Shown here: positions 1 through 47,706 of the stretch, piece by piece
Numbering within the stretch: position 1 is the stretch's first letter
Layout of the letters: each line of letters opens with the position of its first letter
Origin: Lachnospiraceae bacterium
Lineage (GTDB): Bacteria > Bacillota > Clostridia > Lachnospirales > Lachnospiraceae
DNA length: 47,706 bases
Direction: 5' to 3'
NCBI GenBank assembly: GCA_045600305.1
Contig: JAZRXQ010000153.1
Span: 1-47,706 of the forward strand
Notes under the pieces: model-generated
What the model saw: only the letters and a program-made list of their open reading frames with translations
Told to the model about the DNA's origin: nothing
Database searches by the model: none
Position numbers and translations under genes: made by a program

Positions 1-188
1 ATTACAACATTGCCCTTTATTGAGCCAATTATTTTATGTATTAATTCATTCTGTTTTGCAGTATCCGAAGGCCTGCACATATTGAATTCATAACATAAAT
101 CAGCACAGTTTTCGCGTTTTTCTATTAAATCTTTATCATAATTAGCATCATACAAATATCCAGCCTGCGCTTTCTCCCACTCTGTCAT
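1..188 (-). CDS. Sugar O-acetyltransferase (maltose/galactoside O-acetyltransferase family), 5' part only; the gene continues past the left window edge
   Basis: Own translation of the minus strand from ATG 186-188 gives MTEWEKAQAGYLYDANYDKDLIEKRENCADLCYEFNMCRPSDTAKQNELIHKIIGSIKGNVVI. This is the typical N-terminal Mac domain of Maa/LacA-type acetyltransferases. An AGGGAG RBS lies 6 nt upstream. The ORF is absent from the track because the window edge cuts it. Confidence 0.7.
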   Translation of the reverse strand, partial: MTEWEKAQAGYLYDANYDKDLIEKRENCADLCYEFNMCRPSDTAKQNELIHKIIGSIKGNVV

Positions 189-474
189 ACTTTACTCCCT
201 TATTAAACAACTTTTTCAAATCTAAATTTTTGCGTAGCCTCAGGATATTTTTCTCTATCAACCTCAGATATAAACATATCATATGGTCTGGCACAGGTCT
301 TATAGGGTGCATAAAGTGCCTGATATATTACTAGTTTTTCTCCCGTCTCTGTGTGTGACGCAAATGCCAATATCTTATAGAGATACTCCGAAGTCTCTTG
401 ATTAACCCACTCTCTTAAAATGCTTAACAATATCCCCTATTCTTAAATCTCTGTCCATTTCAAAATCTCCTATT
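125..474. repeat. Left copy of a ~350-bp direct repeat (partner at 3500-3850)
   Basis: By-eye alignment of 125-474 with 3500-3850. The DUF1653 coding part is roughly 90-95 percent identical with one 2-bp indel. The acetyltransferase 5' end and RBS part is more diverged. Confidence 0.85.
203..458 (-). pseudogene. DUF1653 family gene copy disrupted by a 2-bp deletion (frameshift)
   Basis: From ATG 456-458 the minus strand reads [18 protein letters not shown]-stop. The intact paralog at 3578-3835 reads [26 protein letters not shown]. Copy A has GAGAG where copy B has GAGAGAG, near position 410. The track ORF 203-430 is the out-of-frame remainder and starts at a TTG. Confidence 0.75.
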
Positions 475-1675
475 TTAAGCAATGTTCACTATCTACGTTT
501 GGAGTAACATTATCTCTGATAAAGCCTGGTCCTCTTTTGTCGTCAGGTTCGCCTGGTCTACCATTTTCCCCATGACCTCCCATCATAGACTCAGGTATCT
601 CATCAACTTCTTCTCCATTTATAATGATGCTTCCGCCATTATAAGCAGCCCCACGTTCATAGTCAAATGCAGACTGTCCTTTTACGTTAATAGAGCCACT
701 ATTAACTATTATTACACCATTGGAATCAATTCCATCTGTATCCCCAGGTCCAGCCTCTACAGTTATTTTTCCACCATTTATTTCGATAACTATATCTAAG
801 TTATCGCATTTTTTTGATGCATTTATTCCATCGTCACTAGCATAAATATTAATTACACCACCATTAATCTGGATATAGGTTGCTTCAAGTCCCTCTTTTG
901 AATTAATATCAAAGCTTCCACCATCTATCACTAGATATGTATCGGTCTGTATTCCGTCACTTTCTGAATTAATTTTAAATTCACCATCATATATAGCTAT
1001 CGACTCATTAGCCTCAATAGCATCTTTTTTGCATGTTATAACGTATTTTCCACCCGTTATAACTAAATCGTCCTTTGCAGCTATACCATTACCCTGATTA
1101 GACTCTATAGAAAGTGTTCCTAATCCATTGAAAGACAAATCGTCCTTAGAAAAAATTACTGCATCTGTATTGATTTCCCCATCAGATATAAAATCACCTG
1201 TCACAGACAATTCATTATCCCCGCTTAGATTTATAAAGCATTTGTCCGCTGACTTAACATATATAACAGGGAAGCTGTCGTTAGTTATTTTTGCACTATC
1301 TAATACCAACTGCACTTTATCTTTTTTATCTGCTTCAACCTGTACTGTAAAGTTTTTTGCTTCGCCGGAAAAAATATATGCTCCTTCAGACTTAATCACA
1401 TAACTACTATTGTCTTCGGCTGTGACAGTCGTAGCAGCTGTCAGATCCGGACTCATCTCTAAATCCCTATTGCTATATAACTTATCTCTATCAACATCTA
1501 ATGCAATATAGGACGCATCATTCTTGCCCTCAAAACCCATTTCCCCATCTGGTGGTGTTGGCATATTCATAAAACTCCCCGGTTTTTGCATGTCAGCACT
1601 ACAACCAGCAAAAAGAATTGCAGATAACACCAATATGTGTGCTAATAGAATATTCTTGATTTTCCTCGTTTTCAT
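470..1675 (-). CDS. Secreted lipoprotein, carbohydrate-binding beta-helix protein of the Cthe_2159-like family
   Basis: Lipoprotein signal peptide with lipobox (LSAILFAGC). Repetitive motifs include DAVIFSKDDLSFNG, NGIAAKDDLVITGG, DGIQTDTYLVIDGGSF and DDGINAS, as I remember them from carbohydrate-binding domain-containing proteins of Clostridia. A GGGAGG RBS precedes the ATG at 1675. Confidence 0.7.
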   Translation of the reverse strand: MKTRKIKNILLAHILVLSAILFAGCSADMQKPGSFMNMPTPPDGEMGFEGKNDASYIALDVDRDKLYSNRDLEMSPDLTAATTVTAEDNSSYVIKSEGAYIFSGEAKNFTVQVEADKKDKVQLVLDSAKITNDSFPVIYVKSADKCFINLSGDNELSVTGDFISDGEINTDAVIFSKDDLSFNGLGTLSIESNQGNGIAAKDDLVITGGKYVITCKKDAIEANESIAIYDGEFKINSESDGIQTDTYLVIDGGSFDINSKEGLEATYIQINGGVINIYASDDGINASKKCDNLDIVIEINGGKITVEAGPGDTDGIDSNGVIIVNSGSINVKGQSAFDYERGAAYNGGSIIINGEEVDEIPESMMGGHGENGRPGEPDDKRGPGFIRDNVTPNVDSEHCLK

Positions 1676-1753
1676 ACTGTTCCTCCCGTTTTTACAAAAG
1701 AATAAAAACCAAAAATGAAAGAACTTTGATTAAATTATGTTTTTTTTGTGTAT

Positions 1754-1777
1754 ATGAATTTAAGGATGAATTTAAGG
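1754..1777. repeat. Perfect tandem 12-mer ATGAATTTAAGG x2 between the lipoprotein gene start and the RNA element
   Basis: Read directly: atgaatttaagg at 1754-1765 and again at 1766-1777. Confidence 0.9.
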
Positions 1778-1797
1778 CATTCCTCTAGTTATGATTC

Positions 1798-2563
1798 GAT
1801 AGAGGTACTATCTGGTTTATATGACGCTATGCAGTATGGCGCACTATGGGGCGCACCGGATTTCAAACAGCTTTCACGCTGTGCAACCTTCGGTCCCGCG
1901 CATTTATGTTACGTAGCATATAGTTAATGCGTCGCTCAGGTGCGCATTAATCGCAATTTGCTTGCAAATTGTGATAGTTCAAACTCGCAAACGTAGTGCG
2001 AGTTTGAACATAATGTAATTGGCTGAGAATCGTTCCAACTCTTCGAGTTGTCACTGTCGCTATTCCTTCGGAATAAGCGACTATTGCCGCCGAAGCGCGT
2101 ACCTCGGTTCACGACGCGTGAAAAACTCATCCAGCGCATCCCCATAGCTGCCTTCATACTGATAGCTGTTACACGAAATACAGCGGATTGCACAAATCGC
2201 TCAATCCACATGCATTCAGCTCAGCAACCACATTGGCGAGGCATTATAACATAGAACAATATCTACTATCGGAATATCAAGTAACAGCTGTCTATGCATG
2301 TGTCAGGGCTATATGCATAGCTAGCGACTTTTGCAGTCCGTGGTGACAGAAGTCGAAAAAACCGCGCGACAAATCCGACAGGGATGTCGGATTTAGCGAA
2401 CTGTGGTTGGATGTTAACAGTGAGCGGTCCGAAGCCCGAAGGGGCGAGGTTTTTTCGAGTTCCTAAGTCAGCCACGTGACTGACAACACGGAGCGCATGC
2501 TATGTATATAGTCCTGACACGTTATAAGACAGCGTTCTATGCACATCAGATAGTCCCTCTATC
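1798..2563 (+). ncRNA. Candidate large (~766 nt) highly structured non-coding RNA of unassigned family; strand is tentative
   Basis: No credible ORF. Clearly GC-richer than the flanks (31/60 G+C by hand in 1801-1860). Closing helix GATAGAGGTACTATCTG 1798-1814 / CAGATAGTCCCTCTATC 2547-2563 is 16/17 paired. Internal helices are 1977-1989/1997-2009 (13 bp perfect), 2371-2380/2385-2394 (10 bp, GGGA loop), 2353-2363/2448-2458 (11 bp long-range), 1951-1960/1965-1974 (10 bp with one G-U), 2056-2066/2070-2081, 1924-1931/1943-1950 and 2292-2299/2313-2320. The GNRA loop and the G-U pairs exist only on the plus strand. A U-tract (CACUUUUUAUU) follows the 3' arm. Confidence 0.6.
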
Positions 2564-2591
2564 CACTTTTTATTCTCCAATCAATTATTCA

Positions 2592-3563
2592 TCAATTATA
2601 ATTCTTTTTATTAACTATATAGATTCCCAAGCACACCAGCACTAGCGATACAACAGCAATTATGCTGAGGGCTTCGTATTCTTTCAACATTATTGCTGAA
2701 AGAATAAATCCTATCATTGGATTCATAAATCCAAATACTGCAACCCTTGATACAGGATTATATGTTAAAAGCAAACTCCAAAGCGAATATGCTACCGCGC
2801 TGACTATTGCAAGATATAAGAGCATCAGACCTCCGTCCCAGTTAAATCTGTTTATCCGTCCACCCATTAATAGCCCTGCTATAGTCATCACTATTCCGCC
2901 AAACACAAACTGCCATCCACTTAGCATAACAGTATTTTCATCCTTGGAATATTTTTTTAGCATAACCGATGAAAAAGCATAAGATACAGTTGATAGAAAA
3001 ATAAAGCCCTCTCCTGTAAATGTCATATTGAAGTTAATACTTTTTCCAGATAAGTTAATCAGCAAAACACCTAAAAAACCTACGACACAGCCAATTATTT
3101 TCTTCACAGTAAGCTTTTCCAGCTTAAAAATAAGGCTAGAAACCAGGATAGCAACAAATACGTTCATCCCTTCGATGATAGATGCCTTAGTTCCATCTGT
3201 ATGTGCTAGTCCAATGTAGAAAAACAGATACTGTATTATAGTCTGAAATAATGACAGTATAGCTACCTTGGGAATAGCTTTTTTTGTTGGATACAAGAAT
3301 CTCTTATTGGTAACAGAACCAATTATTATGGCAATAATCCCCGCTATAAAAAACCTCAGTCCCGCATATAGAATCTGTGATGCTGTATCACCAGCACATA
3401 TATCCATCATCTCATAGCCAAGCTTAATACAGGGAAAAGCACTGCCCCAAAGAGCACTACAGATTAGAGCACCTATCCAGACAACAACGGTTTTTGTCAT
3501 AAAATCCTTAGCATAATTAGCATTATACAAATATCCAGCCTTCGCTTTCTTACGCTTTGTCAT
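2592..3563 (-). CDS. EamA/DMT-family transporter with a chimeric 5' end
   Basis: About 10 predicted TM segments and two EamA-like halves. The first 21 codons (MTKRKKAKAGYLYNANYAKDF) derive from the duplicated acetyltransferase 5' end (compare MTEWEKAQAGYLYDANYDKDL at 188 downward). The ancestral start may be ATG 3498-3500 (MTKTVVVWIGAL). A strong AAGGAG RBS serves the 3563 start. Confidence 0.8.
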   Translation of the reverse strand: MTKRKKAKAGYLYNANYAKDFMTKTVVVWIGALICSALWGSAFPCIKLGYEMMDICAGDTASQILYAGLRFFIAGIIAIIIGSVTNKRFLYPTKKAIPKVAILSLFQTIIQYLFFYIGLAHTDGTKASIIEGMNVFVAILVSSLIFKLEKLTVKKIIGCVVGFLGVLLINLSGKSINFNMTFTGEGFIFLSTVSYAFSSVMLKKYSKDENTVMLSGWQFVFGGIVMTIAGLLMGGRINRFNWDGGLMLLYLAIVSAVAYSLWSLLLTYNPVSRVAVFGFMNPMIGFILSAIMLKEYEALSIIAVVSLVLVCLGIYIVNKKNYN

Positions 3564-3850
3564 ATTTTGCTCCTTAATTAAACAACTTTTTCAAATCTAA
3601 ATTTTTGCGTAGCCTCAGGGTATTTTTCTCTATCAACCTCAGACATAAACATATCATACGGTCTGGCACAGGTCTTGTAAGGTGCATAAAGTGCTTGATA
3701 TATTACTAGTTTTTCTCCCGTTTCTGTATGAGACGCAAATGCCAATATCTTATAGAGATACTCCGAAGTCTCCTGATTTGCCCACTCTCTCTTAAAATGC
3801 TTAACAATATCTCCCACTCTTAAATCTCTGTCCATGTTTCATTCTCCTAT
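3500..3850. repeat. Right copy of the ~350-bp direct repeat (partner at 125-474)
   Basis: Same alignment as for 125-474. Homology fades near 3500 on the left and ends just past the DUF1653 RBS near 3850. Confidence 0.85.
3578..3835 (-). CDS. DUF1653 domain protein (intact copy)
   Basis: The 85-aa ORF contains [11 protein letters not shown]...[55 protein letters not shown], the pattern I recall for DUF1653. Confidence 0.75.
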
Positions 3851-3892
3851 CAAAAATTTGTCTGTTGCAACAGCATTTGGATTTACAAAAAA

Positions 3893-4372
3893 CTATTTAT
3901 GGTACGGTTCGTTATTAATGATTCTATAAGATCTGTATATTTGCTCTAACAGGATTACTCGCATGAGCTGGTGGGGGAAGGTCATTGGTGAGAAGCTAAG
4001 CTTTTCATTTGCCATGGATAAAACTGAACTATGTAAGCCCAGTGACCCACCTATTATAAAATTGATCTCAGAATTACCATCAACTGATAGCTTAGAAATG
4101 TGCTTGGCAAGGGCTGGCGAATCATAGGTCTTGCCATCTATAGCAAGAGCAATAGTGTATGTATTAGGCTTAATCTTGGATATAATCCTCTCGCCCTCTA
4201 TTCTTTTTATCTGCTCCTCTATAGCTTCACTTGCCCCATCAGGAGTCATCTCGTCCTTGACCTCAATTATCTGTAATTTGCAGTAACGAGACAACCTCTT
4301 AGAATATTCTGCAATCGCATCTACGAAGTATTTTTCTTTTATTTTTCCTACACATATTATATTTATATTCAT
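3893..4372 (-). CDS. rlmH: 23S rRNA (pseudouridine1915-N3)-methyltransferase RlmH
   Basis: 159 aa with start MNINIICVGKIK, GGSLGL and the C-terminal PHQLMRVILLEQIYRSYRI...PYHK typical of SPOUT RlmH. Confidence 0.9.
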   Translation of the reverse strand: MNINIICVGKIKEKYFVDAIAEYSKRLSRYCKLQIIEVKDEMTPDGASEAIEEQIKRIEGERIISKIKPNTYTIALAIDGKTYDSPALAKHISKLSVDGNSEINFIIGGSLGLHSSVLSMANEKLSFSPMTFPHQLMRVILLEQIYRSYRIINNEPYHK

Positions 4373-4380
4373 AACGTTAT

Positions 4381-4421
4381 TTATAAAAAGGAGTCAAACG
4401 CCAAATAGCATTTAACTCCTT
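4381..4421 (-). terminator. Terminator-like hairpin between the 85-aa membrane protein gene and rlmH
   Basis: Minus strand reads AAGGAGUUAAAUGC-uauuug-GCGUUUGACUCCUU followed by UUUAUAA. The two wobble pairs work only on the minus strand. It ends 9 nt before the rlmH ATG, so it may be an attenuator or stabiliser rather than a full stop. Confidence 0.4.
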
Positions 4422-4448
4422 GCATGAGTAATTGAATACTGAACCTTA

Positions 4449-4706
4449 TTATCTCATAGTCATTATCTCAGCCGCAATAAGCAGTGAATAAATTACAGTA
4501 AATATTATTGTCAGCACAACACTTAAAATAATACCTACAATAGCACAAGTCTTACCTGTTCTAGCCTTGGCCTTGGCAGTCTCTGAAGCCTCGAAGCTAT
4601 TAAGTATCTGGCTAGCAAATACAAGTGCAACTATTGCTGCAGGAAGAGATCCTGTAGGTATAGAAACAATACCCAAAACCTTGCATGCTGTCGACTTTCC
4701 TTCCAT
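4449..4706 (-). CDS. Small membrane protein (two TM helices), function unknown
   Basis: 85-aa ORF with two hydrophobic helices separated by a charged loop (SFEASETAKAKARTGK). The GGAGG RBS region is present. Confidence 0.55.
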   Translation of the reverse strand: MEGKSTACKVLGIVSIPTGSLPAAIVALVFASQILNSFEASETAKAKARTGKTCAIVGIILSVVLTIIFTVIYSLLIAAEIMTMR

Positions 4707-4739
4707 ATTGATTACCTCCTAAAAATATTAATATTGTTA

Positions 4740-5330
4740 TTAAACTCCTAGCTCAACATTCATCTCAGCCTCAGCCTCTTTGGCAAACTGATCAATTGTC
4801 TCCTCACTGATCACTGGAAGCTCATCTATACTCTCTACCCCAAAGCTACGAAGAAATTCCTCTGTGGTGCCAAATAAAATAGGCTTGCCTGGCGCATCAA
4901 GACGTCCCAACTCCTGAATCAGATTATATTCAACAAGCTTATTTACCGCATGGTCACAGGAAACTCCTCTGATTTTCTCTATTTCTACACGAGTAATGGG
5001 CTGCTTATACGCAATAATTGATAGTGTCTCTAAAACCGTATCTGTGAGCACATGCTTCTTGGGTTGTTTGGCAATACGTATAAGATACTCATATGTGTCA
5101 GCCTTGGTACACATCTGAAAGCTACCATCGAGCTCTATTATACCCATACCTCTGTCAGAAGAATTATACTCCTCCTGAAGCTCCTCAATTATCTTTCTCG
5201 CCTCACTAGCTTCTATCTCTAACGCATTTGCTATTCTGTCAACAGGGACAGCTTCGCCCATGGTAAACAGAATTGATTCAATTATTTTTTTGTAATTAAT
5301 CTCTTTATTATCCATAATACTAAGCAGCAA
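4740..5330 (-). CDS. scpB: Segregation and condensation protein B
   Basis: IESILFTMGEAVPVDRIA, SIIAYKQPITRVEIEKIRGV and GRLDAPGKPILFGTT motifs. It overlaps the scpA stop, as is usual. Confidence 0.9.
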   Translation of the reverse strand: MLLSIMDNKEINYKKIIESILFTMGEAVPVDRIANALEIEASEARKIIEELQEEYNSSDRGMGIIELDGSFQMCTKADTYEYLIRIAKQPKKHVLTDTVLETLSIIAYKQPITRVEIEKIRGVSCDHAVNKLVEYNLIQELGRLDAPGKPILFGTTEEFLRSFGVESIDELPVISEETIDQFAKEAEAEMNVELGV

Positions 5331-6081
5331 CCTGCGATGTAATCATAATATCATCAAATAGATTATCCTGTCTAATAACTACCGTTCCCGATTTCATAAG
5401 CTCTAATATAGCTAAAAATGTTACAATAACCTCTACCCTTGACGAAGCAGCAGTAAGCATACCTCTAAATGAAAAGCTCTTGTGGCTTCTAGCATAGTCT
5501 CTTAGGTAAACTATCTTGTCCTCCATAGAGACCTCTTCCTTTTTGATGCTTCCAAACTTAGAACGAACAGGGTCAACTCTATCCTCTTTACGTCTCATAA
5601 TAGACTGGAAAATAGCATTAAGCTTGGTAAGCGTCATATCTCCTACTAACTCATCTAAATCAATAGGCTGCTCATATTCCATGACCTCTTCAGGTAAGCT
5701 CTTCTCTCTAAACATGAGCTTATCAGCATCCATCTGTCTATCCTTGAGCTCAGTAGAAATATATTTATACATCTTGTACTCAAGTAGCTGTGCAACAAGC
5801 TCGGCTCTAGGATCAAGCTCCTCCTCCCCATCTTCAGAAACTACCTCCTGAGGAAGAAGCATTCTAGCCTTGATATCTAAAAGCGTAGCCGCCATGACCA
5901 TAAACTCGCTCATAATAGCCATATCGTGACGCTTCATCTCTCCTATACACTCCATATACTGATCTGTAATAAGAGCAATGGGAATGTCATATATATTTAC
6001 TTTATTCTTGTCAATAAGATGAAGTAAAAGGTCAAGTGGTCCCTCAAACTCCAGATTCTCAAGCTTAAATGTCATATCCAT
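5320..6081 (-). CDS. scpA: Segregation and condensation protein A
   Basis: FEGPLDLLLHLIDKNKVNIYDIPIALITDQY motif. The track ORF begins at TTG 6090. I prefer ATG 6079-6081, which has GAGG 10 nt upstream. Confidence 0.88.
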   Translation of the reverse strand: MDMTFKLENLEFEGPLDLLLHLIDKNKVNIYDIPIALITDQYMECIGEMKRHDMAIMSEFMVMAATLLDIKARMLLPQEVVSEDGEEELDPRAELVAQLLEYKMYKYISTELKDRQMDADKLMFREKSLPEEVMEYEQPIDLDELVGDMTLTKLNAIFQSIMRRKEDRVDPVRSKFGSIKKEEVSMEDKIVYLRDYARSHKSFSFRGMLTAASSRVEVIVTFLAILELMKSGTVVIRQDNLFDDIMITSQVAA

Positions 6082-6120
6082 AGTATGCAAACCTCAACAT
6101 AATGTGATAACTCTTGCAAC

Positions 6121-6149
6121 ACTATACTATATATAGGCTTGTTTTTCAA
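6121..6149 (-). promoter_or_regulatory. Sigma-A-type promoter for scpAB
   Basis: Minus strand: TTGAAA (6149-6144), 17-nt spacer, TATAGT (6126-6121). Confidence 0.45.
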
Positions 6150-6205
6150 GTGTAAAATACCATATTTAGTGGCTTTTTATATAAAAATAAGCATAAACAT
6201 ACTAT

Positions 6206-7060
6206 TTATTGTATATCTATGCTTAAAATCTCTGCTCTATTGCAAACTCTTATATTAAAGGTATGTGTACCTAAGCCTCTACTGGTAATAGCAACATGCC
6301 CATCTGTATCCCTAGTCATACCCGTTGAATACTTGGGAAACAGCTCAAAGGAAGGCGAAATTACAGACCTCCCACCAGGCAAGCAGATAAGTCCACCGTG
6401 ATAATGACCACACAATGTCAAGTCAGCTCCCCAACTTAAATATTCTGGAGTGTATCTAGGATTATGTGCTAAAAGTATCACTGGCTCACTATCCTTCACA
6501 CAATACATATATCTATTGTATATCTTGGGTTCAAGAGGTCTTTTCTTGTTAAATTTACCGTAGTACTTTTGTCTTAGATTAAGACCATATACTGTAAGCT
6601 CATCAGAGCCTAATTTTACCCTCTTTGTATCATTTAGCAGTACAACAACGCCCAAATCTCTCACACGCTTCATATAGGCTACAAACGCTTTGTGATAAAC
6701 CTTACCATTTCTATCTGCTCTCATCTCATGATTGCCATAAGCATAATATACTGGGGCTATCTTAACTATGCGTTCAAGCAAGCTATAAGCTCTTTCGTAC
6801 TGATCTGACCTGGCTGTAGTGATAAGGTCACCAGCAATAAATATTATTTCTGGATTCTCTTTTTTTACAGCATCGACAATTCTCTCATTATCACGTCCAT
6901 ACATTCTTCCATGAAGATCAGAAATCATAACAAGTCTATGCTTATCTATAAGCTTACCTGTCTCAACAGTATATTTAGTTACCTTAAACTGCTGTAATTC
7001 TATAACCTGATATATAATAAATAATAGAACTATAGCACCTATAATATATAACGCTATCAT
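6206..7060 (-). CDS. Membrane-anchored metallophosphoesterase (YkuE/YaeI-like)
   Basis: SDLHG, GDL, GNHE and GHYHGG calcineurin-like motifs after one N-terminal TM helix. The track start is TTG 7090; ATG 7058-7060 (MIALYIIG) is more likely. Confidence 0.8.
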   Translation of the reverse strand: MIALYIIGAIVLLFIIYQVIELQQFKVTKYTVETGKLIDKHRLVMISDLHGRMYGRDNERIVDAVKKENPEIIFIAGDLITTARSDQYERAYSLLERIVKIAPVYYAYGNHEMRADRNGKVYHKAFVAYMKRVRDLGVVVLLNDTKRVKLGSDELTVYGLNLRQKYYGKFNKKRPLEPKIYNRYMYCVKDSEPVILLAHNPRYTPEYLSWGADLTLCGHYHGGLICLPGGRSVISPSFELFPKYSTGMTRDTDGHVAITSRGLGTHTFNIRVCNRAEILSIDIQ

Positions 7061-7197
7061 ACAATCATAGTATTTAATAATTATACGCAAGTCAACAAAA
7101 AAACTTTACTTTTGGATCAGTTATTAAAAATAAAACATGTAACTGTCAAATCATAAATTCAGCTTGAAAAATTAAGATAAAGTGCTACCCTATTATT

Positions 7198-8247
7198 ATG
7201 AAAGAAAAAGCATATTATGAAAAAGTAAATTTAACAAATGAGCTTCGTCTGCGTGAACAGATTGCTTATTTACCATCGTTCTTAAAATCGTATTTTATCG
7301 GTATTGAGCAGACAAATGCATCCAGAACAAGACTGTCATATGCATATGACCTGGGGATATTCTTTGAATATATCAAGGACACTAATCCTATATATGCAAA
7401 AAAAGAGATTCACGACTATCCTTTGGAGCTACTTGATGATATTACTCCTACTGATATCGAAGAATTTTTGTCATACCTTAAATACTATGAGAAAAACGGC
7501 GTAGAGCACACTAATGACGAAAAGGGTATCGCCAGAAAACTTGCTGCAGTAAGAAGTATGTATAATTACTTCTTCAAAAAACAGTTTATAAAGACTAACC
7601 CACCTGCACTTATTGCCACCCCTAAGATTCACGAAAAAGAGATTATAAGACTTGATGTGGATGAGGTTGCACTTCTATTAGATCAGGTTGAGTCAGGAGA
7701 AGCTCTTACAGACAGACAAAAGAAATTCCACGAACAGACCAAGACTAGAGATCTTGCCATGATGACTCTTCTTCTTGGAACCGGAATTCGAGTAAGCGAG
7801 TGTGTGGGGCTTGATATCAATGATGTTGATTTTAAGAATAATGGTATAAAGATTCACCGAAAAGGTGGTAAAGAGGTAACAGTTTACTTTGGAGATGAGG
7901 TATGCGACGCACTTCTTAACTACCTCGATGAACGTGAAGAAATAGAACCCGTAGAAGGTCATGGTAACGCACTGTTTCTCTCTATGCAAAAAAAACGTAT
8001 CAATGTACGTTCCGTTGAAAACCTTGTAAAAAAATACGCCAAGCTTGTGACAACAGTTAAAAATATTACACCACACAAGCTTCGTTCAACCTATGGTACA
8101 ACACTCTATCAAGAGACTGGTGATATTTATCTGGTAGCTGACGTTTTAGGTCACCAGGACGTAAATACCACTAGAAAACACTACGCAGCCCAGGCAGACG
8201 AGAGACGACGAATGGCTGGAAAGGTTGTAAAGCTTCGTGACAATTAA
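7198..8247 (+). CDS. Tyrosine site-specific recombinase, XerC/XerD-like
   Basis: C-terminal catalytic signature HKLRSTYGT...LGHQDVNTTRKHY and an N-terminal SAM-like core-binding domain. It is the only plus-strand gene in the window. Confidence 0.8.
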   Translation: MKEKAYYEKVNLTNELRLREQIAYLPSFLKSYFIGIEQTNASRTRLSYAYDLGIFFEYIKDTNPIYAKKEIHDYPLELLDDITPTDIEEFLSYLKYYEKNGVEHTNDEKGIARKLAAVRSMYNYFFKKQFIKTNPPALIATPKIHEKEIIRLDVDEVALLLDQVESGEALTDRQKKFHEQTKTRDLAMMTLLLGTGIRVSECVGLDINDVDFKNNGIKIHRKGGKEVTVYFGDEVCDALLNYLDEREEIEPVEGHGNALFLSMQKKRINVRSVENLVKKYAKLVTTVKNITPHKLRSTYGTTLYQETGDIYLVADVLGHQDVNTTRKHYAAQADERRRMAGKVVKLRDN

Positions 8248-8267
8248 TATATTTTATAATTTAAAGC

Positions 8268-8298
8268 AAAAAAAGAGCCATATCGTTTGATATGGCTC
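8268..8298 (-). terminator. Rho-independent terminator of tsf, possibly bidirectional for the convergent recombinase gene
   Basis: GAGCCATATC-nnnn-GATATGGCTC perfect 10-bp hairpin at 8275-8298. On the minus strand it is followed by seven U (the A-run at 8268-8274). Confidence 0.8.
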
Positions 8299-8316
8299 TC
8301 AGTGTATTTAGAATAA

Positions 8317-9408
8317 TTATCCGAGCTGTGCAGCAACCTCTGCAGCGAAGTCCTCGTTTTTCTTCTCCATTCCTTCACCAACTTCGAAACGGATGAACTT
8401 AGCAACCTTAAGCTCCTTAGAAACTGTAGCAAGGTAAGCTGCTACTGTCTGCTTTCCATCCTCAGCCTTTACATAAGTCTGATCATAGAGTGAAAGCTCC
8501 TTGAACTTCTTAGATACACGTCCCTCAACAGCACCTGTGAACATCTTCTCAGCTACGATCTCAGACTTAGCTTCCATAGCAAGTGCAGCAAGCTTAGCCT
8601 TTGCATCATCTGAAAGGAAGTTGAAGAGGAACTGCATGTTGCTCTTCTTCTCATTGTAGATTGCGATATCTGCATCTGACCATACCTTGTCATTAACAGC
8701 CTTATCAAGAAGCTTCTGAAGGATGGGCTTAGGAAGTGATGCGGGATCATTGAGTGAAGAATCGATTGTAATCTCTCTCTCCTTGTCAACTTCCTCAGCA
8801 GAGATATCATCCTTGCATACATATGAAGGGTTCATAGCTGCAACCTGCATAGCGATGTTTGAAAGAGCCTCTTTAACGTCATCTCCATCACCAGCACCAT
8901 TACCAGCTACAAGAACACCAATCTTTCCACCACCGTGGATATATGATACTACGCAATCTCCCTCAACCTTAGCAAATCTACGGAATGAAAGCTTCTCTCC
9001 GATTGTAGCGGTCTTCTCAACGATAATATCATTAACTGTCTTAGATGAATCATCTAACCAAGCCTCGTTCATCATGCCCTCAGCATCTGCAGCTGAAGTT
9101 GCAAGTGCCTGCTTAGCAATACCCTCAACGAATGTCTGAAATGTCTCATTCTTAGCAACGAAGTCTGTCTCAGAGTTAACCTCTACTACAACACCCTTCT
9201 TGTTGCCATCTAATGCTACTCTACAGATACCCTCAGCAGCGATACGGCTTGCCTTCTTAACAGCCTTAGCAGCACCACTCTTTCTAAGAGCCTCCATAGC
9301 TGCATCCATATCTCCATCGCACTCTGTAAGTGCCTTCTTACAATCCATCATACCAGCACCGCTCATCTCGCGAAGCTCTTTTACCATACCAGCTGTAATA
9401 TTAGCCAT
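8317..9408 (-). CDS. tsf: Translation elongation factor Ts
   Basis: MVKELREMSGAGMMDCKKALTECDGDMDAAMEALRKSG, VNSETDFVAKNE and C-terminal FEVGEGMEKK. At 363 aa it is longer than the ~290-300 aa I expect (see findings). Confidence 0.93.
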   Translation of the reverse strand: MANITAGMVKELREMSGAGMMDCKKALTECDGDMDAAMEALRKSGAAKAVKKASRIAAEGICRVALDGNKKGVVVEVNSETDFVAKNETFQTFVEGIAKQALATSAADAEGMMNEAWLDDSSKTVNDIIVEKTATIGEKLSFRRFAKVEGDCVVSYIHGGGKIGVLVAGNGAGDGDDVKEALSNIAMQVAAMNPSYVCKDDISAEEVDKEREITIDSSLNDPASLPKPILQKLLDKAVNDKVWSDADIAIYNEKKSNMQFLFNFLSDDAKAKLAALAMEAKSEIVAEKMFTGAVEGRVSKKFKELSLYDQTYVKAEDGKQTVAAYLATVSKELKVAKFIRFEVGEGMEKKNEDFAAEVAAQLG

Positions 9409-9439
9409 CTTTATACTCTCCTTTTATTAATAATTCAAT

Positions 9440-9465
9440 GTAGGCCGCGAATAGTCGCGACCTAC
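9440..9465 (-). promoter_or_regulatory. Intercistronic stem-loop between rpsB and tsf
   Basis: GTAGG-n-CGCGA-loop-TCGCG-n-CCTAC: 10 bp with one internal mismatch, in the 77-nt rpsB-tsf spacer. No clean U-tract follows. Confidence 0.45.
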
Positions 9466-9485
9466 GAATATAAGTCAATTATAAA

Positions 9486-10232
9486 TTACTCTGCATCAGC
9501 AGCTGCGCTCTCCTCAGCGATTGCAGCCATCTCAGCTGTCTCGCCAGTCTCACCCTGCTTTGCCTCGATAACAGCATCAGCCATCTTAGAAACGATAAGC
9601 TTAACCGCACGGATAGCATCATCGTTACCAGGGATAACGTAATCAAGCTCCTCAGGATCACAGTTAGTATCACAGATACCTACAAGTGTAATTCCAAGTG
9701 CGTGTGCCTCCTGGATGCAAAGGTGCTCCTTCTTGGGATCTACAACGAAAATTGCATCGGGAATTCGCTTCATCTCCTTGATACCACCAAGGTTCTCCTG
9801 AAGCTTCTCAAGCTCCTTCTTGAGGATAATAACTTCCTTCTTGGGAAGTACATCAAATGTTCCGTCAGCCTCCATCTTCTCGATGTCCTTGAGTCTCTTA
9901 ATACGAGTCTGGATAGTCTTGAAGTTAGTAAGCATACCACCTAACCATCTCTCGTTAACGTAGTACATGCCACATCTAGCTGCCTCTGTTGCGATTGCAT
10001 CCTGAGCCTGCTTCTTGGTTCCTACGAAAAGGATGTTACCACCCTGAGCTGCGATATCAGCGATTGCATCATATGCCTCATCAACCATTCCTACTGACTT
10101 CTGAAGGTCGATAATGTGGATACCATTACGCTCTGTGTAGATGTAGGGAGCCATCTTAGGGTTCCATCTACGTGTCTGATGTCCAAAGTGAACACCTGCC
10201 TCAAGTAACTGCTTCATTAAAATTACGCTCAT
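9486..10232 (-). CDS. rpsB: 30S ribosomal protein S2
   Basis: [27 protein letters not shown] is the canonical S2 N-terminus. GGAGGAAAAG RBS lies ahead of ATG 10230-10232. The track ORF extension to 10310 is leader sequence. Confidence 0.93.
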
Positions 10233-10260
10233 TTTCTTTTCCTCCATTTGGTTAATCTTC

Positions 10261-10320
10261 CATAGGTGTGGTAAAGCTCCTCTACTCATAATGAGCACCA
10301 AAGGGCCCAATTCACCTATG
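10261..10320 (-). promoter_or_regulatory. Structured 5' leader of rpsB
   Basis: 8-bp helix CATAGGTG 10261-10268 / CACCTATG 10313-10320 encloses nested TGGT/ACCA and GCTC/GAGC pairs. It lies between the predicted promoter and the RBS. Confidence 0.4.
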
Positions 10321-10340
10321 TGTTTTTTGCGTACTTTGAT

Positions 10341-10369
10341 AAATTATCACAGAATAATCTGTATTGCAA
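10341..10369 (-). promoter_or_regulatory. Sigma-A-type promoter of rpsB-tsf
   Basis: Minus strand: TTGCAA (10369-10364), 17-nt spacer ending in TGa (extended -10), TAATTT (10346-10341). Confidence 0.45.
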
Positions 10370-10376
10370 GTATTTT

Positions 10377-11108
10377 TTACTTTTCTGTAAGTATTTTTGC
10401 TATATTTTTATAGGTTTCTCCTATATTAATAACAACTCTTCCTACTTTTATTCTGTCTGCATAGCCTCCATTTTTCATAAATTTGTTAAAATCTTCAGCA
10501 TCGCCGACAATTCCAGCCGCCTGCAGCTTCTCAGATACAATTCTTGATGAATCACCTTTAATGACATTTACAGAAGCTTCTTTACCATTAGGCTTAATAC
10601 TATTTGTTGTTCCATCTAGTATAGGAGTTTGCTCCTCGTTAGTGTTGGCAGCATCTATTTTGCTATTATCCTCGTCCGATTTTTCATCATTATTCACTTC
10701 ATTTTTCGGATTATTTTCTTCTTTATTTTCAGGTTTATCGTCGTTAGTTTTATTGCCTTCAGTTTTATTTTCTTCGGTTTTGTTATCTTTGGTTACTGTG
10801 TCATCTTTATTACTCTTATCTTCTTCGTTTACTTTTTCATCTTGTTTTTCATCAGAATCTGTTTTTTCGTCGCTATCATTGTTATCAGTAATCTGCAGCT
10901 CTTTATCCTTGCCAAAGGTTTCACTAAGCTTGCCAGAAGTAGTATCCTCGTCCTTTGACTCTGCCATCACCATTCCCAGAGCCTTAGCCCTTGCAACTAC
11001 TTCTTCATCTGATATATTTTTTCCTGTTGTATTAAATACAATTAAGAGTATTAAGGTGGTAATCACTATTCCGACACCCAAACCTCTAAGATAATATTTT
11101 ATCTTCAT
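10377..11108 (-). CDS. Membrane-anchored protein with a long D/E/K/N-rich linker and a small C-terminal domain reminiscent of the MltG/YceG N-terminal module
   Basis: N-terminal TM helix (LGVGIVITTLILLIVF) and a low-complexity stretch (NKTEENKTEGNKTNDDKPENKEENN). The C-terminus VNVIKGDSSRIVSEKLQAAGIVGDAEDFNKFM resembles the V-I-P-E-G...L...G-V-I pattern of MltG. Confidence 0.5.
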   Translation of the reverse strand: MKIKYYLRGLGVGIVITTLILLIVFNTTGKNISDEEVVARAKALGMVMAESKDEDTTSGKLSETFGKDKELQITDNNDSDEKTDSDEKQDEKVNEEDKSNKDDTVTKDNKTEENKTEGNKTNDDKPENKEENNPKNEVNNDEKSDEDNSKIDAANTNEEQTPILDGTTNSIKPNGKEASVNVIKGDSSRIVSEKLQAAGIVGDAEDFNKFMKNGGYADRIKVGRVVINIGETYKNIAKILTEK

Positions 11109-11112
11109 TATT

Positions 11113-11814
11113 TTAATTTTCCTTGTATAACTTAATTATCAAATCAACTTCACCAACACCCAGCTTCATCTGTCTTGCTATCTCTACAACTGGCATTCCT
11201 TGAATATATAAATTATGGATTTCTCTTCGCTTATCAAGGTCTGCTGTCCTTAAGGAAAAGTCCTCTCCCATTGGATTTGAAAGCACTTTTTCCTCAACAT
11301 GAACTACCTGCGCAGTTATTCCTTCCTCAAAAAGCTCCTCCTTGATAGGTGTAGCTTCGTCAACCTCTTTCTTAGTCTTTTCTATAAATTCAGGAATATC
11401 TTCTTCTATTTCTTTGTACTGTTCCATTAACGCAGAAAGCTTTTCTATACTTGCATTAATCTCATCTGCTTTATCAGCAAGCATTGAATATAGCATAGTT
11501 GCCTCTTTATTGGCTTTTGACAGCTCCTCATTGGTTGCATTAGAGTATTCTCCGATTGCCATCAGCTTTTCTGTAGTTTCCTTCTCAAGATCCCTCTTTA
11601 TCTTTGAAATTGACAAATCAACCGTATCATCAACAATATCTGAAATCTTTGCCTTTGCCTCTGCAAGCTCCGAATCCATAATTATTTTAAGCTCGCTCTC
11701 CGACATCTCTGCAACTTTTTTTACATCAGAAGAAGAAAGCTTCTCTGCTACAAAGAAGCTTCCTACAAAAAATATTATTCCTATTACGATAAGTACTATT
11801 TCAACTATTGCCAT
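11113..11814 (-). CDS. Membrane-anchored coiled-coil protein with a short C-terminal helix-turn-helix-like tail; unknown function, in the syntenic position of B. subtilis swrB
   Basis: N-terminal TM helix (IVLIVIGIIFFVGSFFV), a long E/K-rich helical region, and the tail REIHNLYIQGMPVVEIARQMKLGVGEVDLIIKLY. Confidence 0.5.
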   Translation of the reverse strand: MAIVEIVLIVIGIIFFVGSFFVAEKLSSSDVKKVAEMSESELKIIMDSELAEAKAKISDIVDDTVDLSISKIKRDLEKETTEKLMAIGEYSNATNEELSKANKEATMLYSMLADKADEINASIEKLSALMEQYKEIEEDIPEFIEKTKKEVDEATPIKEELFEEGITAQVVHVEEKVLSNPMGEDFSLRTADLDKRREIHNLYIQGMPVVEIARQMKLGVGEVDLIIKLYKEN

Positions 11815-11822
11815 TTTTCTAC

Positions 11823-12140
11823 CTAAATTGTAATGTTAAATCCATTGCCAGAACCCTTTATACGAACAGAACCATCTGGCATTTTTGCTTTTCCATCCTT
11901 CTTTTTTACACTGCCATTTTTATTAGCATATCTCTTGCCATCACCACCTGCAAAAGAATATGCGCCTCCATCAGCATCCTCTTTATTTTGAACTGACTGA
12001 GCAGTGTGTTCAGCCTCTTTATTAGTCGCAATCGACCCCTGATTCACCATCATAGCACCTTTTGTATCATCACTTTGTGCCTGCTGGGAAGGGGCATGCG
12101 TATTTTGAATCATAGCAATTTCGATAGGCTTAATCGACAT
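11823..12140 (-). CDS. Hypothetical 105-aa soluble protein in the motility neighbourhood
   Basis: Strong AGGAG RBS 6 nt ahead of ATG 12140. Tight spacing to neighbours. Gly/Lys-rich with no motif I recognise. Confidence 0.45.
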   Translation of the reverse strand: MSIKPIEIAMIQNTHAPSQQAQSDDTKGAMMVNQGSIATNKEAEHTAQSVQNKEDADGGAYSFAGGDGKRYANKNGSVKKKDGKAKMPDGSVRIKGSGNGFNITI

Positions 12141-12149
12141 ATTCTCTCC

Positions 12150-13691
12150 TTATAAGCCAAAGCAGTAAAGCTCACCCTTTTCTTTAACAAAATAAACTGC
12201 TTTTTTTATATCCTCAACATGATTAATCATACCATCAATCTCTATTGTAGTTCCAGGATAAACCTCTTTATTGACAGTAATCTTACAAAAGCTAGCATTT
12301 TGCAGCTGTCTCACCAATCTGTCATGCTCAAGCTTAATTCTCTCAAAGGCTTCCTTGTGTAGCTTAAGAGAAGCTGCAGCTTGGGTAAACTTTGGCATTT
12401 GTACAGCGGGAATTGTGCCTCCCTTTTTTAATATATTCTGTAATTGTGCAACTACAGGAACAGCTTCATCCATGCCTGCTTTATGCTCATCAAGCGAAGC
12501 CTTAAGCTCAGCAATCTGCGCCTTAAGCTCATTGGCAACTCCAACAGATACGCTTGTATTAGCACCTAATTCCGAACCAATTGTATTACATATTACGTAT
12601 CTATCACAATGAATCTCTCCACCTGTAATAAATCCCTTAGCACCTAGTACCTTTACTTCACGCTTGGCGACAACCTTAGAATGCATAATGCAATCTGTCT
12701 CAATTGATTCTCCCGCATCTACATCTGCACCTTCTATAAATTTACAATATATATTGCCGCCTGCTCGTAGAATCGCATTACCGCCGCCTTGTATACCACG
12801 TCTTACAATAATATTGCCACCAGCTGTTACGACCGCACCTTCAACAACACCGTTTATTACACAATCGCCGCCTACCTCTACGGAATAACCTGTTCTAACC
12901 GTTCCTGGAATCTCAACATTTCCATCGAAATGAATATTACCCGTAGACGCATCCACATCATTTTTAATATCTAAAACCTCTGAAAGTGAAACTCTTGTTC
13001 CAAGTAAATCAAGTGCCCCAGCTACATCAGCTATTAAGGTCTCTCCACTCTCAGAAACATGCATGCCAGAGCCAAACTCAAATCTCGCTGGTTTAACAGC
13101 TGTGGCTTGCATTTTCTCACCAAATACATTAAATCCGTCCTTGCCAGGTACAGGTGCTTCAAGCTCAGCAACCTTATCCCCTACAGCTACATAACTGATT
13201 GTATTAAGCTCCTTAAAATCTACAGAGCCGTCTTCATTGTATTTAGGCTTAAAATCTTTTTTTGTATTAAAGCAGTATTTTATAACACCGTCCTTACCTC
13301 TATAAGGCATTGTACCAACTGCAACCTGATAGCTCATGCAATACTGTCTATCAGCAAAAAACTCTCTAATTACCTCAGGCTTAATTCCCTGTTTTACCTT
13401 TGCAAGCTTAAGAGACGCAATAACCTCCTCCTCTGTCATTAGTGAGCCACCACTAGAAGGTGGGTAAAACCTAATAATAGCTCTCATCTTATCCAAGGTA
13501 ACTTCTACATCACAGAGTTCATTTACAGCATGCTCTAACGATTTACCAACTCTTGCTTCGCCGTCTCCTTGCCCAATAAGAGCCTCTAACGCCTTTACGT
13601 CTAAATCTACCAATCTATATCTCGATAGATATTCATAAAGCTCCTTCGCGGATACCCGCTCTCCCCCAGGTGCTGGCGACATAATCCTCAC
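12150..13691 (-). CDS. FapA/DUF342 family protein (flagellar assembly protein A-like)
   Basis: Beta-helix repeats (GNIHFDGNVEIPGTVRTGYSVEVGGDCVINGVVEGAVVTAGGNIIVRRGIQGG...GGNIYCKFIEGADVDAGESI) plus a C-terminal coiled coil, as in DUF342. The start is either GTG 13691 or ATG 13682. Confidence 0.75.
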   Translation of the reverse strand: MRIMSPAPGGERVSAKELYEYLSRYRLVDLDVKALEALIGQGDGEARVGKSLEHAVNELCDVEVTLDKMRAIIRFYPPSSGGSLMTEEEVIASLKLAKVKQGIKPEVIREFFADRQYCMSYQVAVGTMPYRGKDGVIKYCFNTKKDFKPKYNEDGSVDFKELNTISYVAVGDKVAELEAPVPGKDGFNVFGEKMQATAVKPARFEFGSGMHVSESGETLIADVAGALDLLGTRVSLSEVLDIKNDVDASTGNIHFDGNVEIPGTVRTGYSVEVGGDCVINGVVEGAVVTAGGNIIVRRGIQGGGNAILRAGGNIYCKFIEGADVDAGESIETDCIMHSKVVAKREVKVLGAKGFITGGEIHCDRYVICNTIGSELGANTSVSVGVANELKAQIAELKASLDEHKAGMDEAVPVVAQLQNILKKGGTIPAVQMPKFTQAAASLKLHKEAFERIKLEHDRLVRQLQNASFCKITVNKEVYPGTTIEIDGMINHVEDIKKAVYFVKEKGELYCFGL

Positions 13692-13763
13692 ATATGTACC
13701 ATCATTTCTTATAACAAGCTAAAAAAAACCATTTTTATTCATATACTCTACCCCAATTTGAGC

Positions 13764-13789
13764 AAAAAAGGCATAGATAACTATGCCTT
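13764..13789 (-). terminator. Rho-independent terminator overlapping the fliA stop codon
   Basis: Minus strand: AAGGCATAG-uuau-CUAUGCCUU followed by UUUUGC. The 9-bp perfect stem has the stop codon TAG inside its 5' arm. Confidence 0.7.
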
Positions 13790-14545
13790 AATAAGAATAC
13801 CTAAATAATCACCAAGTACTTTTCTCATCTTTTCAATTGCCTTGGTGTGAAGCTGCGAAACCCTGGATTCAGAAACCTCTAGTACAGCAGCTATCTCCTT
13901 GAGTGCTAACTCCTCGTAATAATACATCATTATTACCTTGTTCTCTTTTTCTGTCAGCATACCAAGTGCTTCCGTGAGTTTTTCTTTTAACTCTTTTTCT
14001 TCTAGCGCAGCCTCTGGCTGTGAAAAGTGTGAATTACTTCTCGCATCCATAACTGGCTCTTGACCTGCCTCAACATATTCATCAAGAGATATAACGTTAG
14101 TCGACTGCAATTGTCCGCGCCATTTAAGTAATTCCTCATCAGAAATACCAAGCTCAACAGCAATTTCTGCATCTGTCGCAGGCTTACCTGTACGTTCCTC
14201 AACCTTTTTAGTTGCGTCCTCTAAGCTTCTCTGACGTTGCCTGATAGTTCTGGGAATCCAGTCCATCTTACGAATCTGGTCTAATATCGCACCCCTGATT
14301 CTAAGTGAAGCATAGGTCTCAAACTTGACCTCTTTGGTTAAATCAAACTTATCGACAGCATCAATAAGTCCCATAACTCCATATGAGCATAAATCCTCAT
14401 ATTCAACGTGGTATCCCAAATGCATATTAAGTCTACCAGCAACAATTTTTACAAGTGGAGCATATTCAATTATAATCTGTTCTCTAATTTCAGATGTGGG
14501 CTTTTTTGAATATAGCTCCCACAGCTTTTCTTTTGAGTACTTCAT
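13781..14545 (-). CDS. fliA: Flagellar sigma factor sigma-28 (FliA/SigD)
   Basis: 254 aa with sigma-70 regions 2-4 (YAPLVKIVAGRL, DLCSYGVMGLIDAVDKFD, LALKEIAAVLEVSESRVSQLHTKA). It lies at the end of the che genes, as in Bacillus and Clostridia. Confidence 0.9.
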   Translation of the reverse strand: MKYSKEKLWELYSKKPTSEIREQIIIEYAPLVKIVAGRLNMHLGYHVEYEDLCSYGVMGLIDAVDKFDLTKEVKFETYASLRIRGAILDQIRKMDWIPRTIRQRQRSLEDATKKVEERTGKPATDAEIAVELGISDEELLKWRGQLQSTNVISLDEYVEAGQEPVMDARSNSHFSQPEAALEEKELKEKLTEALGMLTEKENKVIMMYYYEELALKEIAAVLEVSESRVSQLHTKAIEKMRKVLGDYLGILIKA

Positions 14546-14554
14546 TATAAGCTA

Positions 14555-14869
14555 TTATTCCCCATCAGGTCCATCAAACATATCCATGTCGCGATCAAAA
14601 TCAACAATATCCTCATCATAAAAAGTATCATCAATTAAATCTGCATCCATATCAACATCCTCATCCATATCCCCGAGAGGATTAGATAGAGCCTGATATA
14701 CCTTATCCAATACTATTTTTACAATTACACCAAAAATATAAAATGCAACTAGTACAATTAAAACTGATAATGCAAACGGCTGAAAATCCGTATGCTTCAC
14801 AAGATTAATTATGCAAGTTACTAATCCTGCAGTCAATGATATTATTGCAGGAACCGGCTTTGTATTCAT
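14555..14869 (-). CDS. Small two-TM membrane protein with a highly acidic C-terminal tail, unknown function
   Basis: 104-aa ORF with a GAGG RBS, packed between cheD and fliA. The tail is DMDEDVDMDADLIDDTFYDEDIVDFDRDMDMFDGPDGE. Confidence 0.55.
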   Translation of the reverse strand: MNTKPVPAIISLTAGLVTCIINLVKHTDFQPFALSVLIVLVAFYIFGVIVKIVLDKVYQALSNPLGDMDEDVDMDADLIDDTFYDEDIVDFDRDMDMFDGPDGE

Positions 14870-14882
14870 ACTTACCTCTATA

Positions 14883-15368
14883 CTAAATAGTCTTTTGAGG
14901 TTTACCGACTGACTTTATAATATATTCGCCTGTAGAACAATCAAGCTCAACAGTTCGTCCATAATTTAGTCCAGTGTCTTCAGCTTTAAGAGGTATACGA
15001 AGCTTTGCCAATACATCTCTTGACGCAGCCGCATTATTATCACCAACATTGCTGATAGAGGTACCACCAGCAACCTCAAACATCTTGGCCCCTCCGGCAA
15101 TTTTTGCCACAAGCCTTGTCTTATTAGCACCTGCCTTGACCATCTGATCAACTAATTCGTTGATTCCTGTGTCGGCAAATTTTGCTATATTAGTATTATT
15201 TTTAATCTTGGTTGAATCAGGCAACATGATATGCGCCAATCCACCTATTTTTGTGGTAGAATCGTACAACGCAATTCCTATACAAGACCCCAAACCTATA
15301 GTAGTAAGTATATCAGGGGCTTTTGCAACTTTTAGATCTGCCATTCCAACTTTAATAACAGTTCCCAT
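14883..15368 (-). CDS. cheD: Chemoreceptor glutamine deamidase CheD
   Basis: IKVGMADLKVAKAPDILTTIGLGSCIGIALYD and LAHIMLP motifs. Confidence 0.9.
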   Translation of the reverse strand: MGTVIKVGMADLKVAKAPDILTTIGLGSCIGIALYDSTTKIGGLAHIMLPDSTKIKNNTNIAKFADTGINELVDQMVKAGANKTRLVAKIAGGAKMFEVAGGTSISNVGDNNAAASRDVLAKLRIPLKAEDTGLNYGRTVELDCSTGEYIIKSVGKPQKTI

Positions 15369-15384
15369 ATAAGCCTACTCCCTA

Positions 15385-16014
15385 TTATACACTTATTCCT
15401 AACGATGTGAGAATCTTGTCATAGCTTCCCTCGTCAGGAAGTAGGATAAAATATCCATCTATGAGCACATCATCTCCAAATTCAGTTTCAATCATAAGTG
15501 CATTATCTCCAAACTGTCCAAACATAATAGCAGGAACAGACAGAATAGATGCAGCCATATCAACTGAAATATATGGTATTGAAGGTGATATCGTAAGTCC
15601 TGTCAGGCTAGCTAAAGCTGACAAATATGATGCGGCAATAATATTACCAATCTCCTTGATAGCTGAAAGCTCCATCTCTGCGAACTCTGCGCCACCTCTA
15701 TCACCTACATCAAAGCCACCCATAAGCTTGTCAACAAGATAATGTGCAGCAGGCACCTTAAGAAGGAACATCATACTACCCGTAATATCAAGCTCAACCT
15801 CTAAGAAAATTCCTACTATTGTCTCATCCTCGTCACAAATGACATTTCCAAGCTTTTCAACCGGACGAAGCTCTACATTAGGAACCTTCATATCGATAGC
15901 AATACCGAGCATGGTTGCAATCGCTGTGGTTGCATTACCTGCTCCGATATTACCAATCTCTTTAAGCACGTCTAGATACATGCTATTCATATTATCAAAT
16001 GAAAATTCGCTCAA
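15385..16014 (-). CDS. cheC: CheY-P phosphatase CheC
   Basis: Duplicated (E)IGNIGAGNA / EIGNIIAASY CheC motifs. TTG start with a GAGAGGG RBS; the alternative is ATG 15990. Confidence 0.88.
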   Translation of the reverse strand: MSEFSFDNMNSMYLDVLKEIGNIGAGNATTAIATMLGIAIDMKVPNVELRPVEKLGNVICDEDETIVGIFLEVELDITGSMMFLLKVPAAHYLVDKLMGGFDVGDRGGAEFAEMELSAIKEIGNIIAASYLSALASLTGLTISPSIPYISVDMAASILSVPAIMFGQFGDNALMIETEFGDDVLIDGYFILLPDEGSYDKILTSLGISV

Positions 16015-16028
16015 AGTAATAACCCTCT

Positions 16029-16487
16029 CTACTCGTCAGCAACAACAACTGCAATATCAAAGATTGAAATAAGCTCACCCTCGCTCTTTCCAATACCATT
16101 GATATATGTATTTTTACCTTCCTTTGAATCATGACTAGGCTTCTCAATCTCTTCATTGACAAGGTTAACAACCTCCTTAACCTCATCAACCATAATACCA
16201 ATCTTACCAAGATCCTGAATCTTTAAGACGATAATACGAGAGGCGTGAGTAACAACATCATCCTCAAAGCCCATCTTTTTGCGAATACTCATAACGGGTA
16301 CAATCTCACCACGAAGGTTGATTATACCATTGAAATAATGCTGAGCATTAGGAACTCTAGTAATCTTTTGCATACGTATAATATTGTCTACGTAGCTGAT
16401 ATCTATTCCGTACTGCTCGCTTCCAAGCTTAACAACTATAAACTGTGTAATTTCACCAACTTCAGTAACACCTGTAATGCTTTCCAT
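16029..16487 (-). CDS. cheW: Chemotaxis coupling protein CheW
   Basis: 152 aa with FIVVKLGSEQYGIDISYVDNI...INLRGEIVPV, typical of the CheW domain. Confidence 0.9.
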   Translation of the reverse strand: MESITGVTEVGEITQFIVVKLGSEQYGIDISYVDNIIRMQKITRVPNAQHYFNGIINLRGEIVPVMSIRKKMGFEDDVVTHASRIIVLKIQDLGKIGIMVDEVKEVVNLVNEEIEKPSHDSKEGKNTYINGIGKSEGELISIFDIAVVVADE

Positions 16488-16500
16488 AGTTACCTCCTCC

Positions 16501-18657
16501 TTACATTAATGTATTAACATCAAGGATAAGAGCTATCTCACCATCACCTAAGATGGTTGCACCACTTATGACCTTGGTTGAATTGACAATAAACTTACCT
16601 AAAGACTTGATAACGATTTCCTGCTGACCAATGAGGTTATCAACTACGAGACCAACCTGCTTGTCACCCTTCATAACGATAACAACAATTAGACTCTCAG
16701 GCTCAACCTCAGGTGGATCAATATCAAGAAGCTGATTTAAGCGGACAATAGGAATAACCGCACTACGAAGGTGGATTACTTCCTTTGCCTCAACATACTT
16801 GATGTCTGATACAGGAATATCCTCAATTGTATTGATTGAACCAAGTGCGATTGCATACTTCTCATCCTTGATTTCAACCATGAGTGCCTGAATAATAGCA
16901 AGTGTAAGAGGAAGTCTAACTGTAAATTTGGTTCCCTCACCAAACTTAGATACAACCTCTACATCTCCACCAAGAGCCTCGATATTGCTCTTAACAACAT
17001 CAAGTCCAACTCCACGACCAGAAATATCTGTAATCTCCTTGGCCATAGAGAAGCTAGGCATAAATAAGAAATCAATAATCTCTTTATCAGAAAGATTCTC
17101 AGCAGCCTCTGCTGTTACAATGCCTCGCTCAATTGCCTTAGCCTTAACTCTCTCAGTATCAATACCATTACCATCATCGCTAACCTCAATGATGACATTG
17201 TTACCTTCCTGGAACGCATTGAGCTTGATTGTACCAACCTCAGGCTTACCTCTTTCTCTACGAACCTCAGCTGACTCAAGTCCATGGTCTGCAGAGTTAC
17301 GAAGCAAGTGCTGTAAAGGATCACCAATCTGGTCAACAACAGTACGGTCTAACTCTGTCTCCTCACCTGACATATAAAGCTCCATCTTCTTATTGAGCTT
17401 TCTTGAAAGGTCTCTAATCATTCTAGGGAACTTGTTAACAACGCTCTCGATAGGAACCATTCGAACCTTCATAACCGACTCATGAAGACCGGTTGTGATA
17501 CGCTCAAGGTATTCTATCTGCTCCTGGAATGATCCATTAGATGAATCTGTATTAGTAGATGAAAGTGAAACAAGTGAATTCTTAGCAATAATAAGCTCTG
17601 ATACCTGATTCATCAAATCATCAAGCTTTTCAATATCTACACGAACGGTACGGCTTGTAACCTTACCACCATCCTTCTTCTTGGCAGGTGCATTACTGTT
17701 CTGTGCATTCGAAGGCTCTGCTGTCTGGGCAGGTGCGCTTGTTGCCTTGGGTGCCTCTACTACAGCGGGAGCAGTCTCTGGCTCTGCGACAGTTTCAGAA
17801 GCAGCTTCAGCTTCAGCTTCAGCCTCAGCCTCGTCACCATCTATAAACTCAACAGGAATCTCTCCAGCAATAGCATCATCTATCTCAGATACGCTCTTTG
17901 CTGCAGCAACAATTTTATCTATGCTTTCTGTGGTTGTAAAATAAATACTAAATTCAAATTCAAATCTCTCGTCCTCAATATCCTGCGAACTAGGATTGTA
18001 TACGAGAATATCAGCAATATCCTCTACTGCCTTGAATACAAGGAAAGCTCTCGCAGCCTTAAGAAGACACTCTTTATTGATAAAGACTGTCATTCCGTAT
18101 ACCTTCTGTCCAGAGGTCATTGTCTCGCCAAGCTTCTTGCGATCTGACTCTGAAACCTCAGCACTAAGATACGCAGGTGTAGATGAATCTCCTGCATCCT
18201 CTGCAGGTGCTGCTTCGCTTGTAGTCTCTGTAGCCTCACTATTATCAGCAGGTGCTACAGTTCCACCATTATGCGCAGCATCAAGAAATGCATTAAGTCT
18301 CTTGATGATAGCCTCGTTGTCATTAGTTCCTTCATCAGAAGACTCCTTGATATTCTCAAGATATCCCTCAATAGCATCAAGACACTGGAATAAAAGGTCG
18401 ATCATCTCAGAATTAACCTGAATTGTATCGTTTCTAACCTCCTGGAACACGTCCTCCATATCATGAGTAAGATGCTGCATGCGCTTGAAGCCCATAGTTC
18501 CAGCCATACCCTTAAGAGAGTGAGCTGCACGGAAAATTTCATTAACTGTGTCCTTGTTTCCGGGCTCTTTCTCAAGGATCATAATTGAATCACTCAAGGT
18601 CTGAATGTGTTCGCCTGTCTCATCAATAAAAATCTCTAAATACTGGCTTACGTCCAT
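16501..18657 (-). CDS. cheA: Chemotaxis histidine kinase CheA
   Basis: Hpt box (FRAAHSLKGMAG), HATPase boxes (HLLRNSADHG, DDGNGID, GRGVGLDVV) and a C-terminal CheW-like domain. Confidence 0.95.
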   Translation of the reverse strand: MDVSQYLEIFIDETGEHIQTLSDSIMILEKEPGNKDTVNEIFRAAHSLKGMAGTMGFKRMQHLTHDMEDVFQEVRNDTIQVNSEMIDLLFQCLDAIEGYLENIKESSDEGTNDNEAIIKRLNAFLDAAHNGGTVAPADNSEATETTSEAAPAEDAGDSSTPAYLSAEVSESDRKKLGETMTSGQKVYGMTVFINKECLLKAARAFLVFKAVEDIADILVYNPSSQDIEDERFEFEFSIYFTTTESIDKIVAAAKSVSEIDDAIAGEIPVEFIDGDEAEAEAEAEAASETVAEPETAPAVVEAPKATSAPAQTAEPSNAQNSNAPAKKKDGGKVTSRTVRVDIEKLDDLMNQVSELIIAKNSLVSLSSTNTDSSNGSFQEQIEYLERITTGLHESVMKVRMVPIESVVNKFPRMIRDLSRKLNKKMELYMSGEETELDRTVVDQIGDPLQHLLRNSADHGLESAEVRRERGKPEVGTIKLNAFQEGNNVIIEVSDDGNGIDTERVKAKAIERGIVTAEAAENLSDKEIIDFLFMPSFSMAKEITDISGRGVGLDVVKSNIEALGGDVEVVSKFGEGTKFTVRLPLTLAIIQALMVEIKDEKYAIALGSINTIEDIPVSDIKYVEAKEVIHLRSAVIPIVRLNQLLDIDPPEVEPESLIVVIVMKGDKQVGLVVDNLIGQQEIVIKSLGKFIVNSTKVISGATILGDGEIALILDVNTLM

Positions 18658-18658
18658 T

Positions 18659-19714
18659 TTACTTTACCCCCACTTTTTTATTTATTGCGTCTGCAATTTT
18701 GTTTAAAGGTACTATTTCATCTGACAGTCCTGCATCTGCGACTGCCCTAGGCATGCCGTATACAATACAGCTCGCCGCATCCTGGGAAATACAGTATATA
18801 TTCTTGCATGAATCCAAATCTGTAATTCCCTTGGTGCCATCTGCACCCATTCCTGTTAAAACAACACATGTAATATCATCATATGCTGTATCCATAATAG
18901 AATCATACATAATATCTGCACAAGGCTTTAATGTACCAACCGGTGGCGCATCTGAAAGTTTGATTCTACCTGCACCTGTTCGGTCTGTATACACTGTAAG
19001 ATGCATGCCTCCTGGAGCAATATATACATGCCCCTTGACAAGTACATCACCTTCTTCAGCTTCTTTGATCTCTACCTTGGATAATTCGTTCAATCTCTCA
19101 GCAAGTGTCTTAGTAAAGCCCTTAGGCATATGCTGTACTAAAACAATTGGCGCATCAATTCTTGGATCTATAAAAGGAAGAACTGACTGTAGTGATCTAG
19201 GTCCACCTGTCGAGCAACAAAGAGCAACAAGCTTGCTCTTACCAGAGCTCTTAGATGATATACGCGACTTACGTGGTACTGAAACCGAAGTCCTAGGCGT
19301 ATCCCTATGAGCCTTGGTCTCAAATACTGCATCCAATACAGAAATTAAAGTTTTCTTGAATACAGAACCTCTGGCCTCTACAATATTCTCTGGTTTGGTA
19401 ACAAAATCTATTGCTCCAAGCTCCATACATCGTAGAGTAACCGCTGCTCCCTCCTTGGTCTCTGCACTAACCATAAGTACATTGACCTTGATTCCTTCAT
19501 TATTGAGAGCAATTAAAAGTTCGTCACCGTTCATCCTGGGCATATTAAAATCCAGGACTACTGCATCGTATGATTTTACCCTGAGGCGTTCAAGAGCTTC
19601 CTGCCCATCTCGGCAATAATCCTTGGCCTCATACCGACTGTCCGAGTTGATTATATCACAGAACGTCCGCCTCATGAGTGCAGAGTCATCTACAACCAAA
19701 ATATTATGCTTCAT
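18659..19714 (-). CDS. cheB: Protein-glutamate methylesterase/deamidase CheB
   Basis: N-terminal receiver domain (ILVVDDSALMR...DFNMPRMNG) and a methylesterase domain (CCSTGGP, LTGMGADG). Confidence 0.93.
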   Translation of the reverse strand: MKHNILVVDDSALMRRTFCDIINSDSRYEAKDYCRDGQEALERLRVKSYDAVVLDFNMPRMNGDELLIALNNEGIKVNVLMVSAETKEGAAVTLRCMELGAIDFVTKPENIVEARGSVFKKTLISVLDAVFETKAHRDTPRTSVSVPRKSRISSKSSGKSKLVALCCSTGGPRSLQSVLPFIDPRIDAPIVLVQHMPKGFTKTLAERLNELSKVEIKEAEEGDVLVKGHVYIAPGGMHLTVYTDRTGAGRIKLSDAPPVGTLKPCADIMYDSIMDTAYDDITCVVLTGMGADGTKGITDLDSCKNIYCISQDAASCIVYGMPRAVADAGLSDEIVPLNKIADAINKKVGVK

Positions 19715-20457
19715 TATATTCCACTATCCTTTTTCCTTGATTTTCTGTCTTCGTCGAAAATATATTTTATAATTCTCTCTCGAAGCTTAGGGTTTAGCTT
19801 TTGAAACTCTCCTCTAGTCTCAAAAGTATCCACAGAATTTTGCAGCCTATTGCAATGGAGTACATCCATCAAAAATAAAATTGGTAATCTATCATTTTCA
19901 TTTTCAAGACACACATCAATTAAAATTAAATCCCCTGGATTATACTGTTCCTTACTCGAGAATCTACAGCCTCCACCGGATATATCAACCATTACACCAG
20001 GCTTCATATTTTCAACTACTACTGGTGCAGCAGCAAAGGTCATAATATCTGCATCAGACATAGCAAGAGCTTTTTCTTTATTTATAACAATGGCTTTCAT
20101 GTCAATCATACACTGAAGCCTGAAATACTCTCTTCTCTGAAACTTCACGAGCTCTGTTATAGGAAAAACCGTAGCAAACATGAGGTTTCCTTCTTTAAAA
20201 CGCTCGGTCACCTGACACAGTGCTCTATATAAGCCCTTTTTACTGTAAAAAAGTAATTCGTAATTGCTATCTACATTTACTAATACTATTCTACCCTTAT
20301 ACATAGGCATCTCTATCACGATAGTTCCGTTAGACCTAACGTCATCGACCTGGCTACGTAAAACTGGTGCCTTCTCCCCACCCTTTTTTTCTCGTTCTTT
20401 AGCTACAGGAGATATGACATCTATTTTATTTCCTATTTGAATAATGTCATTATACAT
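19714..20457 (-). CDS. PilZ-domain flagellar brake protein (YcgR/MotI-like)
   Basis: A YcgR-like N-domain followed by the PilZ c-di-GMP motifs RREYFR (RRxxxR) and DISGGG (DxSxxG). Confidence 0.8.
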   Translation of the reverse strand: MYNDIIQIGNKIDVISPVAKEREKKGGEKAPVLRSQVDDVRSNGTIVIEMPMYKGRIVLVNVDSNYELLFYSKKGLYRALCQVTERFKEGNLMFATVFPITELVKFQRREYFRLQCMIDMKAIVINKEKALAMSDADIMTFAAAPVVVENMKPGVMVDISGGGCRFSSKEQYNPGDLILIDVCLENENDRLPILFLMDVLHCNRLQNSVDTFETRGEFQKLNPKLRERIIKYIFDEDRKSRKKDSGI

Positions 20458-20470
20458 AAATAATCCTAAT

Positions 20471-21352
20471 TTACTTTCTATTTATAAGACCATACAATAA
20501 TTTAGTTATGCCACCACGCATTTTATAAATAGTATTTTCTTCATTTACTAAATTGTGAGCAAGAATCTCATATGCTTTAGCTGATGGACTTGCCGGATCA
20601 AATATAGAAACAGTCTTTTGTGCTCTCACCGCTTTTTCAATTGCGCTATCCTGCGGGATTAACCCTAAATAATTGATACTCGCATTCAAAAACTGAAGTG
20701 CTACTGCATTAAGCTTGTCATATACCCCCTGACCATCTGCAGTAGAATTAACACGATTCGCTATTACATTGATAGTCGCTGATGAAGCATCAAATCTAGG
20801 ATTTCTATACAAGGTTTTAAGCAACGAATATGAATCCGTAAGCGACGCCGGCTCAGGTGTTGTAACAAGAAGTATCTCAGGACTAGTGAGCACGAACTCC
20901 ATTACACTATCTGATATTCCAGCACCAGTATCAATCAATATAAAATCAGCCATATTATCTAATTCAGATAAATTATGAACCAAATAAACAACCTGATCCT
21001 TGGTGATATTACTAAGGCCAACTACTCCAGAGCCTCCTGAGATAAAACCAATATCTAAGGGACCTGGTGTAATAACATCCTTTATATTCATACCCCTATA
21101 GATTACGTCAGAAAGATTGTATTTGGGGATTGCACCAAACATAACCTCTACATTTGCAAGTCCTATATCTGCATCAAAAATAATAACCTTTTTACCAAGC
21201 TTTGATAGCTGAACAGCTAGATTTACCGTGGTGTTTGATTTACCTACACCACCCTTTCCACTAGTAATAGTCAAGACCCTGGCACTTTTATTCTCTTTTT
21301 CTAATTCCTTTTGTCTAACAAGCTCACGAAGCTCGCTTGCCTGATCTAGCAT
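20471..21352 (-). CDS. flhG: MinD/ParA-type ATPase FlhG (YlxH)
   Basis: Deviant Walker A SGKGGVGKSN; positioned after flhF. Confidence 0.9.
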   Translation of the reverse strand: MLDQASELRELVRQKELEKENKSARVLTITSGKGGVGKSNTTVNLAVQLSKLGKKVIIFDADIGLANVEVMFGAIPKYNLSDVIYRGMNIKDVITPGPLDIGFISGGSGVVGLSNITKDQVVYLVHNLSELDNMADFILIDTGAGISDSVMEFVLTSPEILLVTTPEPASLTDSYSLLKTLYRNPRFDASSATINVIANRVNSTADGQGVYDKLNAVALQFLNASINYLGLIPQDSAIEKAVRAQKTVSIFDPASPSAKAYEILAHNLVNEENTIYKMRGGITKLLYGLINRK

Positions 21353-21362
21353 ACCATACTCC

Positions 21363-22814
21363 TTAATTAGTTCTAAGTAACGTCTTAACTATGTCCTGAG
21401 GATTAAACTCTAGCATATCGCCGGGAACATTTTGTCCATTTGTAATGTAGGAAATCTCTGCCCCTGTATACTGCTTGATATTGTAGAGATTACCATAAAC
21501 CTCTGTCTCATCAAGCTTGGTGAAAATAAGAGAATAATCAGAAATACTCTTATACATTTCACAAATATCCTTTAAATCTCTGTACTTAGTCGTCGATGAC
21601 AATACTAAATAAACTGATTTACGCAAATTCTCAGGAATAATATCTATCAATGCTTTAGTGTCCTGTCTTTGTGACTCATTCTTATGAGAGAATCCTGCAG
21701 TATCAATAAGCACTAAATCATAATCAGCAAATGATTCTACCGTCTCTAAAAGCTCCTCTGGAGAATAGATAATTCGAAGAGGTGACTTTATAATCTCCGC
21801 ATACTTCGCAAGCTGGTCGGTCGCAGCAATTCTATATGTGTCCGCAGTAATCAATGCAACCTTTTTATCTAGTTCAACGGAAAATTTGGAAGCAAGCTTT
21901 GCAATAGTTGTTGTCTTACCAACACCTGTAGGTCCAATAAAAAAAACTATTCCAGGCTTTTTTCCCTCTGTTCTAATAGGATTAGGATTACCAAATTTAA
22001 GAACCATCTTCTGATAAATATTGCTAAGGAAATAATCAATGCCTACGCTCATTCCCTTGCCCTTCATCACATCATCAAGAAGAGAGTTAGCATATCTTTC
22101 ATCCACTTCGTTTTGAATAAGAGAGTTATATAACAGCTTTAGGAATGCGATATTCTCATCTGTTTCTCCAATATCAGCTAATGTAATTGCACTCTTAGTT
22201 GCTTTAGCTTCCACCATTTCTTTATCTGAAGCTGCTTTTACATTATCTGAAGTCTTCTTTGAAGCTACATTCTTATTTTTATCAGATGAAGAGATTGATT
22301 GAGCAAGTATATTATTTAGCTTTTGAAGCTTTTCTTCGGTATCGTCATTTTCATCTGTGCTGCTAGATAATAAATCTACTAATAGTGGTTCTTCCTCATT
22401 TTTAGAAGCTCTAGTCTCTTTTTTCATTGCTGCAGCAGGATTAACAGGCGCATATGCACTGGTTTTTGAAACCTTAGGTGCGGTATTTCTTATGCTGCTT
22501 CTAGAATAAACACCTGCATTATCAGGAGTATTATTCGCGCCATCTGCTGTTACTGGGGATATCTTGATTTCTTCATCAGCACTCAAATTAATGGTATCCT
22601 TGCCAGCAGCCTTTGATACAATAGCAGCTGACTCTACAGCCTCATCACCTTCTATCGCAGCTGTCACCTCAAAATATGACTGCTTAAAAAGACTAAAAAA
22701 ACCCTTAGGTTTAACCTGTCTATCATTCATAATGACGCAGTCTTCACCCATTTCCTTTTTTGCCTTTTCAATAGCTTCTTCTATTGTCTTACCTGTAAAC
22801 TTATTGATTGTCAT
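21363..22814 (-). CDS. flhF: SRP-type GTPase FlhF
   Basis: GPTGVGKTTTIAKLA, DTAG and TKLDE G-motifs, with a long low-complexity N-terminal region. Confidence 0.92.
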   Translation of the reverse strand: MTINKFTGKTIEEAIEKAKKEMGEDCVIMNDRQVKPKGFFSLFKQSYFEVTAAIEGDEAVESAAIVSKAAGKDTINLSADEEIKISPVTADGANNTPDNAGVYSRSSIRNTAPKVSKTSAYAPVNPAAAMKKETRASKNEEEPLLVDLLSSSTDENDDTEEKLQKLNNILAQSISSSDKNKNVASKKTSDNVKAASDKEMVEAKATKSAITLADIGETDENIAFLKLLYNSLIQNEVDERYANSLLDDVMKGKGMSVGIDYFLSNIYQKMVLKFGNPNPIRTEGKKPGIVFFIGPTGVGKTTTIAKLASKFSVELDKKVALITADTYRIAATDQLAKYAEIIKSPLRIIYSPEELLETVESFADYDLVLIDTAGFSHKNESQRQDTKALIDIIPENLRKSVYLVLSSTTKYRDLKDICEMYKSISDYSLIFTKLDETEVYGNLYNIKQYTGAEISYITNGQNVPGDMLEFNPQDIVKTLLRTN

Positions 22815-22832
22815 AAAAACCTCTGATAATAA

Positions 22833-24881
22833 TTAGCATGTAATCATACCTACAGACTGCAATTCTACATTAGACTCTATCTCGTTGTAGGAGATAATAA
22901 TCAAATCAGAAAGCTGTTCCTCTGTAAGCTTCTTGTAGTACATACGAACTATTGGATTGGTAACTACTATAGGGTTGTTTCCAAGATTCTCAAGCTTAGA
23001 AACCTCCTCTGCTGTCGCATCTAATATCGCCCTAGTACGTTCGGGGTCAAGTGCAAGATAAGCTCCTGCCTCAGTCTGTTTTACAGAGCTCATAATCTCC
23101 TGCTCTATCTTGGGGTCAAGTGTAACCACACTAGTTGCCTCATTTGCAGGGAAATACTTATTTGAAATAGCTCGCTTAAGTGCTTGTCTGACATATTCCG
23201 TCAACACATCTGTATCATGACTTGATGTAGCATGATCAGCAAGCGTCTCAAATATAGACAAAAGATCTCTGATTGAAATGCCCTCTGCAAGTAGATTCTG
23301 AAGAACCTTTTGTATCTCTCCAATGCCTAAAAGCTTGGGGAATAGCTCATCAACAAGAACTGGATTAGTCTCTTTAATATTGTCAATAAGATTCTGAACA
23401 TCCTGTCTAGTAAGAAGCTCTGCAATATGTCTTCTAATAATCTCTGTAAGGTGCGTTGCAATAATAGAGGGAGGATCAACAACCGTATAGCCCAAGCTCT
23501 CTGCACGCTCTCTTTGTCCCTCTGTAATCCAAATTGCAGGCAAATGGAAGGAAGGCTCATAAGTAGGAATTCCTGTAATCTCTTCCTCTACAAAGCCTGG
23601 ATTCATCGCCATGTAATGATCAAATAGAATCTCGCCCTCTGTAACCTGAATTCCTTTTATCTTGATAATATACTGATTAGGATTGAGCTGAATATTGTCA
23701 CGTAGACGAATAATAGGAACAACTGTACCTAATTCAAGAGCTATCTGCCTCCTTATCATGACAACTCTATCCAGCAAATCTCCACCCTGATTTACATCTG
23801 CCAGGGGAATAATACCATAACCAAACTCTAACTCTATAGGATCAACAGATAGCAAAGATACCACATTTTCTGGACGCCTAATCTCTTCTGCCTCACTCTC
23901 TGCAGTCGTTGCTTCTTCCTCAACCTGTTCAACCTTCAAGGTTCTGTTCATTGCAATACCTGAAATCAAAAACAGTCCACCTACTGCAGCACAAATGAAA
24001 AAGTTAAGAGGCGTAAGTCCTAGTACAATTACAGTACCACCAACTATCATAAGTACCTTAGGTAATCCAAACAGCTGCCTTACAAGCACCTGACCAAAAT
24101 CCGCCTCTTTAGCAGATTTAGTGACCAAAATACCAGTTGCGAGCGATATAGCAAGTGAGGGAATCTGTGACGAAAGTCCATCACCAATTGTGATAATTCC
24201 ATACTGCATAATTGCATCCTGAAAAGACGCTCCAGAATTTATCATTCCCATAACAGTACCACCAATGAGATTGACAAAGGTAATGATAAGACCTGCTGTC
24301 GCATCTCCCTTGACGTACTTGGTAGCTCCATCCATAGCTCCAAAGAAAGAAGATTCATCTTGAATCTTTTGACGTCTAGCCTTGGCTTCTTCGTCTGTAA
24401 TAGCTCCAGTATTAAGGTCAGCATCAATAGCCATCTGCTTACCAGGCATAGCATCCAAGGTAAATCTGGCAGTAACCTCTGATACACGCTCAGAACCCTT
24501 GTTGATTACGACGAACTGAACAATGATAAATATAATGAAAATAACGGCTCCAATGACGATATCACCACCACCAACGAAGCTTCCGAAGGTCATAACGACA
24601 TTACCAGGATTACCTGTTGTAAGAATAAGTCTTGTCGAAGAAACGTTTAGAGCAATTCTAAAAATTGTTGTAAATAGCAAAAGCGTCGGGAAGAAGGACA
24701 TATCCAAAACTTCCTTAACAAACAAACAGTTAAATAGAATAACCAACGCTATTGAAATATTAAGTACCAATAGCACATCAAGAAGGGCACTTGGTATGGG
24801 AATAATAAGGAACATAATTGCCGCTAAAAGATATATAGCAACACCAAAATCTGCTCCTAATGCTTTTAACTTAGAAACCAT
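22833..24881 (-). CDS. flhA: Flagellar export gate protein FlhA
   Basis: 682 aa with FPTLLLFTTIFRIALNVSSTRLIL and GAMDGATKYVKGDA motifs, preceded by an AGGAGG RBS. Confidence 0.96.
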   Translation of the reverse strand: MVSKLKALGADFGVAIYLLAAIMFLIIPIPSALLDVLLVLNISIALVILFNCLFVKEVLDMSFFPTLLLFTTIFRIALNVSSTRLILTTGNPGNVVMTFGSFVGGGDIVIGAVIFIIFIIVQFVVINKGSERVSEVTARFTLDAMPGKQMAIDADLNTGAITDEEAKARRQKIQDESSFFGAMDGATKYVKGDATAGLIITFVNLIGGTVMGMINSGASFQDAIMQYGIITIGDGLSSQIPSLAISLATGILVTKSAKEADFGQVLVRQLFGLPKVLMIVGGTVIVLGLTPLNFFICAAVGGLFLISGIAMNRTLKVEQVEEEATTAESEAEEIRRPENVVSLLSVDPIELEFGYGIIPLADVNQGGDLLDRVVMIRRQIALELGTVVPIIRLRDNIQLNPNQYIIKIKGIQVTEGEILFDHYMAMNPGFVEEEITGIPTYEPSFHLPAIWITEGQRERAESLGYTVVDPPSIIATHLTEIIRRHIAELLTRQDVQNLIDNIKETNPVLVDELFPKLLGIGEIQKVLQNLLAEGISIRDLLSIFETLADHATSSHDTDVLTEYVRQALKRAISNKYFPANEATSVVTLDPKIEQEIMSSVKQTEAGAYLALDPERTRAILDATAEEVSKLENLGNNPIVVTNPIVRMYYKKLTEEQLSDLIIISYNEIESNVELQSVGMITC

Positions 24882-24911
24882 ACCTGCCTCCTTTCTGTGA
24901 TAATCTATCTA

Positions 24912-26045
24912 CTAAATCTTGCCTTGCTTTCTATAAACCATAGCAAGAATATCTGCTACAGCAATATATAATTCAGGCGAAACCTCTTGTCCTACCTCAC
25001 AATTCGAGTACAACGATCTTGCAAGAGCCTTGTTTTCAACAATCTCGACGTTGTTCTCTTTTGCAATCTCTTTGATTCTTTGAGCAATTAAATCAGAACC
25101 CTTTGCCGTAACCATTGGAGCCTGCATTGACAAATTGTCATATTTTAATGCAACAGCATAGTGAGTAGGGTTTGTAATTACAACATCGGCCTCTGGAACC
25201 GACTGCATCATACGACGCCTTGATGCTTCCTGCATTCTGGCACGCTGTTTACCCTTAATCTGAGGGTCTCCCTCAGAGTTTTTCATCTCATCTTTTACTT
25301 CTTGCTTAGTCATCTTCATATCTTCATGGAACTTCCATCTCTGATATGCATAATCTCCGATTCCTACAAGAACAAATACAAGACTAATTCTAAATCCCAA
25401 ATCAATAACTAAATCACTTATCAATGCAATCGCAGAATTTAGCTCCAAATCATACATGATAAAAATATCATTTATCTTGTCGTTGACTGTCATATATACA
25501 ATCAGTGCAATAACTGCAACCTTGACAATTGACTTAGCCAATTCAAATAGCGATTTTGTTGAAAAAATTCGCTTAAATCCATTAATCGGATTAAATTTAT
25601 CAAGCTTTGGCTCCATGGGCTTGGTCGAGATTTTCCACTTAACCTGGACTAAATCTACAACAAAGCACACAACAAACCCGGCAGCAAAAAACGGAAGCAC
25701 TAGTATCAAAGAATCCAATAAGGATGTCTGAAAAAAGCCCATAACACTGCTTGAATTAAAAGCACTTGCACTGGCATAATCAGGAATCCTAGTGTAAATC
25801 TCATCAAAGACCCCTACAAATCGCTCTCCCATATATGAAGAAAAAACTCTAAGAATCAAAAACATAGCAACCAGACTAATTGCCATATTAAGATCCTTGC
25901 TCTTGCAGACATTACCGTCTTTTCTTGCATCATCAAGCTTTTTTGCTGTAGGCTCCTCTGTTTTTTCTCCACCAGGACCATCTTTTGCAAAAAACTGAAG
26001 ATTCAAAGGATATTTAGTTGTCATATCCATCAAAATACTATCCAT
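24912..26045 (-). CDS. flhB: Flagellar export protein FlhB
   Basis: LNLQFFA...EKTEEPTAKKLDDARKDG N-terminus and the NPTHYAVAL autocleavage site. Confidence 0.95.
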   Translation of the reverse strand: MDSILMDMTTKYPLNLQFFAKDGPGGEKTEEPTAKKLDDARKDGNVCKSKDLNMAISLVAMFLILRVFSSYMGERFVGVFDEIYTRIPDYASASAFNSSSVMGFFQTSLLDSLILVLPFFAAGFVVCFVVDLVQVKWKISTKPMEPKLDKFNPINGFKRIFSTKSLFELAKSIVKVAVIALIVYMTVNDKINDIFIMYDLELNSAIALISDLVIDLGFRISLVFVLVGIGDYAYQRWKFHEDMKMTKQEVKDEMKNSEGDPQIKGKQRARMQEASRRRMMQSVPEADVVITNPTHYAVALKYDNLSMQAPMVTAKGSDLIAQRIKEIAKENNVEIVENKALARSLYSNCEVGQEVSPELYIAVADILAMVYRKQGKI

Positions 26046-26049
26046 ATCT

Positions 26050-26838
26050 CTACGAAGGTATTAGTCCCCTTAATACAATATTTCTAATTACCTCTTTCAT
26101 CTCTTCAGCAATTAGACTTGCCATCTTGGGCATCATACCAACACACACTAATAGCAACGCGTAACCACCAAGTAGCTTTATCTGCATACCAACCGAAAAC
26201 ATATTCATCTGGGATGCAACCTTTGCCATGATTCCCAAAACACAATTTAATGTCAGCATAACCGCAAAAATCGGTAGCATAATAGTAAAGCCTAATGTCA
26301 ATACCTTGGTAACAAAGGATATCATCGTAGTCGCCAAAGACTCCCAGTTAAACACCATAGAATTGACTGGTATAAGAATAAATGTATCAGCAATAGCCTT
26401 GACAATGTACTGATACATATCACTCATCACAAGAAGTAGCATCACCATGTAATTATATAAATTACCAGTTACACTCTCTTGTGTTCTAGTCATAGGGTTG
26501 TATTCCTGTGCCATAGACAGACCAATATTCATATCAACCAAATGACCAGCAAAACCAGTAATATACGTACACATATTGGCCGTCATTCCTATTAATAGAC
26601 CACAAATAGCTTCCTTGACTACGATAATAGAAAAGCCTATCATCCCTTCATATTCAATATAGGATCTATCCGTAATCTCATATACAATGATGGTCATGCA
26701 AAAGGCCAAGCCAACCTTAACCCTAGCAGGCACCCCCTGTATACCAAAAAAAGGTGCCACCGCAAAGAAGCTGGCGATGCGCACCAGGATAAGTAAAAAA
26801 TATTCAAGATCGTATAATGAAAACGTGTAATTAACCAT
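26050..26838 (-). CDS. fliR: Flagellar export protein FliR
   Basis: 262-aa polytopic membrane protein between fliQ and flhB, with FLLILVRIASFFAVAPFFG. Confidence 0.9.
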   Translation of the reverse strand: MVNYTFSLYDLEYFLLILVRIASFFAVAPFFGIQGVPARVKVGLAFCMTIIVYEITDRSYIEYEGMIGFSIIVVKEAICGLLIGMTANMCTYITGFAGHLVDMNIGLSMAQEYNPMTRTQESVTGNLYNYMVMLLLVMSDMYQYIVKAIADTFILIPVNSMVFNWESLATTMISFVTKVLTLGFTIMLPIFAVMLTLNCVLGIMAKVASQMNMFSVGMQIKLLGGYALLLVCVGMMPKMASLIAEEMKEVIRNIVLRGLIPS

Positions 26839-26847
26839 AACTACCTA

Positions 26848-27114
26848 TTATACGTAGATGCTAAAATCACTCCATAGCGAAATCATATAATTCGCCATAT
26901 TATTAAGCATCCATGATCCAAGAAGCATAATAGTGACAAACACTGCTAAAATCTTGGGAACAAAGGTAAGCGTCTGCTCCTGAATCGATGTAACAGTCTG
27001 AAAAATACTAAGTACGAGACCAATCACAAGCGAAACAAGAAGTGGCGGTGCCGCTGTCATAATCGTCGTATATATCGCTTCTCTGGAAATATCTACTACT
27101 ACTCCTGCATCCAT
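26848..27114 (-). CDS. fliQ: Flagellar export protein FliQ
   Basis: An 88-aa product from ATG 27114 (MDAGVVVDISREAIYTTI...) with GGAGG 5 nt upstream. The track start GTG 27126 is less likely. Confidence 0.9.
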   Translation of the reverse strand: MDAGVVVDISREAIYTTIMTAAPPLLVSLVIGLVLSIFQTVTSIQEQTLTFVPKILAVFVTIMLLGSWMLNNMANYMISLWSDFSIYV

Positions 27115-27126
27115 ATTTTCCTCCAC

Positions 27127-27161
27127 GGGGACAGCCCATCTTATTCACAGTGGGAGTCCCC
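27127..27161 (-). other. GC-rich stem-loop filling the whole fliP-fliQ spacer
   Basis: GGGGAC 27127-27132 pairs with GTCCCC 27156-27161, and CCCA/TGGG pair inside. No U-tract follows, and it abuts the fliQ RBS. Confidence 0.5.
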
Positions 27162-27995
27162 TTAATAGAACGTCTTAACTACATTACCAATAATAAGATT
27201 CCATCCATCCGCAAGAACGAACAACAGTATCTTAAACGGCATCGAAATCGTTGTGGGCGGCAGCATCATCATACCCATTGACATAAGGACAGAAGATACA
27301 ACCATATCTATAACAATAAAAGGAATATAAATCAAAAATCCTATAATAAACGAGGTTCTAAGCTCTGAAACAATAAAAGCTGGAATAAGAATCTGATTAG
27401 GAATCTGTTCAATCTCAGTATACTCAGTCTCTCCTGCTATCTCGCAGAACAGATTCACATCCTTGGTCTCTGTCTGCTTGTACATGAACTCTCTAATAGG
27501 CTCCATTGCATTTTCAAAAGCCTGTTCTGTAGTAATCTCTCCTCTATCTAACGGCTGAATTGCAGTATCGTTAATCTGTGTAAACACAGGAAACATAATC
27601 ATAAGAGTAAGAAATACCGCAAGTCCAACTAAAACCTGGTTTGGAGGTGCAGTCTGCGTTCCTAGAGCTGCTCTTGCGAAATGAAGTACTACGATAATTC
27701 TCGTAAAAGAGGTCATCGTAATAAGTATAGAAGGAATAAGTGTAATCAGAGTCAAAAACAATAAAATCTGAATTGTAGCACTCATAGTACCTTCATTATT
27801 GTTGTAAATAATCGACACACCATTTACAACATCATCTGCAGCATTTACAGCCTCACCATCCTGATTCTGGTTCAAGGTAGGCTCCTCGACTGGAGCCGCT
27901 TTTACAGGAACAGCTGTCATATAAACTGAAAAAATAATCGAAAACGCAGCAAATATTAATGAAATTAAAACATATATTTTCTTTGCTTTATTCAT
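27162..27995 (-). CDS. fliP: Flagellar export protein FliP
   Basis: Signal peptide plus the conserved TSFTRIIVVLHFARAALGTQ..PPNQVLVGLA and MLPPTTISMPFKILLFVLADGW. Confidence 0.95.
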   Translation of the reverse strand: MNKAKKIYVLISLIFAAFSIIFSVYMTAVPVKAAPVEEPTLNQNQDGEAVNAADDVVNGVSIIYNNNEGTMSATIQILLFLTLITLIPSILITMTSFTRIIVVLHFARAALGTQTAPPNQVLVGLAVFLTLMIMFPVFTQINDTAIQPLDRGEITTEQAFENAMEPIREFMYKQTETKDVNLFCEIAGETEYTEIEQIPNQILIPAFIVSELRTSFIIGFLIYIPFIVIDMVVSSVLMSMGMMMLPPTTISMPFKILLFVLADGWNLIIGNVVKTFY

Positions 27996-27998
27996 AAT

Positions 27999-28430
27999 TT
28001 ATTTTTGTTTGGGTAAAGATTCCTTAAAACTATTTAAAATCTGAGAAAATGATTTCTTGGGCATATTGGTCTGACCACTACTCGTCAAGGTATTTGCCAT
28101 CAATTCCTCTGCCTCTAGTGTAGTAAGCACATTAATCTCATCCTTGCCTACACCAACCACAATATATTTATCCTTGCCTACTCTGACAAGCTCAATATAT
28201 TTATTTGAAGGAAGTCTAACCGCTTCTAAAATCTGTATATTGCCATTTGCAGTCTTGGTCTTTTGATAACCACCAATCCATTTTGTTACAAAAAATGTCG
28301 CAGCTAATACTAAAAGGAAAATAACAATTACTAAAATTAACTGTCCGATACTCTTTGCATTAGAGGCTGCTGGCGCTACAGTCTTCGTTGTACTATCTGA
28401 CACGATTTTTGCAAGACTAATTAAATGCAT
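27999..28430 (-). CDS. fliO: Flagellar biosynthesis protein FliO/FliZ
   Basis: 143 aa with a single TM helix. It sits immediately upstream of fliP and shares a 1-nt TAATG overlap with fliY. Confidence 0.75.
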   Translation of the reverse strand: MHLISLAKIVSDSTTKTVAPAASNAKSIGQLILVIVIFLLVLAATFFVTKWIGGYQKTKTANGNIQILEAVRLPSNKYIELVRVGKDKYIVVGVGKDEINVLTTLEAEELMANTLTSSGQTNMPKKSFSQILNSFKESLPKQK

Positions 28431-29614
28431 TACTTAACAATCTCCGTTATTCGAACACCAAAGCTCTCTTCAATAACAACAACCTCACCCTTGGCAACAT
28501 ATTTGCCGTTGACAAGAACATCTATAGGCTCACCGGCTATCTTGTTAAGCTCTATAATTGTACCAGGTGCAAAATCAAGTACATCACTAATAGACTTTGA
28601 GGTACGTCCAAGCTCTACAGTTACATCAAGAGGAACATCCATGATCAAATCGATATTCTCTCTTGCAAATGCCGTTGCAAAATCACCATTAAATGGAATA
28701 AACTGTGCAGGCTGTGCAGAATACTGAGGATTCATCATCATGGGATTCATCATCATAGGATTCATCTGCATCTGAGACATATCCATTTGAGGCATCATCT
28801 GAGGAGCCATCTCCGGTGCTGGAGTAGGTGTTGCAGGAGCAGGTGTGGGAGCAGTGGCAGCCGGCGTGGGTGCCGCAGCTTCTGCAGGAGCAGGTGTGTC
28901 GGCTACGCCAATCTGAGCCTCAGAAGCATCCATCTCCATATTATGAGCGATTGACTTGCACATATCCTTTGCAAATGAGAAAGGATATAGCTGCATAATC
29001 TCACTATCTACGAGATCACCAATCTCCATCTTGAAGGATATCTTAACGAAGCTTCCTGATAAAAACTCGTCTATCGTACCCTGATCAACACTCTCATGTA
29101 AATCTATTAAGTCTGCCTGCGGAGGGCTGATATCAATCGTCTTAGAAAGCATTGACGAAAGTGATGTTGCAGATGATCCCATCATCTGATTCATCGCCTC
29201 TGATATAGCCGAAAGATGTAATTCTCCTAATTCTCCATCAGTATTGGTTCCATCGCCGCCCATCATAAGGTCTGTAATTATCTTGACATCGCTCTCTCTA
29301 AGTACGAGAATATTGCTTCCGTCAAGACCAACAGTATAGGCAATTCTAATAAATACACAAGGTCTCTCATAATTAGAAACGATGTCATCCCATGTCGCTT
29401 CTGTTACAACAGGTGTAGAAATCTCTACCTTGCGATTAACAAGCGAAAACAGCGTGGTCGCTGCCGTACCCATACTAATATTGGCAATCTCACCTATGGC
29501 ATCCTTCTCATCCTCTGTCAGATGCTCTCCACCTGATGAAGACGCTGAAGCATCAGCAGACGCCGCACCATTTAATAATGCATTTATCTCTTCCTGTGAT
29601 AAAGTGCCATCCAT
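28430..29614 (-). CDS. fliY: Flagellar motor switch phosphatase FliY (CheC-like domains plus FliN C-terminus)
   Basis: MDGTLSQEEINALL, CheC-type EIANISMGTAAT / AISEAMNQMMGSSAT boxes, and the FliN-type C-terminus VELGRTSKSISDVLDFAPGTIIELNK..GEPIDVLVNG. Confidence 0.9.
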   Translation of the reverse strand: MDGTLSQEEINALLNGAASADASASSSGGEHLTEDEKDAIGEIANISMGTAATTLFSLVNRKVEISTPVVTEATWDDIVSNYERPCVFIRIAYTVGLDGSNILVLRESDVKIITDLMMGGDGTNTDGELGELHLSAISEAMNQMMGSSATSLSSMLSKTIDISPPQADLIDLHESVDQGTIDEFLSGSFVKISFKMEIGDLVDSEIMQLYPFSFAKDMCKSIAHNMEMDASEAQIGVADTPAPAEAAAPTPAATAPTPAPATPTPAPEMAPQMMPQMDMSQMQMNPMMMNPMMMNPQYSAQPAQFIPFNGDFATAFARENIDLIMDVPLDVTVELGRTSKSISDVLDFAPGTIIELNKIAGEPIDVLVNGKYVAKGEVVVIEESFGVRITEIVK

Positions 29615-29618
29615 AAGT

Positions 29619-30596
29619 CTATTCCTCTCTGATAACTGATGTTATTCTAACTGCATAATCCTCACTATAGGATCCGGGAAGTGCAGTAAATTTTTTAATG
29701 TTTCCGACATAAATATCTAACTCCTCGTCGACCTTGCGATCTAGACGAAGAATATCTCCAGGCTGTAGACAACCAAAATCTACAACGCTTATCTTGCCGT
29801 AACCAAGAACTGCTTTGACAGGTACATGAGCTTTTTGAAGTATTGCTTCAATATCCTCTGTATATGATATCTCATCTCTTACCTGCATATTAGAATACCA
29901 GAACTTGGTATTCAACTTATCCATAACCGCTTCAAGTGTAATGAAGGGTAGACATATATTCATCAAGCCCTCAGCATCACCTATCTTGACATTGATTGTA
30001 ACAATCGCAATCATCTCACCAGGTGAAATAATCTGTGCAAACTGTGAATTAGTCTCTATTCTCGTAAGTCTTGGATTAACGTCAGCAACGTTCTCCCAAG
30101 GCTCACGTAGCAAATTAACACAGACATTCATTATACGTTCTATGATAATAAGCTCTATTTCAGTAAAATCTCTATTCTTGTCTAACGGCAATCCAACACC
30201 GCCAAGCATTCTATCTACAATAGCATATCCAAGTGTCGTCGCCATCTCTACAAGAATCTCACCCTGCAACGGAGAAAAATCAATTACTCCAAGTAACACT
30301 GGGTTTGACAGCGCATTAGAAAACTCGGAATACGTAACCGCTTCGGAGTTCATAACCTCGACCTGAATGTTTTTTCTGAGATATACAGGAAGGTTAGTTG
30401 ATAGAAGTCGTCCGTAGTGCTCAAAAATAATCTCAAGCGTACGAAGATGCTCCTTTGAGAATTTGGAAGGTCTGGCAAAATCATAATTTCTGACCTGCTT
30501 TTCCTCAGTTCCCATGAGGTCAACTGCATCTATCTCTCCGGTATTTAACTGTGATAGCAGGGCGTCTATTTCATTTTGCGAAAGGACGTCTCCCAT
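29619..30596 (-). CDS. fliM: Flagellar motor switch protein FliM
   Basis: N-terminal CheY-binding peptide LSQNEIDALL. 325 aa. VRNYDFARPSKFSKE motif. Confidence 0.95.
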   Translation of the reverse strand: MGDVLSQNEIDALLSQLNTGEIDAVDLMGTEEKQVRNYDFARPSKFSKEHLRTLEIIFEHYGRLLSTNLPVYLRKNIQVEVMNSEAVTYSEFSNALSNPVLLGVIDFSPLQGEILVEMATTLGYAIVDRMLGGVGLPLDKNRDFTEIELIIIERIMNVCVNLLREPWENVADVNPRLTRIETNSQFAQIISPGEMIAIVTINVKIGDAEGLMNICLPFITLEAVMDKLNTKFWYSNMQVRDEISYTEDIEAILQKAHVPVKAVLGYGKISVVDFGCLQPGDILRLDRKVDEELDIYVGNIKKFTALPGSYSEDYAVRITSVIREE

Positions 30597-30642
30597 TAAT
30601 TCTCACCTGCCTTTAACTGACTCATTAAAACCCAACAAGTCA

Positions 30643-31155
30643 TTAATTACTTGTCGATTCAGGGAAGCCTACTCCAATAATAAAATCTGAATCAAATAAA
30701 CCTTGAAGCTGTTCAAGAATCTCTGCCTGAGCCTTTTCAGGGTTATTCTTGAATTCCTCAACCGTATACTTACAAATGACATTGTTAGTAATACTCTTGA
30801 TATAGCTCTCTCTTGTAGACAAGTCTCCGTAAAGCTCATAGTCAGGATTCTGATTATTCATTGATACAGAAACCTTAACTATTGCATAGTGAGATGAACC
30901 ATTCTCTGAATCCTTTAAGTTGATTGTAAGAGAATCAGGAATGTCATATGAAACTATATTCTCGATAGGAACACTAGATAAGTTGGCTGTTCTACCACTA
31001 GCAAGCTCAAGCTGTAGTGCAGTACAAACCTCAGTAATCAACTGATTTGCCTGCTTTGCAGAAGGCATAACAGTCATCATTGTAACGGTTGTCAAAATAA
31101 TATTGACGATCAGTAAAACAACTATAAGTACAGAAATAAGATTTTTTTTCATCAT
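30643..31155 (-). CDS. fliL: Flagellar basal-body-associated protein FliL
   Basis: 170 aa with a single N-terminal TM helix. Its position between motB and fliM fits, and the C-terminal domain is FliL-like. Confidence 0.75.
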   Translation of the reverse strand: MMKKNLISVLIVVLLIVNIILTTVTMMTVMPSAKQANQLITEVCTALQLELASGRTANLSSVPIENIVSYDIPDSLTINLKDSENGSSHYAIVKVSVSMNNQNPDYELYGDLSTRESYIKSITNNVICKYTVEEFKNNPEKAQAEILEQLQGLFDSDFIIGVGFPESTSN

Positions 31156-31161
31156 TTACTC

Positions 31162-32088
31162 CTAAATATCAGAATTATACGAGTTGTAAATCTTGATAAC
31201 AACACGTCTGTTAAGAGCCCTGCCCTCAGGTGTCGTATTGTCTGCTATAGGAACATAATCTCCTCTACCAGAAGATTTGATTCTACCAGCCTCAAGAGTT
31301 GTAATCTCTCGCAAATAATCAGCTACATGCAAGGCTCTGTACATTGAAAGTACATTGTTGTCAGCATATACGCTGTTGTGAATCGGAACATTATCAGTAT
31401 GTCCCTCAACCTCTATAATATTGCTATCATAGTAGTTGAGAATAAGTCCTAACTTGTCAATCAAAGGATATGCATCCTCTCTTAGCAAATCTGATCCCGA
31501 ATCAAAAAGTATCGAACCATTGAGCGTCAAGAGAACATATGTGGCATTAAATTCAACCTCAACCTGATCTTGGATACCATACTGTTGAATCTTCTCATTT
31601 ATCTCATTGGCAATCTTTTCAGATTCCATCGCACCTTTTTCTTCAAGCTGTTCCTTGAGCTCTTCTGGCGATAATTCTACCGCTTCAAGTAATCCCTGCT
31701 CTCCCTGGTCTGTATTATCTATTCCAGGCGTGTCAGCCGGTGTGCCATCTGGTCTGATTGAATCTTCATCATTGTTGAGTACACCATTTTCATCAAACTG
31801 ACCATCTCCATTGCTGTTAGCATTGGGATTGTAGAAGGTATCATAGTACTGTAGCTGATTGATACCAGCTGATACCATATCACCATCACCTATTGTAGAA
31901 GCTCCACCCTGCAGCACCGAGAAATGTGACTGCAATGAAGCAATAACCATCTGGAACTTTTCCTCGTTAACCGAAGACATCGAGAAAAGCAAAACGAAGA
32001 AGCAAAGGAGCAAATTCATCAGATCCGAGAAGGTCGCCATCCATGCGGGGGACCCTTTAGGCGGATCTTCCTGCCTCTGCTTAGCCAC
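31162..32088 (-). CDS. motB: Flagellar stator protein MotB (OmpA-like C-terminus)
   Basis: WMATFSDLMNLLLCFFVLLF plug/TM with the conserved Asp, and an OmpA-type C-terminus (GHTDNVPI...NRRVVIKI). GTG start in a TAGTG overlap with motA, with GGAGG 9 nt upstream. Confidence 0.9.
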   Translation of the reverse strand: MAKQRQEDPPKGSPAWMATFSDLMNLLLCFFVLLFSMSSVNEEKFQMVIASLQSHFSVLQGGASTIGDGDMVSAGINQLQYYDTFYNPNANSNGDGQFDENGVLNNDEDSIRPDGTPADTPGIDNTDQGEQGLLEAVELSPEELKEQLEEKGAMESEKIANEINEKIQQYGIQDQVEVEFNATYVLLTLNGSILFDSGSDLLREDAYPLIDKLGLILNYYDSNIIEVEGHTDNVPIHNSVYADNNVLSMYRALHVADYLREITTLEAGRIKSSGRGDYVPIADNTTPEGRALNRRVVIKIYNSYNSDI

Positions 32089-32879
32089 TAGCCTTCACCT
32101 CCCTCAGAACCAATTCCGTCACGCTGTGCAGGTGAAAGGAAGGTCTTTAATTTTTCCTCTATAACTCTGGGGTTCTCTCCTGCCTGAATAGAAAGGAGTC
32201 CCTCCACAACTATCTGTTTTACTACAATCTCATTGTCATTGTTGACCTTGAGCTTGGAAGCTGTAGGGCTACAAAGCCAGTTTGCAATAAGCGAACCATA
32301 AAGGGTTGTAAGAAGGGCAACCGCCATGTTAGGTCCAATTGTAGATGAATCGGTCAGGTTCTTAAGCATGTTAACAAGTCCGATAAGAGTACCAATCATA
32401 CCCCATGCAGGACCAAGCTCTGCCCATTTCTCCCAGAAGCCTGAAACCTTTTTATGTCTAGCCTCCATCATAGAAAGCTCTGTCTCAAGAATTCCTCTGA
32501 CAAGCTCGTGGTCAGTACCATCAACTACAAGGTTGATACCCTTCTTAAGGAACGCATCCTCAACATTTCTAGCCTGTTCCTCAAGTGCCAAAAGACCCTC
32601 TTTTCTAGCAACGTTAGAAAGATTAATGATGCTAGTAATCATCTCAGGTGCATTAAAGCCTGGCTCCTTGATAGACATCATAAGACCCTTGAAACCGGGC
32701 ATGAGGTCTGAGAGCTTGTTACATGCGACAATACCAGCAATCGAACCACCGATAGTAATGATAACCGACGGAACGTCTATGAAGTTGGGAAGCAACGATA
32801 TACCACCATCTCCGGATGCGATACCGAATACAACCATTCCTAATCCTAATAATAGACCGATTATTGTAGCAAAATCCAA
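32088..32879 (-). CDS. motA: Flagellar stator protein MotA
   Basis: 263 aa of the MotA/ExbB family (PAWGMIGTLIGLV, ALLTTLYGSLIAN). TTG start 32879 with a GGGTGA RBS. Confidence 0.9.
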   Translation of the reverse strand: MDFATIIGLLLGLGMVVFGIASGDGGISLLPNFIDVPSVIITIGGSIAGIVACNKLSDLMPGFKGLMMSIKEPGFNAPEMITSIINLSNVARKEGLLALEEQARNVEDAFLKKGINLVVDGTDHELVRGILETELSMMEARHKKVSGFWEKWAELGPAWGMIGTLIGLVNMLKNLTDSSTIGPNMAVALLTTLYGSLIANWLCSPTASKLKVNNDNEIVVKQIVVEGLLSIQAGENPRVIEEKLKTFLSPAQRDGIGSEGGEG

Positions 32880-32945
32880 AACAAATCACCCACTTTTTTT
32901 ATTATAAAAAACACTAAAATATCTAAATCTAGGCATAGTAAGCCA

Positions 32946-32973
32946 TACTTAATTTACATTCTACTTAATTTAC
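32946..32973. repeat. 12-bp direct repeat TACTTAATTTAC x2 (16-bp period) in the motA upstream region
   Basis: Read directly at 32946-32957 and 32962-32973. Confidence 0.85.
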
Positions 32974-32996
32974 TTTGTTTTGTCTAGTTTTTTATT

Positions 32997-33027
32997 AAAA
33001 AAAGCACCCCTTTTTTTAGGAGTGCTT
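32997..33027 (-). terminator. Rho-independent terminator of ftsZ
   Basis: Minus strand: AAGCACUCC-loop-GGGGUGCUU (9 bp including one G-U) followed by seven U. Confidence 0.8.
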
Positions 33028-33055
33028 TAAATAGTATAAAACAAATTTTATCTAA

Positions 33056-34372
33056 CTACTTTCTGCTAAGGAAATTAGGTACATTTAATTCTGTAGCAGC
33101 AACTGTTGCCTTGGGTTGAGGAGGTGTAGGAATTCCACCAATCGAAGGATTAGGAATTGACGAAGCTCCTGCACTGGGATTAGGTGCTGCGCTAGCACCA
33201 GCGCCGTAAGAACCAAAGCTAGAACCTGTTGCTCCATATGTAGGTGTAGTGCTTCCAACTCCAAAGCCACCAACACCAGCAAAGCCAGACCTATTGAGTG
33301 CTGGATTAGGGGTAGCTGTATTAGCAGGATTAGGAGTCACAACACCCTGATTAATAGGTGTAATTCTTCCATTGTTACCACTATTTCTAAATCCATTCAT
33401 GAAAGGTGACTGCGTCTGAGCCTGTTGATTATCAGCAGCCTCTGGCATACCCGTCGCAATAACTGTAACTGTGGTCTCATCACTGTCAGAATCTATTCTA
33501 CCAAAGAAAACACCCGCACGAGGTGCAACCATATCTCTTACATAGCTTGCTGCCTCAGCACAGTCATTAAAGCCTGCGCCACCGCAAATAGAAATAATAA
33601 TATTGCTAGCTCCACTAACTGAATTGTCAAGAAGCTGGCTATCTACAGCAAACTTGGTAGCTTCTAATGCAGACTGCTCTCCCTTAGCTGAACCCATACC
33701 AATATAAGCGATACCCTTGTCACGCATTACTGTACTAACATCTGAGAAGTCAAGATTAGGCTTACCCTGCTTGTTAATTAGATCTGTAAGACCTCTAACA
33801 GCATTCATCAATACCTCATCTACCATAGCCATTGCTTCATCATAGTCAGTATTTTTGCTTATCATCTTGGCAATATTGTCATTAGGAATAACAATAAGAG
33901 TGTCAACACTCTCCTTCATAACAGCAATACCTGCCTCAGCAACCTCTGTACGATTTTCCCAGAAGAAGGGCTTTGTAACAACACCAACTGTAAGAATTCC
34001 CTGGTCCTTGGCAATCTTAGCAACAACGGGAGCAGCTCCTGTTCCAGTTCCACCACCCATTCCACAGGTGACGAAAACCATGTCAGCTCCTCTAAGCTCT
34101 TCAGCAATCATCTCCTGAGACTCAAGAGCAGCCTCCTGACCCTTTGTGGGATTAGCTCCTGCTCCAAGACCAGCAGCAACCTTCTCACCAATCTGAATAG
34201 TTCTATTTGCCTTATTCACCTGTAAATCCTGTGCATCAGTATTAACAGAGATATAATCTACCGAATCAATCCCCTCATCGATCATATGATTAACAACATT
34301 GTTGCCGCCACCACCGACACCAACAACAAGTATTTTAACAAGTTTTTCCTCAGGCTTACTAACCTCAACCAT
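33056..34372 (-). CDS. ftsZ: Cell division GTPase FtsZ
   Basis: [10 protein letters not shown] and [13 protein letters not shown] tubulin signatures, a long P/G/A-rich linker and the C-terminal peptide [14 protein letters not shown] 34372 (GGAGG 8 nt upstream) is preferred over the track TTG 34387. Confidence 0.96.
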
Positions 34373-34501
34373 GTCCTCTACCTCCAATTATTTTATCTAA
34401 ACTTACGCAAAATCCTACTAATAATATTCAATGATAAATAATGTGATATAAAATATCAACCCATTATTTAAAAAATTTCAAAAAAATTACAAAGTATAGT
34501 G

Positions 34502-35302
34502 CTATTTTTTAGGTCTAAACACAATATCTGTTGTTTCAGGCGTCCATCCACCAACATGTAAAATTCCTTTTTTGCCCTCTAATTGCGGCAAAATATAACT
34601 AAGCCTAAGTATCTTCTGAGGTAAATAATTTGCCGTACCAACAACAACCTCAATATTACCAATATTTACAACCATTGTTTTAGCATTTGGGTTGTATTCT
34701 ATATCCTTGCATTTAATATCATATTTTTCAAAAAGCTGAGTTAATTGCAACAAATTATTAAGTGCAGTTGCATCGTTAAACTCTAGTCTCTCATATAGCA
34801 CAACAGAGTCACATTTCAAACCAGAAACCTTTGGAACACCCTCTATTTCTCTATCAGATGTCTCAATAACATATCCGTCTCTATCGAAATACGCATTTTT
34901 ATCAATTGCCGGTATGTAAATATATCCAAGAGTTTTTTTCTCGTATACCTTCATGTTGATGGTGTGCGGATCATCAGGCTCCATAGAAACCTCAACATTA
35001 TCCACAAAGGGAATATCAAGCTTGTCGCCTGTGAAGCGATACTTAAGATACATATATAGCGTGCTCTTGGAATATTTATCCGATAAAATCTGTTCCTCAA
35101 GCTGCTTGGCATCATAAAGCACATTGCCCCTGATATTCACATTTTCAAGGGTATAAACCTTAGTAACTAAAATCGTTAAAATCAAAGCCAGCACAAGCAC
35201 CACGAGAATCGCAGCTATAGTAACGACTCGTTTTTTCCTTCTATATGCAGTTAACTTTTGGCTACCTTGAGTCTGCAACGCTATCAACCTCCGGTCTATC
35301 AA
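34502..35302 (-). CDS. ftsQ: Cell division protein FtsQ/DivIB
   Basis: Single TM helix followed by a POTRA-like region (LENVNIRGNVLYDAKQL). No ATG is available. Start candidates are TTG 35302 (track) or TTG 35278, which lies 9 nt after an in-frame GGAGG. Confidence 0.75.
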   Translation of the reverse strand: MIDRRLIALQTQGSQKLTAYRRKKRVVTIAAILVVLVLALILTILVTKVYTLENVNIRGNVLYDAKQLEEQILSDKYSKSTLYMYLKYRFTGDKLDIPFVDNVEVSMEPDDPHTINMKVYEKKTLGYIYIPAIDKNAYFDRDGYVIETSDREIEGVPKVSGLKCDSVVLYERLEFNDATALNNLLQLTQLFEKYDIKCKDIEYNPNAKTMVVNIGNIEVVVGTANYLPQKILRLSYILPQLEGKKGILHVGGWTPETTDIVFRPKK

Positions 35303-36404
35303 AAGAAATCTGTCTTGAAACTCCTAATACCAGTCCCATTTCCATTACCAATATTATTATCGATGAACCACCATAACTAATAAAAGGCAATGAAACACCT
35401 GTATTAGGTAAAATATTAGTTACAACTGCTATATTTAAGACTACCTGAATTGCAATCTGAGCAAAAACTCCCGCACAAATCATCGAGCCATAGAGATTTT
35501 TTGCGTTATTTGCAACTACCATTATTCTCCACAAAAGAACAGCAAATAAAAGCACCACGCAAACAGCACCAAAAAGCCCAAGCTCCTCACAAATGATTGA
35601 AAAAATCATATCATTTTCAGCTTCAGGAACACTACCTAGCTTTTGTATTCCGTTACCTAGACCTTTTCCAAATACTCCACCTGAGCCTATAGCGTAAAGT
35701 GCCTGCATAGTCTGATATCCAAGCCCCTGCACATCACTCTCAGGGTGAAGCCAAATCTGAAGTCTGTTACTTCTATAGCTCTGCAAAAAAACTGCAGCAA
35801 CTAAAGCAACAACTGCAACAACAATAAAAATTGCAAAGTGCTTCCAGTTAAAATCCGCAAGAAAAATCATAAATACACCAATTCCCATCACAATAGCAAA
35901 GGTGGTTAGATTTTCAATTGCAATAAGTGCACCAATGGGAACTAAAAGCAAAATAAGCTTGAGCTTGGTCTTTAATGTCTTAATCTGCTTGGGCATGACA
36001 GAAATATGTCTTGCCATCATAATAATTACAGTAAGCTTTGCAAGCTCAGAGGGCTGAAAGTTTAGAGGACCTATTCTAATCCATCTAGACGAACCGCCAT
36101 AGTTTGCACCATTTACAAGTACATAAACAAGCAATGCAATAGTCAAAATATATAACGTAATTCTAATAGGTTTAAGCTTGAGCCATTCAGGACCAGTGAA
36201 AATAAGAACAATCGCTGCAACCAAGCCTATTCCAATCGCAAGAGCCTGTCTCTCAACAAATCTAAAGGCATTATCAAAGCTCTCCTGTGCGCTATATGCA
36301 CTTGTACTATAGAGCATTACAAGTCCAAAGCAAACCAAAAGAATTATCATCAAAAGAAGACTGTAATCGAAATATTTAATTTTTGATTTTATCTTCCTTG
36401 CCAT
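35262..36404 (-). CDS. ftsW: SEDS-family peptidoglycan polymerase FtsW/SpoVE
   Basis: 380 aa, polytopic, with QPSELAKL, PEAENDMIFS and LPFISYGGSS motifs. Confidence 0.9.
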   Translation of the reverse strand: MARKIKSKIKYFDYSLLLMIILLVCFGLVMLYSTSAYSAQESFDNAFRFVERQALAIGIGLVAAIVLIFTGPEWLKLKPIRITLYILTIALLVYVLVNGANYGGSSRWIRIGPLNFQPSELAKLTVIIMMARHISVMPKQIKTLKTKLKLILLLVPIGALIAIENLTTFAIVMGIGVFMIFLADFNWKHFAIFIVVAVVALVAAVFLQSYRSNRLQIWLHPESDVQGLGYQTMQALYAIGSGGVFGKGLGNGIQKLGSVPEAENDMIFSIICEELGLFGAVCVVLLFAVLLWRIMVVANNAKNLYGSMICAGVFAQIAIQVVLNIAVVTNILPNTGVSLPFISYGGSSIIILVMEMGLVLGVSRQISFDRPEVDSVADSR

Positions 36405-36409
36405 AAATT

Positions 36410-37768
36410 TTACTTGTACGAATTAACTCTTTCCTTAAACAACTTTCCTCGCTGTTCATACGATTTGAACATATCCCAGCTTGCACACGCGGGCGAAAGT
36501 AAAACATTGTCACCGCTAATAGCCATCTCTCTGCACGAATCTATTGCCTCATCAAAGGTTCTTGCAAAGGAATAATTAGTAAAACCATTCTTTTCACAGC
36601 TCTCAGCGATTTTAGCTGCAGTAACTCCAATTAGAACTATATGCTTGACTCTGCCGGCAAAGGTCTTTACCCATTCATCGAAGTCACTTGCCTTGTCATA
36701 GCCACCACCAATAAGTAGCGTAGGTCCTTCCATAGCAAGAACCGCTTTGATACTGGCGTCAGGATTAGTTCCCTTTGAATCATTATAGTATCTAACACCG
36801 TCTAGTTCCCTGACAAACTCAATTCTATGCTCTACTGCAGTAAATCTCTTTAGCACACCAACTATAGTATCAAGATCAACTCCAAAGCTAAGTGTCATAG
36901 CAACCGCAGCCATAATATTTTCATAATTATGCTCCCCAAGTAAGCTCTGCTCCTTGGTTCCTATTATTCTCGTAATCTCACCATCCAGAGACGAATAGAT
37001 AACTCCGTCCTCAAGGTATATTCCATTTGAAAGCTTTCTCTTGGAACTAAAGAAAACGACATTAACTCTATCCTTTATCTCTTCACCAAAGCCACGAAGC
37101 ACCTCATCCTCATAATTTAATACGCAAGTATCTCCCTTGGTCTGATGCTTTGTAATATCCTCCTTGGCTTGAATATAGGCTTCCATGGTATGATGTCTGT
37201 TGAGGTGATCTGGAGTAATATTAAGTATAGCACTAACCTTGGGTGCAAAGGTTTGAATAGTCTCTAGCTGAAAGCTTGAAATCTCTGCTACTGTAACAGT
37301 ATCATCTGACATATTATCAACTGAAGCAGTATAAGGAATACCTATATTACCCACCACTCTGCTATCCTCGTTGTAAGCCTTCATAATATCGCCAACAAGA
37401 GTTGTCGTTGTAGTCTTGCCATTAGTTCCTGTAATAGCAATAACATCTCCCTTGGCAAATCTATAAGCCAGCTCTATCTCTCCACTTATAGTAATACCAG
37501 CATCCCTCATAGCATTAACCATAGGTATATCAGTAGGTACGCCAGGGCTTAATACAGCATAAGAAAATTCATCAAAATCAGCTACCGCACCAAGCCTTAT
37601 ATCAGCATTTTCAAGAGCCTCACTCTTTTTTCTAAGCGCATCAACATCAAGCTTTTCATTGCTGTCATTTAAGACAAATGCCACGCCATTTTTATAAAGC
37701 AATTCGCAGGCTGCTATTCCACTAATTCCTGTACCAATTACAAGTACCTTTTTTCCACCAAAATCCAT
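36410..37768 (-). CDS. murD: UDP-N-acetylmuramoylalanine--D-glutamate ligase
   Basis: VIGTGISG, ITGTNGKTTTTTL and the Mur ligase central and C-terminal domains. Confidence 0.95.
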   Translation of the reverse strand: MDFGGKKVLVIGTGISGIAACELLYKNGVAFVLNDSNEKLDVDALRKKSEALENADIRLGAVADFDEFSYAVLSPGVPTDIPMVNAMRDAGITISGEIELAYRFAKGDVIAITGTNGKTTTTTLVGDIMKAYNEDSRVVGNIGIPYTASVDNMSDDTVTVAEISSFQLETIQTFAPKVSAILNITPDHLNRHHTMEAYIQAKEDITKHQTKGDTCVLNYEDEVLRGFGEEIKDRVNVVFFSSKRKLSNGIYLEDGVIYSSLDGEITRIIGTKEQSLLGEHNYENIMAAVAMTLSFGVDLDTIVGVLKRFTAVEHRIEFVRELDGVRYYNDSKGTNPDASIKAVLAMEGPTLLIGGGYDKASDFDEWVKTFAGRVKHIVLIGVTAAKIAESCEKNGFTNYSFARTFDEAIDSCREMAISGDNVLLSPACASWDMFKSYEQRGKLFKERVNSYK

Positions 37769-37781
37769 TTTCTTCTCCTAA

Positions 37782-38762
37782 TTACCACGCAAAAGCTGCG
37801 TATGCTACCAATGACATTAAAATCGTAAAAATAGTGAATTTTCCAACAACCTGAGGCTCTGACCAGCCCTTAAGCTCATAGTGATGATGAATGGGAGCCA
37901 TTCTAAACAATCTCTTACCCTTAGTGAGCTTAAAATATCCAACCTGAAGCATTACAGAAAGTATCTCTATCCAATAAATCAAGCCAACTATAAGTATAAA
38001 TGCCGGCATCTTGAGCATATATGCCATAGAGGCAACAAATCCACCAAGCGCAAGTGAACCAGTATCTCCCATAAATACCTTTGCAGGATTTAAATTGTGG
38101 AACAAAAATCCAAATAAGGCTCCAACTACTGCCCCACCTACTACAGCAATGTCTGATCCCATCTGAATCGCAGCAACTGTAAAAAATCCAGCCACAACCG
38201 CTGTTATTGAGCTGCAAAGTCCATCAATACCATCTGAAAAATTCACACCATTAGCTGTTCCAATTACTGCTAAAAGCATAACAGGAATCGCTGCAAAACC
38301 AATATCAATAGTAAGTCCATGAGCAAATGGAACGATAATCTCCATTCCCTCTCCACTAAGCTTTAGATAGAGAAGCATTCCCACTGTAACAAGAATCTGA
38401 CAAAGCATCTTTTGCCAGGCCTTAAAGCCATCCTTATTCTTCTTAACAACCTTCAAGAAGTCATCAATAAATCCTATAAGACCATAAGCAAGCATTACTG
38501 CAATTACAGGAATAGCCTTGTAGTAGCCGCATGCAATAACAAAAATCAAGCTCGCAACTAAAACAGCGATAATAATCATAATTCCGCCCATCATGGGGGT
38601 ACCATTTTTAGACTGATGACTCTCTAGCTCCTCTCTCTCGGTATTGCCAACCTTTAGCTTTTTCAACCAGGGAATCATTATCGGTCCCAAAATAAGTACA
38701 ATTACAAAAGCAATACAAAGAGCAATTGCAGTACTATTAATCAGCATTCCATTCACTTCCAT
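37782..38762 (-). CDS. mraY: Phospho-N-acetylmuramoyl-pentapeptide transferase
   Basis: GTPMMGG, DDFLKV, NGVNFSDGIDGL, MGDTGSLALGG and APIHHHYE motifs. GGAGG lies 9 nt ahead of ATG 38762. Confidence 0.95.
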   Translation of the reverse strand: MEVNGMLINSTAIALCIAFVIVLILGPIMIPWLKKLKVGNTEREELESHQSKNGTPMMGGIMIIIAVLVASLIFVIACGYYKAIPVIAVMLAYGLIGFIDDFLKVVKKNKDGFKAWQKMLCQILVTVGMLLYLKLSGEGMEIIVPFAHGLTIDIGFAAIPVMLLAVIGTANGVNFSDGIDGLCSSITAVVAGFFTVAAIQMGSDIAVVGGAVVGALFGFLFHNLNPAKVFMGDTGSLALGGFVASMAYMLKMPAFILIVGLIYWIEILSVMLQVGYFKLTKGKRLFRMAPIHHHYELKGWSEPQVVGKFTIFTILMSLVAYAAFAW

Positions 38763-40752
38763 CTAAATCTCCCTCCAAATCGTCATCGTCACCATCTATA
38801 CCTAAATCAGGTACCGTATCTATGATTTCCACGGGCATTTTATCATGCTCTATTATATCCTCAACTGCCCAGGTCAATGTAGTCTCCTCATTGGTAGGAG
38901 CATCACTAGCAACTGGTTCATCAGGAAACATATTAAGGTATGGCAAAGCCTCCTCTAAAATCTCTCTAACCAGATTTTGAGCAAATACTGAATGTGCCTG
39001 ATCCCATACGTTTGGCTTCTCAATAACTGCATAAATAACTAATTCAGGGTCATCAGAAGGTAAAAAGCCAATAAATGAAACCAGGTAGTTATCTACATCC
39101 TTACCACCTGCAACTGAAATCTCCGCAGTACCAGTCTTGCCTCCCATGGAATAGCCCGGTACCTTTGCATACTTTCCAGTACCCGCTGCAACTACATTTT
39201 CAAGGTAGCCTCTGATTTGTTTGCTAGTCTCACTAGAAACTGTCTGCTTTATGACCTGTCCATCATTAGAAATTACAGTATTACCGTCTGAATCTACTGT
39301 TCTAGCAACAATATGCGGCTGACAGTATTCTCCATCATTCACTAGCGAGCAAAAGGCTCCAGCCAGCTGAATCATAGTCGTATTAAAGTTCTGACCAAAT
39401 GAGTTTGTCGCCAAATCGACAGTCTTCATAGTGTCCGCTGTATAAACAAGTGAATCGGTTCTAGCCTCGCCAGGTAAATCAATATTAGTCTTGAGACCAA
39501 AGCCAAAAATCTTTTGATAGGTTGTAAAATTGTCCTTGCCTATAGCGTAAGACATCTGCATCAAAGCGTCATTACAAGAGTCCATAAGCGACTTTTCAAC
39601 AGTTTCCATACCATGTCCATAAATATTTACACAGTGAATGGTATGGTTTGAAATCTCCTCAAAGCCGTCGCACTCATAGACCTCATCTCCTGCTAGCGTA
39701 CCAGTCTCAAGTCCACAAGCTACAGTAAAAGGCTTTGCAGTAGAGCCTGGCTCATAGGTGTAGCTAACACAGAAATTTTGCCATAGCCTATTAAGAGCAT
39801 CTAAAGTCTCTTCATCCGTCATTCTATCAAGCTCATCCTCTGAGTAATAGGCACTTAAATCTCTCGGATTGGTCAAATCGTAGTTGGGATAGTTAGCCAT
39901 AGCTTTGACCTGCCCAGTCTTGGGGTTCATAATCACAACTCCAATATGGTCAGCTCCTGCCTCTCCTGGTCTATATATTCCTGTATAGGTATCATTAAAT
40001 TCTTTGATTTTTTGCTCTACTATAGATTGCAAATTTGCATCAATAGTAAGAACAACCGTCTGCCCATCCTTGGCGTCCTTAACAGTTTTTTCAAGATCAT
40101 TGTCAGAATTCAGATATCCGTACTTACGTCCGTTTATCCCACTAAGCGCAGAATCATAATAGTTTTCAATACCATTAACTCCACTTCCATCCGGAGTTAT
40201 AAAGCCTATGATTGAGCTAGCAAGTGTAGAATACGGATAAGACCTCACATAGCTTTTTTCAAACCAAATACCCTTTATCCTGGCATCCTCACTCTGCATG
40301 TCCACAAAAGCCTTCATCCTGTCATATGGAAGCTGCTTTAGTAATACATTATATTGGCTATTAGGCTTATCCTTAATAATAGTCTTAACTTCATCCTGAT
40401 CAAGCTCAGGAAAACACGAAAAAAGAGCCAAAAGTGTAGGCTCCATATAACTTTCACGGGCACATAGCACTTTACAATCCAATATCAGACTATACACATC
40501 CGTACTGGTTGCTAGGACTGTTCCCCTGCAATCAACTATATCTCCCCTCCTATAGGGAATTGTCTCACTATTATACTCCTGCTGAGAAAGTACTATCTTG
40601 GTGTAGCTATCTCCTTCAGAATGCTGCAAAAAGCTAACTCTCACCATCAGCCCTATTAAGCACACGATAATGAGTACAAAAAAGACTAGAAGAGTTCTCT
40701 TCATTGAAAAAGTAAACTTCTTTTCTTTTTTCTCTCTGTTTCGAATAGCCAA
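38737..40752 (-). CDS. ftsI: Class B penicillin-binding protein (FtsI/PBP2B/SpoVD-type transpeptidase)
   Basis: N-terminal TM helix, PBP dimer domain and transpeptidase motifs STAKP, SCN (MDSCND) and KTGTA. Acidic C-terminal tail. TTG start with a GAGGTG RBS. Confidence 0.88.
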   Translation of the reverse strand: MAIRNREKKEKKFTFSMKRTLLVFFVLIIVCLIGLMVRVSFLQHSEGDSYTKIVLSQQEYNSETIPYRRGDIVDCRGTVLATSTDVYSLILDCKVLCARESYMEPTLLALFSCFPELDQDEVKTIIKDKPNSQYNVLLKQLPYDRMKAFVDMQSEDARIKGIWFEKSYVRSYPYSTLASSIIGFITPDGSGVNGIENYYDSALSGINGRKYGYLNSDNDLEKTVKDAKDGQTVVLTIDANLQSIVEQKIKEFNDTYTGIYRPGEAGADHIGVVIMNPKTGQVKAMANYPNYDLTNPRDLSAYYSEDELDRMTDEETLDALNRLWQNFCVSYTYEPGSTAKPFTVACGLETGTLAGDEVYECDGFEEISNHTIHCVNIYGHGMETVEKSLMDSCNDALMQMSYAIGKDNFTTYQKIFGFGLKTNIDLPGEARTDSLVYTADTMKTVDLATNSFGQNFNTTMIQLAGAFCSLVNDGEYCQPHIVARTVDSDGNTVISNDGQVIKQTVSSETSKQIRGYLENVVAAGTGKYAKVPGYSMGGKTGTAEISVAGGKDVDNYLVSFIGFLPSDDPELVIYAVIEKPNVWDQAHSVFAQNLVREILEEALPYLNMFPDEPVASDAPTNEETTLTWAVEDIIEHDKMPVEIIDTVPDLGIDGDDDDLEGDLDGSEWNAD

Positions 40753-40791
40753 AACTACACCTCACAAGCACCACAACATATTGTGTGCATA

Positions 40792-41265
40792 TTAATTCAC
40801 ACTACTATATTGCGTCATGTAGTCGCTTGTGTCAAGTGAATAATATACAACTTGATCTGATGAAGGATAATTCATACCTAAATTCTTAGCTGCCACAACA
40901 ACAGCATTCAAATCCGTATTGGATGTAATCCTCTTCTCATATGCATCGTTGTCAACTCTAAGATGCTCTACCTCGTCCTGTAAAATAGCTATTCTGTCAG
41001 TATATACGTTAGCATCTGTCTGAAGCTTGATAAACAAAACAGCTGCTGCGCATGTAAAGGCTATCATAACAGAAAGAAATACAACGTAACCAGGTGTCAT
41101 AGTAAGGGCTTTTTCTTGATTACGTCTAGCTATCTGACGCTTTCTTATAGCTTCTCTATCTTTTTTAGGATTAGGGCGTTCTCTTTTTACTGGCTCTGAA
41201 AAAATCTCGTTTTCAAGCTCTCTTGCAGTTGTTCCCATCTCATAATATCTATTATAATCTGTCAT
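40792..41265 (-). CDS. ftsL: Cell division protein FtsL-like
   Basis: 157 aa with a basic N-terminal region, one TM helix and a coiled-coil segment (LQDEVEHLRVDNDAYEKRI). It lies between rsmH and the PBP gene. Confidence 0.75.
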   Translation of the reverse strand: MTDYNRYYEMGTTARELENEIFSEPVKRERPNPKKDREAIRKRQIARRNQEKALTMTPGYVVFLSVMIAFTCAAAVLFIKLQTDANVYTDRIAILQDEVEHLRVDNDAYEKRITSNTDLNAVVVAAKNLGMNYPSSDQVVYYSLDTSDYMTQYSSVN

Positions 41266-41289
41266 AACGATTCCCTCTTATTCTTTCTA

Positions 41290-42234
41290 TCACTTTCTCT
41301 CGAAGATTCGAAGCTTCGCCGATTGTGACCTGGAATTTTCTAAAAGCTCCTCTTCACTTGGCAAGATAGGTTTTCTTGTAATAACCTCTCCTTTTGACAC
41401 CTTGCCACATACACACTTAGGAAAGCTAGGCGGACAGGTGCAAGGATTAGCTGCGTCTCTAAAAGCAAGCTTTACTATTCTATCCTCTAACGAATGAAAC
41501 GTTATTATACATAGTCTTCCGCCAGGATTTAACAGGTCAAGCATTGTGCTAATGCTATTCCTCAATACATCAAGCTCATGATTTACCTCTATTCTGATAG
41601 CCTGATATGTCCGCTTACTAGGATGTCCGCCTGTCTCGCGTACCTTGGCAGGAATAGCCGCTCTAATAATCTCATTGAGCTGTCCTGTTGTTTTTATGCG
41701 ACCGTTTTCTCTTGCTGCGCATATATGCTTTGCAATATTTTTAGCGAATCTATCCTCGCCGTAATCGCTTATTATTTTTGCTAGCTCACTCTGGGAATAT
41801 TCGTTGACAATTTTTTCAGCAGTAAGCACCTGCCTATTGTCCATCCTCATATCAAGAGGTGCGTCGTCCACCCTATAGGTGAAGCCTCTCTCAGGAGTAT
41901 CCAGCTGGTATGATGAAACACCTAAATCTAAAACTATTCCATCTACAGCTCTAACATCCTTATCTTCAAGCACCTGTTTAATATTTTCGTAATTAGATCT
42001 GACTGCTACGAACCTGTCTCCAAAAACTGACAAACGATTAGTCGCAGCAGCAATAGCATCCTCGTCCTGATCTATTCCAATCAGCATGCCCTTCGCACCC
42101 AATCTATCTAGAATCTGGTACGAATGACCTCCGCCGCCCATAGTGCCGTCGACATATATTCCGTTTTCCTTGACATTAAGTCCATCCACAGTCTCAAATA
42201 AGAGAACTGATTTGTGATTAAATGAAGACGACAT
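41290..42234 (-). CDS. rsmH: 16S rRNA (cytosine1402-N4)-methyltransferase RsmH
   Basis: [36 protein letters not shown] and FHSLEDR motifs. Confidence 0.95.
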
Positions 42235-42254
42235 CCTTGTCCCTCGTTCTATCC

Positions 42255-42686
42255 CTAAATATTGATTCCAAGCTCTGCCATACTCTCTGCAACCGCATCC
42301 ATATCGTCAAAGCTGGTAGCATCCATCCATTTTTTCTTGTCCCATATCTCTACTCTTTTGAGTACTCCAACTGAGACAATATCCTTGGTAAGTCCAGCGT
42401 GCTCTCTCAAGTGAGGCGGTATGTTGATTCGTCCCTGCTTATCTACCTCGCATTGAGTAGCTCCTCCAAAGAAAAATCTCTGGAATTTTCTTGAATCCCC
42501 GGATGAATTAGAAGAACTCATAATGTTCTCCTCAAGTCTAGCCCACTCATCCATGGGATATACAAAAAGGCAGTTGTCAAAGCCACGTGTCACCATAAAG
42601 GTGTCGCCCAAGCTCTCCCTGAACTTAGCAGGTACAACACTTCGACCCTTTTCATCTATTGAATGTGTGTACTCTCCGTTGAACAA
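42255..42686 (-). CDS. mraZ: Transcriptional regulator MraZ
   Basis: (M)[22 protein letters not shown] plus a second DKQGRINIP repeat, giving the two SpoVT/AbrB-like halves. TTG start 42686 with GGAGG 11 nt upstream. Confidence 0.92.
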
Positions 42687-42690
42687 TTAA

Positions 42691-42735
42691 CCACTTTCCT
42701 CCACTTTTCATCCACTTCTTACCACTTTCTACCAC
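42691..42735 (-). promoter_or_regulatory. Array of five direct (A)AAGTGG boxes, the putative MraZ operator
   Basis: Minus strand reads TATTAT-GTGG-tag-AAAGTGG-taag-AAGTGG-atga-AAAGTGG-agg-AAAGTGG. The plus-strand CCAC(TT) boxes start at 42691, 42701, 42712, 42722 and 42732, a 10-11-bp period. Confidence 0.6.
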
Positions 42736-42764
42736 ATAATACACCCATTTCCCAATTTTTTCAA
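42736..42764 (-). promoter_or_regulatory. Sigma-A-type promoter of the dcw operon (Pmra)
   Basis: Minus strand: TTGAAA (42764-42759), 17-nt spacer, TATTAT (42741-42736), immediately followed by the box array. Confidence 0.5.
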
Positions 42765-42786
42765 CTATTTTTTCGTATTTTTTCGC

Positions 42787-42813
42787 AAAAAAAAGCCGAC
42801 CCTATAGGTCGGC
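42787..42813 (-). terminator. Rho-independent terminator of lgt
   Basis: GCCGACC-ctata-GGTCGGC hairpin (42795-42813), followed on the minus strand by eight U (the A-run at 42787-42794). Confidence 0.8.
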
Positions 42814-42823
42814 AAAAATTAAT

Positions 42824-43756
42824 TTATTCAGTTTTATTGTTGATGCTCATTCCATCTCCACCTGCTTCAACAATCGCCTCAGCAAGCTTGTTTTGCTTGT
42901 TCTTGATGGCCGCTTTTATTCCGAATATAATGAGTAACACTGTTCCAACAACTGCGCAAATAAATCCTACAAGCTGTGAAACAGGTATAGACGAATTCGG
43001 TATCATAAGCTGATCAGTTCTAATACCTTCAACAAAAGCTCTTACATATCCGTAGCCCGTAATGTATATAAGTAGTATCTGTCCGTTGTAGCTCTTGTGG
43101 AAGAAAAAGAAAAGCATAATTCCAAGTACAACTAGATTAAGAACCGATTCATACAGGAAGGTCGGATGAACCTGGATGTAATCAATACCATTTATGTTGA
43201 CGATATTTTCTTTAATAAGCGGCGATATATCCTGAGGTCTTACCATATCAACAGGTAACTGCATGGCAAATACATTATCTGTATATTCACCAAAAACCTC
43301 TCGGTTTACAAAATTGCCCCATCGTCCAATTATCTGACCTGTTATAAGACCACTTATGGCGGTGTCAACAATAACAAAGAAGTTGACTTTTTTTATCTTG
43401 CACAGCACAATTGCCGTACCTATAGCACCTATTACCGCACCATAAATTGCGATTCCACCCTGTCTTAGGTTGAAAACCTCCAGCAAATTATCCTTGTACT
43501 GATCCCACGAGAATGCAACATAATAAATTCTCGCACAGATGACAGATACTATTATGCCCCATATACAAAGGTCATAATAAGTATCCTTTTTCTGTCCACT
43601 GGCCTTTGCTAAAGCAAGAGCAACAAAAAGTCCTCCCACCATACCAAGAGCAAGGATAATTCCGTATAGTGCTACTGGGAAATTGCCAATATTAAAGCTC
43701 TTGGGAACAAAATCAAAGTAAATTCCCAAATTAGGGAAATTAATATTATAATTCAT
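42824..43756 (-). CDS. lgt: Prolipoprotein diacylglyceryl transferase
   Basis: ALYGIILALGMVGG, ICARIYYV, GGIAIYGAVIG, GRWGNFVNREVFG and HPTFLYES motifs. Confidence 0.93.
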   Translation of the reverse strand: MNYNINFPNLGIYFDFVPKSFNIGNFPVALYGIILALGMVGGLFVALALAKASGQKKDTYYDLCIWGIIVSVICARIYYVAFSWDQYKDNLLEVFNLRQGGIAIYGAVIGAIGTAIVLCKIKKVNFFVIVDTAISGLITGQIIGRWGNFVNREVFGEYTDNVFAMQLPVDMVRPQDISPLIKENIVNINGIDYIQVHPTFLYESVLNLVVLGIMLFFFFHKSYNGQILLIYITGYGYVRAFVEGIRTDQLMIPNSSIPVSQLVGFICAVVGTVLLIIFGIKAAIKNKQNKLAEAIVEAGGDGMSINNKTE

Positions 43757-43764
43757 TGTTTACC

Positions 43765-43946
43765 TCTATTCGCAACCAATAAATTGCACCACTTCGTGGC
43801 TTCTTATTTTTAATTCGCAACCAATAAATTGTTTGCTCATATCTTAAGGTTCCACCACTTCGTGGTCCTTTATTTTTAATTCGCAACCAATAAATTGTTT
43901 GCTCATATCATAAGGAATCCTCCCACTTCGTGGGTCCCTCCTTATG
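43765..43946. repeat. Three tandem units (about 42, 66 and 74 bp), each with a conserved box ATTCGCAACCAATAAATTG and a CCAC-TTC-GTGG hairpin
   Basis: Boxes lie at 43768-43786, 43813-43831 and 43879-43897. Hairpin cores lie at 43789-43799, 43855-43865 and 43922-43934. Units 2 and 3 share an identical 36-nt stretch (TTTTAATTCGCAACCAATAAATTGTTTGCTCATATC). Confidence 0.85.
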
Positions 43947-44448
43947 ATTTACCACAACACACCTTATACTTTTTACCGCTTCCACAAGGGCAGGGATCAT
44001 TACGTCCTACTTTTTTGCCTTCACGACGTACAGTTCCTGATTTTTTCTGAGTTAAATAAAGCTCATGACGCTTTTCCTCATCAAAAATCTCATTCCACTG
44101 AGGAAGGTTGTATAACCAGTCAGCCTTGGCATCAACCATGTTCATATAGAGCTTTTCTTTGTCAAATTTAAGTGAAACCTCTGTATCCTCTTCCATTGTA
44201 TCAATAGGATTAGGATTAACCAAGCTGTCATTAATTCCATCTAAAAAACCTGTCATCTCAAAAACAGAGATGCCGTATTTTTCTGCCAGCTCCTTAACAG
44301 TTCCCTTAACCTCTGTATCAGGCTCTGCTAATAATTTCTCATAAATGCCCTTCTCAAGCATAAAATAATTATTCCAAAATGCCTCAAGCTTCTTGGGCTC
44401 AATGTTCTCGTTATAGGCTGAATCGCGCCACTCCTTTAATAATGCCAT
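43942..44448 (-). CDS. SEC-C metal-binding motif protein (YecA-like), function unknown
   Basis: C-terminal [23 protein letters not shown] zinc motif, with an AAGGAG RBS. Confidence 0.75.
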
Positions 44449-44463
44449 GTTAAAAAATCTCCT

Positions 44464-45384
44464 TTAATCTTTAATTTTAATATAATCATAGGGTGTCTGC
44501 TGATATACGTAGTAATTAAGCCAATTAGAATACAGTATATTAGCGTGACTCCTCCAAGATAACACTGGTTTCTTTGTGTCGTCATCATTTGGATAATAGT
44601 TGACTGGGATTGCAATGTCAAGCCCCTGTCCCTTATCGCGTCTATATTCCTTGTCAAGAGTCATCCTGTCATATTCGGGATGTCCCATAACAAAAATCTT
44701 TTTTCCCAATTTATCAATAGCAAGAAAAACGCCTGCCTCTTCGGACTCTGCGAGAACCGTCAGATCATCAACTGATGCAATATCAGCAAGACTTACCTCT
44801 GTATGTCTAGAATGAGGTGCCATAAATAAATCATCAAAGCCTCGCACAAGAGGAACCTTGCGGTTTAACACTCTGTGCTCATATATACCAAAAACCTTGG
44901 CGTTCATCTGCTTCTTGTCTAATCCATAATAATGATGTAGCCCCGCCTGCGCTCCCCAGCAAATATGAAGAGTACTAGTAACATGCTCCTCGGCCCAGTC
45001 CATTATCTCAACAACCTCATCCCAGTAATCAACCTCTTCAAAGCTCATGTTTTCTACTGGAGCACCCGTAATAATAAGCCCATCAAAATTCTGATCTCTA
45101 ATGTCATCAATTGTAAGATAAAACTTATTAAGATGAGTCTTTGAGGTGTGAGTCGACTCATGGCTCTTTACATTGATAAACGTCACATTTACCTGTAGTG
45201 GCGTGTTAGATAAAGACCTAAGCATCTGAAGCTCATTATCCTCTTTTAGAGGCATCAGATTGAGCATCACTATCTCTATCGGTCTAATGTCCTGATGAGA
45301 AGCCCTATTCTCATCCATTATAAATATGTTTTCATTTTCAAGGATCTCCCTTGCCGGGAGGTCATTTTGCACCTTTAACGGCAT
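44464..45384 (-). CDS. metA: Homoserine O-acyltransferase (MetA family)
   Basis: MPLKVQNDLPAREILENENIFIMDENRASHQDIRPIEIVMLNLMP, ITGAP, HICWGAQAG and GHPEYD motifs. Confidence 0.92.
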   Translation of the reverse strand: MPLKVQNDLPAREILENENIFIMDENRASHQDIRPIEIVMLNLMPLKEDNELQMLRSLSNTPLQVNVTFINVKSHESTHTSKTHLNKFYLTIDDIRDQNFDGLIITGAPVENMSFEEVDYWDEVVEIMDWAEEHVTSTLHICWGAQAGLHHYYGLDKKQMNAKVFGIYEHRVLNRKVPLVRGFDDLFMAPHSRHTEVSLADIASVDDLTVLAESEEAGVFLAIDKLGKKIFVMGHPEYDRMTLDKEYRRDKGQGLDIAIPVNYYPNDDDTKKPVLSWRSHANILYSNWLNYYVYQQTPYDYIKIKD

Positions 45385-45389
45385 AATCC

Positions 45390-47381
45390 CTATTCTCCAA
45401 AAATCATTTTCTTTAACTCATCCTCGTCAATGACAGGAATTCCCAAGGCGTTAGCCTTATCAAGCTTGCTACCCGCTGCCTCACCAGCAAGAAGAAAATC
45501 TGTCTTTTTACTAACAGAGCCTGTACATTTTCCGCCATTTGACTCTATAAGCTGTGCTGCCTCATTTCTAGAAAGACTAGGCAAGGTTCCTGTGATAACA
45601 AAGGTCTTTCCAGCAAGGACATCTGTGGCATTTTCCACAAGCTCACTTGTCATATTTACGCCAAGACTAATAAGGTCAGCTACAATTCTCTTATTCTCAT
45701 CATTAGAGAAAAACTGAATTATACACTTAGCAGTAACTTCACCCACATCATCTATTCCAGTCAGCTCCTCTAGTGAAGAATTAGAAAGTGCCTCTATAGA
45801 GCCAAAATGCTTGATAAGCGATTTACTCTGCGTCTTGCCGACATTTCTAATCGCAAGACCTGTGAGAATCCTATTGGCATCATTGGTCTTTGATGCCTCT
45901 ATCGCCGCGAGAATCTTGTCTGTATTTTTTTCCTTACCAATAACTCCAGACTCAATTAAGGCTTCTCTATGCTCATATAATCTATAGATATCAGACACAT
46001 CCTTAATAAGTCCCATATCTACAAGCTTGTCTACATAAACCTCACCAAAGGACTTGATATCCATGGCATCTCTCGATGCAAAATAAGATATTCTCCTCTT
46101 AAGCTGAGCATCACAGGTAGGATTATCGCAATATATGTCACAGGTATCCTCTTGTCTAAAGAGTCTACCTCCACACGCTGGACATGTAGTAGGAGCCTCA
46201 TAAATATTCTTTGCTTTTTCTGTGACCGAAACGATTGCAGGAATAATCTCTCCCTGCTTTCTGCATATTGCCTTGCACCCAGGTGCAATCCCCATCGAAT
46301 GAATAAAATCTATATTGTGAAGTGTTGCTCTAAGTACATTGGTACCGCAGAGTCTGACGGGATTTTCAAATCTAGCTCTAAAAGTAAGCTTTCCAGTTCT
46401 TCCGACAGCCACCTCAACCTCTTCTATGGTAACCTCTTTTTCTTCTGGAGGATATTTGAAGGCAACATGACCTGCTGAATATTTGCTGCTAGAACCAAAA
46501 TCTCTTCTATAAGCAATCTGGTCAATCTTTACCACAGCTCCATCTATATCATATAGATACTCGCCTCTTTTATCACCTATCGCCCTAATTGCCTCTATAA
46601 CCTCTTTTGCATTCCTGCAATGAAAATGAGGTGTGGTCCTAACGCCAAGCTTCTCTAAGGCATCCATTCCAGCAATATGAGAATCTAAAAAGCTACTATT
46701 CTCCTCCGAAGCATCCTGCACGTTAAAAACAAACATACTAAGACCGCGTTCCTTTGTGACCTTGGGATCAAGCTGTCTTAGAGTGCCAGCTGCAAGATTT
46801 CTAGGGTTTGCGGCTATGTTCTTTCCCATATCCTCTTGCTTTTTATTGTATTTATCAAAGCTAGCGTGCGTCATATAAACCTCGCCCCTAAGCTCGAGAT
46901 AGCCAGCTATATCTATTTCCTTTTTTACATCATCAATCACAAATGCATTGGCTGTCACATCCTCGCCAACCAAGCCATCACCTCTAGTTTCTGCAAGGAT
47001 AAGCTTGCCATCCTGATATCTAAGCGACATTGATAGACCATCTATCTTGTGCTCAACACTAAAGGTCGCATCAGGGTATCTAGCCAGTACCTCATCAACC
47101 CACTTGATTACGTCATCCTCTGTGAATAAATCCTCGATAGAGAGCATCGGCACGTTATGTGTAACAGTTATTCCTGCCTCTCTCTTTGCAACTCCACCAA
47201 TCTTTCTCGTAGGTGAATCAGCCACTACCCAGTCTGGATGAGCCTTTTCAATGCTCTTAAGCCTCTGCATCATAATATCATACTCAAAATCTGAAATTGT
47301 AGGTGCATCATTATTGTAATATGCATCCATATGAGTATTGATTTCTTTTATTAGATTGTCGTACTCTATTCTCTCATCCAT
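45390..47381 (-). CDS. ligA: NAD-dependent DNA ligase
   Basis: KIDG adenylation lysine (VEHKIDGLS), the Zn finger CPACGG...C..C, HhH repeats and a C-terminal BRCT domain (GKTFVITGTL). Confidence 0.96.
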   Translation of the reverse strand: MDERIEYDNLIKEINTHMDAYYNNDAPTISDFEYDIMMQRLKSIEKAHPDWVVADSPTRKIGGVAKREAGITVTHNVPMLSIEDLFTEDDVIKWVDEVLARYPDATFSVEHKIDGLSMSLRYQDGKLILAETRGDGLVGEDVTANAFVIDDVKKEIDIAGYLELRGEVYMTHASFDKYNKKQEDMGKNIAANPRNLAAGTLRQLDPKVTKERGLSMFVFNVQDASEENSSFLDSHIAGMDALEKLGVRTTPHFHCRNAKEVIEAIRAIGDKRGEYLYDIDGAVVKIDQIAYRRDFGSSSKYSAGHVAFKYPPEEKEVTIEEVEVAVGRTGKLTFRARFENPVRLCGTNVLRATLHNIDFIHSMGIAPGCKAICRKQGEIIPAIVSVTEKAKNIYEAPTTCPACGGRLFRQEDTCDIYCDNPTCDAQLKRRISYFASRDAMDIKSFGEVYVDKLVDMGLIKDVSDIYRLYEHREALIESGVIGKEKNTDKILAAIEASKTNDANRILTGLAIRNVGKTQSKSLIKHFGSIEALSNSSLEELTGIDDVGEVTAKCIIQFFSNDENKRIVADLISLGVNMTSELVENATDVLAGKTFVITGTLPSLSRNEAAQLIESNGGKCTGSVSKKTDFLLAGEAAGSKLDKANALGIPVIDEDELKKMIFGE

Positions 47382-47706
47382 TGCTATAAATACTCTTTTT
47401 TAATAACTCCACCTCAGCCTTAGAAAGTTGTCTGTATTGACCAACAGCAAGCTTTCCCAAAGTAATATTTACAATCCTTACCCTGTGAAGTGTTCTAACT
47501 CTATAGCCCAAGGTCTCACACATTCGTCTTATCTGTCTATTAAGTCCCTGAGTCAAAACAATATTAAAGCTCTTGTCAGATGTCTTATTTACCTTGCAGG
47601 GACGCGTCCTCGTGTCAAGAATCTCAACTCCACTAGACATAGCTTTTATAAAATCACCTGTTATACTCTTATCAACTGTGACCTCATATTCCTTCTCGTG
47701 ATAATT
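47374..47706 (-). CDS. Pseudouridine synthase of the RsuA/RluF family, 3' part only; the 5' end lies beyond the right window edge
   Basis: The frame is open to the window edge (NYHEKEYEVTVDKSITGDFIKAMSSGVEILD...). LTQGLNRQIRRMCETLGYRVRTLHRVRI is the family C-terminal signature. It has an 8-nt overlap with ligA. Confidence 0.8.
   Translation of the reverse strand, partial: NYHEKEYEVTVDKSITGDFIKAMSSGVEILDTRTRPCKVNKTSDKSFNIVLTQGLNRQIRRMCETLGYRVRTLHRVRIVNITLGKLAVGQYRQLSKAEVELLKKSIYSNG

Follow-up and report, generated by a model that had tools for sequence, protein, structure and literature searches.

A TwoAYGGAY-like tip and two adjacent foldback units in a non-coding element of a Lachnospiraceae contig

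The 766-nt region at positions 1798-2563 of the window (the whole 47,706-bp NCBI contig) lies between two minus-strand genes, encoding a lipoprotein and an EamA protein, and had been put forward in a first-pass annotation as a large ornate RNA of unknown class. The region is structured, non-coding, GC-enriched and closed by a helix as described, but the claim that it constitutes a single new RNA is not supported. Instead, the reading that we favor, to which we give an about even chance of being correct, is a pair of MITE-like foldback repeats that is partly decayed and specific to its lineage. The features on which the argument is built are as follows.

1798-2563, no strand assigned: whole foldback composite, 766 nt, ORF-free and GC-enriched
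117-473, no strand assigned: left copy of a 357-bp direct repeat, containing a DUF1653 gene
3492-3850, no strand assigned: right copy of the 357-bp direct repeat, from repeat detection
1798-1828, no strand assigned: left terminal inverted repeat, its first 17 nt being the 5' arm of the closing helix
2531-2563, no strand assigned: right terminal inverted repeat, with 2545-2563 as the 3' arm of the closing helix
1822-2171, no strand assigned: unit D1, a long foldback with arms at ~1822-1901 and ~2095-2171 and a 193-nt tip
1902-2094, no strand assigned: D1 tip, six hairpins in the MFE fold, unclassified family
2172-2249, no strand assigned: linker with a small hairpin (2185-2190/2202-2207) in the MFE fold
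2250-2541, no strand assigned: unit D2, a long foldback with arms at ~2250-2363 and ~2448-2541
2337-2477, plus strand: sub-threshold match to TwoAYGGAY (RF01731), 33.6 bits versus a gathering score of 43
2371-2427, plus strand: TwoAYGGAY-like core, 28.1 bits with our own covariance model R1
2434-2445, plus strand: extra hairpin GCCC-GAAG-GGGC in the D2 tip, from the MFE fold and the Rfam alignment

The basic description in the first-pass annotation held up on re-analysis. The largest ORFs within 1798-2563 encode 91, 69, 68 and 59 aa and none has a Pfam match. The 91-aa ORF, which was taken as spurious and used as a query to catch homologous elements miscalled as genes, has 0 homologs among 5.8 billion protein clusters. 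The GC content is 47.3% compared to 39.2% across the window, and the GCGCAY motif that had been counted six times is indeed present 6 times in the region, with 9 occurrences in the remaining 46.9 kb. The plus strand folds with an MFE of -316.8 kcal/mol, compared to -220.7 +/- 7.9 kcal/mol for shuffled sequences (z -12.2), with 70% of the bases paired. All helices named previously are present in this fold, including the perfect 13-bp hairpin 1977-1989/1997-2009, the perfect 10-bp hairpin 2371-2380/2385-2394 with its GGGA loop, and the perfect 11-bp long-range helix 2353-2363/2448-2458. The terminal pairing of 1798-1814 with 2547-2563 is 16/17 complementary, as reported, for which we estimate a chance probability of ~1e-3 within the 916-nt gap; the closing helix in the MFE fold comprises 1798-1805/2556-2563 and 1807-1816/2545-2554. 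Local alignment of the left end with the reverse-complemented right end gave a terminal inverted repeat of 27/33 (1798-1828 versus 2531-2563). The fold consists of two long rods, D1 and D2, whose arms are near-perfect in Watson-Crick pairing, enclosed by this repeat.

Unit D2 contains a 24-bp helix (2298-2321/2499-2522), and foldback detection places it at 2265-2555 (290 nt, with a 76-nt tip). This tip provided the sole Rfam match at E<=1 in the 47.7 kb, to the TwoAYGGAY RNA motif (Rfam RF01731, clan CL00106; Weinberg et al., 2010, PMC2864571). The match at 2337-2477 has an E value of 0.0035 in a local search and 0.14 for the whole window, and its score falls below the gathering score, whereas the canonical copies that were fetched score 48-126 bits. 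The sub-threshold score is also a point against the MITE-like reading. We then used a covariance model (R1) derived from 40 Clostridial copies, with filters off and both strands searched. The segment 2371-2427 alone has an E value below 0.01 in the window (E ~1e-7 by a rough calibration; next best 12.7 bits), and its R1 score is comparable with those of TwoAYGGAY copies of other phyla (20-45 bits).

The D2 tip shares with TwoAYGGAY the 10-bp first hairpin, the CA-NGGA-UG loop, the AG linker and the following CGG, as well as UGGAUG in a second hairpin and the enclosure of the whole by a long stem. Hairpin 1 (2371-2394, AAAUCCGACA-GGGA-UGUCGGAUUU) has a perfect 10-bp stem and the loop CA-GGGA-UG, in agreement with the ~10 bp and GACA...UGUC closure that characterize the family. 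In its AGGGAU loop a G replaces the Y of AYGGAY, a type of variant that also occurs in above-threshold copies, for example L022, L024 and L026. The AG at 2395-2396 and the CGG at 2425-2427 both align to invariant columns. Hairpin 2 (~2397-2426, loop region GGUUGGAUGUUA) is degenerate: the UGGAUG at 2408-2413 is present with its flanking bases unpaired, no GAG/CGAA tandem G-A motif was found in it, and cmsearch flags non-standard pairs, whereas the canonical hairpin has a paired GCC-UGGA-UGGC top with tandem G-A pairs beneath. The inner enclosing helix, canonically GCAAU/GUUGC or a covarying variant of it, is cut to 3 bp in D2 (GAC/GUC, 2368-2370/2427-2429), and both the Rfam model and R1 align it as absent. 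Copies from Proteobacteria and Spirochaetes, which are local matches to model positions 20-85, also lack the inner helix. The GCCC-GAAG-GGGC hairpin in the D2 tip is not found in canonical copies. These comparisons establish the ~57-nt D2 tip as a diverged TwoAYGGAY core, and this tip is therefore not of unknown class.

The canonical copies place this core in a wider setting. In Lachnospiraceae they sit, like the D2 core, at the tips of foldbacks of ~300 nt (230-390 nt) that are multi-copy, with several copies per genome among the matches listed. Foldbacks of 230-390 nt with ~100-nt tips are present at 38 loci, a size range that includes D2. The repeated unit in S10_Bin3-type genomes is ~370 nt long, self-complementary and sharply delimited at its ends. 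Direct repeats of at least 8 nt flank 4 of 33 elements, compared to 0.6% in the null, and a fifth case (ACAGCTGT at L115) was recognized by eye; the youngest foldback family is flanked by 8-bp target-site duplications. Canonical copies in Lachnospiraceae are frequently arranged as inverted pairs. BLASTN of a canonical foldback unit against phage and plasmid collections gave no match, and the fetched windows contain no autonomous partner with the S10_Bin3 terminal repeat. G-U pairs and A-C mismatches are balanced in both the arms (106 versus 109) and the tips (21 versus 28) of the canonical elements. The interiors of MITEs are ordinarily neither conserved across phyla nor covarying, whereas the TwoAYGGAY tips are conserved across phyla with strong covariation. 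Given these properties and the tendency of canonical elements to precede a co-oriented gene (26 versus 11), the family probably has a function beyond mobility, which the window copy might retain, and this too weighs against the MITE-like reading. The orthologous loci L024 and L068, when compared, were uninformative regarding selection on the tip, since the element coincides there with a recombination boundary. A scan of metagenomes with the tip pattern returned two contigs representing one locus upstream of clpB, which carries canonical inverted TwoAYGGAY pairs and was rejected as a relative of the window element.

Unit D1 is a different case. Its tip folds into hairpins at 1905-1920, 1925-1949, 1950-1975, 1977-2009, 2036-2050 and 2056-2081, among which are three perfect back-to-back hairpins of 7-13 bp. 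Such perfect hairpins would be unexpected for a decaying relic and in that respect argue against the MITE-like reading. Searches of both strands gave no credible Rfam match to the D1 tip. At E<=10 it matched CRISPR-DR12 alone (2056-2081; 16.8 bits, E 2.7, gathering score 37), which was judged to be due to chance, as were weak matches to Twister-P5, sroB and SorX elsewhere in the Rfam searches. The D1 tip does not match R1 on either strand, and a TwoAYGGAY unit in reverse orientation was rejected on this basis. No homolog of D1 was found anywhere and no similarity was seen among the fetched loci; when both units were compared by nhmmer and blastn with all 126 loci, the only match was a marginal one of the D2 tip to L022. 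Between D1 and D2, the right arms resemble each other (global alignment z 3.4, p 0.002), whereas the left arms show no significant similarity (z 0.4), a dissimilarity that is also a point against the MITE-like reading. Since the resemblance is confined to the terminal repeat and the right arms, D1 and D2 were rejected as direct or inverted duplicates of one another. The linker at 2172-2249 is possibly the decayed outer end of the D1 right arm plus spacer.

One locus displays the same two-unit layout. In L022, a Clostridia genome, an 820-nt ORF-free gap between two minus-strand genes holds two tandem units with common arms, the first with an unclassified tip and the second with a TwoAYGGAY tip on the plus strand (50.5 bits). 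The orientation relative to the neighbors matches that in the window; the tip of the first unit is unrelated in sequence to the D1 tip. Among 41 canonical elements checked, L022 is the only one with a tandem-unit arrangement, and this rarity counts against the MITE-like reading.

The repeat-bracketed module recognized in the first-pass annotation is real: the direct repeats at 117-473 and 3492-3850 enclose the lipoprotein gene, the element and the EamA gene, and the bracketing direct-repeat families have identities of 91% and 88%. The closest relatives of the EamA protein (82-88% aa identity; L123-L126) do not have the element downstream of their genes, and relatives of the lipoprotein (71-72% aa identity; L001 and L002) do not have it upstream; in both cases the coding regions alone are similar. 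These loci are not clean empty sites because the gene order there differs as well. An exact look-up of the EamA protein and the lipoprotein of the window returned no record, and the window proteins that are recorded cluster at 90% identity with at most one other sequence. The whole element has no homolog among the sequences searched. BLASTN against phage and plasmid collections gave no match, and scans of viral contigs with four probes gave only two chance matches in coding DNA. Inspection of the sequence around the 766-nt element and around either unit revealed no target-site duplication, the longest word common to the 30-nt flanks being 4-6 nt in each case, and no second copy of any part of the element is present in the 47.7-kb window. 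Both of these observations count against the MITE-like reading.

Bacterial MITEs and foldback repeats include the Correia, ERIC/IRU, RUP and bcr-type elements. The window element resembles them in being small, non-coding, intergenic and self-complementary, with terminal inverted repeats and no transposase of its own; its presence likewise appears to be lineage-specific, and the relatives of D2 are multi-copy with 8-bp duplications. It differs from them in its unusually large size, its two units, and the lack of a duplication and of a second copy in the window. In the mechanism that we propose, the 766-nt region would represent two adjacent foldback units within an imperfect ~31-nt terminal inverted repeat. 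D2 would belong to, or be closely allied with, the foldback repeats bearing a TwoAYGGAY tip, and D1 would combine a right arm related to that of D2 with a different, unclassified six-hairpin tip. The units would be non-autonomous and MITE-like, with a transposase encoded elsewhere acting on the terminal repeats. They would insert into intergenic DNA, with young copies leaving 8-bp duplications. The absence of a duplication, the degenerate hairpin 2 and the reduced inner helix suggest that the window copy is old, and it would be lineage-specific. On a plus-strand transcript, if one is made, the D2 tip may offer one ideal CsrA-type site (ACAGGGAUGU in the loop of the 10-bp hairpin) and one weak site.

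We next weighed other explanations. It is unlikely, in our judgment, that the region is a ~770-nt structured ncRNA made from the plus strand, antisense to its neighbors, with a new multi-hairpin 5' domain and a TwoAYGGAY-type 3' domain, a module that could for example bind CsrA. The extreme folding stability, the GC enrichment that is typical of structured RNAs in AT-rich genomes, the perfect hairpins with UUCG/GNRA-type tips, and the recurrence in L022 of the two-domain layout in the same orientation to the neighbors all favor such an RNA, tempered by the unrelated tip of the first L022 unit. The plus-strand assignment made in the first-pass annotation did not hold. The minus strand is no worse in its folding (-312.5 kcal/mol, z -17), 15 of 270 pairs are G-U in the plus-strand fold and 18 of 260 in the minus-strand fold, and the arms contain 6 plus-strand wobbles versus 4 A-C mismatches. 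With equal folding of both strands and balanced G-U pairs, there is therefore no strand evidence, and the helices look like DNA-level inverted repeats. As for the promoter proposed at 1790, the TATGAT at 1790-1795 is present (by our own reading, its best -35 partner brings the matches to 8 of 12), but a promoter scan calls none. The T-run downstream of 2563 was also found, but a scan for intrinsic terminators calls none on either strand.

Comparison with known large RNAs is also unfavorable to this explanation. GOLLD, ROOL and OLE are built of short helices, junctions and conserved single strands. The window element is like GOLLD, ROOL, OLE, raiA and HEARO in its size class (~600-800 nt), its GC enrichment in an AT-rich genome and its many hairpins, but it is rod-like, its near-perfect helices are very long (up to 24 bp), it shows no asymmetry between the strands, and it has no phage or tRNA context (no tRNA was found in the window). 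A search of the whole window gave no Rfam match at the gathering score. At E<=10, a search of both strands of 1600-2750 found no match to GOLLD, ROOL, OLE, raiA, HEARO, RNase P, tmRNA or group I/II introns, in keeping with the first-pass annotation, which could not place the region in a known family. The whole element and its 5' domain are without homologs and therefore no covariation can be demonstrated for them. Its absence at the closest EamA and lipoprotein relatives is a further argument against one ornate RNA.

We likewise doubt that the region is a transcribed cis-acting element whose hairpins act on the neighboring mRNAs. Transcription would come by minus-strand read-through out of EamA or from a promoter of its own. 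Possible roles are those of an insulator, a 5' leader for the lipoprotein mRNA and an RNase III or stability determinant; CsrA could be recruited by the D2 tip of a plus-strand transcript. Correia and ERIC-type repeats provide precedents for such effects. Both neighboring genes are on the minus strand and no terminator is predicted in between, so that the region is probably co-transcribed, and the preference of canonical copies for positions upstream of a same-orientation gene is in line with such a role. Hairpin 1 carries in its loop region ACAGGGAUGU, which fits the CsrA SELEX consensus RUACARGGAUGU. TwoAYGGAY has been predicted to bind CsrA (Gardner and Eldai, 2015, PMC4333381). However, for most canonical copies the next gene downstream is oriented like the motif, whereas the TwoAYGGAY-like strand of D2 is antisense to both neighbors, and a read-through RNA would therefore carry the complement of the motif. 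In addition, the lipoprotein relatives have no such leader, hairpin 2 is degenerate, and a search of the window revealed no csrA-like ORF start. Like CsrB, RsmY and RsmZ, D2 presents a GGA within an ideal predicted CsrA site in a hairpin, with a second GGA loop at suitable spacing, but the 766-nt element has only two or three unpaired GGA. Its plus strand contains 8 GGA (3 unpaired) versus 11.3 +/- 2.8 expected, and a CsrB-like sponge was rejected because GGA is not enriched. Among the Csr/Rsm families, no Rfam match at E<=10 other than TwoAYGGAY was obtained.

A rather improbable reading is a composite device, an RNA or single-stranded DNA of ~700-800 nt in which a mobile foldback scaffold delivers a CsrA-type module together with a second, unclassified module. 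It is based on the two-unit layout, the terminal helix and the antisense position relative to the neighbors, which recur in the unrelated L022. If correct, it would represent a new class of large mobile regulatory element.

We regard as improbable a site that works at the level of DNA, with hairpins forming in single-stranded DNA or cruciforms as a substrate for, for example, recombination, replication priming or transposition. The TwoAYGGAY family covaries without an RNA-strand wobble preference, inverted (-,+) pairs recur in unrelated phyla, and the two strands of the window element are matched in stability, all of which would fit such a site. Against it, no recombinase, relaxase, Rep or transposase gene adjoins 1798-2563, the plasmid and phage collections contain no match, and the conserved asymmetric loop and the orientation bias argue for a strand-specific, transcription-linked role. 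Finally, the deviating GC content and the location inside a rearranged accessory module might suggest what is left of a decayed foreign gene, whether for a protein or an RNA; this is very improbable and largely refuted by the lack of any ORF with a Pfam match or homolog, the lack of partial rRNA, tmRNA, RNase P or intron matches at E<=10, and an extreme self-complementarity that is unexpected of a pseudogene.

With a pair of MITE-like foldback repeats as the favored reading, tandem foldback repeats account better for what looked like a convincing ornate RNA, and a false lead is averted. If the TwoAYGGAY picture holds, it calls for caution in screens for large ncRNAs that rely on GC-rich, well-folding intergenic regions. 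If confirmed, a MITE-like vehicle would be what spreads a motif that has been curated as an RNA, with a predicted role as a CsrA sponge, and the level at which TwoAYGGAY works, RNA or DNA, would need to be re-examined.

The best-supported reading of the element at 1798-2563, with about even confidence, is a pair of MITE-like foldback units joined in a composite specific to its lineage. The second unit would be of the type that bears TwoAYGGAY (Rfam RF01731), now partly decayed and without detectable duplication. The structure itself is real and not a product of chance, because the plus-strand minimum free energy is -316.8 kcal/mol versus -220.7 +/- 7.9 kcal/mol for shuffled sequences (z -12) and because, by our own rough estimate, a closing match of 16/17 would arise in the 916-nt gap with a chance of ~1e-3. 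About 70% of bases are paired in the fold, and all helices listed in the first-pass annotation were recovered at the same coordinates, including the closing helix (16/17 pairs), which lengthens to a 27/33 inverted repeat (1798-1828 with 2531-2563). The GC enrichment noted there also held (47.3% versus 39.2% for the whole window), as did the recurrence of GCGCAY, found six times within the 766 nt (1839, 1851, 1898, 1942, 2134, and 2493) versus nine times in the other 46.9 kb.

Layout of the element and its neighbors
470-1675, minus strand, Cthe_2159-type lipoprotein gene
outer ends of the element, terminal inverted repeat
~1822-1901 and ~2095-2171, arms of D1, the first long rod, with a 193-nt tip of six hairpins
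78-nt linker between D1 and D2
~2250-2363 and ~2448-2541, arms of D2, the second long rod, including a 24-bp helix, with a tip of 84 nt (76 nt as measured in the foldback comparison)
2592-3500, minus strand, EamA transporter gene

Three perfect hairpins stand back to back in the D1 tip. D1 and D2 align significantly in their right arms (z 3.4, p 0.002) and not in their left arms (z 0.4). When the Rfam search proposed in the first-pass annotation was run over the whole window, no known family reached its gathering score, tRNAs, riboswitches, and other RNA families included. A relaxed search of the whole window returned TwoAYGGAY as the only match with E<=1 (2337-2477, plus strand; 33.6 bits, below the gathering score of 43). 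Canonical relatives were retrieved with a loop-based pattern; among the matches listed, such copies (48-126 bits) occur in many Lachnospiraceae genomes, often several per genome. An alignment of 40 of the tips, A1, was the basis of a purpose-built covariance model. Its helices covary strongly, with 88.7% of cells paired versus 32-44% when partners were slid, and a covariation score of 0.49 versus ~0.1. The sole hit of this model in the window was 2371-2427 on the plus strand (28.1 bits, E ~1e-7; next best 12.7 bits), a score like those of TwoAYGGAY copies outside this phylum (20-45 bits). In the D2 tip, hairpin 1 and the AG linker are present, hairpin 2 retains its UGGAUG, and CGG follows it. 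Hairpin 2 is open at its top and lacks the tandem G-A motif, the inner helix is cut to 3 bp, and an extra hairpin is present. From this feature-by-feature comparison we infer that the D2 tip is a diverged TwoAYGGAY relative, probably decayed; by Rfam's criterion it is not a member.

A real large RNA, which the first-pass annotation had placed on the plus strand, is unlikely. The strand assignment was lost, since the minus strand folds equally well (-312.5 kcal/mol, z -17), and G-U, on which it had leaned, accounts for 15 of the 270 plus-strand pairs versus 18 of the 260 minus-strand pairs. Wobbles in the arms are even between strands (six favor plus, four minus). The promoter suggested at 1790 was not called in a promoter scan, and no intrinsic terminator was called on either strand. 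Once ORFs nested within longer minus-strand ones are set aside, the window has a single plus-strand ORF of 120 aa or more, at 7198-8247; all others of that size are on the minus strand.

Similarly improbable is a co-transcribed cis-acting element or residual putative CsrA site. The CsrA SELEX consensus is RUACARGGAUGU, which we take the TwoAYGGAY loops (ACAYGGAUGU) to resemble. Binding of the motif by CsrA was predicted by Gardner and Eldai (PMC4333381). The downstream gene is co-oriented with the motif at 26 of the 37 canonical loci that have a called downstream ORF (26 versus 11), and no orientation bias was seen for the upstream gene at these loci. The element belongs with L022, a Clostridia locus, to the minority class in which both neighbors are antisense.

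Among canonical relatives, the arms of 41 foldbacks contain 106 G-U pairs versus 109 A-C mismatches, and the A1 tips (n=40) 21 versus 28; judged from these alignments, such a balance is not what a helix in a single-strand transcript would be expected to show. Because the helices covary but G-U is not commoner than A-C, which is unusual for a one-strand RNA, selection at the DNA level is a possibility. Inverted (-,+) TwoAYGGAY pairs 100-300 nt apart, each making a larger palindrome, occur in several Lachnospiraceae genomes, rumen-type metagenome contigs, and an Acinetobacter chromosome.

Inverted (-,+) pairs in fetched comparison loci
L014 4652-5265
L066 3130-3730
L050 1643-2062
L062 2185-2570
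L089 1832-2327
L121 690-1105
L122 1151-1559
L012 4942-5307

On the minus strand as displayed, L121 (~575-600) and L122 (~1035-1062) carry a CIRCE-like inverted repeat, TTAGCACTC-N9-CAGTGCTAA, which separates the TwoAYGGAY pair from the beginning of a clpB-like gene. As readings of the window element, a DNA-level hairpin site is very doubtful, and a gene remnant is scarcely credible: the gap is ORF-free, as first annotated, its longest ORFs (91, 69, 68, and 59 aa) being not credible and without Pfam matches, and the 91-aa ORF having no relatives among 5.8 billion protein clusters.

The two-unit composite can be compared with L022, the fetched locus whose tip is nearest to that of D2. In this Clostridia metagenome-assembled genome, an ORF-free gap of ~820-836 nt, flanked by two minus-strand genes and closed by a 16-bp helix (fold z -7.5 over 836 nt), holds two tandem foldback units with arms in common (2955-3625; left arms 85% identical, a 27-nt piece of the right arm 100%). 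The first has a ~235-nt structured, unclassified tip, for which Rfam gave nothing at E<=1 and which shows no similarity to the D1 tip; the second has a plus-strand TwoAYGGAY tip (50.5 bits). Unit order and orientation are those of the window, and L022 is the sole tandem case among 41 canonical elements checked.

No second copy of any element part was found within the 47.7-kb window, none in phage and plasmid collections or viral contigs, and no recurrence in the fetched loci. Relatives of EamA (82-88% identity) and of the lipoprotein (71-72%) have other neighbors and lack the element, nucleotide similarity ending at the coding region. The window spans an entire contig; clustered at 90% identity, the five of its proteins on record group alone or with one other sequence. 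The repeat-bracketed module of the first-pass annotation is borne out by 357-bp direct repeats (117-473 and 3492-3850, 88-91% identical), each containing a DUF1653 gene, that enclose lipoprotein, element, and EamA. The opening 21 codons of the long EamA ORF (3501-3563) seem to have been duplicated from the 5' part of the truncated gene with which the window begins, one that looks like a maltose O-acetyltransferase N-terminus.

Canonical foldbacks at 38 loci measure 230-390 nt with tips of ~100 nt, a size range that includes D2 (290 nt, 76-nt tip). The repeated unit of S10_Bin3-type, metagenome-assembled Lachnospiraceae genomes is ~370 nt, self-complementary end to end, with sharp ends (GGAAATCNATTT...AAATNGATTTCC) and the TwoAYGGAY core as its tip.

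Units of ~370 nt with a TwoAYGGAY tip
L023 1009-1357
L030 6817-7168
L043 2289-2652
L091 1264-1631
L115 5881-6272
also L065 and L018

A strongly G/A-rich 5' arm and C/T-rich 3' arm are common to these units (e.g. L115 5881-6272) and the otherwise unrelated subfamily of L121 (598-882). The orthologous loci L024 and L068 are ~85% identical over the upstream gene and 96-100% identical over the foldback and downstream gene; this jump, with a 50-nt indel at the boundary, suggests a recombination breakpoint at the element's edge. Flanking direct repeats of at least 8 nt were found for 4 of 33 elements (GAATGGGG, CTGCGATT, AATACCCA, and one 11-mer), versus 0.6% with flanks paired at random, and a fifth, ACAGCTGT in L115, was found by eye. 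These repeats, 8 bp long in all but the 11-mer, look like target-site duplications. This is MITE-like behavior, of which we know no description for the TwoAYGGAY family, whose tips are conserved across phyla and whose arms are lineage-specific.
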